From Lama guanicoe (Eukaryota): a stretch of DNA of 64,000 nt. Below the pieces are notes generated by a model. The model saw nothing but the letters and a program-made list of their open reading frames with translations. It was not told where the DNA came from and searched no databases. The stretch is taken from NCBI GenBank assembly GCA_013239625.1, contig MU053758.1, positions 434,001 to 498,000 on the forward strand. Direction: 5' to 3'. Position numbers and translations under genes: made by a program. This document shows, piece after piece, positions 1-64,000 of the stretch (positions are counted from its first letter, which is position 1; each line of letters starts with the position of its first letter).

Positions 1-3000
1 GGCTCAGTTAACTCACCCAGTCACCCTTCCAGTAAGTGGTAGAGGTGGAATTTGGATCCAGAACCATCTGTCTTTGCTAGTTATGCACTGACTATCGTGG
101 AGAAAATGACTAGGCATGAGCCTGCTCTGAAAACTGCACCTTCCGGTCTTGCAGAATTCCTCAATTTCTAGCAGAACAAAGGATGGCATATGAGTTGGCA
201 AGGTTCTTATTGTTCCCAGTGAATGTGGCCAGTCATTGTCAGCACTTATTGGCAAAGCCCTGAGCAGTTGAGTGTCCCCCATCCCTCCCTTGTTTGTTCA
301 CATTTTGCTAAGGATCCTTTCAGGCCCTGTGCTCAAATTCAAAAAGTGGCTAGAATGAAAAGCCAAAAGCCATAGAAGGCATCTTCTTTTATCTTGCCTG
401 CTTCAAAGCTCAAAGCAGTCTTCTGGATATGAAGTTTTTACCTTCCTGGTGATCCTGTAATGACAGAGAAGATAGGAAATGAGGGAAGAAATCATTACTT
501 GACTTCTTATGACATACTGTGTCAAAGAGGCAAAGCTGAAAGCAAGGCTGTACAAGTCAGGGTGAAAAAACTTGGCTTTAGTTTTTTCAAGTTTTGTTTT
601 TAAAACTTGAAACATTTAACCAAATGATTCTTTCATCCCATTTACAGGACACTTGTATTAAATCAGCCTTGCGAAGGAAAGCACTAAACATTTCCCACCC
701 TTCTGCAACACCTCCAGGGCCGAGAAGAGTAGTGAACATGCCTAGTCCTTCAGAAGTGGGAATGAGTCCTTCCAAATAGCCTGCCTTGTGTTTGTTTGCA
801 TGGAGCCATCCCAGTGCTCACTCACTCCCCCTTGTGGCCAAGGAAGGTCATTTTCATGCTGTCTAACCAGGGTTTGGTTGGCAGCCCCTGACTTGGAAGA
901 TCTCAGGATCAAATCCTATACCAGAATGGAAGGAAACACCAGGGTTTTTTTCCCCCTGTCTTAACTATCCTACTTGGGAAAGTGAAATGAATGTGTCTTG
1001 TGTCATTAAGAAAAACTGAAGATGGTAGTTGCAGTGTTTACTACATGTTTACACCACAGTGTTCTTTTTTTTAAATCCCCCAAATCCCTGGTCCACATTG
1101 CCTGCCCACTAACCTGGCATAATGGGAAGATATGGACAAGGATGGGAAGCTGGGGTTTTGATTCTGGCTCCACTGACTTGTTCTCTGGCTTTGTGCAAGT
1201 CCCCTCCGCTAGCTGGGAGGGGGGATTTCAAAACCTCTAAAAACCAAACAGGTTGAACTAGACACTCTCCAAGGTCCCTCCCAGTTGTAATATTCAGGAA
1301 TTTCATTAGAAAAATGTTTGAATTACATTCCAAATAAGAGCCCTGGTACAGTGTGGACACCACTGGTGGAAAGACAGGGAAAAAACAGAGTGAAAATACA
1401 TACAAAATAGAAACAATAGAGCTGGTCCCAGGTTATGGCAAATCTGGGGAGATCCAGGCCCCTTGTTGGGGGCAGGAATTTAAAAGCACTTGGCTTTAAG
1501 CAAAATGATGTAGGACCAGCTGATTCTTAAGGGACTAAAATCACCAAGACTGCTTCTGGGAGTGAGGAAATCAGTTGCTTCACTTTATGGTCGTGATCAT
1601 TTATGGGTGATCAACACAGAGGAAAAGGCTGGAGTCTGGAGGGGAGACAGGCTGAGGGGTCAGACAGGCATGGCTTCTAATCCCAGCTCTGCCTCTTACC
1701 TTAACCCTTCCGTGTTTGTCTTCTCATCTGTAATAGAGGAAAGATAATCTCTATGATATGATATTATGAAGATGAGACAGAATGTATATAAAGTACTTTA
1801 GTATAATTAATACTGTTACTTGGTAAGTAGGTTGTACGTCATAGCTACTGTTACAAGCAAATGAAACTACGTATTTTAAGTGCTTGCTATACGAAAGAAT
1901 GCAAGGTCGACTCTTTAAAAATGTTACTTTTTTTAATGCTCAAAGCAACACTTACAGAGATGAGGAAAATGAACCTCAAAAGGCAAAATTAGTTTATGCA
2001 CGCATTCATTCTTCCAGTGCATTCATTCAAGAAGCATAGGAACCCCTGCCATGAGCTAGACACTGTGGTAGGTGCTGAGAATTCAGACATAGCCTCTTCC
2101 ATCAGGGAGTTCACAGTCCAGGGCCCCATGGCTGATAATGATAGAAAGCATTTAGTGAGCACTTACTATGTGCCAGACACTGTTCTAAGCACATTGTATT
2201 ACTGAAAGTGTAACTCATTTAATTCCCATAGCTGGGGCAAACTGTTTTACAGATGAGGTAATTAAGGCAGAGGAATATTAGGTTAAATAAATTGCCTGAG
2301 GTCAAAACTAGAAAGTGGCAGAATTGGGGTTTAAATATAGGCAAACAGACTCTAGAGTCTTGAGTTCTTAGCCACTACACTACAGCTGCCTCTTAGCAAG
2401 TGATTCAAAGTCACATCTCTGACTGAAGAGGCCCTTAGAGCAGGATGTATGTACAGTAACTCAGGATGCCAGCCACAGCCCCCTTCCCTCTTTCGTATTC
2501 TTCTTAACCTTGACCTTTGGCCTCACCTCTTTGGATTCCTCAAGGTTACAAGACTGCTTTTGACCGAATTTTAAGGCAGGAGAGTAGGTAGGAGCCCCCA
2601 GGTTAGCAGGGAGTAGTAGTCACTCAGACTGGGACAGAGAAGTAGAGATATGTGAGTGGAGGGTGGGTAAATTCAGATGTCTATGGGGTCAGGTGTGTAG
2701 CCTAAACTAGAGAAATGTGATCTGGGGTATCTGAAAATGTTCCCTCTCTCTTACTGCTACTATCAGGAAAGTAATAGCACAGGGGCAACTGCTGCTTAGC
2801 TCCTGAATCAGGGAGACAATAGGGAGTAACAGGGACTGGGGTGGACTGGAAAACGTCTAAAGAGGGAGCCATCGCTTGGCTCTGGTTGATTGCTGGCATG
2901 AAGCAGTGGGGACCTACTTTTCCAAGGGAAGTGGGAACTTAGATTTTTCTGAGACATCTACATTTCCTAGTTATGGTCAGCTGCTTCTGTTTTACAGCTG

Positions 3001-4246
3001 TAACAGTGACAGCATGCCACTGAGGGCCAGGTCAGTGCTCCTGCAGGCTAGATTCAGGATGCAAGCCATAGTGGGAAACCTTTGAATGAAGTGTTCTCTT
3101 TCAGGAGCTATTGGAGAGAAGTCTGCAGGATTTAACCTTGGGGATGAAAGAGGAAGGAGAAGGCTGGGAAAAGAGAAATCCAGGGGCCCAAAGACAAAGC
3201 AAAAATAGTCACACAAGGCAGTGATGGTGGTTCGCCATCTTGGATCTGTCTCGGGTGCCACCAAAGTGGCTCTTGTGTCATAGAGGGGAAGGTGGCCCAG
3301 ACTGCCACAATGAACCATTGCCTACAGAAGTCACGGGCTCTGTTCCTTGCTCTAATGCCCAAGGCCCTCTCGTGCAAGAGTAAGCAGAATTTGTTGGGTT
3401 TTTGTTGTTTTTTTTCTTCTCTTTGAGGCAGAATAATATAAGCAGCCATGACTTGTTTTTATCACTTGGGCCAGGACTCGAAAAAGGGCCAAGACAACCC
3501 GCAACTGCAGAGGCCAAATTCAGGGTCAGTTTTCTCTCCTCGAGTTAACATTAACCTGAAGGTAAACGGAGCCACTCCTCCTCGAGGGCTTGGTCAACAG
3601 GAGCCGTTGTGGAGGCCAGGGGAGGGGAGCTGGCCGTTTACTTGGCGGGAAGGGAGCAGCCCAAGGTCAAGATTTCATGTACCTTAGTCCTCTTGAACTT
3701 TGCCAAGAATGTGCCTGTTCACTGAGCAAAACCTATCCACAAGGCCCATGTTTCATCCGTTAATTGCGCTGAGCATGGCGCCTTCTGCCCCAGCTCAGGT
3801 GTCACCTCCTGAGGACTTGGCTATAAGGGGCAGCCTTTTCAGCAGGAGAGAGGAAGAAGTGGCAGTCCTTGGCCACTTAATAACTCTGCACTCCCTCTTG
3901 GTGTGGTTACGAGCGTTCAGTGTGATGGTGCATGTGACAATTCTTTGGAAAACCTTAAGAATTGTACCCATGTAAGGGCTTATTATTAAATTATTCATGG
4001 GTAGCCTCCATATTAGAGCCTCTCCAATCTCAGTTTTGGTTTGGGAAAGAAGCAGAGAGAGATGGAAGGATGTAGTAATGTTAAAAACATGGCCGGAAGG
4101 TATAAAAGTTGTCTAGAGTTAGCAAGGTTGTGTATACCCAGGGCAGGTACACACAAGAGATCTTGTGATAGGGGAGCCTGCTGTAGTTGCATATGGCTGG
4201 TGGTAGTCCAAACTGTTGGAATCACTCTGGGATATAACATGGTGAC

Positions 4247-4260
4247 ATCCATCCATCCAT

Positions 4261-4296
<36 letters not shown>
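4247..4296. repeat. (CCAT)n microsatellite
   Basis: Tandem ccat units. Confidence 0.95.
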
Positions 4297-4490
4297 CAGA
4301 GGCTACATAGTTTTCATATTCATTAACTTCGTAAAAGCTTTTCTATACATGAAAGTGTGCATTTTAGAGCTGTTTATGTAATAGCAAAAACGGGAGCAAC
4401 TTACATGGCCATCAGTAGGGCAAGGGTTGGTTAAATTCAGCTACGTTCCTTCAGTGGGATGATATTACACAGTCATTAAAAACTAGACTA

Positions 4491-4618
4491 GGGGAGGGTA
4501 TAGCTCAAGTGGCAGAGTTCATGCTTAGCATGCACGAGGTCCTGGGTCCAATCCCCAGTACTTCCTCTAGTAAATAAGTAAGCCTAATTACCTCCCCCCA
4601 CCAAAAAAATAAAAATAA
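4491..4618 (+). mobile_element. tRNA-derived SINE (camelid vic-1-like)
   Basis: GGGGAGGGTATAGCTCAAGTGG A-box head, B-box-like GGTCCAATCCCC and A-rich tail; same family as other copies in the window. Confidence 0.88.
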
Positions 4619-5877
4619 CTCCCCCAAACTAGAGATACATCAACTTTGTCATAACCAAAGGGATGGATATGGTATGATCGTAAGTGGGCAAAAAGCAGAT
4701 ACAAAATTGTTTATATATTAGGGTTACAATTATATAAGAATAATCATGCTTAGAAGTTTAGAATAAAAAAGAATATACAAAAGGGCCAAAGTTGCATTGT
4801 TAGGGTAGAAAATTTTCTGAGCTTCCTTTAATGCTATATATATAAAATAATAATAAATCAGAATAAGTTGTAATAAAGACGTTATTAATATCTTTTTGAA
4901 AAGCCAAAGAGTTTATGAAGGAAGAACAGGGTAAGAATCAAGAGGACTCTGGGCATCAGAAGAGAGGGATTGAAACAGTGAGGAGGTCAGCGGGGTTGGG
5001 GAGGTGAGGAGAGGAGGGGAGAGGACTAGAAATTTGGCTTTGTGGTCATAGAAGCTTTGGTTGTGAAGAGGATATGAATCAGTTAATTGAGCCTGGGCAG
5101 TTCTGGGTCCGCAAAGGCAGACTAAGCACATTCCTAAGGATTAGTGAAGCAGGAGCAGCAAGAACTATGTACAAAATTTGATATTTGAAATTTTAAGCAA
5201 ACATCAAAGAAGTCATCGCTGGGGTTGGGAGATGAGAACTTTGCTGGACTTCCTTAGACATGTTTTATGATTTGGTCTTGCTTTTATTTTGAGTTGGATA
5301 GATAGGGAGACACTGTAGACTTTTCTGTGGTTGAGGTCTCTGAAGGTCTGCATCTGGCCCTGGGCTCGAATCTTGTTCCATTAGCTAAGAGTCAGTCCTG
5401 CACTCCTGAGTGCCAGCTGTGCCAGGAGATTGCGTGCGAGAGGTTTAGTGCAGTGCCCAAATAGTTAACAGACCTCCCAAAGCACCTCATCTGCATCCAC
5501 CGGGACTAACTCCCTCAGCTGGGGAGGCTTAGGGCTTGGTCCTGAGGCTGTCTCCAGACACTCACTCACTTTAATAATACGATTGTTTACCAGGTGGTGC
5601 CACGCACAGATAGCATCTCAGCTTGCTCCTGAAAACCCCAGGAGGGAAAAACCAAGGCCAGAGTTGGCTGAGTGAGTCCCCAAGGTCATAGTCATGGCAG
5701 AAGATGGCGTTAGTTCCCTGCTAGAGCTTGCACCAACTGTGGAGGTGGGGTGGCATTTTATATACTGCAACCTGTTGTCTGGTCTCTGAGTGCTGGTCCA
5801 CCACCCACATGAGCAAGGGAGGGGGTCCCCCTGCAGGTGGATCCAAGTAACTGCCGCTCTGTCTGCCCTTTCTCCAG

Positions 5878-6096
5878 GGGGGGCCAATATTTCCCCAGAG
5901 CCTCCTCCCAGGCAGGGGAGATGCTCCAGTGCCTGCCTTTGGAAGGAGAGGAAGGGACAGACTCAGAAGAGAGGGAGGATAGTTCCACAGAAGATTCGAA
6001 AGACATCGTCACCCTGGCTTTTGTGAGCGAGAACTCTGGGGCGCAAAAGGGTCTTCAGAATGCCCAGCAGCAAGGCAAGAAGAGGAAAAAAAAGAG
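5878..6096 (+). CDS. TTLL6: TTLL6 exon (approx. exon 2), in-frame ATG at 5921
   Basis: tctccag| acceptor and AG|gttagg donor; encodes [15 protein letters not shown]...[11 protein letters not shown]. Confidence 0.85.
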
Positions 6097-9000
6097 GTTA
6101 GGATTGAAAGATGGGGAATAGATATCCGTGTTGGTAAGAGCAGGAGGGGCCTGGAAGGGAGGGGTCTCATCTGCTAAGGAGTGGGTCAAGGAGAAACTGG
6201 GTGCGGAATCGCTTTCGGTTCATGTCAAAAGAACCCACTTTTGATAATCTGTTTATAGACTCAAATAATGGTGTGTGTAATCTAAAACCACGCCTTGTCC
6301 TAATCATTCTATTTGTGTTCAGATTGCCTTTTTTCCCCTTTCTTTTATTTAGTTAATGGAAGTGCTGGGGATTGAACCCAGGACCTTATGCCTGCAAAGC
6401 ACGTACTCAACCACTGAGTTGTGCCCTCCCCTCCAGAGTACCTTTTAGGAAATTGTGTGGGGAGAGATGATTTCCTTGTTTTAAGAAAGTCCTTATCGTC
6501 CTGGGAATTTAGGTCACTTTTAAAATGTAACAGAACCACACTGACTTCTTAGGCTCTGACTGCAGCTTTGGTATTCCAGTTCCCATTTAACATTTTGCCA
6601 TACCTGTTCCATTCTGGGGGAAAATGAATTGCTACTCAGACTGACTGATGTCTGAAAATTCATCTGCTTTCTAACTCACAGCTTCCCTTACTGGGTGGGG
6701 CAAGATGTGGGAGACAATTAAGTATTTTGACCAAAAAGATTTTCACTTCTGGTTCCTGATGGGTCGCTGGAATAAATGTTTTGAGGAGGTGATGGTGTTA
6801 ACATGAAGCTCCAAGCAAAGTCAGCTGCAATCATAATACAGAATTTCTAGCTCACGGGCAGAGTAGTAGTACTCTGAACCCACGTTTTCTGCTGCTCTGC
6901 AACCCTTGGGACGTGTGTCCTCAGTAACGGGGATGATCACACCGGGCTTAGTGTGGCCGCTTAGGTTTCATGCAGTGCCCCGTGGGACAGGATGTTTCTG
7001 CGTGCAGTCCCTTGTCCTGGCAAGTGTGTCTGCCTCTGTCTTGGTGCTTTCCCTTTCCTCTTTTCCAGATGATTGGTGATCAATCTAACCAGCTGCCGAT
7101 ATGAGAGCGGTGAGCATCTGCATCCACAGGATCCACCAGGGGGACCCACCAGGTTCCCCGAAAGGGTTGGGAAGGATGACTCAGGCATTCTTGAAGATGG
7201 AAAGGGGTGTCTCCAAATCCTGTTCTTTGCTACTCGCAGCTCAGTTAACTATTTGGGGAAGTTGGGAATCTCATTCCAAGAAAAAAATGGGTTTTAACCA
7301 TGGCGGTGTGTACTTCAGCTATCTATAGTTCTTGTCTATGGTTGCTTGGGGATCTGATTGCAGAGAAGGCTGCAATCAATGGCTCTTGTTTAGAGCACAA
7401 GTTACAGACTGGCAGTCTGTGGGCTGCCGATGACCTGCAGAACTACTCTGACTGCAGAGCAGAGCGCTGTTACTTGCATTTCGAATTTGGGTGCTTTGGT
7501 TCGAATTTGGATGGTTCTGACTCTCCTGGTTACGGCGGGCACTTCTCTTCCAGGCCCTTGAAGGCATTTGAGTTTGTGTAGGAGTCAGTTCCCAGTTATT
7601 AACACTAACAGGGGCAGGGGAACAAGGATGTGGTAGCAAGTCTGTGGTTTTGAAATACGTTGTGTAATTTTTTTGGTGTCAATTTACCTAATTAATCTTG
7701 GCTCTGGCTGCTGTTAAGGATTAGCTTTATGTTCCCTGAACCTTCAGTGCGAGTGTTTGGAGGGAAGCCAGAGGCCTACTTCCTGGCAAAGGCGGGTAAA
7801 ACGTTCGCCCCAGGGAGCCTTCCGTGGAGATCACTGGCAGCAGGTTGTGTTCTCCAGCAGCTTTCCACTCTGTGTCCCCTTCCTGGTGATGGTGTGTCCA
7901 GACAGGGCAAGGTGGCTTCCAGTCCCCAGGAGCCCAGTTTGGCTTCATTATACAGTCTAGGAGCACCTGCAAATGTCACTTCCCCACCTCACGCCCCTCC
8001 CCCACTTCCTGGCTAACAGGGGTTTCTTTCTCCAACTCCGTGGCAGTGCGAAGGGCCGCCCAACAGTATGGCCTCCGAGAGGGAGGGGAGAGTGGCGACT
8101 GGACTCTCTACTGGACTGACTATTCGGTGTCACTGGAACGGGTGATGGAAATGAAAAGTTACCAGGTATCTGGGTCAGAGCTGGTCCTCGGTGGGGTCTC
8201 ACTCATGACTGCCCCCCAGAGGGATCTCAGGGGTACTCCTGTGTGCCCCCTCGCTCACGAATTCCTGCTTCCTTTGCAGAAAATCAATCACTTTCCAGGG
8301 ATGAGTGAAATCTGTCGCAAGAACTTGCTGGCCAGGAATATGGGCCGCATGTTAAAGATGTTCCCTAAAGATTTCCACTTTTTCCCCAGGACCTGGTGTC
8401 TTCCTGCTGAGTGAGTGCCCACCTGCGCTCCCTTCTCCACTCCCCACCCTTGATTTACATTTCCCTCCTGTCTCTGATTCCCTGTTACTGCTTTCCCTTC
8501 CCATAGGATCTCCCATCTCTCTCTCTTCAGGAAGAGAAGGATAAAGGGAGTGTCCAAGGTTGAGAAAACACAAGGCTCTGCCTATAAAATTAGATGACAT
8601 TTAGGGGCTGGGTACCTTGGAGCCTGTGCCTGCAGTTGGGGTGAGACTTGGTTCTGACCTTGAAAGCTGTTGATTTTGAACTTGCTCCAACCTTTTCACT
8701 GTGCAGTTTCTGAATTTGTAAGGCCCGCGAGCACTTCAGAGGGAGTGAGGTCATGGTTAGTGTCCAGGTTAAGAACAGGGAGGGACACCTGACCTCTGCC
8801 CCATAGCCAGTGCTGTGGGTGGCAGCCGGCCTTTCCCCAACTCTGGTCTCACTCTGTCCATCTGGAAACTGGACGGCCATTCCTGGTACATAAAATACTC
8901 TGAACCACACCACCAAGAAACAAGAGAAATGTGAGAAAGCGTGAGCGGGGCCTGGTTACGGTCTGGTGTTTGAGACGAAGGGAGCAGGAGAGAAGCATTG

Positions 9001-12000
9001 CCATGCTTCAGAATTGTACTCATAACAGCAAGTTCATACTGTGTAGCACAGGGAACTATATTCAATATCTCGTAGTAACTTATGGTGAAAAAGAATATGA
9101 AAATGAATATACATATGTTCCTATATGACTGAGGCATTATATGCTGTACAACAGAAATTGACACAACATTGTAAATTGACTATACTTGAATAAAAATATA
9201 TTTAAAAAATTACAAAATAAATACAGAAAAAAAATGTTTAATTGAGCATCTACCATTGCCCTGAAAAAATGGCTGATATACCACTAAATGTTTTAAGTTT
9301 AAATAAAGGAAAATTAAAACATTTTAAAAAAGAAAAAGAATTGTACTCACGTGGCAAGGGCCCCCCGGGAATCTCACTCTCCCCTCTCCACCCAGTGCGT
9401 TCCCAAACCAAGAGCTCTGGGATTCCCAGCCTTTCTAGCTTGTCTGGAACAACTCTCAGGACTTAGTAGTATCTTAAAAGGAAGTGTGTTTGCCATCAGG
9501 TCGACAGGCACCTCCAGATTTCATGGTCACCAAGGAGCATTGCAGTTAAGCGACTTCTCCTGTGGGTCACAAGGCTCCTTTGAGTTAAAATGCAAAACAA
9601 GAAGTAGAACCAGACTGAGATTTGTAGTCCATTACTTTGGTTTCCTTCTTCCTTCTGAGTAGACTTTTTTGCCAAGTGTGTTCAAAGGTTGTATTTGCCA
9701 TCTCACACTGAAGCTGGAGTGGAGGTGTTACAGAGGAAAGGCTGAGACCCAGAGCCGGGGAGGAGGTTGATTGATTCAAGCCCATCATGTGCCGGGGCTT
9801 GAGTCAGATTCAGAACCCCACATCCCTATCCGCAAACTCAGAAGGTCAAACCGCTCGAATCACGGCTCCCTTAATGGCGTGTGTGACATGTACCAGCACC
9901 TGGGCTGCACCACGTCATATATGAGATAGGTGTCATTATCTTCATTGTGTAGATGATGGAGTTGAGGCTTAGGGACTTCAGGTCCTTACAAAGGGCTACG
10001 CAGCTGGGGAGTGCTGTTGCCCAGGTTTAAATCCAGGCTTGAATTCCCTCCACTGCCCATCCTCTCTCCACCGCGTGTGCTCGACTGTCTCGCCTATTTC
10101 TGGATGTCTATCAACTCCGTGGCTTATGTCACATTTTTAAAATAAAGAGCTAGCTTTCATGTTCACTAATCCCCAGCTAAAGGTGTGTCTCATTCCCTCC
10201 CTGCTCTGGTAGCTGGGGAGATTTGCAGAACTACAGCAGGTCAAGAAAAAACAAGACATACATCTGCAAGCCGGATTCGGGCTGCCAGGGGAGAGGCATA
10301 TTCATCACCCGGACAGTGAAAGAAATCAAACCAGGGGAGGATATGATCTGTCAACTCTATATTTCAAAGGTACTGCCTTGTGGTGATTATTTATTTATCA
10401 TCCACAGCCCCTGTAGCTCCCCTGGACCGATTGTGAAATGAGGGAAGGGAGGGCTGGGTGAGGGCGCAGCTGAGTCCTGTCTCCTGCCTTGGACTTTGTC
10501 AGACCTGGCCCTCTGACCAGGGCTGTGATGAGTACCTGGGCCGGGGCACCCCTGCCCTTGTAGCCTTGTCAGGGGGTCTGGCCCTGCCAGGCTGGCTCTT
10601 TGCCTCTAACAGATGGCAGCTGGGAGAGCACCTTTGGTCTGTGGACGCCCTACCTTGCTTGAGAGAGGGGATGGCCCTTGAGAGATGATGGCAAACAGCT
10701 TTCCTCCACGGCCAGGGGTATAGCCCACTGCAGGGAGGGGACCCTCCAGAAGGTGCATGGGAGGGAGGCCTGGCCGGCACTGGGGTCAGGGTTGCAGCTG
10801 CAGGGAGAACTCTGGCAGAAGCGTGACAGTAGCACAGCCATGGGTGGTGACAGCATGACCTTCATCATAGGACTTTTTTTTAATTTAATTTATTTTTTGT
10901 GGGGGGAGTAATTAGGTCTATTTATTTTTAGAGGAGGGGCTGGGGATTGAGCCCAGGACCTTGTGCATGCTAAGTATGCACTCTACCACTTGAGCTATAC
11001 CCTCCCCTTATCACTGGACTTTTTCATGTGATTTTGTTTCGTTGCCAGGAGAGCTCTTGGAGGTGGTTACTCATGCCATTTGACAGATCAGGAAACTGAG
11101 TCCCAGTGTGGTTTAGTGACTTTCGCAAGGTCACATAGTGGGTCATGGAGCCCAAATCCCCTTGTCCCCCTCCCCGACCCTGGCCCAACCCACACTCGGT
11201 AACGCAGGCATCGTTGGAGCTGACTCCACCAAAACAAGATGGGGCGCTGATGATCTGCAAGTCTGCGTGTCTCCTCTGACACTGTGTGACTTTCCTCTCT
11301 TCCCAGCCCTTTATCATTGATGGGTTCAAGTTTGACCTACGGATTTATGTGCTCATGACATCCTGTGACCCTCTCAGGATTTTTGCGTACAATGAAGGCC
11401 TGGCCCGCTTCGCCACCACCTTTTACTCCCATCCCTGCACAGACAACCTGGTGAGCTGAGGGACACACCACCTTCCCCGCCTCCCCTCGCTGATAAAAAA
11501 AATATCCTAGATAAATCTACATTCTCAAGGCATGGTGGCGATGCCTGTCATTTGCTGAATGTTCACTATGTGCCAGGTTGTTCTTTCATTTAGCCCTTCC
11601 AAGAGCCCTCAGGAATAGGGATTTTCATCTCCATTTTGCAGAGGAGGAAATTAAAATCCAGACGATTACAAGGGACTTGTCCATGGCCACAGAACTAGGA
11701 AGAGGGGAGTGTGGGACTGGTGGTCAGGTTGCCTGACTGCAAAGCCACGATACTGTGATGCTTAAGGAAGGAAGGCGGTGGGCGAGCCCCCAGCTCTCCG
11801 CCCACCTCCCCCACCCCCTCTTAGGGCTCCTGAAGTCTCAGGAGGAGGTGGAGTTTCTTATTCTCCAGGCGGTAGGATTCCCCTTCTTACTTCTTCTAAT
11901 TATTCCGTCTTTTGCCAGTCTAAGTAAGCCCCAAGACTTCACCTTTCTTTTCCGTCTCTTCAACCCCTGGGGGCTGGGGAGGGGCGCAGAGGGGAAGAGG

Positions 12001-15000
12001 GAGGCCTGCCCTTCCCCCTGACCCCACCGACTTGTGTCTCTTTCCCCAGAACGATATCTGCATGCACCTGACTAATTATTCCATTAATAAGCACAGTTCC
12101 AATTTCCTTCAAGATGCTCACTCTGGCAGCAAGAGGTAAGGACGTGGCTTCACTTCTCTTTTCTTTCCCTGCCAGTCTCAGAGCTGCTCTCTGAGATTCT
12201 CCTCAGACCCATCAGTGTTTCCTTCTTGGGTCACATGGTCTCAGAAAAATTTTCTTTGCCTCTAAATCCAGAACAGACTCCTTAGTCTCTGCCCTCTGGC
12301 CGTTAATCATTAAAAGAAGGCCCACATCATAAACCCTAGGAGGTTGGGAGGAGGAGAGATAAACGTGAATTGTTTCCCCAGCAGGACGGACACACACACA
12401 CACAAACATACTCTTTTTAAAATATTTTATTTTATTTTATTTTATTTTTATTGAGGGGGTGATTGGGTTTTTAAAACTTTATTTATCTTTCATGGATGTA
12501 CTAGAGATTGAACCCAGGCCCTCGTGCATGCTAAGCACACACTCTACCCACTCAGTTATACCCTTCCCCACCACCAATATATACTCTTATTACAGTTGGC
12601 CCTTCTGACATTTCCAGACCAGCAGGTAATCATTGATTGCTGATCTGCCACTGGAGGAGGACCCACCTGTCAGTAGATCCTTGGCCTGTGGTTCCCTGGG
12701 GTGTTGCTCCAGCAGAGATTCTCAAATAATGTGTCACAGTGCCCTGGTGTGACATGACATGTGGCTGGCTGGCTGGAAGAAGGGGGAAAAAATGAGAGGA
12801 ATGCATGAGTCTCTTCCCAAGTGGATCTTATATTCCCTTTATCGGCTATCCTGTCTCATTTGAGTCTCAAGGAAAAGGGGGACTGAAGAATGTGAAAGTG
12901 ACCAGGCCAAAGTGGGAGGGCAAGGAAGGATTTATGGAGGCCTGTGTGTTGGGGCCCATGCTGGCACTTTGTGTGCATTTTTTGTTTTTATTGAATTTTC
13001 ACAACACTGTGGCAGAGACATCGGTAGGCAACTATGAGTTAGATGCCATCTCCATTTTCCAGACAAGGAGACTGGGCCTCTGAGAGGTTAGATAAGTTGC
13101 CAAGGTCACACACTGTGAATGTTAGAGCTGGCTGAGAAGGTAGGTCTGTCAGAGCCCAAGGCGCATGCTCTCTCTCCCGCATCAGACTTCAAAGGATGGA
13201 TAAACAGGCAATCTGTTTGGCTTCAGAGCATCAGAGAAGCACATGAAATTTCACGACTCCCTTGGTGGCAGAGTTCCAAGAAGCAAATGGAAAATCACTA
13301 GGTTAAACCTCCTGGGAGTGGACGTGTTGGGCTGGGAGGTGGTGATCGCGCCTTTTTGGAGGGCGCCGGACACCCGTCTCAACCGCAGCTCGCCCACCCC
13401 CTCTCCTCCCACCCGTGCTGCGGGCGCTGGCGGAGCCTCCTGCACTGCTGCACATGGAGCATCCCTGCTCAGTGCTCATGAGGCCCAGCTTCCGGTCCCA
13501 GCTCTGACTCTCCCCAGCCCAGTAAGCTTGAGCAAGTCCCTTCACCTCTCTCAGCCTCCAGTTCTTGGTCTGTAAGATGAGCGCAATGAGATGCCCTACC
13601 CTGACCACCTCACAGGGTCACTGAGACTCCAGTGGCCTTTGGTTGCAGCGTGGACAGTGGTCACAGTTACTGTGATTTTTCCTTGGTCTAAGGGCATGTA
13701 ATTTAAGGGCCTGCGTTTCCCTCCTCTTGTGAGAACGGACATCCCACCAACAGGCTTTGGGCCCTCAGGCTGTGTTGGTGTTATTCCGTGATGCCAGGAC
13801 TGAGCTGAGCCTGGGGAGTATTGTTCTGCTGCCCTCATTCCCCCTCCCTCCTTCCTCTTTCTTCTCCTAGCCTCTCAGCCAGGCCTGGCCTCGCCATCCC
13901 TGCTCTGTGCTGCCTGCCTGAGCTCCAGGCCCATCTCTCCTCAGCTCTGCCTGGGCGTCTCCCGGTTGCTTCCAGCTCAGCCTTTCCCACTGTCATCTGT
14001 TCTCTCTCCTCACTTCCACCCCAAACGTCCCCCTCTCCGCCTTCTAACCTGCAGGAGGAGAGAGCTTGGTGTCATGTTGGATGGTCCCTTTTCCAGCAAG
14101 TCACTAAATCCTGAAGTTTCCTCCTTCAAATGTCCCTTCATCCCTTCCTTTCCACCAGCCCCGGACCCTGCTTCAGCCTCAGACTGGACAGCGGCATCAG
14201 CCTCCTTGCTTTTCTCCCTTGCTCCAGGCATCTCTGCCTGACCTCTCTGTACCTCCATGTTCTCACCTCGAAAATGACACAGGAAAATGAATACTGGCTG
14301 GCCAGCCTCCCAGATATGCCATCAGGACCTACTGAGATGATATGTATGAATGGGCTTGAAAAACAATCGCCCCCATCCAAGTGGGTGCTTTTATTATTGT
14401 GGATTCTATATACTTAGTACTTCCACTCTCAGCTAACCAGTGTGGTTCCCAGAGCATCAAGTTCAAATTCCTCTGCTCAATCTACTATGCTTTGACCAGA
14501 CCCCATTTCCCACCATTATTGCTGCTACACCAATAGTCAGCATTTTATCTGTTGAGCACTTGCTATCTGCCAGGCACTACTCTGAGAAATTTATATACCT
14601 TAACTCATTTAATCCTTACAATGATGCTATAAAGTAGGCATGATTACAATCATCTTGATTTTGCATATTAGGAAACAGGTGGAAAAGGGTAAGTAACTTG
14701 CCCGAGGTCGCACAACTAGGAAGCGGTAGAGGTGAAATTAACTCCCGAGTCCGTGTCCTTAACCACTAGGTAACGCTGCTGTGCCACTCGCTCCATGGTG
14801 TTCTACCAGGACCCTCTTTTGTTCACATTCGACACCCAGGCCTGGCTCATTCCTGTCTCTCTGCCTTTGCTCAGCTCCAACCAAAAACATGGGGGAACAT
14901 CCTTGAAGGCCCTTCTGTCTCACTAAGCTTCCGTGTTGCCTTCTCTGACCTAGGTTCTGGTCCAGCTACATAACCACTGCAGTGTGGGTGAAATCCATCT

Positions 15001-18000
15001 TCTCTGTGGGCCTGTTTCCTCACCTATCAGATGGGAGGATTGGCTTCCACCTCTCAGGACAAGCCTGTGGAATCTGAGTCTAACCACCCGCAGCAACCTT
15101 TTCATCTCTGGAGTCCCACCACCCTATGGTCACCATGAGCCGTAGCCCATAAGCGCTCTTTGTTTGATGCACCTGTTTGCCTTGTAGTCCTAATCGTACT
15201 TAAGTTGGTGCCCTGGACTTCTGGGTGCTTCCCATGTCACTGGGCAGAGTCCTTCTCTCCCTCCCTTTTGTTTTCACTTTTTCTCGTCTTCCTCTTCCCC
15301 ATCTTTTGAGACAATCTGCTTCTCACACTGACTGCTCACCTACCCCTACATCCCCCCTCCCCAGCTTGAGTCCAACTGCACTCCCAGTAAATCCCCACCA
15401 GGCTGCAAACTTAAGTAGGAGCAGAGAAGAAGACAGAAAAACTAGAAACCTGGCAAGCCTCTGGAGCAGAGACTGGGTCCTCATCATTTTTCAGGGTACC
15501 TGGCACATAGCTGGTGGGTGAAATTGAAGTGGCTCACCTCTGGGCATTATGAAATTATACAATAATGTGTATTCATTGTGATGTGCTTGAGTCATCAAGA
15601 AGTGGTTATGTGATGATTCATAATGTCTGTTGTAAGAAGGCAGAGGCATGTATAATCTATTTTGGGAAAATTTATTTCCCAGTTTGGCAAATTAAACACA
15701 TTTTTTTTTGCATTTAAATGGATTGGCTTCAAGCCATCTGGAAAATTCAGTATGTGCAACACTCCTTTCCCTGACAGGGGTAGGTAGAAAAGGTTTGGCT
15801 CGTGATTGAGTGGCCTGTCTGTTTATCTGTCTTTCTGTGAAAGCATCTTTGGTTGTTTCATATGTGTGCTGACTCCTCAAATGGTCTGTAGGACAAAGGT
15901 ACTGGTTTCTTGGGATCCGCCAGTGCATGAATTTTACACGCACAGCAGGCCCTTAGCAAATGTACACTGGCTCCATTGACTGGGATCCCAGGAGTACTTT
16001 GAACCGCCTGAGTGAGCCATGATTCTGGTCTTCTCATTCTTCTCTTTGCTCTTCATTCCCCTGCATTGCCCATATTTCCTCCTCCAATATTTCCACTTTC
16101 CACTTGGGCTCTCAGTGCATGCGTGTGTGCACGGGAGCAGGTGGCTGTCTGTCCCTGCCATTGCCTCTTGGACCTGTCAGATTTGCCCCGTCTCTGTACT
16201 GCCCAGCCCAGAGCTGACTGGTGTGCATTCCTTCAGATGTTTCCTCACGAACCTCCCCACGTGGGGTAGATATCCTCCGATCGCTGTGACAGGGTGACCA
16301 GCCATCTTGGTTTGCCTGCGACTGAGGGGTTTCCTGGGATATGAGACTTCCAGTTCTAAACTCAGACTGTCTGGTTGGCCTGGGACATGTGGTAACTCTC
16401 TCTGGAAATGCCCTGAGGTTGCCTTTTCCCTACAGGCAGCCCTAAAACAAAATCGCTGTGTCTTTAGCGTCCCCAGGATCCCCTCAGATGGCTGAGGTGG
16501 AAACCAGATATCCATGTTCTTAAAGGCTCCTTATGTGCTTCTGATGAACACCAAAGGCCGAGAAACCATTGCCACCAAAGCAAGATCATGATGTAGGATG
16601 TTGTTTTTTAATTATTTAATTGATTATTTGGGGGGAGAGGTAATTTGGTTTATTTATTTATTTTTAAAGAAGGTAGTGGGGATTGAACCCAGGACCTCCT
16701 GCATGCTAAGCATGCGCTCTACCGCTTGAGCTACACCTTCCCTCTGTTTTTCAGCTTTTGAATTCATCCATCCAGGAGACCCAATCCTTGCCCCAGCCCA
16801 CGGGTGTTTTCTGGGTCACAGTGAAAGTGTATTCCCATATCATGATAACTGCCCACTCCAGGCCTGTGGAGGTTTGAGGCATGTAGCCCTGTGGCTCCTG
16901 CAGGACCCTCCTGAGCTGACACAGCCCTGGGATCACCCTGGCTCCTGGGTGTTCCTCCCCACTGGCTTCAGAGGCTTATCTCCTCCAGAAGTTTCTGGTT
17001 TCCTGCATGCCATGGCCTTAGATGACCAGAGGTCGGCTGCCCTGCCTCATGGCTCATGGTTCCCTTCCAGGAAGCTCTCCACCTTCAACGCGTACATGCA
17101 GAGCCACGGCTACAATGTGGAGCAGATATGGAGGGATATCGAGGACGTCATCGTCAAGACCATCATCTCAGCCCACCCCGTCATCAAGCATAACTACCAC
17201 ACCTGCTTCCCCAGCCACACGCTCAACAGTGCCTGCTTTGAAATCCTGGGCTTCGACATTTTGTTGGATCACAAACTCAAGCCCTGGCTGCTGGAGGTAG
17301 GGAGGTTGGGGCGAGGGGTGAAACTGGCCCCTGTCACTGCGGTCTCGGCCAGTCGGGGCCGTCCCTCCGCCCTCCTGGCTCAGCTAGGTTGGTAATCCAC
17401 TTCAACAGCCATCGCCTGCCGCGGTGTTGCTGCCTGGGGCTTCTCCCTTCGCTGAAAAGTGGCCACCAGAGGGAGGTAGACGGCCGGGAATTCGAGAATT
17501 CCTGGCGCCTTCTGGAGGTCCACCCAGACTCGGAAGCTCTGCTCTCAGGCACAGAGTAATTCTGAAGACAGCTCTATCTTTTATAGCAGGAGTTGTTCTT
17601 CACCAAAACTGGGTGGAGGATGTTCGTGATCAGGTGGGAACTGCAGGTCTGGCTTTCAGGGGCCTGGACCACTCAGTTCCGAGCAGCAACAGAGAGCAGC
17701 CCAGTGTCTGTGGGCACGGGGACGTGAATTTCCTGCCTCCCCCAGACCCGTGGGGTGGTGGGAAGAAGAGGAATAGAAACTTCTGGGTGGCCACCTCTCT
17801 TCCTGATTGGACCATTCAGTACACACACAGGAGCGGGGATGGGGATGGGGCTGAGGTGCACATCTGAGGAGCTCGTGACAGCTGCCAGTGACACAGAGTC
17901 AGCCCTCAGAGCGGAGGACCCGGAATTATAGACCAGAGTCCCGGGGCCCTGCCTTTCCTCCATTCCCAGCCCTTGTTACCCAGTGTGGGTGGGCAGGAGT

Positions 18001-21000
18001 GTATGGCTGTTTGGAGCTCTTACCCAAAGAGTAGAATAAGCCACTGGGAGCAAGCCTTCCGAAACTTCTAGAAATCTTCATATGTCACATAGAGCCTGTG
18101 AACAATACAGACTCTTCTGTGAGCAGGAATGCCTCCCCTCCCTCCTCCAGCCTGTCTCCCCTCCTCCCCCTTTGGGATCCTGAATGCATCGCTCCTTTCC
18201 CCTCCCTCCCTCCCAGCCGGGCCCTTTGGACTGTCTCCTTCCATCTGCTCTCTGGGATGCCCAGTGCATGTGAGGGGGCACACGGACACCAGATGGAGGG
18301 GAAACCAAGGGCAAACCCCCCACCCCGTGCTTCTCAGGAAGATAAGACTGAAATAAAAGCTAGTTAAATTGGAGGGGCTTCTGCTTTCTCCTTTCTTCAC
18401 CGTGGCTCTAGTTCAGACCGTCTCTTCCTCTTCCTTCGCTCATCGTGGTAGCCAGGGCCCCAAGGTGGGCGTGGGTGGCTTCCCGGAGGGGGCATTTTGC
18501 CTCACTCCCTGCTTCCACCCTGGCCGGCCAGCCCCAGCTGCTGTCTTGCCCTCACAGGTCAACCACTCTCCGAGCTTCTCCACTGACTCCTGGTTGGATA
18601 AAGAGGTAAAGGACAGTCTGCTGTATGACACGCTGGTCCTGATCAACCTGAGAAGCTGTGACAAAAAGAAAGTCTTGGAGGAGGAGAGGCAACGGGGGCA
18701 GTTCCTGCAGCAGTGTCGTTCGCGGGAGACCAGGTACAGTAGTGGGTCAGTCCTAACAGAGGATAATCCGATTTGGAAATGAATTTATATTTGCAGGACG
18801 TGGCAGTTGGACAAGTTTTACTGTGAAAATTCCTTGGTTCTTAACAATAGATTTATTTATTGACATAAGTATATGTGATGGATGTGAGCTGATTAATATC
18901 ACATGAAGATTCAGGGATTACCAACACAAAAAGTAAAACCATTCCTTTATCTTTACAAAAAGGAAGATTTGCCCATCTTCCCCATGTCACTGTGTTGGTG
19001 GGAGCCCTGCTCCCAGCTGGGTAGCATTTGCCTTTTAACAGGGGTCTTCCTCCACAGGGCAATTGCCTCTGAAGACTCGGAGCCTGGTCCAGGAGATCCC
19101 TTTGTTGCATTTCAGATCCCACTGCGGCCCCTGCCCCTGAGGAGGGCAGGGGCCGCAGTGATCCTTTGGGATCAAAGTGATCCTTTGAGACTGAGCTTCT
19201 GGAACTGGGGCAGTGACATCTCTGTTTGGATGACACTGTTTCTCAGCGTGTTCTCATGGGCACCGTCTTCCCTGTACAGGGTGTGGAGGTGGTAGGTAGC
19301 ATGGGGTGTTGTATGGTCCTGTTTTTGGAGCTAAGGAGACCAAGACTCCAAAAGGGGAACTGCCTCGTACTGGTCACCTCGCTGGTAAGCAGCGAGTCTG
19401 GACCCAGAGCTCGGTGGATGGGCCACCTGGGGTTCCAGGACACTGTCCATTAAACTCCTGAGAAGGAGACAGCTCAGAAGTGGCCAGGACCCTCCTCTGA
19501 ATCAGTCTCCTCATCGTGACTTGGCCCTGGACGGCTCAGTGGCTCTTGATTTCCTTGCTGTAAAGGGAGCTTAAGGTTTCTCCCTCCCTGACCTCCCCTG
19601 GGGGCTGTGAGGAAGAATGAGATCATCACAGCTCATAAAAGCTCATTAAGCTCATCCAAGAAGCCCTCAAATTTAGCTAAACACTAGCTGCTGTTCTCCA
19701 GAGAAGGGTAACGGGGGCTGTGATTGGAAAGGTGGCGAAAGTCTGCCTCGTCAGGACCAAGGCAAGCGGGAGATGGAGTTTACTTGTAACGAGAGGGAAT
19801 TTGGTGAGCTGTCAGGAAGACGGTTCTAACCAGCTCTTAATGCATTATGACACTGGCTGTCCCGGGAGGGCTAGAATCTCCTTTCAGGGAAACGTTCATG
19901 CATTTGCTTGGGAAATGCTGACTGACCTCTGTTGTGTGCCAGGCCTCTGTCTGGCTCAAGACAACATCCCGCCCGGCCACGTCCTTTCCAAGTTTGGTCC
20001 CAAGAAAACCTAACTGCAGCCCTGTGTTCTGCTTCCCAACAGGATGGAGGAAGTCAAGGGTTTTCAGGCCGTGCGTCTAGAGAAAACTGAGAAGTATGAG
20101 ATGGAAAACTGTGGAGGGTTCCGCCTGATTTATCCCAGCGTGAGCTCACAGAAGTACGAGAAGTTTTTCCAGGACAACAACTCCCTCTTCCAGAACACTG
20201 TCACCTCCAGGGCTCGGGAGGTGTACGCGCGGTAGGAAGGCTCCTGGAGTGAGGGGCCAGGGCTCCGGGGGAAGAGGGGACTGTGCTGGACCTGCTGGGG
20301 AATTGTTAAGTAGATATGTGGATGTTTCTAGAAACTCACCCCTGAAACAGGCACCCCCACCCCACTCCAGAATGTCCAGCCCCTCAGAGCTCCCTCCTGG
20401 ATTCATGTAGGTGTCAAATCTATGGCGTGGAAGGGCCTCATCCCATCCAGTCCAGTCCCCACGTGCCACATCATTTTATGGGAGGGGGGGTCAGAGCAGA
20501 AAAAGGGTCATGTAGCAGATAATGACAGAAGAGGGACTGGAACCCAGATTCCCAGCTCATGTGACTGAGTTATTTCCATCCCATCACTGACCAGAGAGGC
20601 CCAGCATATGAAGGGGTCCACAGGAGCCCCTGACTTAAGCATCCTCCTCAGACCCTGTTCCCAGCACCTGCCAGCTGTGGGATCTGGCCTCCTGGGAAGT
20701 GGGGAGAGAGATGGGGTGTGGCAGAGTGGGGTGGAGGCCCCCACCACACATCTCTCCTTGGTGCTTGTCCCAGACTGGGAACGGTGTGGTGGAGGGAAGA
20801 GTCTCTTCTCTGCCTCCTGCTCTGGGACCCTCAATCATTTGTGCACACTGGACACACTGGGGCAGGGAAGATGGAGCACTCCCCTCCTTTGCCCAGTCTT
20901 GTCCAGCCCTCAAGGAGAGTGTCCGCATTCACAGCCCATCCCTAACCTGCATGACACTCATGTTCCTCAATGGGCAGGCAGCTGATCCAGGAGCTGAGGC

Positions 21001-24000
21001 TAAAACAGGAGAAGAAATCCTTCCAAACGAAGGAGAAGAAGGTAGAGATGCAGGGGGAATCAGCAGGCGAGCAAGGGAGAGGCAAGAGCATGCGGAGCTG
21101 GGGACAGAAACAACGGCAGAAATGCAAGCCCGCCACCACTCACACCTTCAAACAAGTAAACGTGGATGGGAGGGGAGCACGCATGTCCAGCACCCTTCCC
21201 CAGCTGGGGCCAGTCCAGAGTGGAGTGCTGAGGAGACCACTCCTCAGAGCCCAGACACACTGAAGGAATGGGGCCACATGGAGGGCTGGGACGCGGGAGG
21301 GGAGCCCGGAAGTTACAAGGAGCATGGCATCCTTCAGACAACCCCTCCATCCAGGCCAAGAAGACTCTCACTGGCCCATCCTTCTTCCTCCAGTAGGAGT
21401 AAAAGCAGCTGGGAGGCTGAGCACGATCCCCATGTAGGGAGCAGGCTCTGGACCAGCCGTACTCATGGTCCCCAACTCCAGTTTGGGTTGGATGCTCCCC
21501 TCCAGCAGGCCAGGGGCACAGCTGAGAGAGGAAGCCATAGGGAAAACTTCTGGGAGGCGGGACCTCAGAACATGACACGGGTGATGGAACACAGCTGGGT
21601 CCTTCCGGTCCGCTCTCTGCTCAAAGTGGGGACCAGCCCCCAGATGGGGGGCCAGCTGTCCAGTTGTCCTATGATCTGAATCTTTGGAGTCCCCCTTCTC
21701 TGCCTACCTCTCTCTTCCGGCTCCGTGGAAGGATTCGGTTGATTTTTCAGTCTGTCTCCTTTTTCTCAAAGTCTTACTTGAAGGGACAGGATTGGGCCAG
21801 TTTCTTTTCTTTTCTCTTTTCTTTCCTTTTTCTTTTTAAAATAACTTTCTTAGGGTCACAAACCCTTTGAGAATCTGATAATAGCTATAGTATCTCTTGC
21901 CATAAAGTATACAAAGATACAATTTAAAAACTGCAATTTTAAATGGTTTGAAGGCCCCATGAAGCCGTCCAGGAGCCCTCTAGGGGTCCTTGAACCCCCC
22001 GGTTAAGAGATTGAACCCCCCATTGGAGAGATTTTGATTCTGAATGCTTCCCTCTCCTCATCTCCTTTGCACCTTCTCTTGGGTGCAGATGAATCTGGAA
22101 GTGGACAGAGCTGGGTTCCCATGGGCTGTGTGTTTGGTTCCCTCCTTCCTAGTACGTCCAGCCATTGACATTGGTGTTCTGCGCACCTGATTTGCTCTCG
22201 AGTGTTAGAGACGCAAAGAAAAGTGAGCCAGACAGCAGCCTCGACCAAGAGGCCCCCAAGAAGGAGGCTGGCCCTGCTCCTGCTAGGCCTTACAGCTCAG
22301 TACCTGCCTTGAGGAATTCAAGCCTTCTTGACTGCTCCAGGCCAGAGCTCAATAAAGCCACCTCCGGAATCAAGGAAGCCAAGTCGGCCTCTGCGGTGGA
22401 CACAATCGCCAGCCCTGTGGTGAGTGGAGCAGCCTGCCTCCCCTGAGGACCGAGCTTGGGAGGCAGCAGTAGGAGTCTTCTTTCTGGTCGCTTCTCTGCC
22501 CCTGACCTGCTGTGGGCCTTTGAATAAGCGCTTAACCTCTCTGGGCCTCAATTTTGCCACTTGTGGAGCCCAAGTTGTGGAATGGCATACCTGTAAATTA
22601 CCATAAACTTGGTGGCTTAAAATACAAATTTATTCTTTCACAGTTCTGGAGGCTAGAGGTGGGCAGGGCTACGCTCCATAAGACGTCTCTCTAGAAAGGA
22701 TCTTTCTTTGCTTCTTGCTAGACTCCAGTGGGTGCTGGCAGTCCTTGGCATCCCTTGGCTTGTGGCAGCGTGACTCCAATCTCTGCCTCTGTCAGCACAT
22801 GGACTTCTTCCTTGTGCTTCTCCTCTGTGTGTCTTCACACGGCTTTATAAGGACACCAGTCATTGGATTTAGTGCTCACCCTAAACCGATGTGAGCATAT
22901 TTTGTCTGGAGATCTACAAAGATCCTATTTCCAAATAAGGTCACATTCTGAGGTTGTGGGTGTACATGAATTGTAGGTTGGGGGGCATTGCTGAACCCAG
23001 TACATCACCTAATCTGTGTTTCTCAAATTCCATTGACATATGGACACCTTTTTAAAAAATCTATTTTTTTATTGAAGTATAGTCAATTTACAATGTTGTA
23101 TTAATTTCTGGTGCACAGCGTAGTGATTCATTTATACATACATATATTCCTTTTCATATTCTTTCTCATTATAGGCCATTACAAGGTATTGAATATAGTT
23201 CCCTGTGCTATGTAGTAGGACCTTGTTGTTTAACGGACACCTTTTGAAGGAAAGGAAATCTTTCAAATTCCAATTGTAGACTTACATTATTTTTATAAAT
23301 ATTTACAAGCATAAAACCAGATATGAAATCTTTATACCTATAGCTCTTATGGAACTATAAAACAAAAGCAAATAAATAGCACCAATAAAATTTGCACAAA
23401 AATTTTAATTTGACAGTTGATTTTCTGTTTTTGTAGAAATGAAATTGCCACGTGAACGTGGTACTGACAGCACAGATTTTTTTGTATTCATCATACTTAG
23501 GCCCTCCTAAGTATGAACTATGTGATAATTCTATTGTAATTACTGGGAAAACTTCTGCATTGTCAGGCCTTTGCTTATTCCAAGTACAGAATAAAGTAGT
23601 GCAATGTTTTCCAAATTTCTAACCTCAGACCATAGTAGAAATCCATTTTATTTCACTGTCCATCACATACACACACAACAGGAAAAAAGTTTCTAAAACA
23701 ATGCTTAGACATGCTACAGATAGTGACTCATTCTATTCTTTTAAAAATACCAGTTACAAACCACTGAATTAATTTCTTGACCTACTAGTAGGTTTGCAAC
23801 CTGTAGTTTGATAAACACCTTTAAGCGTGTTTGCTTCATCACATTTGGATTTGGCAATGGATTTTTTTGGATAGGACACCAAAAGCACAGGCAACAAATG
23901 CAAAAATGGACAAGTGGGACTACATCCAACTGAAACAATCGACAAAATGAAAAGGCAACCTGTGGAATGAGAGAAAATATTTGCAAACCATATATCTGAT

Positions 24001-27000
24001 AAGGGCTTAATGTCCAGAACAGGGAAAGAACTCTTACGACTCGTGACAACAACGAAACCAAATAAGGCGACTGACAAATGGGCAAAGGCTTAAATAGACA
24101 TTTCTCCAAAGTGAAATTAGCCAGTCACACAAAGGCAAATAGTACGTGATTTCACCTGCATGAGGCATTTAGAGTAGTCAAAGTCTCAGGAACAAAAAGC
24201 AGGATGGCAGTTGCCAGGGGCTGTGGGGAGGCAAAAAAAGGGATGTTTAATGGGTGCAGAGTTTCAGTTTTGCAGGTTAAAAAGATTCTAGAGATCTGCT
24301 GCACAACAGTGTGCAGATGGTTAACACTACTTTACCGTGCACTTAAAAATGGTCAGGATGGTAAATTTTATGTTATGTGATTTTTTAACATAATAATAAT
24401 AATTTAAAAAGAGTAGAGCGTATGCTTTGCAGAATCTGTCTGCCTCTGTTTAGATCCTGGGATCTCCTTTTATTATATATATGACTTCCATCTAGTCACT
24501 CTGATTGCCCTAAGCCCCAGTTTCCCCATCTGAGAAAACAATTTTCACAATGTTGGATTACTGTGAGGATTAAATGAAAGGATCCATGAAAATGCTTACT
24601 TAGAGGGGTGCTCAACACACAGGAGACTATAAGCATTAGCTATTATTTTGATATTACTGCTACTTACTAAGACTGCCCATGGTCTTTTCTCATTCATCTA
24701 AGAATTAAAGCAGTGCTTTAACTTAAGACTTAAAGCACTACAACTCAACTGTAAAGAGATTTTTTTTTTAAAAAATAAGGCAGCAACTGTCAATTTTTTT
24801 TTCCTTTTTTGGATTTCGTGTGCATAGGTTTGATTTCATCAGAATCATTGGTTCAGGTTACTGTATCATACTTGATTCATTCAAGGCTTTGCCTGTTTTA
24901 TTTCCTTGTCACTTTATCTCTATGGTCACCTCCCATTCTCTCATCCAGCACCTTTTGTTGGTATATTTCCTTGAAAAGAAGGGATTTTTTAAATGCATGC
25001 ATTTAAAATTTATTTACATATGATTGGATTATTCCCATTTGGTGTTTTTTCTTTACTGAGCCCTGCCTTTTTTTTTTTTTTAAAGATTAAGTTTACATGC
25101 ATTAAAATGCTCAAATCTTAACTGTACTGTTCTGACAAATAAATACACCTGTGTAACTCATATCCCTATCATGATATAAAACTTTCTGATATTTCCCTGA
25201 AATTCCCTCCTGCCCTTTCCCAGGCAATTGCCCTCCTGCTCCCTGCATCCCTTCCTGAGGCATCCACTATCCTGACTCTGACTTTTTTCACCTTAGTTTT
25301 GCCTAGTCTAGAATTTCCTGTAAATGCAATAATATAGTATATATTCTTTTGTGTCTGACTGCCTTAATTCAGTATTATATCTATGAAATTATTCATGTTG
25401 TTGGGTATATCAGTAGTTTGTTCTTATTTATTGCTGAATTGTGTTCCATTGTACAAATAGAGTGCAGTTTGTTTTTCATTCTCCTGTTGATGGACTTTTG
25501 GGTTGTCCCCAGTTTTTATTCTTTTATTTCTATTGTGAACATTGTGTACAAGACTTTTCATGGATATAGTTCTCATTTCTCTTGGATAGCTACCTAGGAG
25601 GACTGCAGGTCAAAGGGTAGATCTATGTATAACTTTATAAGCAACTCCAAAGTCTTTATTTAAAGTGAATGTATCATTTGTACATTTCAGTCAACAATCA
25701 ATGAGAGTTCCAATTGCCTCATGTTTGTCAACATTTGGTGTTACCTGTCTTTTAAATTTTAGCCACTTTAATGGCTATGTTATGATTTCTCACCGTGGTT
25801 TTAATTTGCATTTCCCTGATGATTAAGCATGCCAAGCACTTTGTCAGTTGCTTATTGGTCATTCATATATGTTTCCTTGTGGAGAGTCTGTTCAAGTTTT
25901 TGCCTCCCTCCCTTTAAAAAACAGGATTATTTGTGTCTTTACCATTACATTGTAGGAATTCTTTGTATTCTGGAAACTTGCCTATTTTTCTTAATAATGC
26001 CCTTTGATTAGTGAAAAATTGTCAATTTTGATGAAGTTTATCAATTTTTCTTTTATAGTCATTGCTTTCTATGTACTAAGAATTTTGTTAAAATTTATTA
26101 TTAAAAAAAATTTTTTAATGGAGGTACTGAGTTCAATCCCCAGTACCTCATGAATGTTAGGCAAAGATATTCTCCTAGGGTTTTTCTAAAAACTTCATAG
26201 CTTTAGCTTTATGTAGCAGTCCATGATCCATATCAAGTTGATTTTTGAGTACACTAAGTGATGGGCACCAGCGTTTTTTTCTCCCCATATGCACGTCTAG
26301 TTACGACACTATTTATTGAAAGACTTTCCTTTCTCATTGAATTGCTTAGGTGCTTTATACATTCGAGTAAGGCTTTTTTGTAATTGATTCTTTAGGATTT
26401 TCATCAAAGAATTATGTCATCTTCTAATAAGAACAGTTTTACTTCCTTCTTTCTAATCTTTATGCTTTTTGTTTCTTTTTCTTGCCTTATTGCCTGTCTA
26501 GGATTTCTAGTACTATGTTGAATAGAAGTGGGGAGAGTAGACATCCTTGCCCTGCTTCCAGTCTTAAAGGGGAAATAGTCATTCATTTATTATTAAGCAT
26601 GGCATTAACTGTAGCATTTTTGTAGATGTCCTTTATCAGGTTGAAAAGTTCACTTCTATTCCTGATTTACTGAGAGGTGTTTTATGTCATGAATTAATAT
26701 TGAATTTTGTCAAGTGCTTTTTGGGTATGAATTGATAGAATCATATATGTTTCTACTTTAGACTGTTAATATGATGGATTACATTGATTAATTTTTGAAC
26801 TTGAACCAGTCTTATATTCCTGGAATAAACCCCACATAGCCATGGTGAATTGTTCTTTTTATACATTGCTGAATTCAATTTGCTAATGTTTTATTGAGAA
26901 TTTTTATGCCTGTATTCATAAGAGATGTTGGTTTATAGTTTTTTCTTCTTTTACATTTTTCGGGGTCTGTCTTTAATATCAGGATAATGTTAACTCTATA

Positions 27001-30000
27001 AAAATAAATTGAGAAATATTTCCTCCTCTTCTGTTTTCTGGAAGAGATTGTGTAAGATTATCACTATTATTTAAATCTTCTGTTAGAGTTCTCCAGTGAA
27101 ATGATCTTGGCCTGGAGATTTCTTTTTTGAAATATTTTAAACTATAAACTCAATGTCTTTAATAATTACGTATTTTATTTTAGTGAGTTTTGGTGGTTTG
27201 TGGTTTTTGAGGTATTGGTCCATCTTATCTAAGTGGTTGGATTTATATGTGAAGAGTTGTTTATAGTAGTTCCCTATTATCCTTTTATTTTATTATTTTA
27301 TTTTTTTAACTTTTTTTTTATTGAGTTATAGTCATTTTGCAATGTTGTGCTTATTATCCTTTTAATATAGAGTTTATAGTGATACCCTCTCTTTCATTCC
27401 TGATATTGGTAATTTGTTTATTCTTTTTTCTTTGTAAGTTTTGCTAGGAGTTTATCAGTTTACTGATCTTTTCAAAGATCTGGGTTTTGGTTTCATGGGC
27501 TTTTTTTCTTTTCTTTTCTTTTTTATTTCATTGACTTCTGCCCTTATTAATACTTATCTTCTGTTTGCTTTGGATTATTGTGCTTTTCTTTTCCTGGTTG
27601 CTTAAGAGGAAGCTTAGATTGTTGATTAATACCTTCTTTCCTAATATAAACATTTAATGCTATAAATTTCTTCCTAGGAGCCACAAAATTTGTATACCAC
27701 AAATGTTGATATTATATTTTCATTTAGTCCAAAATATTTTCTAATTTCACTTGAGATTTCCTTTATGACCCATGACTTATTTAGAAATGCATTGTTTAAT
27801 GTTCAATTATTTGGAGATTTTCCTGTTACTGATTTCTGCTTTAATTCTATATGGTCAGAGAACATACTTTATACGATTTCAGTTCTTTTAAATATACTTA
27901 AGTTTATGTTATGATCCAGGATATGTTCTCTTTTGGAGAATGTTTTATGTGCACTTCAAAAGAATGTGTATTTTGTTGCTGTTGGGCAGAGGGTCAGTCA
28001 GATCTGTTTGGTTGATTTTGTTGCTCAGTTCTTCTATATTCTTGTTAATCTTCTGTGTACTAGCTTTATTAATTACTGAGAGATAAATGTTAAATCTCGA
28101 ACTATAATTGTGAATTTGTCTATTTCTCCTCTCATTTCTGGCAGCTTTTTCTTCGTATATTTTGAAAATGTGGCATTAGGTACATACACATTTAAGATTG
28201 TTACATCTTGGCAAAGTGACCCTTTTATCATTATGTGATGTCTCTCTATCTCTCTTACTCCAGTTTCTTTGTTCTGAGGTCTACCTTATCTGATATTCAT
28301 CGAGCCACTCCAGCTTTCTTTTGATTAGTGTTTGCCTCGTAGATCTTTTTCCATTGGTCCAGTTTCCATCGGATCCATCCCTTAGTCCAGTTCTTAAAGG
28401 TTTAGGTCAGCTGTTTAAGGACAGAGTTACAGATGGGCAGCTTATGCGAGAGCCCAGAAATTCATGATTTACTTTATTGAGTCATTTTCTCAAGTTCCTT
28501 CCTCTCCACAAGCTCCCTGGTACTTTCTGGTTCCCTGGCCCCCCTTTTTGAGAGTTCTCACCTGAAAGCTGGGACTTTAGTTACCCTGCTCTGCTGTGAC
28601 TTCCTGTGACTATACCTGCTTCCAGGGCCAAGTGGCAGGAGGTCACAGAGGGAAAAAATATATTAGGAGATGATTCTATCCTCTTGGGACGACAGCTCCT
28701 CCACTGAAAGAGGAAGTTTTAGGTCTTTCCAGGTCCTGCTGTTGATTCTGTTGCTACTACTGCTGCCGCCACCTAGGATCACAGACGTGGGGGCACAGAG
28801 AGTGGAGAAAAGAAAAGAAAAAAAGATCTTTGAGCCAAAACTATAGGGCTTCTCTTAGAGCTTTCTCTGTCTGCTCTCCAGTACCCACTCCTGAGTTTTG
28901 AGTTGGCTTGAGTTCAGGTCAGGGGATACTGGAAGAAGAACAATAAACTCACTGCTGACTTGCTGGTACTTTGAATTTTCATCTTCTTCAGTCTGCCTGC
29001 TACTGTTTACTTTTCAGAATTGTCAGAGAGCTTCTCTACGCATGCATTCTGTGCAGGTTTTATAGGAACAGTCAGTGGGAGAGACAGGTGGCAATATGTT
29101 TAATCCATCTTAGCTAGAACCAGAACCAAACTGTTCCTTCTGGCCGTTTTAAATTTTCTTATCTTTTTGATATATGCACAATTCGTGGTGATATCCCATG
29201 GGTGATAAAAGCAATTTGTGTTTCCTCTTTCTTTATCTTGATCTTACTATAGGCTTATCAATTTTACTTATGGAAGAACCAATTTTAGCCTTTGTTAATT
29301 TTCTCTGTGGTTTATTTTGCATTTCATGATGGCCCAGTGTTATCTTTATTACTTCTTTTTTTTTCTGTTAGCTTTTAATTTAATTCAATCACTTTTTTCT
29401 AGCTTCTTACAGTGGAAAGTTAGATTATTTATGTTAAGTCTTTCTTCCTTTCTAATATAAGTGTTTAGCACTATAAATTTCCCTGTAAACACTAGCTTTT
29501 CTGCCTACCACAAATTTTGATATGTTGGATTTTTATTATCACTCAGTTTGAAATATTTTCTAATTTCCTTGTGATTTCATTTTTGTTCCGTGGGTGATCT
29601 AGAAGTATGTTGTTTAATTTTTTAATATCTAGGGGTTTCCTTGATATCTTACTGTTATCAGTTTCTAATTTAATTCTTTTGTGGTTAGTACAAATACTTT
29701 GTAAAATGTCAGTGTTTTAAAATTTACCAAGACTTGTTTTATGGCCCGGTAAATAATTTATCTTAATGAATGTTCCATGTGCACTTGAACGTGTATCCTA
29801 CGGTTGCTGAATATCGTGTTCTATGTGTCACTTACATCACGCTGGTTGGTAGTGTCACTCAGATTTTCCATTTTCAGACTGATTTGGTCTATTTCTTATA
29901 CCAGTTGCTGAGAAATGGATGTTAAAATCTTAACCCTAATTGTGGATTTGTTTATTTCTACCTTTCGTTCTATCGGTTTTTGTTTCATGTATTTTAAAGC

Positions 30001-32890
30001 TCTTTTATTAGGTACACATTTATAATTTTGTCTTTTTGATGTAGTGACCCTTTTATCATCATGAAATGATAAAATCTTCTTTGTACCAGGTAATATTCCT
30101 TGCCCTAAAATCTGTGTTGTTTAATATTCATATAACTGCTCCAGCTGGTTATGATTACTGTTTGCATGGTATCACATCTTTTTTTAAAAAAATCCCTTTA
30201 ATTTCACCTCATTTTTCTCATTATATGTAAAAGATACCTCTTATACGCAGACATAGGTGGGTCTTGCATTCTTATCCAGCATGAGAACATCTGCCTTATA
30301 ATTGGACTGTTTATTCCATTTTCATTTAATATAATTATTAATGTGATTAAATTTAGGGCTGAAATTTTGTTTATTATCTATTCTTTTCTTCTATTTTTGC
30401 TTTTTTCCTGTGATTCTTCTTTTCTGCTTTCTTTTGGGTTAATTGAAAAGTGAATATTTGTAAGAAAAGTGAATACTGTCTTTTTAGTTATAACTTTTTG
30501 CCTTTTGGAGGGGGGTGTTCTATGGGTTGCAGTGTTCATCTTCAGTTTGTCAGAATCTACTTGGAGGTAATGTGCTTAATTTTAAACATAGGAAACTTAC
30601 CCGCTCTTTTATACTAACATACATTATTAGTATTTATTGTAGTGCACATCTGTGTGCTGGTGATGAATTTTATGTTTTTGTTTATCTGAAAATGTCTTTA
30701 TTTAGCCTTCAGTTAGAAGGAGATTTTTGTTGGACCTAGAATTCTGCATTATCATTTTTCTTGCAGTAGTTTAAAAATGTTTCATTATCTTCTGATCTTC
30801 TTTTTCTTCTTTAATGAGAAGTCAGCTGTATTTGTGTCATTGCCCCATGTATGGAATACATCGTTTTTCTCTGGCTGCTCTCTTTATCTCTGAATTTTAG
30901 CAATTTGAAATGCAGTATGATGTGTCTGGATGCAGTTTTATTTGTATTTATCCTATTTAGGATTCTTGAGCTTATTGGCTTTGTAAATTGATGTCTTCTA
31001 CAAATTTGAGGAGTTCCTGGCCATTGACTTCAAATATTTTTTCTGCCTTATTTTGTTCCTCTCTGTTTCACTTTCTGTTTCTATCACCACTCTAGGTACC
31101 TCATATAAATAGAATCACACAATATTTGTACTTTTGTGTCTGGTTTATTTCACTTAGTATAATGTTTTCAAAGTTAATTCATGTTGTAGCATGTATCAGA
31201 ATTTTCTTCTTTTTTAAGGCTGAATAATATACCATGTGTGTATATACCACATTTTGTTTATCCATTTCTTTGTTGGTGGATCGATGGGTTGTGTCCACCT
31301 TTTGACTATTGTGAATAATGTTGCTGGGAACATCAGTGTACATAGGTTTTTTTCTAAAGGGGCTATCTAATAACTTATTTAGTATGTACAGCTAGGAGCA
31401 GAATTGCTGGATCACAGGATATTTGTAGTCTTATTTTACCAAGTATTTCTAGATGGTTCACCAGAATGGCTGGACCAGCCTACCGTCTCATCAGTAGTGC
31501 GTGAGAGTCCCTGTATCTCCCACCAATGCTGACATCCAGCTTTCTAATTTTTGCCAGTCTAATAGCTATGAAATATTGCCTATTTCTCTGATTACCAGTC
31601 TCCAGTGTTTAAAAACTCTCTCATGTTTAAAAATCTCCAGAGGAAGCTCTGTGGACACCCCCCACCATCTTCTGCCCTACTGTTTAACCAATTGATGGTT
31701 AGGAAACTGTTCTAACTGAAATCTTTCTGGCTGCTCATGAACTCAGCTCTACATCTGTTTGTTTTAATCAAGAATGACATAGGAAAGGAGCACTTTGCTT
31801 TCCACAATCTCATTTTGGACTGTTTTTCTCTTCCAGCCTCTAACCTCAATAGAAACTTTCCCAGAATCCACCACCCAGGGCTCAGACTCTCCCAAGTCTC
31901 TGCTGAGTATGACCATGACCACCAGCTCTGAATGCAGTAGCCCAGAGATGGTTAGGGTGGCCTCCCTTAAATGCAAGCAGCATTGGATACCTCGGTACCT
32001 CATCCAGGAGAAAATAGCACAAATTTCTCTGCCTCAGAAATCCCAGAGCTTCTTGGGGAGTCTGAACCCCAGCTGGACTTTGCAGAAGAATGGCGTGAAG
32101 AAGCAGCTTCCCACGTCAGGGCTCTTCACCAAGGTTCAACCGAGGGAGGATCTCTCCATGTCCCCAGCTCACTACAACCCAGAGCTGGTGCTGAGTGACC
32201 AGTCACGTGAGTGCCAGCGTGTTCAGGGATGTGCCAAGAGCTTTGGGGATGGAGTTACCCAAGGAACCAGCCCTAATCTTGGGGAATGCCCAGTTTGAGA
32301 GGGGGTGCAGCCCTTGCCCTCAGGGAGACCCCAGTCTGATGGTGGAAACATAGTCCATATCCTTAGGGAGTCTCTAGTCTTACTGGTTAGACAAAAAATG
32401 AAAAAAAAATAGAATACTATCTAAATACTCTCTTCAACCTGTCCTAGTTCTCATTCAGATGAGCCCCATTCAGCCAGGCCTGTACAAGTTGAGGGTGTCC
32501 AGCACAATGGCTGAATCTGATTTCAGGCTCTTCAGCCAGTTTTAAGCCAGGGGACCCAGAGGAGGTGGCCTTCACCAGGAATTTGTGCTGAGTCCAGAAG
32601 CACAGATTGTTGATGCCGATGACTTTGCCTTTCCAGAATACCTCTCCCTGCCCCAGGAGTGCTACTTCCACAGCCGAAGCTCTGTCGAGAAGAGGCAGCT
32701 GCATGTGCCCTCCCTTCTCCTCCTGCAGAATCTTCAGGGCCATGATGTTTCCCAGAATGATCTGCTGGTGGTTGCAACTCCAGCCCGACTGGATCCGAGG
32801 CCTGGCAGAAGCCATGTAGGTGCTGTGAGAGACCCATGTATACACAGTCGCTGCCTGATCTCTGGCCAGAAAGGATGTGAGAGGAACTAG
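5921..32890 (+). CDS. TTLL6: Tubulin polyglutamylase TTLL6, 14 coding exons traced (2514 nt, 838 codons including the terminal stop), interrupted by an in-frame TGA at 7070-7072
   Basis: The spliced exons give TTL-domain motifs [83 protein letters not shown] and WLLEVNHSPSF. The C-terminus ...[12 protein letters not shown] matches TTLL6 as I recall it. All intron phases are compatible. Confidence 0.93.
6340..6432 (-). mobile_element. tRNA-derived SINE
   Basis: Reverse-strand ggggattgaacccaggacc...ccactgag...ccctcccc. Confidence 0.85.
7069..7109 (+). CDS. TTLL6: TTLL6 41-nt exon (approx. exon 3), contains in-frame TGA 7070-7072
   Basis: ttttccag|A TGA TTG GTG ATC AAT...GAG AGC G|gtgag; encodes [12 protein letters not shown]. 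Confidence 0.88.
8047..8165 (+). CDS. TTLL6: TTLL6 exon 4
   Basis: cag|...CAG|gtatct; encodes [12 protein letters not shown]...[18 protein letters not shown]. Confidence 0.93.
8280..8410 (+). CDS. TTLL6: TTLL6 exon 5
   Basis: ttgcag|...GA|gtgagt; encodes [14 protein letters not shown]...[10 protein letters not shown]. Confidence 0.93.
9023..9336 (+). mobile_element. 5'-truncated L1 3' end with extra 3' segment, flanked by a 13-bp TSD
   Basis: Artiodactyl-type L1 3' UTR (tagcacagggaactatattcaatatct...tgtaaattgactatac); TSD agaattgtactca at 9010-9022 and 9337-9349. Confidence 0.85.
10213..10369 (+). CDS. TTLL6: TTLL6 exon 6
   Basis: tag|...AAG|gtactg; encodes [30 protein letters not shown]...LYISK. 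Confidence 0.93.
10874..11007 (-). mobile_element. tRNA-derived SINE
   Basis: T-rich tail then ggggattgagcccaggacc...ttgagctataccctcccc. Confidence 0.88.
11307..11450 (+). CDS. TTLL6: TTLL6 exon 7
   Basis: tcccag|...CTG|gtgagc; encodes [35 protein letters not shown]...TDNL. Confidence 0.93.
12050..12135 (+). CDS. TTLL6: TTLL6 exon 8
   Basis: ccccag|...AG|gtaagg; encodes [19 protein letters not shown]...GSK. Confidence 0.93.
12418..12570 (-). mobile_element. tRNA-derived SINE
   Basis: (ttttA)n tail and gattgaacccagg...tatacccttcccc; flanking atactctt repeats. Confidence 0.85.
14530..14780 (+). mobile_element. MIR-like ancient SINE (similar fragments near 2130-2390, 11540-11750 and 12940-13190)
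   Basis: MIR-typical phrases: tcatttaatccttacaa, aagtaacttgcccgaggtcgcacaactag, cttaaccacta. Confidence 0.65.
16603..16745 (-). mobile_element. tRNA-derived SINE
   Basis: ggggattgaacccaggacctc...ttgagctacaccttcccct. Confidence 0.88.
17071..17296 (+). CDS. TTLL6: TTLL6 exon 9
   Basis: ttccag|...GAG|gtaggg; encodes KLSTFNAY...[21 protein letters not shown]. Confidence 0.93.
18558..18733 (+). CDS. TTLL6: TTLL6 exon 10
   Basis: tcacag|...AG|gtacag; encodes [19 protein letters not shown]...QQCRSRET. Confidence 0.93.
20043..20231 (+). CDS. TTLL6: TTLL6 exon 11
   Basis: aacag|...CG|gtagga; encodes MEEVKGFQ...[10 protein letters not shown]...SRAREVYA. Confidence 0.92.
20978..21155 (+). CDS. TTLL6: TTLL6 exon 12
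   Basis: gcag|...CAA|gtaaac; encodes [13 protein letters not shown]...[11 protein letters not shown]...FKQ. Confidence 0.9.
22153..22419 (+). CDS. TTLL6: TTLL6 exon 13
   Basis: cctag|...GTG|gtgagt; encodes YVQPLTLV...[17 protein letters not shown]. Confidence 0.9.
22585..23005. mobile_element. MLT1-like (ERVL-MaLR) solo LTR
   Basis: Diagnostic phrases ggtggcttaaaa...ttctttcacagttctggaggctag, ataaggacaccagtcattggattta and ctatttccaaataaggtcacattc. Confidence 0.75.
23060..23232 (-). mobile_element. 5'-truncated L1 3' end with TSD
   Basis: Antisense artiodactyl-type L1 tail (attgaagtatagtcaatttacaatgttg...agttccctgtgcta); TSD ggacacctttt at ~23042 and ~23235. Confidence 0.82.
23835..24410 (+). 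mobile_element. Old L1 fragment (ORF2 end plus 3' UTR)
   Basis: gacaagtgggactacatc, gagaaaatatttgcaaaccatatatctgataaggg, cacttaaaaatggt...aaattttatgttatg. Confidence 0.8.
25070..31600 (-). mobile_element. Cluster of degenerate antisense L1 fragments filling TTLL6 intron 13
   Basis: T-rich sequence with L1-antisense phrases (gttttaatttgcatttccctgat, tatgttgaatagaagtgg, gaataaaccccac). The minus-strand ORF 26404-26586 resembles L1 RT ([29 protein letters not shown]). Confidence 0.8.
31837..32206 (+). CDS. TTLL6: TTLL6 exon 14 (penultimate coding exon)
   Basis: ttccag|...TCAC|gtgagt; encodes [14 protein letters not shown]...[14 protein letters not shown]. Confidence 0.9.
32637..32890 (+). CDS. 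TTLL6: TTLL6 exon 15 (last coding exon; stop TAG 32888-32890)
   Basis: ttccag| acceptor; encodes YLSLPQEC...[15 protein letters not shown]...[12 protein letters not shown]; followed directly by gtacgc. Confidence 0.9.
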
Positions 32891-33671
32891 GTACGCCCAC
32901 CTGTAGTCCCTTAATGTGTCTGGCGCATTGTCAGACACTATATATTTCTATTTCTGGAATGTTGGGTCGGTAGGCAGACAGATGGATTGATAAAGATGTA
33001 CAGGTAAGTAGACGGTTCAGACTAACCTCCATCGAAATGTGACCCCCTTGCAATGACTTGCTATGACTGATCCAAGCACACTTTGCCTCGTCTTCCAAGA
33101 TGGTGCTAAAATCAAGACCGTCACTAGCGCCAGTCCCAGAAGTAGGACCGTATCAACCAGGAGGGGCTGATTTCCACACCTTTTGTGCTGTGCCAGCCTG
33201 GCCCAGGTCCAGGTCACTTGGGCCCAAAGCTGGCCCTGGAGCAGAGTGTACTGACGGGACAGGGCAACAGGACAGCTGAGCCCGAGGAGATCTGGAAACA
33301 AAGGCCCTTAGGCTTTGACTCCAGTGTGTCAAAGGACCAAAGAGATAGCAAACTTTAGTGCCCCCAAAGGAAGGTGGTGCTTACAAATTTAGGAGAACTC
33401 TACGGTAAAGTGGAGGCATCTGTGCTGCTCGGCTGCGGATAGAAGAAGGCGTTATATTTTAATCGTCTCCCTCACTCCCACCACCGAAAGTGGACCGTGA
33501 CCAGAGTGACCCGTAGCTCCCACTGCAGAAGGGCTGGCAAGTGAACATTAGCCCACAGGCATCACTGTGGGTGCTCATAAAAATGCATATTCCAAGGCCT
33601 GCTCCCAGAAATCCTGATTTCATAGGTCCTACTGGGGGCCCAGGAATCTGCATTTTAAGAATCTCCTCTGG

Positions 33672-33811
33672 AGGGGAGGGTATAGCTCAAGTGGTAGGGC
33701 GCATGCTTAGCACGCAGGAGGTCCTGGATTCAATCCCCAGTACATCTTCTAAAAATAAATAAATAAAACTAATTACCACCACCATCCCCCACAATAAAAT
33801 AAAATAAAATA
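33672..33811 (+). mobile_element. tRNA-derived SINE inserted into a MER5-like DNA transposon remnant
   Basis: GGGGAGGGTATAGCTCAAGTGG head, (taaaa)n tail and ctcctct flanks; host element phrase gggcccaggaatctgcattttaa. Confidence 0.85.
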
Positions 33812-34389
33812 AGCTCCTCTAGGTGATCCTGATGGTCCTCTCACCACCGTCAGAGAAAAAGTGGGCCTGGTGTTTCCCAAACGTCCCTGATGGTACGAAT
33901 CATATGGGGGCCCTTGTTAAGCTTAGGGCTTTCCAGGCCACACCTCTGGAAATCCCAACACAAGGGATTTGGGAGGGGCCGTTGGGAATTTGCCTTTGGA
34001 CGAAGTATCGCAAAGACTGTCCAACCTTAGACCCAGGCCTGGGCAGAGGAACCTGTGCCGGCCAGCCTGATGCGTGGGCCTGTTAGAGGAGCAAAGCTCC
34101 CCAGTCCTCATGGGGCTCAAACTCACCCCCCACTGTCTGTGGTTCATAATTGTCCAGAATTTTAAGTTTTTTATGCTCCTACTTTTAGAAAGGGGGGTGA
34201 TGTAGTAGATTACGATAGAAACTTTTGTTCAGCATGACTATTAAATGAAGTTACAATGATCAGAAGTCACACAGAGAAAGGGAGGAGATAACGATATTCA
34301 AAGGGTGTGATGGTTCCCACATGGATTGTTGAATCTGGTTCTGGACTTCTTAGCAGAAAAGGCCAAACATAAAATTCTGTTTTGGACTT

Positions 34390-34774
34390 TTATTTGTCTC
34401 CCCAGTCACACTAGAGACTCTCTAAGGACATGGACTATGTCTCCACCATCAGACTGGGGTCTCCCTGAGGGCAAGGGCTGCACCCCCTCTCAGACTGGGG
34501 ACTCCCCAAGATTAGGGCTGGTTCCTTGGGTAACTCCATTCCCAAAGCTCTTGGCACATCCCTGAACACGCTGGCACTCACGTGACTGGTCACTCAGCAC
34601 CAGCTTTGGCTTGTAGTGAGCTGGGGACATGGTTGAACCTTGGTGAAGAGCCCTGACGTGGGAAGCTGCTTCTTCATGCCATTTTTTAGCAAAGTCCAGC
34701 TTGGGGTTCAGACTCCCCAAGAAGCTCTGGGATTTTGGGGGCAGAGAAATTTTTGCTATTTTCTCCTAAATGAG
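34390..34774 (-). repeat. Inverted duplicate of ~31998-32395 (3' half of TTLL6 exon 14, its donor and the start of intron 14)
   Basis: The reverse complement aligns directly. The ~100-nt core around the donor has one mismatch, and the copy has a 16-nt deletion. The ORF track shows the same peptide ([28 protein letters not shown]) on both strands. Confidence 0.95.
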
Positions 34775-36550
34775 TAAAGATAAGTTTACTCATCTAGTAA
34801 ATAGATAGTTCTTTACAAGAGACTTCTTTCCCTGCCCCTGATTTCTTAAGAGCAGCCTGTCATGTGGTCACTTGTCTGTTACAGACTTTTACTACCATAG
34901 TGGACAATGACTGAAGGTACTGACATGTTTTTTAATGACTAATGATAAAAGTTACCCTTTTTGGTAGCATACTTACACAGGCGCCAGCACTCCTCTGAAT
35001 ATATTTTTTATCTAATTTAATTCCAATCACAACTATATACTTTAGAAAAGAAAAAAACTGGCTCAGAGAGCATTTAACATTGGCTCATTTAACTGGCTCA
35101 GAGGGTTTAACATTCAAACGGGACCACAGCTGTTAAGTGGCAAAGCAAGGATGTTTCTATTCCCAGGCCTCAGACTCTTAAAGCCACAATATCTTTCCTT
35201 CAAATGGCATTTTTAATATTAGTCTTCAGTTAGAGCCAAGGAGATAATAAATGGCTCTTTAGTGAAGGCATTTCTGCAGGGAACAGAGCTGGCTCAAGCC
35301 AAGCAGGGCTTCCTTGAATACCATGTGGAGTCTCCAGTCTCAGAGCTGGTCCTCTGTTTTTAGGTCGAATGATGGCTTCTAAAAATTCCCAACTAATCAG
35401 ACCACAGAGGACTGACACATACAAGGCAAACTAGCTAAAGTCTAATTACATAAAGCAGAATGCCTATCAACACATTGATTTACAAATGGAGTAGGATGTG
35501 GTGTGAGAATAGGACTTCTGCATAATAAATGATGGCTGAGTGAAAGAAGGAGAGAGCCAAGCAGAAGTCCAAATTATGGATCAAGGGCTCTCTTGGCAGG
35601 TGTCATGATGCCTTCAACACATCGAGTTTACGTGCCACATCTCATGTGATCCTGAGGTCAATGCTGTGAGGCAAGGCAGACATTATTACATTATTTTCAC
35701 GTTGAAGATGAAGAGAATCAAGGTTTGGGGATATTTGATGATTTGTCTAACCTCATACAAGTAATGGGTTCCAGAGAAAATAGCCCCTGATATTTCTGTC
35801 TATTTACCATCCTTCCATCGACTTAGATCCCATCCTGACCCACGTGAGGAATGGAGCCCTGACAAATTCCTCCATTTTTCAGCTTAAATCACTATAATAT
35901 CATCATTCCTCTGGAGCTACTTTCACAGTGGGTGGGCCCCTGAGCCCAGGGTTTCAGATCTATCAGCAGTTGAGTTTTAGGGAATAAACAGCCCAATTTG
36001 TAGGATCTTAAGGATGATTAAAGGCTGGCTAAAGTAGGGTACCTGGCACCCAACTGAATAAACGGCAGCTGCCAAGATGATGATGATGGTGATGGTGATG
36101 ATTTTGTGCTGATGGTGTTGAGCCCGGCTCCTCCGGATGGACCTGGACGCACTTGCTTTTGTTGTACTAAAAGCTTTGCCTACATCATCTCAGTCCTTGG
36201 AGCAACTCTTTGTGTTAAGTACTATTGTCATTCTCTCTCTCTCTCTTTTTTTTTTTTCCAAATGAGGAAGCCAAGCTTTAGAGAAGTTAAGTAACTTACC
36301 CAAAGGCACACAGGCAACAAGAGCTCCTGAGCCTGCGCTCTTAGCCACTTACCACTCGTCTCTGGCCAGCATCTTGGCGGCTCTTAAATGATCCATATCA
36401 AATGTCTGGGGCTGTGAGAATGCAGGAAGATGAATGTTGTGTAGGTAAAAAAGAGTTTCTGTGAATGTGAATCACCTAAGTGCCTCCTCAGCTACTGGAA
36501 ACAGATGGTGATGATGAGTTAATTGACTTGAATATTCTAGAAGCTATTTT

Positions 36551-36568
36551 ATTTATTTATTTATTTAT

Positions 36569-36599
<31 letters not shown>

Positions 36600-36742
36600 T
36601 AGTGGGGAGGTCATTAGGTTTATCTATTTATTTCTTTTGGTGGGGGTACCAGGGATTGAACCCAGGACCTCATGCACGCTAGGCATGTACTCTACCACTG
36701 AGCTATACCCTCCCTTTTTAATTTTTTTTTTTCAGGTGAGAA
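36551..36742 (-). mobile_element. tRNA-derived SINE with (TTAT)/(TTAG) tail and 14-bp TSD
   Basis: TSD ctagaagctatttt at 36537-36550 and 36743-36756. Confidence 0.9.
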
Positions 36743-36795
36743 CTAGAAGCTATTTTAAAGGAAAATCTAAAAAAAATCCTTTTTTTCCTTTCCAG

Positions 36796-37520
36796 AATCA
36801 GACCGGATCTCTGCCATTTTGTCTCTTTCCTCCTCTTACTCCCAGGAAATGATTTGTCTCTTCCTAGAGTGTCTTTGATGCCCATGGAAGCAGCTGAAAG
36901 TTTTATTTCCTCATCTGGACATCCTGGTCTTCTGACTACCTCCCATGAGCACCACTGAGGCTAGGAACCTTGCCTTTCATGCCCTCCCAGTTAGCTTACA
37001 GTGCTGTAGGACCATGACCTCTGGGAGTCACTGGTGCTGCCCCAGGACACACCCCAGTGGCCCCTCCAGTGGCACTCCTATGAGTACATCACATGGCACT
37101 GTGGTCCAGAACACTCCCAGGGATAGAGCAACCTGAAGAGAGGAGTGTTTCAGAGAAGGACTCACAACTTGCAGGAGTCCGAAGGCCTCAGAGCACCGTT
37201 AGGCCTGTATCAGCCAGCCTTCAACTCCAGAGAGAAAAGACAGAGGAAGGGCTGGGCCTGATGGAGAACTCCGAGCCCCGAATAAGGGAGCTGGGGCAGT
37301 TGTAACTTCACCAGATGAAGACCAGACCTCCTCCCACCCCAGCAGCTCAGGGCCCAAACATCTTCCTGCTTCCTCCCTTACCAGCCCAACTCAGCTTTGT
37401 TGGCAAAGACAGAGGTGAGGTGAGAGTACCCAGCCTGCAAGTATTTCTCCTGTTGACCTGCTGAAATGATACATCTTCCCCTAAAGTGTGCATTAATAAA
37501 ATAAGTTGCCATGCTCCATG
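36796..37520 (+). other. TTLL6: Putative non-coding terminal (3' UTR) exon of TTLL6
   Basis: Strong acceptor ttttttcctttccag| ending at 36795 and AATAAA at 37495-37500; a possible donor sits right after the stop (TAG|gtacgc). Inferred without transcript data. Confidence 0.5.
37495..37500 (+). terminator. Candidate polyadenylation signal AATAAA
   Basis: cattAATAAAataag at the end of the putative terminal exon. Confidence 0.45.
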
Positions 37521-38531
37521 CCAGGATGAGAAGCCTGACCCAGAGTGAGGGTGGGGAGGGGAGGTGGGAGAGAGAGTTCTCCTGAGCACCCCTCATTAAG
37601 AGAGCTCCACATGTATCCGGAGTGTTTGAAGAATTTCTTTGGACCAATGGTATTCAGTAAGGCCTGCCCTCCTTGCTGGGAGCCGGCAGCTCAAGGTGGC
37701 CCTTCTGGGGGCACTGTGGCTGCCACGTCTCTGCCCAGCACAGGGCTCACTTTGGCTGCCAGTTCATTCACCACCCTATTCAGGAATGTGATCCAAGATT
37801 TTTGCCTCAATCACTCTCCCTCAAATTCCCAGAATGAGCTTGGAGGAGAAGGATAGAGCAGAGGAGGAAGAAGGGTGAGGTCTGACGTCAAGCATCTGCT
37901 TTACAATGTTGACTCTCTTGGCTTGATGGATTCCCAATGAAATGAATTTCTGGCCTCAAGAATGTCAGGGGATTCTGAGATGCTTGAAGTCTGTATTACC
38001 CTTCAGGCAAAAGACTTTAATTATCCAAGGTTCTGAGTAAAGAAGTTAGACTCTAGCCATTTGTGTCCGGCTGTGAAACACACGCACAGACACACCTCTA
38101 CCCCCACCTAGGCTGGTTTCAAGGACTTCTGGTAGAAGGTTCTTTTTAGAAAGTCAAGGCCCAACTAAATGGCAGAAGGGAGCCCTTGTTACCACTAGGC
38201 AGACCAGTAAATCTTACCTGTCACCTCAACCCCCCTTTCACTGGCCCTTTCCCATGCCATTCAGAGGGCTCAAAATAGACTGACCCAAGGCCAGTTTTCC
38301 CATTGTCACTATCAGGGTGCGATAGATCATAACCTGGCCCAGACAGAAGATTTTAAGATTTGCCGAAATGGGGCTTCCTAGAAGTGCTACATCTCTCCCT
38401 TTTTCTCCCTAGTTACCAGCCACCTGTCAAGGTTCCTGAGCTGATAAAAAGGAAGTCTCTTAATAAGGTGAAATTGGAATTGTTTGTCCTCCCAAGGGAC
38501 AGTTTCGTGCCAGCACCTTTAATCCTAAAGA

Positions 38532-38709
38532 CAGGGTCAGCTTCATTGGCATTTGATCTGTGCAATCACACAGGGCTCCACACTTAGAAGAGCCCTGCAC
38601 TTGGTTTAATGGTCTGTTGTTACCATCTTGAAATTCTGAACAATGATTAAATAAAAAGCCCTGTATTTCCACTTTGCACTGGGCCTACCAAACTATGTAG
38701 CTGGTCCTG
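38532..38709. mobile_element. Short non-autonomous hAT-type DNA transposon (MER-like)
   Basis: Terminal inverted repeats CAGGGTCAGC / GCTGGTCCTG and 8-bp TSD cctaaaga / cctagaga. Confidence 0.75.
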
Positions 38710-39164
38710 CCTAGAGATTGTATTGGCTCTGGGTTATCCAATGAGAAGGCAAAATAGTAGGCTGCCTTCCTTAGCCCCACCCACCCCCTGCCTGGTCACC
38801 CATGGGGCTATGCAGAGCAACTGTCTGGCAGGATGCTCATGGGGGACAAAAAATGCTTGTGGCAATCCTTGCCCCCATGGAGTGTGCAGCAGAGTAAGAC
38901 AGGTCTGTGGAGAACTAGCCTGAGTTAAGTGACACTGAAAAAGAGTGTCAGTGGATGCAAAGGAAATGCCTTCACATCCAGCTGGGAGGATCACTTCTGC
39001 TTCATTAAAGGAAGTGATTTTGAGGCAGGAAAAGATAAGGATTTTTTTTTAATTAAAAAAGTTTAATGTAAAAGATTGCAGATTTCAATGATGACTTATT
39101 TGCCTTTGTATGAAATTTTATATAAAAATTTAGGTTCAAAATCTCTTTCCTCTAAAAAAATTAT

Positions 39165-40230
39165 CTGTTGAAATATAGTTGTCATACAACATTGTATCAG
39201 TTTCAGGTGTACAAAACAGTGGTTCAACATTTATACACATTATGAATTAATGACCATAAGTGTAGTAACCATCTGTCACCATGCAAACTTATTACAATAT
39301 TATTGACAATATACCCTATACTAGACATTTACATCCCTGCGATTTATTTCTTTTATAACTGGAAGTTTGTATCTTTTAATCCCCTTTACCTATTTTGTTC
39401 ATTTCCTTCCCCACTGGTCCCCAACAGTTTGTTCTCTGTATCCGTGGGTCTGTTCAGTTTTTTTTTTCATTTGTTTTGTTTTTTAGTCTACATGTAAGTG
39501 AAATCATATCATAGTTGTCTTTCTCTGTCTCACTTACTTCACTTAGCATAACACCCTCTGGATCTATCCATGTTGTCGCAAATGGTAAGATTTCACTCTT
39601 TTTTATGTCTTAGTAATATTCTATTGTGTGTGTAGTATATATATGTATATATACTACATCATCTTCATCCATTTATCTATTGATAGTTGCTTCCATGACT
39701 TGGCTATTGTAAATAATGCTGCAGTGAACATAGGGGTGCATATCTTTTCTAATTAATGTTTTCCTTTTCTTTGGATAAATACCCAGGAGTGGAATTGCTG
39801 GATCATGTGGTGTTCTATTTTAATCTTTTGAGGGACCTCTATACTGTTTTCCATAGTAACTGCGCCAATTTACGTTCCCACCAAAAGTGCACAAGGATTC
39901 CCTTTCCCCCCATCCTCACTAACACTTGTTATTTGTCATCTCTTTGATGGTAGTCATTATGTCAGGTGTGAGCTGATCTGTCATTGTGGTTTTGATTTGC
40001 ATTTCCCTGATGTAGTGATAAAGAGCATTTTTCATGTGTCTGTTGACCATCTATATATGTCTTTTTTTTAGAAAAATGTCTATTCAGCCCTCTGTCCGTT
40101 TTTTAATTGGATCATTTGGGTTTTTTGTTGTTGTTGTCTTTTTTTTTTTGCTATTGAGTTGTCTGAGTTCTTTCTATATCTTAGATAGTCACCCTTTTTA
40201 CTGAATATGTCATTTGTAAATATCTTCTCC
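39165..40230 (-). mobile_element. L1 3' portion (antisense)
   Basis: gttgaaatatagttg...tcaggtgtaca, tcacttagcataacaccctc, ggagtggaattgctggatca, tgatttgcatttccctga. Confidence 0.85.
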
Positions 40231-40938
40231 TAATAAATAGGATTTTTAAAAGTGTATGTGAAATATGGGACTGCGTTATAAAGCCCTGGAGAAAAATAAA
40301 AACAACCCTGAAAATGATCGAGGTCTAGTCCAATTTGTCTGGATCAGAAAGGAAAACTGGGAGATGACAATGGAAAGTTAGTTTAAAGGAACATTTTGGA
40401 GACCCAGGTGCTCTTTGAGCATATCGCCATTACTTCACTCTTCATGATGGTGAACTTGTTTACATGGCTGTCTCTCTACTGGACTGTACCATGTCTGTAT
40501 TTCTTTGTATCCCCTGCTTTCAGCCTGGTGCTTAGGACATAATAGGGATTCAGTAAATAGTTGCTGAAAGAATTAATATTGTGGAGAGTCTAAAATGTTT
40601 CCCTGGGATATGTTTACCTAATTCAGTGGGCAGTGGGAAACCACTGAAGGTTTTTGAATGAGAGAGAGAGAGTTTATTTAGTTGGAAAGGTGAATCTGGT
40701 AGTAGATGGTAGAATGGATGATTGTAGGAGAGAGACGGAAACTGGGAGAGAGGTTGGGAGACTCATATAGTGGCCCAGGTTTCAAGCCCTTGCAGCCCCT
40801 GTGAGGATGGCTGACTGTGGGGAAGAAAGGAAGGAGACAGGTGAGAAAAACATTATAGACCTGGGACATAGCAGCTGAATGAATGGAGGGAAGAAAAAAA
40901 GGGGAACAAAAAAGACAGCGTCAAAAGAACTGAGTCCC

Positions 40939-41070
40939 TGGGGGTGGCTATACCTCAGTGGTAGATTATACGCTTAGCATGCGTGAGTTCCTGGGTTCAA
41001 TTTCCCAGTACCTCCAGTAAAAATAATAAACAAACAAACAAACAAACCTAATTACCTCCCCACTCCCCAA
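40939..41070 (+). mobile_element. tRNA-derived SINE with TSD
   Basis: tatacctcagtggtag...cctgggttcaatt; TSD aaaagaactgagtccc on both sides. Confidence 0.88.
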
Positions 41071-43689
41071 AAAAGAACTGAGTCCCCTGGAAGAAAATAG
41101 GAACCTTGGGAAAAGGAGCTGCTTTGGGGGACAGGGGGTTCAGGGTATTTGTGTTGTAAGGCAGCTGGATGAGTTCCTGTCTCCTGGTGGATTTAAAAGA
41201 GCAGCACTGAAGGAAATGTTTCCGAATGCAAAAAAAATGATTTCCTGAAGGCAAAGTTGTTAAATGTAGTCATCTTGGACTGGGCAGATTCTCTAGGCTG
41301 AGAATGATCTGGGTAGTTTAAAAGACATGTGTGTCCCCACCACCCCACCGATTTAATTAGTCAGTCTCGGGGTGGGGTGTGCAGGGGTGTTGACCTGGAC
41401 TCAGAAAGCTCCCTCTGTGGGTTCTGATACAGAGCCATGTATGGGAGCCACTTATCTGGCTCACCCTAGCCTACCTCAAACAGGCCGGGTACCTCTCCCT
41501 TTTTTAAGGGCGATTTCTGATTCCAGTTTTCCTTCCACCCTGGCAGGGAGTGTAAGGGAGGCAGATTGGCAGCTGTTCCGAGCTGCGCCCTCCCCCACCC
41601 ATACGAGATGATTACATGAGCTGAATGTAATCATTCACAACCCTTGTCTTTACAGCTGGCATGTCACTAAGCTTAATTACAGCACACAGTGGCATTTCAG
41701 CTCAAGGAATCTAAAAAAGCAATAAAATAGGTTTTGCAAATTGTCAGAAAGGCAATGAAGACCTTGAAACTGCAATTTACTAAGCATTGCTTTCAATTAT
41801 TTTGCATTCTCCAGGCATGACTCTAAGTTACTAACCAGCAGTCTGCGAAAGCCAATTGGGCAGTATGTCCCGTGGAGGGTATTTCATGTCTCCTGAGAGC
41901 ACACTGTGTGCTGGGGAGGTGGTGAGAGGCTCCAGGAGCTGCTCTGAGGTGGGAGGGGATTGTTCTGAGCATGTGTGTCCCGTTGGCACCTGTTCATTTG
42001 GCTTCTGCCATGACTCTCCCTAACCATGGGCCCTGATTGGTCTAGGATGGCCTTTGGCAAGGCCCCCCTTTCTCTTTACTCCTGAACATCTACTGTCCCC
42101 ACAGTCCCCAAAAAGCATGAGGAAAGAAATGTGGGAAAGCAAAACCTAGGATTTAATTAAAAAATCTAGAACTGGCGCCTGGTGTCTCCAGCTCTCTGGC
42201 TGATTTCTTTTCCTGGCTTACTTCCTGGTTCCTCCGAATTCTTGAGTATGCAGTTCTTGGTCAGCCATTAAAGTGAAAGACTGTGGTGTCCCTCCACCAC
42301 CTTGCTTGTCCAAACCTAGAAGTCTTAAGAATGATAAGAAAAAGGGATCCCAACCATCTGAGAAAGGGGCGGGAGCAGCAGGATGTCCTTGCGGACAGCA
42401 CTGAGATCCTCTTGCTGTGAGCAACATTGGTCAGCATGATTATTGGGAGCAGAATGCCAGCTGCCTCAGCAGTCATGCCAGGCAGGAGAACAAACACCGA
42501 AATCCTGTTGGCAAACCCAGCAGGGACATCACTACGTGGCCAAAGCAAACAGGGGCTGAGGCAAGCAGTAGTGGACTCTCACTTCCCCTTGGATCTGGCA
42601 GAGGGTGAGATTCTGCCAGCTAAGCCCATATGTCAGGGCATCAGACAGCCATGAGGATGCTCATATCCATCTCTGGACTAGGGCACAAGCTGGACCCTGG
42701 CTTTCCTTGCCATAGTCCCCTTTGAATTTGGCACAGGCCAAGGAAAGTCTGATAATGAGAAAGAATTTTCATATGTATTACTTTGTTTATTCTTCACAGC
42801 AGTCTTATGTGAAGATTATCCCCATCTTGCAGATGAGAAAACTGAGGCTAGGGGCCATCAAAGACACAGAGCCAGGACTGTCTCAGGGGTCTGACTCAGG
42901 GCCTGCTGCACTTCTCACTCCCTCTGCCCATCCACCTCTCCACCCCAAACTCTCCCTTGTCAATTCCCACAGTTTCTTCATCGGCAGATCTCCCACAGTC
43001 TAAACTGGACTTGAGTTCTTTCCATTTTGGAGCTGAGAAGCAGATGCTCAAAGGAGGGGGAAGGGGTTATTTTTGTTTTTAGACCAGCAAACAGCTAGTT
43101 GACCTCCCTGATTCTGTCTGCCACAGCCAACAACACAACCAGGAGGCCCAGTGAGATGAATATATTTACAAGTATTTTTCAGTGTTTGGCCATTTCAACA
43201 GTGTTTCTGCCACCCTCTTTATTTAAACATAAAAAAAATTTTAATCAAAATCTCTGTCATGTTATAATTTGATTGAGTTTGGACATAGTCTGAACAGACC
43301 CTTTTCTGACTTGCAGCCTCTTGATGTCTCTAGGGCCTGATGAAAATTCACATCCCTTGCCACATGGTTGGGAAATTTATATTTCACGGAGAGATGCACA
43401 TTTAGCTGTGTTCATATCTAATGGAGGGACTGGGCACCTACTGAGAAAAGAAAAGCCAGCTGTTGAATTGGCTGTTTCCCTCTGGGTCCCCACTTCTCAG
43501 CAGATTTCCTGATTATTTGACATTTTCTGATTGTTTTCCAACATGACTGAGGGGAAGGAAGGACAGGAGAAAAAAAGCGGAATCGTTCATTGGATTCTGA
43601 CCCTGTTACCAGTTCTTTTTCCCCTAACATTTTCTTTTACTCTGCTTCTGGGAACCGTGCAGGGAAATGCCATTCATTGTCAGAAGGGG

Positions 43690-44340
43690 CCCGGGAAAGT
43701 GGAGGCGGAGGGCGTGAGAGGGCTGTGAGGCCAGGCTGGGGCTGGGGGTCCTCAGGAGAGAGCTAGGCCTGTGCGGAGCTGTTTGGAGCTTCTGTTGGAA
43801 AAGGCGCGCCCGAGAAAGGCGCATCTGGGCGAATTTGCCCATAAACTGGAGATTAGGACGCGAGGAGTAAAAAGCTCCCTTCCCACCACGCAGGCCCGAA
43901 GTGCGGTTCCAAGCGACCCAAGGAGTAAGTCCTCCGCGGAGAAAAATCCCGGGTGGACCGTGACTCCCCGCCTGCTTCCCCAACACCGCGCCTCACAGGC
44001 GCCGTCCCGCCGAGCGCATCCCGGCTCGGGCGCCAGGACCGCGACCCGCCACCGCGGCTGCTGCGCGCGGCGAGAAGGCTCCCCGCAGAGAGGCCTGGCC
44101 TCCGTCCCAGCGGGATCCGAGGAGGGTCGGTCCAGGGCTGGAAGTAGGACGGAGGCTGGAGGAGCTGAGCTCCGGGTAGAAATGCTCAGGGCAGGGCGGG
44201 ACAGCCAGTTACCAAACGCTTCCCTCTCGCTCCGCTACCCGCTCCGCCTCACAGAGCCGCAGAGTTAAAGTCAGTTCCCCTGCGGGCGTGAAACTGGCTT
44301 CCTCCGGTATCGACTTTACGAATCTGTACGCGTCACTGCT
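43690..44340. promoter_or_regulatory. CpG island
   Basis: Dense CpG and high GC content (cgcgcggcgag, gcgccgtcccgccgagcgc) against a CpG-poor background. Confidence 0.75.
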
Positions 44341-45030
44341 GTTTATTTAGCGAATATTATGTTCCAGGCACTGGAGCAAAGCGCATAACGAACTTTATTA
44401 TCCCCCAAATCACATGATAAGGAGGCTATTATCCCCATTTACAGATGAGAAAACTGAGTCCGATAGGCGGAGGAAACCAATTACGTGTGAGATTCAAGAC
44501 TGAACAGCCCGTGGCTCCAGGCCATGCAAAACCTTGGTGTGACCCCTCCTGGACCATGGCTGCTTGAACTTGAACTTCGTCCTAGGAATTAGTTTCTAGC
44601 ATGGAGATCAGTGTAAGGCCACACGGGAACAGAGCTGTACATTCATTCCAGCGTGTCACCACCTTTCTGCTACTGTTCCCAGAAGGACTCCCATGAAGAC
44701 AGGTGGGAGTGGTGGTAACCCCAGCTTTACAGAACTGGGCTCAGCAACATTCAAGTCATAGGTAGTACAGAGAAGTTTCAAGGAAGATCTTCTGATGTCC
44801 TAAACGCAGGAAAAGCTTTCAGCCAGGCTGTTCTCCTGAGTTATTTTCATCCTTGGAGTAAATGGGGTGCTGGAAACCCAAGCTGTTAGGCGCGCCTCTG
44901 CCCACAGTAGCTATGATGTACCAGCACCTACCTGTTCCCAGACTGGTTCTCTTGGTGTGGAGGGCTACTGCCTGGACACCAGAAGAAAGGGAACTGAGAG
45001 CTCTCTCCCCTTCCCTTCCTCCCTCATTTT

Positions 45031-45106
45031 TTCCTTCCTTCCTTCCTTCCTTCCTTCCTTCCTTCCTTCCTTCCTTCCTTCCTTCCTCCCTCCCTCCCTC
45101 CCTCCC
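45031..45106. repeat. (TTCC)n/(TCCC)n microsatellite
   Basis: Tandem ttcc units followed by tccc units. Confidence 0.95.
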
Positions 45107-48100
45107 TCTTAGAGGGCTGTGAAGAAGAATGGAGTTGGGTGTTACTTTTCCCTTAATTCACTTCTCAGTCACTCTAGCCACTTGGCTGTGACTGGGCGGG
45201 AGGTGGGGGGCAAGTGGCTGAGGATTTCTGGGACACATGTAATTGGGGGCCTTAGCAAGGGCTGACAGGAAGTTGAGGATGGTGGGACATTTCTGCTGCC
45301 CCAAAGTCCTGGACTACACTGTGTTAAGTGAGTCACTGTGTTGATATGATTCCAGCATCAACTCTGTAGCCATTAGTTTTATCCCTCTTTTACAGTCAAG
45401 GAGGGTCTGTTCAGGGAAATGGAGACTCTTCCTGAAGCTGGAGGAAAGAGGGATCTGGGTCAGTGCTGGATCTGTTTGATCTCATAGCTTTTCCCTACTC
45501 CACCGTGAATGGCTTGAATTGGGAGTCAAAACAGGCTCCCTCCACACCATCTTCAACATTAAAAATGATAGCCACCCAGCATTGTAAACTGACTATAACT
45601 CAATTTAAAAAAAAAGACAGCCATAGTAACTACGTTCTTACAGTTTAGTGACCAAATCCCTCCCCAGTGAGTGGGGGTCTCCACTCTGGTTTGCATGTGC
45701 CCTTAACCCTTCACAGGTGTTCAGTCTCCCTTTGGAGGGATGTCTTTTAGCTGATTCTGTGGGAGTGGGAGTCTGGCTGATGCCTGCTCTTTCCTACTCT
45801 CTTGGGGGATGGGGACCATTTTCAAAGTGCCATTTCTGAGGCCCTAGTGAACCGACTCTTTATCTGGCTGGAGAGAAACGATTCCCTGTGGGATGCTCCT
45901 TCCTTGGCCTCAAGTAGGCAGAACGGCTGCCCTCAAGGAAGGCCACTGGACTCCTGGTGGGAGAGAGAGAGAGGATTTCAGAACCTCCCGTCCTCTTGGC
46001 CTCCCCCCTAACCTCCCTCCCTCTCCCGGCCACCTTTCTTGTCCCACCAGTTTTCAAAGTGCAGAGGATGTTTACCCTCCGGAGGGATGGTGCTGAGGTC
46101 AGAAACCTGATTCACCGCAGGGAGGCACCCGAGTCCCGCCCCCACCCAGTGGCTGGGAGCACAGCAGAGGGTGAGGAGATCCAGCCTTGGAAACCCCACC
46201 CCTCCTGGCCAATAAATGCCTCTGTGACTCCCCAGCCTCTCAGACATCCCCCTCACAGCTCGGTCCTCCCTCTCGAGCCTGCCAGGAGGGCTGGATGCTT
46301 GGGAGTATCCGAGAGGGCTCTAGGCACTCCCTACCCACAGTGGCTCTCAGAACTGGGTTGAAGGCTATGAAGAAGGGGTTCCCTTAATCCGCCTCCCCAC
46401 CCCTAGTTCACTTTAAGACCTTTCTGGCTTGTCTGGGGCATCCTTGTCCAAGGGCTAGAGATTTCTGCTCACCAGCCCCCAACCCCCTAACTGGGCTAAG
46501 GGACAAGAGTTCCTTAAGGAGGAGCCAGGAGATGGAAGAAACCCAAGAACTTGCATCATCCCAGTGGCCAGGGGTTGGGGGTTCAAAGGGTTTGGAAGTG
46601 AATTCCAGGATGTTGGGAGGAAGGGGTCGCAGCTTCCCCGTTCTTCTAGTCCATGACCTCTGAGGACTAGTCCCCCGCTTCAGAACCAGTTAATATTTCA
46701 CTAGCTACCCTCTTCCATCCACCTGGAGTCTCCGGAGAGTACTGTCCCTGAGCCCAGCCACCACGTGGTCCCAGGTCGGGTCAGCCTCCTCACCTGCACA
46801 GCCGCAACCAGAGCCTGCCTGAGTAGTAGCCTCGGCCCCCGCCTGACCCCAACACACTGATAAGCCCCCAGACAGCCAAACATCGTTAACTTCTTTGCCT
46901 TTCTAGACTTCTCTGCCTTGTCCTTTCCATGACCCCAGCTGAAGGGTTGCCCCGGTGTGAGTCTGCACTTCCCCCAGGGGCTGGACTTGGGTGCACCACG
47001 TTTGGCCTTTCCCCCAACATCCTCTCCCCCATCCTCATAGTTCTGGACCCAGAGCCAACGTTTTGTGAAACGCGGTTAGTCCAAAATAGTGTCCCGTCAC
47101 CCTCTACCCCACTGCAACTCCCCTTTCCACTTGTAGATTCTGTCTCAGAAGACCTCCAGGAAACAGTAAAAATTAAGAGAGAAAAGGGGGAAGTTGGTGT
47201 CAGAGGATGTCAGCAACGATTGCAGGAATTGCCCCTTAAAATCACTCTCAGCTCAACCCTGAATATAGGATGAAGTAACCACAAAATAATGTTCTTGCTT
47301 TCTTAGTTGCCTTTGCTTTTTGAAGCGTTGCTCACACACAAAAAACGGGGACCAGGCTGACAGGAGACTGTCTACATCAAAACAACTAGTTGCTGGGAAA
47401 CACCCGGATGCTGATGGTTTTCCCCTGGTGTCTTGGAGCATGGACAAAGCCCATGTGGGTCGTGGCCCCAGGTTCGCAGACCATCTGTCCAGGGTGGAGG
47501 GAGCCGTTGGAAAACTTTTCACCGTCAGAAGGCTGCTGCTTCTCTCCGCAGCTTCTTACTTCAGGCAACCCCACTGCCATCAGCGACACTGGTTCTGCCC
47601 TCAGATCCTTCCCTAGCTCTCTTCTCCCCAATCCTTCTCCCAGGAAAGAGAAGGCTCCCGGAAAAAGACCCCAGGAAGACTGGCTCTGACCAGAGGGAGG
47701 GCGGGAGTGTCGGGAAGTGGCATCCACAGGGGAGGGCAGAAGGGTCCCTGGGATGGGGATGGAGAGCTCTGCTTCCTGGAGGGGCCACCTCCCTTTCTAG
47801 ACCCGAACTGAGCTCTTAAGCCCAAGTATGTGGTTTACACAATTCAAGTAACTATTTGGATAGATGGGAACATTTTCTCACCTGAAATAATGCAATAATG
47901 GGACCAAAAACTTAAATATCCTTTGATCAAAAACCAGGTAAGAAAACCCCTCAGGCTTCTCCCGGGAAAGAGGTCTTTTGACTAAAAAAGAAATTGATAG
48001 CAAGTCATTATCTAATTTCAAAAAACATTAAAATTCAATTTACCAAATCCATACCTCAATCCCAACAATTTTGAGGGGATAAAACTTAATAACAAAACCT

Positions 48101-50329
48101 TGGGGGGAAGTACATCTTGTTTTCAAATTTAAAACACTGCCCTGAGGCACTTGACTAAGCTTGAAGTCCCTGCACCTTGGAAATCATTCTCCAGTTCGGG
48201 TAAGTGCTTAGTAAGTGTCAGCGTTTCCTCTCCTTGGATAGACCTGGCTCCGGAGGATGGAACTCTGCAAGGCCCGAAGTCTCTCTTGACCTTTCCTATA
48301 AAGATCTGCCTAAAGGTTTTTTTTTTCCCCCAGTTTCTTTACTATGCCCCAGATAGATATACAGACTTTCAGAGAATTCCTGCAAGTGATGAGAATGCAG
48401 AGCTGAGGAATTAACCCGCCCCCAGCAAAGCGCTGGCAAAGGCTTGTTGGCCCACCAGTGGAATATCTGGTGCGGTTGAAAGAGGCTGTGTTTTCGACTG
48501 ATCCTGGAACCGTGGAGCACTACTTGGAGTTTTGGGCGGCGGGATGGGGAGCGGTGGGCTCATAGCCGGGATCCCGCAGCTAAAGACGGGCACCTCTGGG
48601 GAGAGCGAAACGCGGCCTCTGTAGCCCCTCTAATCCTTGCCTCATCCCTCAAGTTCAGCCCCCAGTCACTCTTTGCTGTCCCATCCTTTCTCAAGTCACT
48701 CCTTGCTGTCCCAAACGTCCTCTGGGGATGAATAAGCGCCTGGTGATCACTAAGTCCTGGGAGGGAGCAGCTTTCTCTCAGTTTCCCCGGAACCAGAAAC
48801 TGAGCTGACAGCTCGTCCAGCTTTATCCAGCGTGGAAGGGCTGTCTGGAAAGGCCCATCTGCCAGATGTCTGGAGGAGCTGTGTCTTAGATCCCACCCCA
48901 ATTTTCTAGAGTTTTCTAGGTTCTTGGGTGGGCATCTGGCTGAGGCATCGAGGGAAGGAGGCTGAGGGAGTGCCGGATCTGAGGTCTCAGTTCTGCGGCT
49001 CTGAAGCCATTTCCATCAGAGTCCAATCTGGAACTTTTCTATGTCTTCTAAGCTTAAGAAGAGTCAGAGAAAATGATTAAGAAAAAAAACGAATCTCTCC
49101 CCATTTTCCAATAAAAATGGAATTCTGCAAGAGAAAATCCAAATGGGCAATGGTCTGAAATCTACACCCCATTCTCTCCAGAAAAAAAATCGTCCGGAAA
49201 ACTCTAGTACATTCAACAAAAGTAATGCATATAAATCTGTCACATGCGTAACCTTATTGACAAAACCAAGTCACAATCTCACATTTTAGTAAAATATCAG
49301 AAAAACAAATTAGGAAGAAACTAGATCAACAGAAGTCAATAGAAAAATGAGAGGACAAGAAAAGACAGTTCTCTGAAAAAGGACACATAACTTGCTTTTA
49401 ACATTGTGAACATAGGTTCAACCTCTATGAATATCAAAAATGCACAAAGCATTTGACATGTCCATTTCTAAGAATACATCAAACAGATACAGTTGCATAT
49501 ACGTACAGGGTAGAGTATATTGGTGAAGGAAAGAAAAGAAGAGAAAATTGGAAATAATCTAAATATCTGTCAATAGTTAAATAGATTGCGGCACATCCGT
49601 ACAATAAAATGGAGCTATTAAAATACATTAATAAAGATATAAACCAGTATTAACACTTTTTAAAAACTAAAAGACAAAATACAAAGCTATGTGTGTGGTA
49701 TGCTGCCATTTGTGTGAAAGGCTGTACTTGTAAGGATACAGAGGACTCTGGGAACACTGGTTGCTCCTGGAAAGAATGGCGGTCCAAAGTGGCAGAAGAA
49801 TTACTTTTCTTTTCAATCTATGTCCTTTTATAACTTCTGAATTCTGCCTTTGGCATGCAATGTCAAATTTATAAAAAGACTGAAATCTGGAATTTATTAT
49901 TTTAATAGTGTTTATTTTTAATCACATAGACAATAAAGTTTATTATGGAAGTTTTTGAAAACAGGAAAATTAAAACATGAATTACATTTCTGTTTATAAG
50001 ATCTGATCTACACAATCTTTATAACATATGTGGACTTCTCTCAGAAAATTAGAACTAATAAAAATCAGGCCATTGACATACTCTTTTTAAAAAATATAAA
50101 TAATTATTTTTTCTGAAGCAAGTTTTCCGAGTTCAACTTGACGAGGACAATGCTAAAGCAGGTACTTAGTTGGTAGTCCAGATAAAAAGTAGCAGCTAAC
50201 TTTTAGTTCCCAGACAGGTCTAGATATCTGAGTTCTCTGAGTAAAGAGTGTAAAGGGGAAATTATTTGCACCTTCAAAGCAAAAATTAAGCCAGACCTAG
50301 CCGTTCATTTTCCAGCTGAAATATATATT

Positions 50330-51000
50330 GTTGCGGGACTTCCTGCTATCTCCGGGTCGGCTTGGCTTTGTACATCGTGGGGCTTGTTGCCCAGGGACGG
50401 CCGAGCCGCTCTGGGAGATGCTGTTCTGGCGGCCACTTGGCAGGGAGTCGGCGGGCGACGCGAGCTGGGGCTGCCCGGGTGGGTGCCTCCAGAGGGACGG
50501 GGACATACGGGGATGGAGACCGGACAAGGCTAAGATGCGCCCTTCCCTGATGGGAGTAAATTCTCCCGGAGAGAAATGCCTCCCCGACCCCTAGGCGGAC
50601 GCGAGGTCTCTGACTCCAGAGTCCCTCGCTCCCCCAACCCCCCGTGACCGCCGGCCCGCTGCGGGGCATCTCACCGGGTTGGGCCGGCTCTCGCGCGTTA
50701 TTCAAAAGAAAGGCAGCCCATTGAGATTATCTGAGGATTTGGTGAGGAAGTCAGAGGGCCTGAAGTTCTCCTGAACCCTGCACAGAGCTAGGGGGCCGGG
50801 AGAGAAAAGTGAGCTTGAGCGGGCGGCCCCTGTGGTCCGCTGCTCCCACCTGTTTCGGTTGGGATGGCTCTGGGCACTGGCTCTTTGCGTCCCTGGAGCG
50901 ACCAGTGACTGATGCCAATCTGTGCAGGAGAAACGTGAGTCTGGGGTCCAAATTCTCCCCTTTCCTGTCTCGGCCGGCGCATCAGTTATCTTCCCATTCT
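50330..51000. promoter_or_regulatory. CpG island
   Basis: CpG-dense, GC-rich block. Confidence 0.7.
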
Positions 51001-54000
51001 CTCTCACTAAAAACATAAGGAAAACGAGGCTCAGAAAGATGAAAGATATCTGTTGGATTTGGGTCAAGAAAGAGATCTTGGGAAGATTTCTTGGCCAGCA
51101 GGATCCTTGGCGACCCCGAGAATGAATTCTGTGAAGGGGAACAGACTCCAAGTCACCAATTTCCTCCTTTCTCTCCCTTCCTGGGGATTCTGTTACCCAT
51201 TTTCGGTCCCTTCCAAAGGAACTTCTAAGTGAAAGAAAGATCGGAGTCAGCCCAGCTAGTCCCTGGGAATCTAGTTCCTTTGTCACATTGTCCCCCACAT
51301 GACTGGTGTGGCTAAAAAGGGAGGGGAGGAGGGCTTGAAATCTGCATCTTTGCCTTAATGATCCAGATTTCTTTGTGTAAATATGGTTGTGGCTCTGTCA
51401 CATCAGGCAAGAGGAGATGACTAAGCAGACTAATAATAAAAATAAAAAGTCACTGGCTTTGGAGGATTTTTAAGTTATAGGTATGTCTCTGGTTCTGCTT
51501 CTGGCCTGAAACCTGATCAAGGATTAGACTTGTCATCAGTGGGATTGCCCTAGGTTGTTTTGTTTATAGATAACAAGCCAAAACTCTTCCTCTTCAATAC
51601 TGAAGTAGAGGTGAGAGATTTTCCCCCATGGAGGTGAGGGGCTGTACGCCTAGATTAGAGCAGAAAGGGTCTGACCACCTCCCCTCAGGAGTTAACAGCT
51701 CAGGGAAAGTGAAAATTCCAGCCTATCAACTACTGTTTGATCGAAGAAAAGCCAAACAGTGGTTCTGGCTGGTTTCTCCTAGAATTGGCTGAGCTGGCTG
51801 ATCATTCTGGCATCTGAGAAGGCCAATTTAGCAGTGCTAAGCTGGGCGATCTGTATCTGTGTCAACACGGTCCTGGTAGATCCCAGTCCCTGCTGCCCTC
51901 CTGTCCAGCTTGCTAGGACCCCCGTCCCCACCCCCACTCTGCATGTGCTGAAATTTCCTAGTTTCTTTGCTCCAGTTTCTATGCCCCTTCTTTTTTCTAC
52001 ATATGCTCCCATCTGGCCCTCTGGCCCTCTGTCTATCACAAATTGCATCCATTTTTCTAGGCGGGAGTCCTCTGAATTCAGTTGTTCACGTCTGGTGAAA
52101 AAAATTAATGGATCATTGGTTAATTGACTCAAATGTTGGGTCAGAGTATCTGTGTGAGGGCGCAGCTGCTATCTGTGGTTCTGTCGGTCTGTCTTTTCGC
52201 AGGCAGAGCTCGTGGGTACCATTTTGGAGGCCTTATGGACTGGATGAGCTGCTCCCCTGGGAAGGGTGACCCACCCACGTGTGTTTATTAAATTCCCATA
52301 CACTTTGAAATGATATAAAGTTTTCTTCCTTCCTGACACTGAAAATTCAAGTAGGTCAGAGAGGGAAGAGGATTTTGTTTTGTTTCAGTTTGGACTCTCC
52401 TTGGCCTTGGCCATGAATGGAAAAAAAAAAATTCCAGGCCGAGATTCCAGCTGAGACAGACTTTCTTTGGCCATTTGGAAGGACCTCACTTCAGGGACCA
52501 GCCAAAACAGAGTTCTGGGGTCCAGAGGGAGCTGAGGGGTGTTTGGAATCCAGCTTCCCTTTTCCTAAAAAAATACATTCTGGCATCCAAATCAAGGAAA
52601 GAAATTAAAAGAGGCAAAAGGGAAAAGAAAACCAGGAAGAAAACAAGCTGGGGAGGCCTTTCCTGGCTCAGAACTGGCTCAGTACAGGGCCCCTGGCAAA
52701 GCCTCCACACGCAACTCAGGGGCCTGACCAAGACTAAGAAGAAAAACTCTATCCATCTCCTCTTCCTTAAGTCTCCCCTTCCTTTCTTCCTCCCCCCACC
52801 AAAGACCCCTCCCTTCTCTAGGCCAGACAATCCAGAGTCTCCTGTCCCTTCTTTGGTTGAACACTGGGTGGGCAACTCAACAACTCATGGCCCTGGACCC
52901 CCTGCTCCTCTCCCCCCACCCCCGCCCCAGCACTGCCTTGATCTGGGAAGGAGCCTGGCAGATAGGTATCACTGCTCTGAGTAGCCAGACTGCTTCCCTT
53001 CCCACCGTATCTTCTGACTCTTCTTTAACTGAGCATGTTCAGCCCCCCAACCCCACCACCTCAAAAGAGTCTAAAAAATATCAGCTCTCTGATGTAGACT
53101 CAGGACCAGGCCTGCAATGCTAATGGAATTAGGGCGGCCCCACACTCATTCTGGGAAGGAGCCTGTTTTCTAGATGTGGAGCCTGGAGTAAAGGGCTTTT
53201 AAGTTAGACAGAAAGGAGCATAAATCCTAGACGAGAGCAATTCCGTCCTTGCACAGCACAGCTCTCTTGACGGGAGGCAGACGTGTATCTTGGATACTAC
53301 AGACCAAATTTCAGAGACCCCAGCAGTAGGAGGAGCTGTAGCTGTCAGGTCAGCTGATGCAAAATTCAGCATAAATTTCTATTCTGCAGTGAGATGGCTC
53401 CCCATGTCCTTTGCAGCCACTGCAAAACAAGTAACTAAAATACATAAATGTGCACGTGTGCACAAAACACCAGATTGTCTAAGAAGAAACCCTGTCAAAT
53501 TAGCAGTTGGGAAAACAAGACTCAATCTCTTAATATCCCTAGGCAGCTGAGTGAGCTCTCTTTAAGCTAAAGTCACACTTATGTTTCACCCCAAGGCCAT
53601 CGAAGGATAAATATAAGTTTCATGTAAGTCTCTGGAGAGGATCACAAGCAGCTCATTACTCAGAATGGATTATGTGAGATTCAGTTTATGAGGGCAAATT
53701 ACATTTCACACATGAGTCACCTTGAATAACCCAATAATTAATTAAAACCATGTTGTGCAGGGGATAATTTATTACATTCAGTGGCTTTTTATGAGCTAGG
53801 TGTAGTTTGGAAATGAAAAATGTGAGGACTCTTCAGTGATGTCTGCGCCCGCATTCTGCACTGGCTCAGGGAGACTCCCTCTTGCCAGGTCCCAGAGAGC
53901 CAAGTCATCGGGGGCGGGGGACTTCAGCTTGGAAGGGTAGAGCCATTAATTGCAGCTGAGTTGGACCCTCTTCAGCTTCTGTACCAGGGCCCACTCAGTG

Positions 54001-55314
54001 TTTCCTGGAGTTCCTCTCGGAGACGAGTTGGGGCTTTCAGGTAATTTATGCACCAAAGCTGGGAGCCCTGGAAAGAGGGAAGGGGTGTGGGCAGCAGAGA
54101 AGGGGTTTAGAGATGAGATAAAATCTTGGCTCCAGGCTCTTTGGCAGTTCTTTCGAAAGAGGAGTGGGTACTCTTCTCCATGCTGGGAGGTCACAGCTTC
54201 TCTGGCTGGGCACCAACAAGCCCAGGTCTCTTTCTGGCTTTGGGGGGTAGTTTGTTGGGGGCAGTTTCTCTGGAGACATGGGGATGGAACAAGGTTGTAG
54301 GTAGGTTCATCTTCCTCCAGTGGAAATCCTCACCTTCTCCTTGGACACCACCAAATATAAAAGAAACAACTGGTTGGTAACATATGTCATAATCTTTATA
54401 CAGAATCTCCACTTCCCTCATCTTTGTTGGTTTCCAAGCACCCCTGTGTGGAAGGCTAGGTGGAGACAATCACTCCCACTTTACAGATGAGGAGACTGAG
54501 GGTCAGAGAGAGGATCTGGCCAGTCCAAGGACAGACAGCTGGCAACATGTGCCAGAGCAGGGAGAGATGTTCAAGCTTCCCGTTCAAGCTCCCCGTGTCA
54601 ATAATGCCCTAGGGGCAGGAAGGAGCCAGAGATGGCAGAGCTAGTCTGGCCACTCTACCTTGGAACCAGACCATGTTCTTTGTTTCCCTTGGGAAGCATG
54701 GAGGTCTCTGGGGACATTCTCAAGGAAGGGATCAGACTCCCCCAGTGGCAGTAATCTTGCCTCTAGATCTAGAGCCATGTAGTCAGTCTTTGACATTCCT
54801 CGAAACCTGGATAAGCCAGACTCATCAGAGGATCTCATTTTTGGCGGCCTGGGAGTAGGAGGTGGAGGGAGGCCCCCCATTCTGAGAGCAATAAGGGAAC
54901 CAAAGGAAGGCAGGATGTTGTGACCTGTGTGGGGAGGAGCATTGCCTGGCTCAGCTCCACTTTCTTTGGGAGGGGGCGGAAGCAACTGTGCAACTCTGTC
55001 TACAGCCAGCTGCCCTAGACAGTGGGGCAGAAATCTGTACGAATAAGTTGTTTGAGCTAACGTAGAACACTAATCTTTTTTTGAAGATGACCAATACTTT
55101 TGGGAACTGGGTTGATCTGGGTTTTTAAATAAGTGGTACAAGAAAAAGTGAGATAAGGAAACTGCTATAGGTTATAAGAAAGTTGAGACCTATTAACGAA
55201 GTGCAGCATGTGACTTTGTTCCACTTATGAGTTGAACCAACTGACTGTAAAAAGATAATTTTGAGACAACTGAGGAAACTGAAACATGAATAGTATTAAG
55301 AGATTATTGTTGGT

Positions 55315-55437
55315 GGGGGGAGGGTATAGCTCAGTGGTAGAGGGTGTGCTTAACATGCATGAGGTCCTGGGTTTAATCCCCAGTACCTCCGTTAAGTAAG
55401 TCAGTAAATAAATCAATCAACCAAACCCCTCCCACAA
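55315..55437 (+). mobile_element. tRNA-derived SINE inserted in an old L1 3' fragment
   Basis: GGGGAGGGTATAGCTCAGTGG head; TSD agattattgtt / agattatcgtt. Confidence 0.88.
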
Positions 55438-56589
55438 AAGATTATCGTTAATTTTGTTATGTGTGATAATCACATGAAGTTTTTGTTAAAAAAAAAAGGA
55501 AGAAAAGAAAAAGAAAGTCCTTATCTTTGACTGAAATGATGTCTGAGATTTGCTTTAAAATACTCCAGAAGAAAAAAAACTGAAATAAGATTGATTTTGG
55601 GTTGATCATTGTTGACACTGAATGATGGGTTTAAAGGGGAATATTCTTTTGTTTGTATAAATTTTACTTTTTATTTTTACTGTTTACTTTTCTGTATATG
55701 TGAAATTTGCCACTAGAAAACAAATCAATAAAGCTGTGGATCCACATCCCAGAACCACCCCCAACTTTCACCCTTAATATTAAGGGGTGAACCTTTGAGA
55801 TGCCCCCATAGAATCAAGTTCAGAATCTTCAGGCTCATCAAAAACCCATTTTTTTCCCCCAGGGAGAGAGCAGGATTGGAAAATGTTTTGGCACCAGACT
55901 GACTCCACAGTGTTTTTTTTTCTCTGCGGTGTGGGCAACGGGGCCATCAGACACTGGGGAGTCTGGATCTCTGGGGATTCAGCTATAGGTGAAAATTTCC
56001 AGGCATAGCTCCCTCCTGGCTCTTACCGACAAAGCTCTGAAGTGAAACGGTGGCAGAAGTTGGGTGGGGATAAGGGAACTCAGCTAAGTCCCTACCTTTG
56101 TGGTTTTATAAATCATGGGGAACACAGAAAAATTACTGTGTATTCTTGAAATTTATATAATATTATATACATCAACTATACCTCAATTTAAAAAATGCTG
56201 TGTGTTAAAGTGTTCATTTTGGAGCCAATATTTTATTATTTCCAAATCTGTTTATTTCCACCCTTTAAAAAAATAACTTCCCAAATATTTTAGGTCTATT
56301 TTTAGTACCAGTTTGCACCTTTAAATGAGGTTTATTTCCATTTTAAACATTGGAAACGACTTGGTGTTTGAATAGGGAAGAGAAAGTGAAATGGTCAGAG
56401 GCTGGATTTGGTGCCATAAAGACCCGTGTTGGAGTCCAGGCTTCATTATTCACTAGCCTCTAGAAGTTGGACAAATTAATCTTCTAAACCTCAGTTTTCT
56501 CACCTACAAAACAGGAGTAACGATCGCCCTCTACCCAGGTCGAGATTTGTGAGAATTAAATGAAAGTTGCATACTGACAGTTCTGGGCA

Positions 56590-57030
56590 CAACGGGGCAC
56601 ACTGGTTACAACGACGAGGAGGATTCCAAAGGAGCCGCCGCAAGAAGCCGGAGGGCGATGCGCAGGGATGCAGGGATGTAGGGGCGCGAGGTGCTGGCCA
56701 AAGTGGCGTCCAGGGAGCTGCGTCCTAAGCCCGGGGCGGGCAGGCGGCAGCGCGCCGCCCTCCGACGCACTAAGCGGGTTTTGGTCCAGCGGGAACTTCT
56801 GCCTTAAGGTAGAAACTCCGCCTGAAGGTGCGGGATCCCTGATGGGCAAGATGCACCTACTGACATAGACGAGGTCTCTGAGTGGGTGGAAGGAAGGTCT
56901 GGCTCCCATGCTCTCCAGCTGTGCCTTTGAGATTAGAGACCTCACCCGCCGGTGGGGCGGCTCTGCCATCCGCGAGCAGGCGGGTAAAGCTCGCTGGGTG
57001 CGGTGTCTTCTGTCGCATTGCTGAAAAATC
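56590..57030. promoter_or_regulatory. CpG island with GC box
   Basis: CpG-dense; contains GGGGCGGG and gcagcgcgccgccc. Confidence 0.7.
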
Positions 57031-58708
57031 TGCCCGACCATGTGTTTACACACAAGGAATGAAAGGAGTTAAGGCTCTTGGACAAAAGGGAGAAAGCCCT
57101 TAGACTGTCCCTCGTTTTGGTGGAGAGGTTCTGGTTTTCCTTGGGAGCCACGTAGCCTACCTAACATGCACGGGTCTCAGGCCACGAGACCAGAAGCTCC
57201 TCCACGGTCCATCCGCGCCTTCCCTGGTCCAAGGCTTGGCCTGCATCCCTGGGACAGATGATTCCTGAGGCTAGAAAAATCATGCAGATGGGGCGAGCAG
57301 GGAACAAACGAGGCAGAACCAAAGATAGGCTAGTGTGGGGGATTCCAACCCACCGTCGGAGAGCACCCCAATCCCTGTCTGCATCACCTCCCAAACACAC
57401 ACAGGTAGCTGGAAGTGGAGGCTGGGCCGGCTGCTAGATCCCAGGGATACTGAGGGACTGGACGGGATGGAAAGATGTGGTCTGCTTCCCATGACCTGTC
57501 CCTAATCCCCCATCTGGGCCTCTAGGGCTAAGCCCATTTTGTTCCTCCAGAAAGTTTTCCAGGTCAACCTCAGAAATAAGAAACTAGGAGTCCTGGCGTT
57601 GCCTGGTGGAGCTGAAGCAGCCAGGCCAGCAGTCCCTCAGCCTGGGATGGGGTGCTCTTGTGACCAAGCTTGGTAGACATGGAGCTCAGACTTGAAAACC
57701 ACCCTGAACTTGTGAAACCATTTTATGTACTCACTCAAAAGTCCCTGTCTGCCTAACTTCTGGGACTCCCTGGGGGAGGCACAGAGAGGGATAATCAGGG
57801 CATCCCTGGAAGTTCCAAGCTCACATCCAGCTGCCACAGAACAGTTTGGTGTTCTCCATCCCTCCTCCTGCTCCCACTACGGCAGCACAGAGCTGTCTAG
57901 AATTACAGAGCTGAATATCAATTTCCTGCAATCAACTTATTCTGACATGGGCAAGACACGTTTCTTTCCCACAGCTTCTGCCACCCAGCCACTCAAGCAC
58001 ATAGCACCAAATGATCTCTAAGGATCCTCCCAATTCCAAACACCAACTGACTGCTTTGGGTAACTAGGGAATTTGGGGCTTCCTAGTCTAAGCTTCTAGA
58101 TCCTTAGCCCCTGATATTAGCTTCTACACAGGAGCTTCCAAGATCAGAATCTCCTCCCAAGCCCTACCCTGGCCCTATAAGCAATGAGAGGGGAGAGCAA
58201 AGATCATCATGTCTCTGGGGAAAGATTTCTGGCATCTGGCACAATAGCAGCCACAATCCCCTCCCATCATGGATAAAGCTATGGACTAGATGGAGATCAG
58301 ATTTTTAAAAAATTAATGGGTGATTTCTCCAGTTAAAGTGCAGGGCATTTCATCTACCCTGTCAGAACTCTTAGAATACCTCCAAAGGAGGCTAAAGTTT
58401 AAGCCCAAGTGTTCCAGAGCTGAGCAGATTATGAGCCAAGAGCTCTGCTCCAATCCCAAATCTCGCTTAGATGAAGGAGTTCCATATGTATGGCCCAGTA
58501 TCAGCTCTGGACATCTAGGGTCACACTGTAGACAATTGGACAGATTCCTCCAGTCTCATAAGGTGTCAGGGTCTGGGGTAAATGGCTAGCACAGAACCCT
58601 GGGGGGTCTAACTGAGATAGACTTTCATCCAAGTCAGGATCCTCAGATGGTAACCAGGAACTACCAAGTGTTCATCGCAGGCTGGGGCTGGGATAAAGAA
58701 AGGCAGAT

Positions 58709-58709
<1 letters not shown>

Positions 58710-58741
<32 letters not shown>
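58710..58741. repeat. (TG)n microsatellite
   Basis: About 16 TG units; a second, imperfect TG run lies at ~58920-58948. Confidence 0.95.
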
Positions 58742-58743
<2 letters not shown>

Positions 58744-60999
58744 AGCCAGACACTCTTGAAGTTATTTTCAAGCCTTTACTGAGTTCTAAGAAGGTATTCC
58801 TTTGTGGCACCTTTCCCTCCCATCTTGGCTGTGCTCCTTCAAAGACAGGAACCCATGAACACCATGGACAGGACAGGTCTTAGAAGGCACAGATTTTGGA
58901 CCATTTTACTTTGCTTCATTGTGTATGTGTATGTGTGTGTGTGTGTGTATGAAATGCTTGTCTGTCTCCTCTGCCAACTTTGTTTCTTGGAAAAGACAAC
59001 TCAGAGAGAAGGGAAAGGCTTTTGCTGTGGTGGTAGGGGGACAGAGAAGAGAGAAGGGGGAAGCGGGCCACAAGACAGTCAAGCTCTGCACCGTTGGAAG
59101 GGTCTCAGGTCTCTCAACAAGGAAAATGGGGGAAATCAGAGCAAGAAATTAAATCTCTCTACCTGTACCTTCCCCTAAGCCTCAAACCTACAGCTCCACT
59201 TCAGGCCGAATAGGTGGGTTTGGGACTGGAGGGGCCAGGGTCTTGGTGCTGACATTCCTCTTGATTTCAGGAATGAAAACTTAGGGTTTGTCTCTAGTAG
59301 AGTCTGTGCACTAGTAGCCAGAATGTGTTCTAATAATTATCACCTACATCCACATTCCCTGAGGGAAAAAACAAGATAGAGCTTGGGGGTGGGGTGGGGT
59401 TGTAGCGACTCAGATTGCTTTCTAGAATTTGCAGGTAGCTTTTATATATATATTCCCCATTCCTGAGCCCCATCCAGGGTCCCAGGGACTGGAACAAAGG
59501 AAGCTGAGTCTCCCAGGACCCTGGAAGCTGCTGCAAACCCCAAACATGTTGGTTGTGGGCTCGGACTTGAGGATCCCACTCCTGTCAGTGGGCTTTGAGG
59601 ATCCGCACCCGAGTCTGTAGTGGGTGGGGAGGCTGGAGGGCTCCTCCGGGAATTACAGGTGAGGGTGGAGGAAGTGATCTCCCACACCAATTTCATAGCT
59701 TTTAATGGACTGCTTCGGAGTTTACACCCTAGGGCCGATCTACACCCTAGAGCCGATCTTCCCAGCTGAGTCAGGACATGATGGTTGCTTCACAGAGGCC
59801 AGGTCTCGGGGCTGGGCTCCCTCAAGGACCTAATAATTGTGCCCCGCCCTAAACCTGCGTGGAATAATCAGTGGTGAGTGTAGTGGCCTCTTTCTGGCTC
59901 TCTGTGCGGTTTTCCTCCACACTAACGCCCTTAACCTCCAGGAACGCTCCCTTCCCTGCTCCTGCCTGCCTGCCCGCAACTCTTCTGCCCAAAGTGAACA
60001 CTGACTCAGACTTAAAGCGTAGCTGGTCCAGACCTCCCCTCCTTACACAGGGTGGATAGGAAAACGGAGGCTCAGAGAGGGGAAATGACTTTGCCCACCG
60101 CATCAAGCTAGATTAAAATCTTGCCTAAACCTTGCGCTCCACAGTGCGGCCCCGTAGGTCCAGCTTTCCTACTGGCTGGGGGCCAGATGTGGCAGAAAAT
60201 CTTTGGGTTGGGGCTGCACGGTGACTGAGGTTGGCGTCCCAGCAAAGCGCAGGATCAGAAGAAGGGGCTGGGGCCTCTGGGGCCTGTGGGCCTTCCTATC
60301 GGCTGGCAAGGAGTGGCTGGCCCTCCGGCTCGCCCAGTGCTGCAGGATAGGGGTTCTGTTCCCCCACGCCTTCTCACTCCCTGCCTCCCTCCCTTGACTC
60401 TACACCCCACTCACGGTTCCTGGGCTCAAAGTTTCTCGGTTTCTCAGGGCAGAGGCGGCCGTCTGGCCAGCACTAGCTTCTCCCCTTAGCAGATCATATT
60501 TGATTGCTCCTCAGATCCACTTGCTCCGTGGTGGAGGCCACAGTCAGCTCTAACTTTGTAGCTGGTTCCCTCAGGCTCGGCCCCTGAAGCACTTGGGTTT
60601 GTCCTGAGAGTCCTGATCCCACTGATGTCGCAGGGCTGTCCGGGTGAGAGGGACTCCGAAGTAATGGTGGCCTCCTCCTGGCCAGCCAGACCTCTACTCT
60701 CTGGCTCCATGCTGGCCCCGTTGTCCAAAAGATTTTCCTCGGCAGCCCAGCGAGGCCCCATTTGACTTCTTTTCAAGGAGAAGGGCCAGGGTGGCCTGTC
60801 ATCCCCAATGGGGACTGGCTGTTCTAGCCGCTGGTGGGGCTCCTTGGCCGGCCATACTGCTCCAGGACCGCCCTGCGAGGCCTCCCAGCCAAGGGCAGGC
60901 TTCAGCCGTGGGGAGCTGCCGACAGGCCCTGTGCGGACTTCGGAGAAGAACAATGGAAAACTGAGAGGGCCGGGAAGGGAAGACGACTGTGCCTGTTGA

Positions 61000-61435
61000 G
61001 GGACAGGACAGGTAGAGAAAAGTAAAACGGAAACAAGAGAGAAAGAAATAGAAAAAAAGAAAAGAAATAGATGAGGGAGAAAAACAGAAAAGGAGGGAAG
61101 AAAGAAGAGAAAACGAAAGAAAGAAAAACGAGAAAAGAAGAAGCTAGCAAACCAACAAACCAAAAACCCAGTGTAAGTGACAGAATGGGAGAAAGGAACC
61201 AAAAGAAAAATAAAGGTAAACGGGGATAGTTTGGGTGGAGAGAAAGTAAGCACTAACGACAAAAAGAAAGAAAAGAACGCTCCCAAAGCAAGATAACCAA
61301 AATTGAAGGAAATGAAGGCAGAAAGAAAAATACAAATATAAAAAGGAAAGAAAGATACCAAAAGACTAAAGGCGGATGAGAGGACGTACAGACAGAAAGG
61401 AAGGCTGGAAGAAAAGCGGAAAGAAAGGAAAGAAC
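61000..61435 (+). repeat. Low-complexity A/G-rich (polypurine) tract
   Basis: Strongly purine-biased on the + strand (gaaaa, aaagaaag), nearly pure A/G over ~61015-61145. Confidence 0.85.
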
Positions 61436-62150
61436 GCTCCCCGACTAGGCCGTTTTCATGAAACCGAGAGAAGGAAACGACCTGGAGCAGTTCCGCCAGG
61501 CGGGCGCTGTCTGGCGGGCCAGCGGAGCCCTGACCTTTCCCGAAAAAGAAGCGTCGCCGCTGTAAATAAATTCTCATTATTCCTCACGACCGACCTGAGG
61601 GCCGCGGTCGTCGCGACCACGTATTGTTCCAGGTGGGGGAACGAAGGCCTCGAGGATTCACTTCGCTTTGCTAAAAATAAAATATAATTTCGCAAATGCC
61701 CCGGCGGGCGGGTGGGCTTCCCTCGCCCCTCCCCGCGGCCGGCGCTCCGGAGCCCGGGCGGGGCGGGAGCTGACAAGGAGGTGCCAAGTCCCCGTGGCCG
61801 GAACCCCGGGGGGCGCGGCGGCCGCGCTCAAAGGCCTGGCTGTAAAGGTCACAGGCGGTCTGTGGGGCCGCGCTGAATGGGCTCCCGGAGGCAAACAGAC
61901 TCTTAACTTTCAACTTGGCCTTGACCTTCCTGAAGGTGTCTGGCTGGTATGTAAAGGAGCAGCTGAGGCTTTCAGCGCGTTTGGCTAGGTCAGTAAAGGG
62001 GGTTGGGGGTCGCAGGAGGCTCAGGGGTCCGGAGTGTCTGCCGGGAGGCTCCCAGCAGGACACAAAGGCGTCTGCGGGGCTGGAGGGAGGGCCGGCTCAG
62101 CCCAGGCAGGCGGGGAGGCTAGGACTCCTGGGTCGTCCTGGGACTTCAGC
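61430..62150. promoter_or_regulatory. CpG island / promoter-like region
   Basis: CpG-dense with GC boxes (gggcggggcgg) and embedded AT-rich patches. Confidence 0.7.
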
Positions 62151-62271
62151 CCCTAACTCCTATAGAGCCCAGGGAGGATGCTGAGTCTCACTTTCTCTAT
62201 ATGGGAACCTCAGGCTTCCTCAGGGCTGAAAGAGGTATGTGAGGAGTGACCACTACTCATTACAGCAACTG

Positions 62272-62380
62272 CTCTTTTGTTGTTGTTGGGGGAGGTAATT
62301 AGTTTTACTTATTTTTATTTTTGGAGGAGGTACTGGGGATTGAACTCAGAACCTCATGTGTTCTAAGAATGTGCTACCCT
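62272..62380 (-). mobile_element. tRNA-derived SINE (degenerate)
   Basis: gggggaggtaatta...ggaggtactggggattgaactcag. Confidence 0.8.
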
Positions 62381-62974
62381 TCTCTTTTCAAATAAAATCG
62401 GGTGGCTTATCGTTCACCAGAAACAGATTCACATACAGAAACACAAATAGCGCTCACGTTTATTCAGTTTATAAAATGCTTTCATTTGCGAAATCTCATT
62501 TAATCTTCACAGCATTCCTGTGAGGTAGGAATTATAGAGCTCAGGAGGAGACAGATACTTTTCACAGACAAGGAGGCTTAATCCTACCTCATCTGCCAAC
62601 AGTTGAGGTTTATGGTAGGTCACAGGCAGATGCAAATACATGTACAGAAAATGGGAGAACACGCTCATATGTTAGTAAATAGGGTATTCAGACCTGTTCC
62701 TTGGGATCTAGTAGATGCTAAATAAATTGTAGAGTAAAACAAAAACAAAGGTCCCATAGTACTTATTGGTACTGAAATGAAGCACAACTGGTGAACTTCT
62801 CCAGGGCAAGGTTTGAGTTGGTCATCTCTGCATTCCACAGCAATGCAGAGTTACATGCTTTTAGCTACCTACTTCTGTGGACATGAATAAGAACACTGTA
62901 TATCCAAAAAGTATAGTGGCAGGCAATGTTGCTCTGAATCTTCAAGTTTTTGTACTTAGTCATTTTTTCTTCTA

Positions 62975-63490
62975 AAAAACAGAGATAAGCTGATGTACAC
63001 TGAAGAAATATCCAGTGTATCTCTTGAATTTTTACACAGTGAACACACTTACTTTACTAGCACATAGACTGAGATCGAGAACATTTCCAGCACCCGAGAA
63101 GGCTTCCTCATGTCCCTCCCAGAGAGGAGCCCCCCTCCCCAGGGTAATCTCTTCTGACCTCTATCGCCATAGATGGATTTTGCCTATTCTTGAACTGCAT
63201 AGAAATAGACTCATACAAAAGTTACTCTTTTGTGTCTGGCTTCTTTCACCTACATATCTGTACAATTCATCCATGTTATGTGTAGCAGTGCTTTTTAAAA
63301 ATGCTGTGTAGTAGTCCATTCTTTAATTATAGTATGATTTATTTAACCATTCTATTGATGGACATTTGGGTTGTTTCTATTTTTGAGCTATAGTAAGTAA
63401 AGCTGCTTTGGACATTTTAGCACATGCCTATTGATAAATATACATTTATTTCTTTTGGGTGTATTCCCAGGAATGGAATTGATTTATCTG
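62975..63490 (-). mobile_element. Old L1 (L1M-type) 3' end, antisense
   Basis: gaacatttccagcacccgagaag, tgtgtctggcttctttcac, ttgatggacatttgggttgtttc, cccaggaatggaattg. Confidence 0.75.
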
Positions 63491-64000
63491 TTTTTTTGAA
63501 TTTAGGGATCTAGTCTTGCCTGTGTTGTCATCTACCAAGCAAAAACCAGTAAAAAAATTTTTTTCTAGTCTTTAGGTAAAAACCCTGGCTATTCTGCCTT
63601 ACCTAATTAGACAAGCAAGAGGCTGTGATAAGAAACTGGAAAGCATTGAAGAGACATCTCCTACCCTTTCTCTCATGCTGTTTTCAAATACAATAAAATC
63701 CAGTGAGGATTTCATGCTTGGTGTCTTCAATTATTAGCAATGTTCATTGAGGGTGATCTGTAATCTCCACTACAGCCCTACAGCTTGGGGCAACTGCAGT
63801 TTGCCTGGGTCCTTTCCCAAAAGATGGCTCAAGTTCAGGTACAGGTTGCTGTGGGGGCATGGCTGAGCCTACCTAGAGTGAAGGGTGGTCTGTTCTATAA
63901 AATTGTCTTGACCCTGGTGTAGAATGGAAAAGTTCCTGTATTCTCCAGAAAAAAAAAAACCCAAAACTGTGAGTTCTAGAAAAAGTGAACCCCGAAGGAT

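What the first reader, a model, noticed from the sequence alone, without database searches (positions are those of the whole stretch)
31998..34774. Inverted copy of an exon end plus splice donor brackets the last coding exon of TTLL6: candidate pre-mRNA fold-back switch
Seen: 34390-34774 is the reverse complement of ~31998-32395. That source segment is the last ~205 nt of coding exon 14, its donor CAC|GTGAGT and ~190 nt of intron. The ~100 nt around the donor differ by one base, while the flanks differ more and the copy has a 16-nt deletion. The exon-derived part is unique gene sequence, not a transposon. The ~2-kb spacer contains exon 15, which carries the stop codon. Inference: if transcription continues to the terminal exon near 36.8-37.5 kb, both arms are in one pre-mRNA and can form a duplex of over 300 bp. 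Such a duplex could hide the exon 14 donor, loop out or circularise exon 15, act as an editing-complementary sequence for ADAR recoding of exon 14, or feed Dicer endo-siRNAs in the germline. Higher identity at the donor hints at gene conversion or selection.
Basis: partly seen in the sequence, partly recalled or inferred. Interest (0 to 1): 0.75.

Follow-up and report, generated by a model that had tools for sequence, protein, structure and literature searches.

The report
Old inverted gene fragment, camelid TTLL6
A 380-base piece of a cilia and sperm-tail enzyme gene was copied backwards into its last intron in a camel-family ancestor; it could fold the unspliced RNA back on itself, but it looks like a tolerated DNA-repair scar rather than a selected switch.

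Summary
The inverted copy is real: 34410-34774 (ragged to 34390) is the reverse complement of 31999-32378, 95.2% identical in the core, with a 16-nt deletion and a 1-nt insertion in the copy. The gene is alpaca-type TTLL6. Protein comparison dates the copy to the camelid stem lineage. It carries 4 camelid-only residues but keeps ancestral codons where camel and alpaca share later changes. A 9-bp hairpin with 8/9 microhomology at its junction points to snap-back templated insertion. The claimed identity peak at the donor is not significant (P 0.06-0.58), and the copy lacks three alpaca-specific exon changes, so recent conversion is not supported there. None of 16 camelid protein entries skips the last coding exon alone. 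The skip that the geometry predicts (both exons together) occurs in camelids but also in banteng, sheep and deer, so the arm did not create it. At 2 kb, the published Alu distance curve gives about 0.24% average editing, in a fast-evolving tail outside the catalytic domain. No read-level evidence was obtained, so editing, circles and splicing levels are untested. Verdict: real, old and probably near-neutral, with a modest chance that it tunes an ancestral skip.

The parts
31999..32378 (+). Arm A (source): last 208 nt of the penultimate coding exon, its donor and 172 nt of intron; ragged similarity continues to about 32398
34410..34774 (-). Arm B (inverted copy) in the last intron; 16-nt deletion, 1-nt insertion, stop codon at the junction; ragged similarity to 34390
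31837..32206 (+). Penultimate coding exon of TTLL6 ('exon 14', 370 nt; residues 526-648 of alpaca model P0020)
32207..32212 (+). Splice donor GTGAGT, inside the predicted duplex (107-bp helix with G-U allowed, starting at 32179)
32140..32155 (+). 16 nt present in the exon and absent from the copy; all compared homologues keep these codons, so it is a deletion in the copy
32036..32046 (+). Two internal 3' splice acceptors inside arm A. The second is used in camel models and its counterpart in a dog model; the first arose after the duplication and is used in alpaca models
32637..32890 (+). Last coding exon ('exon 15', 254 nt) in the loop; stop codon directly before its donor
34770..34793 (.). 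Perfect 9-bp hairpin (6-nt loop; 13 bp with one mismatch) overlapping the junction of arm B; its outer arm matches the start of arm A at 8 of 9 bases
   Evidence: sequence
36796..37520 (+). Terminal exon ('exon 16'); acceptor at 36796, AATAAA at 37495; the 3' end is approximate

Best explanation
A single templated insertion in a stem-lineage camelid. A broken or stalled DNA end in the last intron folded back and copied itself (the junction hairpin), used the new end as microhomology to prime on the nearby exon in the opposite orientation, copied about 380 nt and rejoined. The copy became fixed and has drifted since. In the nascent RNA it can pair with its source, but it is made about 1.8-1.9 kb after the short intron 14 is complete. 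Most transcripts therefore commit to normal splicing first, and pairing and ADAR editing are rare (fractions of a percent on average) and fall in a fast-evolving tail. Shown: structure, copy number, direction of the copy, relative age, hairpin and microhomology, ancestral isoform set. Inferred: the repair mechanism, the kinetics, low editing and neutrality.
For: Two copies only. The copy shares 4 camelid-only residues (616, 618, 620, 633) but keeps the ancestral-type base at codons 592 and 612, where camel and alpaca agree on a derived residue. Arm-to-arm divergence at non-synonymous sites (6 in 147 sites) is of the same order as camel-alpaca difference in the same codons (4 residues), so there is no sign of slowed decay. 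There is no significant identity peak and no excess of G-U-preserving transitions (9 of 14, P = 0.42). The exon part inside the arm is no more conserved between camel and alpaca than the rest of the two exons (5 of 69 against 7 of 138 residues differ, P = 0.54). 13 distinct stems of 9 bp or more occur in 64 kb, one of them on the junction (about 1% by chance, my arithmetic), which is the signature of snap-back repair described in PMC2943611 (passages). Isoform classes around these exons are shared with ruminants or dog. The Alu editability curve of PMC4066801 (passages) gives 0.24% above baseline at 1991 nt, and that paper reports less when the arms lie in different gene segments.
Against: No RNA reads were examined, so low editing and unchanged splicing are extrapolations. 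Protein models show which isoforms exist, not their levels. The duplex is longer and more perfect (95%) than typical Alu pairs and has no competing copies. The element has survived at least 11-25 million years (dates from PMC1939714) although it covers a splice donor. Polarised substitutions lean towards the source arm (13 to 4, P = 0.049; 13 to 6 with indels, P = 0.17), which simple neutrality does not predict. The empty site in an outgroup was not seen (one search found nothing), so the hairpin may predate the insertion.
Confidence: 0.72

Rival explanations
1. Functional splicing modulator. When fold-back wins the race, it hides the 3' half and the donor of exon 14 and brings the introns flanking exon 15 together. 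This favours the exon 13 to exon 16 join (a 543-residue TTLL6 without its tail, with the stop in the last exon) and back-splicing of exon 15 into a circle.
For: The geometry fits both outcomes: the intron half alone forms a 172-bp duplex (net -260 kcal/mol) starting 260 nt before the exon 15 acceptor. The two-exon skip is present in alpaca, Bactrian and wild camel models (P0021, P0017, P0016). Inverted Alu pairs are enriched around skippable exons (PMC13019027, passages), and short inverted repeats suffice for circles (PMC4201285, start of abstract only).
Against: The same skip is in banteng, sheep and white-tailed deer models (P0038, P0039, P0041), whose lineages split before the duplication. 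No sequence sign of selection on pairing. Arm B appears 1773-1945 nt after the exon 15 acceptor. Four AATAAA motifs in a SINE-like tail lie upstream of arm B and could end some transcripts first.
Confidence: 0.17
2. Editing-complementary sequence that drives meaningful ADAR recoding of the TTLL6 tail. The exon half can pair until the last intron is removed, even after intron 14 is spliced.
For: The exon half alone gives net -234 kcal/mol; 43 of 52 paired exonic adenosines would recode; arm B stays in the transcript for at least 2022 more nt.
Against: Predicted average editing is about 0.24%. Editing in testis is rare and lower in germ cells in mouse (PMC7360552, passages). The region lies outside the Pfam TTL domain (residues 3-282) and outside the truncated constructs in PDB (query residues 1-398), and is 59-78% identical across five non-camelid mammals against 91-95% in the core. 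There is no A-C mismatch in the exon half. Most strongly edited coding sites are conserved across mammals (PMC8897444, passages); this one cannot be.
Confidence: 0.06
3. Source of Dicer-made endo-siRNAs in the germline.
For: Helices of 107, 58 and 55 bp with G-U allowed are long enough for Dicer.
Against: The duplex exists only while the last intron is unspliced, that is in the nucleus. No Rfam family matches either arm. From my own knowledge, not checked here: efficient mammalian endo-siRNA production is mainly a rodent oocyte feature.
Confidence: 0.02
4. Assembly artefact.
For: The assembly is fragmented (55,231 contigs), and the junctions were not checked against reads.
Against: The arms differ by 4.8% plus two indels, and the copy carries ancestral states that match camel and outgroup proteins; a mis-join would reproduce the present allele.
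Confidence: 0.01

Closest known systems
Templated inverted insertions from snap-back synthesis-dependent microhomology-mediated end joining or MMBIR template switching (PMC2943611, passages; PMC8421209 and PMC7954356, search listing only)
   Same: Local source, inverted orientation, short inverted repeat spanning the junction, microhomology with the template start, no target-site duplication or poly(A) tail seen.
   Different: About 380 nt copied from 2 kb away, longer than the short inserts at experimental breaks; old and apparently fixed; the empty site was not seen.
Inverted Alu pairs that loop out exons (TBXT), promote circles or attract ADAR (PMC13019027, PMC4066801, passages)
   Same: Two arms of 300-400 nt in one pre-mRNA, bracketing an exon, about 2 kb apart.
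   Different: Unique gene sequence rather than a mobile element; one arm includes coding sequence and the donor itself; 95% identity and no competing copies; no effect shown.
Intronic editing-complementary sequences of recoding sites such as GRIA2 Q/R (search listing only; details recalled)
   Same: An intronic sequence complementary to an upstream exon and pairing before splicing.
   Different: Those are short, imperfect and conserved across mammals and select single sites; this one is long, near-perfect, camelid-limited and lies one intron further on.
Hairpin-RNA loci that arise by inverted duplication of gene fragments (fly hpRNAs, young plant MIR genes, mouse oocyte hairpin pseudogenes; all recalled, no call)
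   Same: Origin by inverted duplication of gene sequence.
   Different: Those are exported hairpin transcripts with short loops; here the loop is 2 kb and one arm is intronic.

Membership tests
Templated inverted insertion (snap-back or template switch) | Insert is a copy of nearby sequence in inverted orientation | tested here: met
Templated inverted insertion (snap-back or template switch) | Short inverted repeat and microhomology at a junction | tested here: met
   9-bp hairpin on the junction and 8 of 9 match to the source start
Templated inverted insertion (snap-back or template switch) | Pre-insertion site lacks the insert and the hairpin's second arm | tested here: inconclusive
   No outgroup locus found (0 of 308 pattern matches confirmed); the flanks have no other genomic copy
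Retrocopy or transposon insertion | Spliced sequence, poly(A) tail, target-site duplication or many copies | tested here: not met
   The copy spans an exon-intron junction, has two copies only and shows no tail or duplication in the sequence
Editing-complementary sequence | Exon-intron duplex possible in the pre-mRNA | tested here: met
Editing-complementary sequence | A-to-G changes in RNA that depend on the arm | not tested
   No read-level data obtained
Editing-complementary sequence | Conservation or compensatory change of the pairing | tested here: not met
   No significant identity peak; G-U-preserving transitions 9 of 14, P = 0.42; only one genome's arms compared
Loop-out or circle-promoting inverted repeat | Complementary arms in the introns on both sides of an exon | tested here: met
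   32207-32378 and 34410-34582 flank exon 15
Loop-out or circle-promoting inverted repeat | Skipped or back-spliced product specific to lineages with the arms | tested here: inconclusive
   Exon 15-only skip in 0 of 16 camelid entries and 0 of 57 proteins; two-exon skip in 3 camelid and 3 ruminant entries; levels and circles not testable from proteins
Endo-siRNA hairpin locus | Phased 21-23-nt RNAs from both arms | not tested
   No small-RNA data obtained; no Rfam match on either arm

The most novel reading that the evidence does not exclude
A one-off DNA-repair copy gave camelids a built-in antisense arm against their own exon and splice donor. It shifts an ancestral two-exon skip of TTLL6 towards the tail-less 543-residue enzyme, with a circular exon 15 as a by-product, in a way that depends on transcription speed: a lineage-specific splicing switch made from unique gene sequence rather than from transposons.
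Probability: 0.12. Interest if true: 0.65.

Novelty: new member of a known kind. Interest (0 to 1): 0.27.

Why it matters
If neutral, it is still a clean natural test of how far a near-perfect 380-bp duplex that covers a splice donor can be ignored by co-transcriptional splicing, with ruminants and pig as controls expected to lack the arm. If it shifts splicing, it would show that template-switch copies of a gene's own exon can create regulatory RNA structure in one step, as the Alu pair proposed for TBXT does, and it would change the tail of a tubulin polyglutamylase needed for ciliary structure and motility (PMC13137484, passages).

Tried and rejected
Donor-centred conservation or gene conversion: rejected on permutation tests. 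Only the widest donor-centred window (+/-75 nt) reached P = 0.025, one of four sizes tried after seeing the data. Compensatory G-U bias: not significant. Assembly artefact: rejected on divergence and ancestral states. Transposon or retrocopy origin: rejected. A repeat split by the insertion, which would have shown the empty site: neither flank has another genomic match. Outgroup DNA from metagenome contigs: 308 pattern matches, 0 confirmed. Sequencing runs: one search listed 24 runs, 19 holding part of 31838-32900 (RNA-type shares up to 0.32, six large runs 0.82-0.96); none was laid, so they are no evidence for expression, editing or arm B. One search used an exon start off by one base; its editing table and exon 14 to 16 test were discarded and redone (its protein identity table is unaffected). 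Polarising the intronic differences with three old repeat copies is weak, and the last four differences probably belong to the junction; without them the lean towards arm A is about 10 to 3 (hand count). Rfam scan of 63,001 of 64,000 bases, both arms included: 7 tRNA-like SINE heads only. Earlier scan findings: none returned. Literature: 'TTLL6' with 'camel' gave 1 unrelated paper; six-term searches on inverted duplication with editing or splicing listed no report of this element among the rows shown. 'TTLL6' with 'alpaca' was not searched. PMC8605555, PMC7830431, PMC8032396 and PMC7404189 were searched by term and gave nothing used; Eperon 1988 and Solnick 1985 were seen as reference titles only. 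No supplements were read.
Full report
Observation. The window holds one long inverted repeat of non-SINE sequence. Arm A runs 31999-32378 and arm B 34410-34774, with ragged similarity for another 15-20 nt. Over 378 columns there are 23 substitutions, a 1-nt insertion and a 16-nt gap; the clean core has 17 in 357 (4.8%, Jukes-Cantor 0.049 +/- 0.012). In the window's own 2.05-Gb genome the query found the two arms and three weak matches to the last ~70 intronic bases only (the search is a lower bound). Those three are old repeat-like copies; that they resemble an L2 end is my recollection.

Gene. The exon 31837-32206 joined to 32637-32890 translates exactly to the tail of the alpaca model P0020, and the dromedary protein is 94% identical over the first exon. 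The host is therefore TTLL6 of alpaca or a very close relative. The stop codon ends the last coding exon, and the terminal exon starts at 36796.

Direction and age. All compared homologues keep the codons missing from arm B, so B is the copy. B shares four residues found in camel and alpaca but in none of peccary, whale, cow, dog and bat (positions 616, 618, 620, 633), so it arose after the camelid line left other artiodactyls (55-60 million years in the abstract start of PMC3514880; 64 in PMC6371769, passage). At codon 592 it keeps the middle base of the outgroup threonine codon, and at codon 612 it keeps methionine, whereas camel and alpaca both have derived residues. So it predates their split (11 million years by fossils, 25 by mitochondrial clock; PMC1939714, passages). 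Codon 612 lies in a CpG and could be a reversion, so codon 592 is the stronger witness. Arm-to-arm non-synonymous differences (6 in 147 sites) are close to the camel-alpaca difference in the same codons (4), which puts the event around or shortly before the split. The prediction that camels carry arm B is inferred, not seen.

Origin. A perfect 9-bp hairpin with a 6-nt loop overlaps the junction at 34770-34793, and its outer arm matches the first nine bases of arm A at eight positions. Stems of that size occur at 13 places in 64 kb (24 rows collapse to 13), so one on either junction has a chance near 1% by my arithmetic. This is the pattern of snap-back synthesis followed by microhomology priming described in PMC2943611 (passages). 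The other end fades into repeat-like similarity that may have served for the return. The copy includes intron, has no tail and no target-site duplication, so it is not a retrocopy. The empty site was not seen, so the mechanism is inferred.

Selection or conversion. The 103-nt tract with one mismatch is there, but it is not beyond chance (P = 0.059 to 0.38 by how events are counted; longest perfect run P = 0.19 to 0.58). Exon and intron halves differ alike (14 events in 192 against 11 in 186). B lacks three alpaca-specific changes of arm A, one of them 25 nt before the donor, so those sites have not been converted since. Transitions that keep a G-U pair are 9 of 14 (P = 0.42), and the exon part inside the arm is no better conserved between camel and alpaca than its neighbours (P = 0.54). 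One result runs against simple neutrality: changes that can be polarised fall more on the source than on the copy (exon non-synonymous 5 to 1, P = 0.22; all 13 to 4, P = 0.049; with the two indels 13 to 6, P = 0.17). The intronic calls rest on three distant repeat copies and four lie in the ragged end, so I leave this unexplained.

Splicing. The duplex would be very stable (net -467 kcal/mol; halves -234 and -260), so the question is timing. Arm B starts 1773 nt after the exon 15 acceptor, and the part that pairs with the donor comes at 1945 nt. A hidden exon 14 donor cannot join to exon 16, so the expected products are the exon 13 to 16 join, retention of intron 14 (33-residue read-through to a stop counted from the exon end region) or a circle of exon 15. 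Of 57 proteins fetched, 53 reach this region by my pattern. None shows exon 15 skipped alone (0 of 57; 0 of 16 camelid entries). The two-exon skip appears in alpaca, Bactrian and wild camel, and also in banteng, sheep and white-tailed deer. Internal acceptors and donors in exons 14 and 15 are likewise shared with dog, deer, buffalo or musk deer. Only a new acceptor at 32037 and an exon-internal intron using it are limited to alpaca entries; they depend on an AG that arose in arm A after the duplication. These are predicted models: they show presence, not levels, and only up to 15 members per cluster were listed.

Editing and small RNA. 43 of 52 paired exonic adenosines would recode, and the exon half can pair until the last intron is removed. 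But for human Alu pairs the average editability follows 2.9 x exp(-d/800) + 0.25 percent, lower when the arms are in different gene segments and not higher for near-identical pairs (PMC4066801, passages); at 1991 nt that is 0.24% above baseline. Editing in mouse testis is rare and lower in germ cells (PMC7360552, passages). The affected residues 580-648 lie outside the TTL domain and the truncated PDB constructs, in a region 59-78% identical across five non-camelid mammals against 91-95% in the core. No Rfam family matches either arm. No reads were laid on the locus, so none of this is tested directly.

Comparison and verdict. It is a member of the class of local templated inverted insertions and would work, if at all, like an inverted Alu pair. 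It does not meet the conservation test for an editing-complementary sequence, and the RNA tests are open. What is less usual is that the arm is unique gene sequence and covers a live splice donor. The search for TTLL6 with camel found no relevant paper, and the earlier scan notes held nothing. Best reading: a real, old, probably near-neutral repair scar (0.72). A splicing-tuning role (0.17) is the rival worth one RNA-seq comparison and one minigene.

Noticed in passing
window 34582-34726, minus strand: Arm B keeps both an internal acceptor of the type used in camel and dog models and the intact donor, so it is a ready-made 145-nt cassette exon for any antisense transcript. No antisense transcript was looked for.
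   Followed up: partly
window 31951-32037: Alpaca model P0022 removes an 87-nt in-frame stretch from inside the exon (donor at 31951, acceptor at 32037); the acceptor AG arose after the duplication. Seen in 1 of 53 classified proteins.
   Followed up: partly
window 33674-33780 and 36606-36714: Two tRNA-derived SINE-like copies in opposite orientation (79% identical) lie in the same last intron and bracket arm B; a second, weaker possible duplex.
   Followed up: no
window 33754-33808: Four AATAAA motifs in a sense-strand SINE-like tail upstream of arm B; possible intronic polyadenylation that would exclude the arm.
   Followed up: no
window 19120-19160: Perfect 17-bp GC-rich hairpin with a 7-nt loop in a TTLL6 intron, the longest perfect stem in the window; possibly another short template switch.
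   Followed up: no
window 31999-32392: Polarised substitutions fall more on the source arm than on the copy (13 to 4; weak, see report).
   Followed up: partly
window 32790-32890: Camelid TTLL6 lacks about five residues near the C-terminus that peccary, whale, ruminant and dog proteins have: a small camelid deletion in the last coding exon.
   Followed up: no
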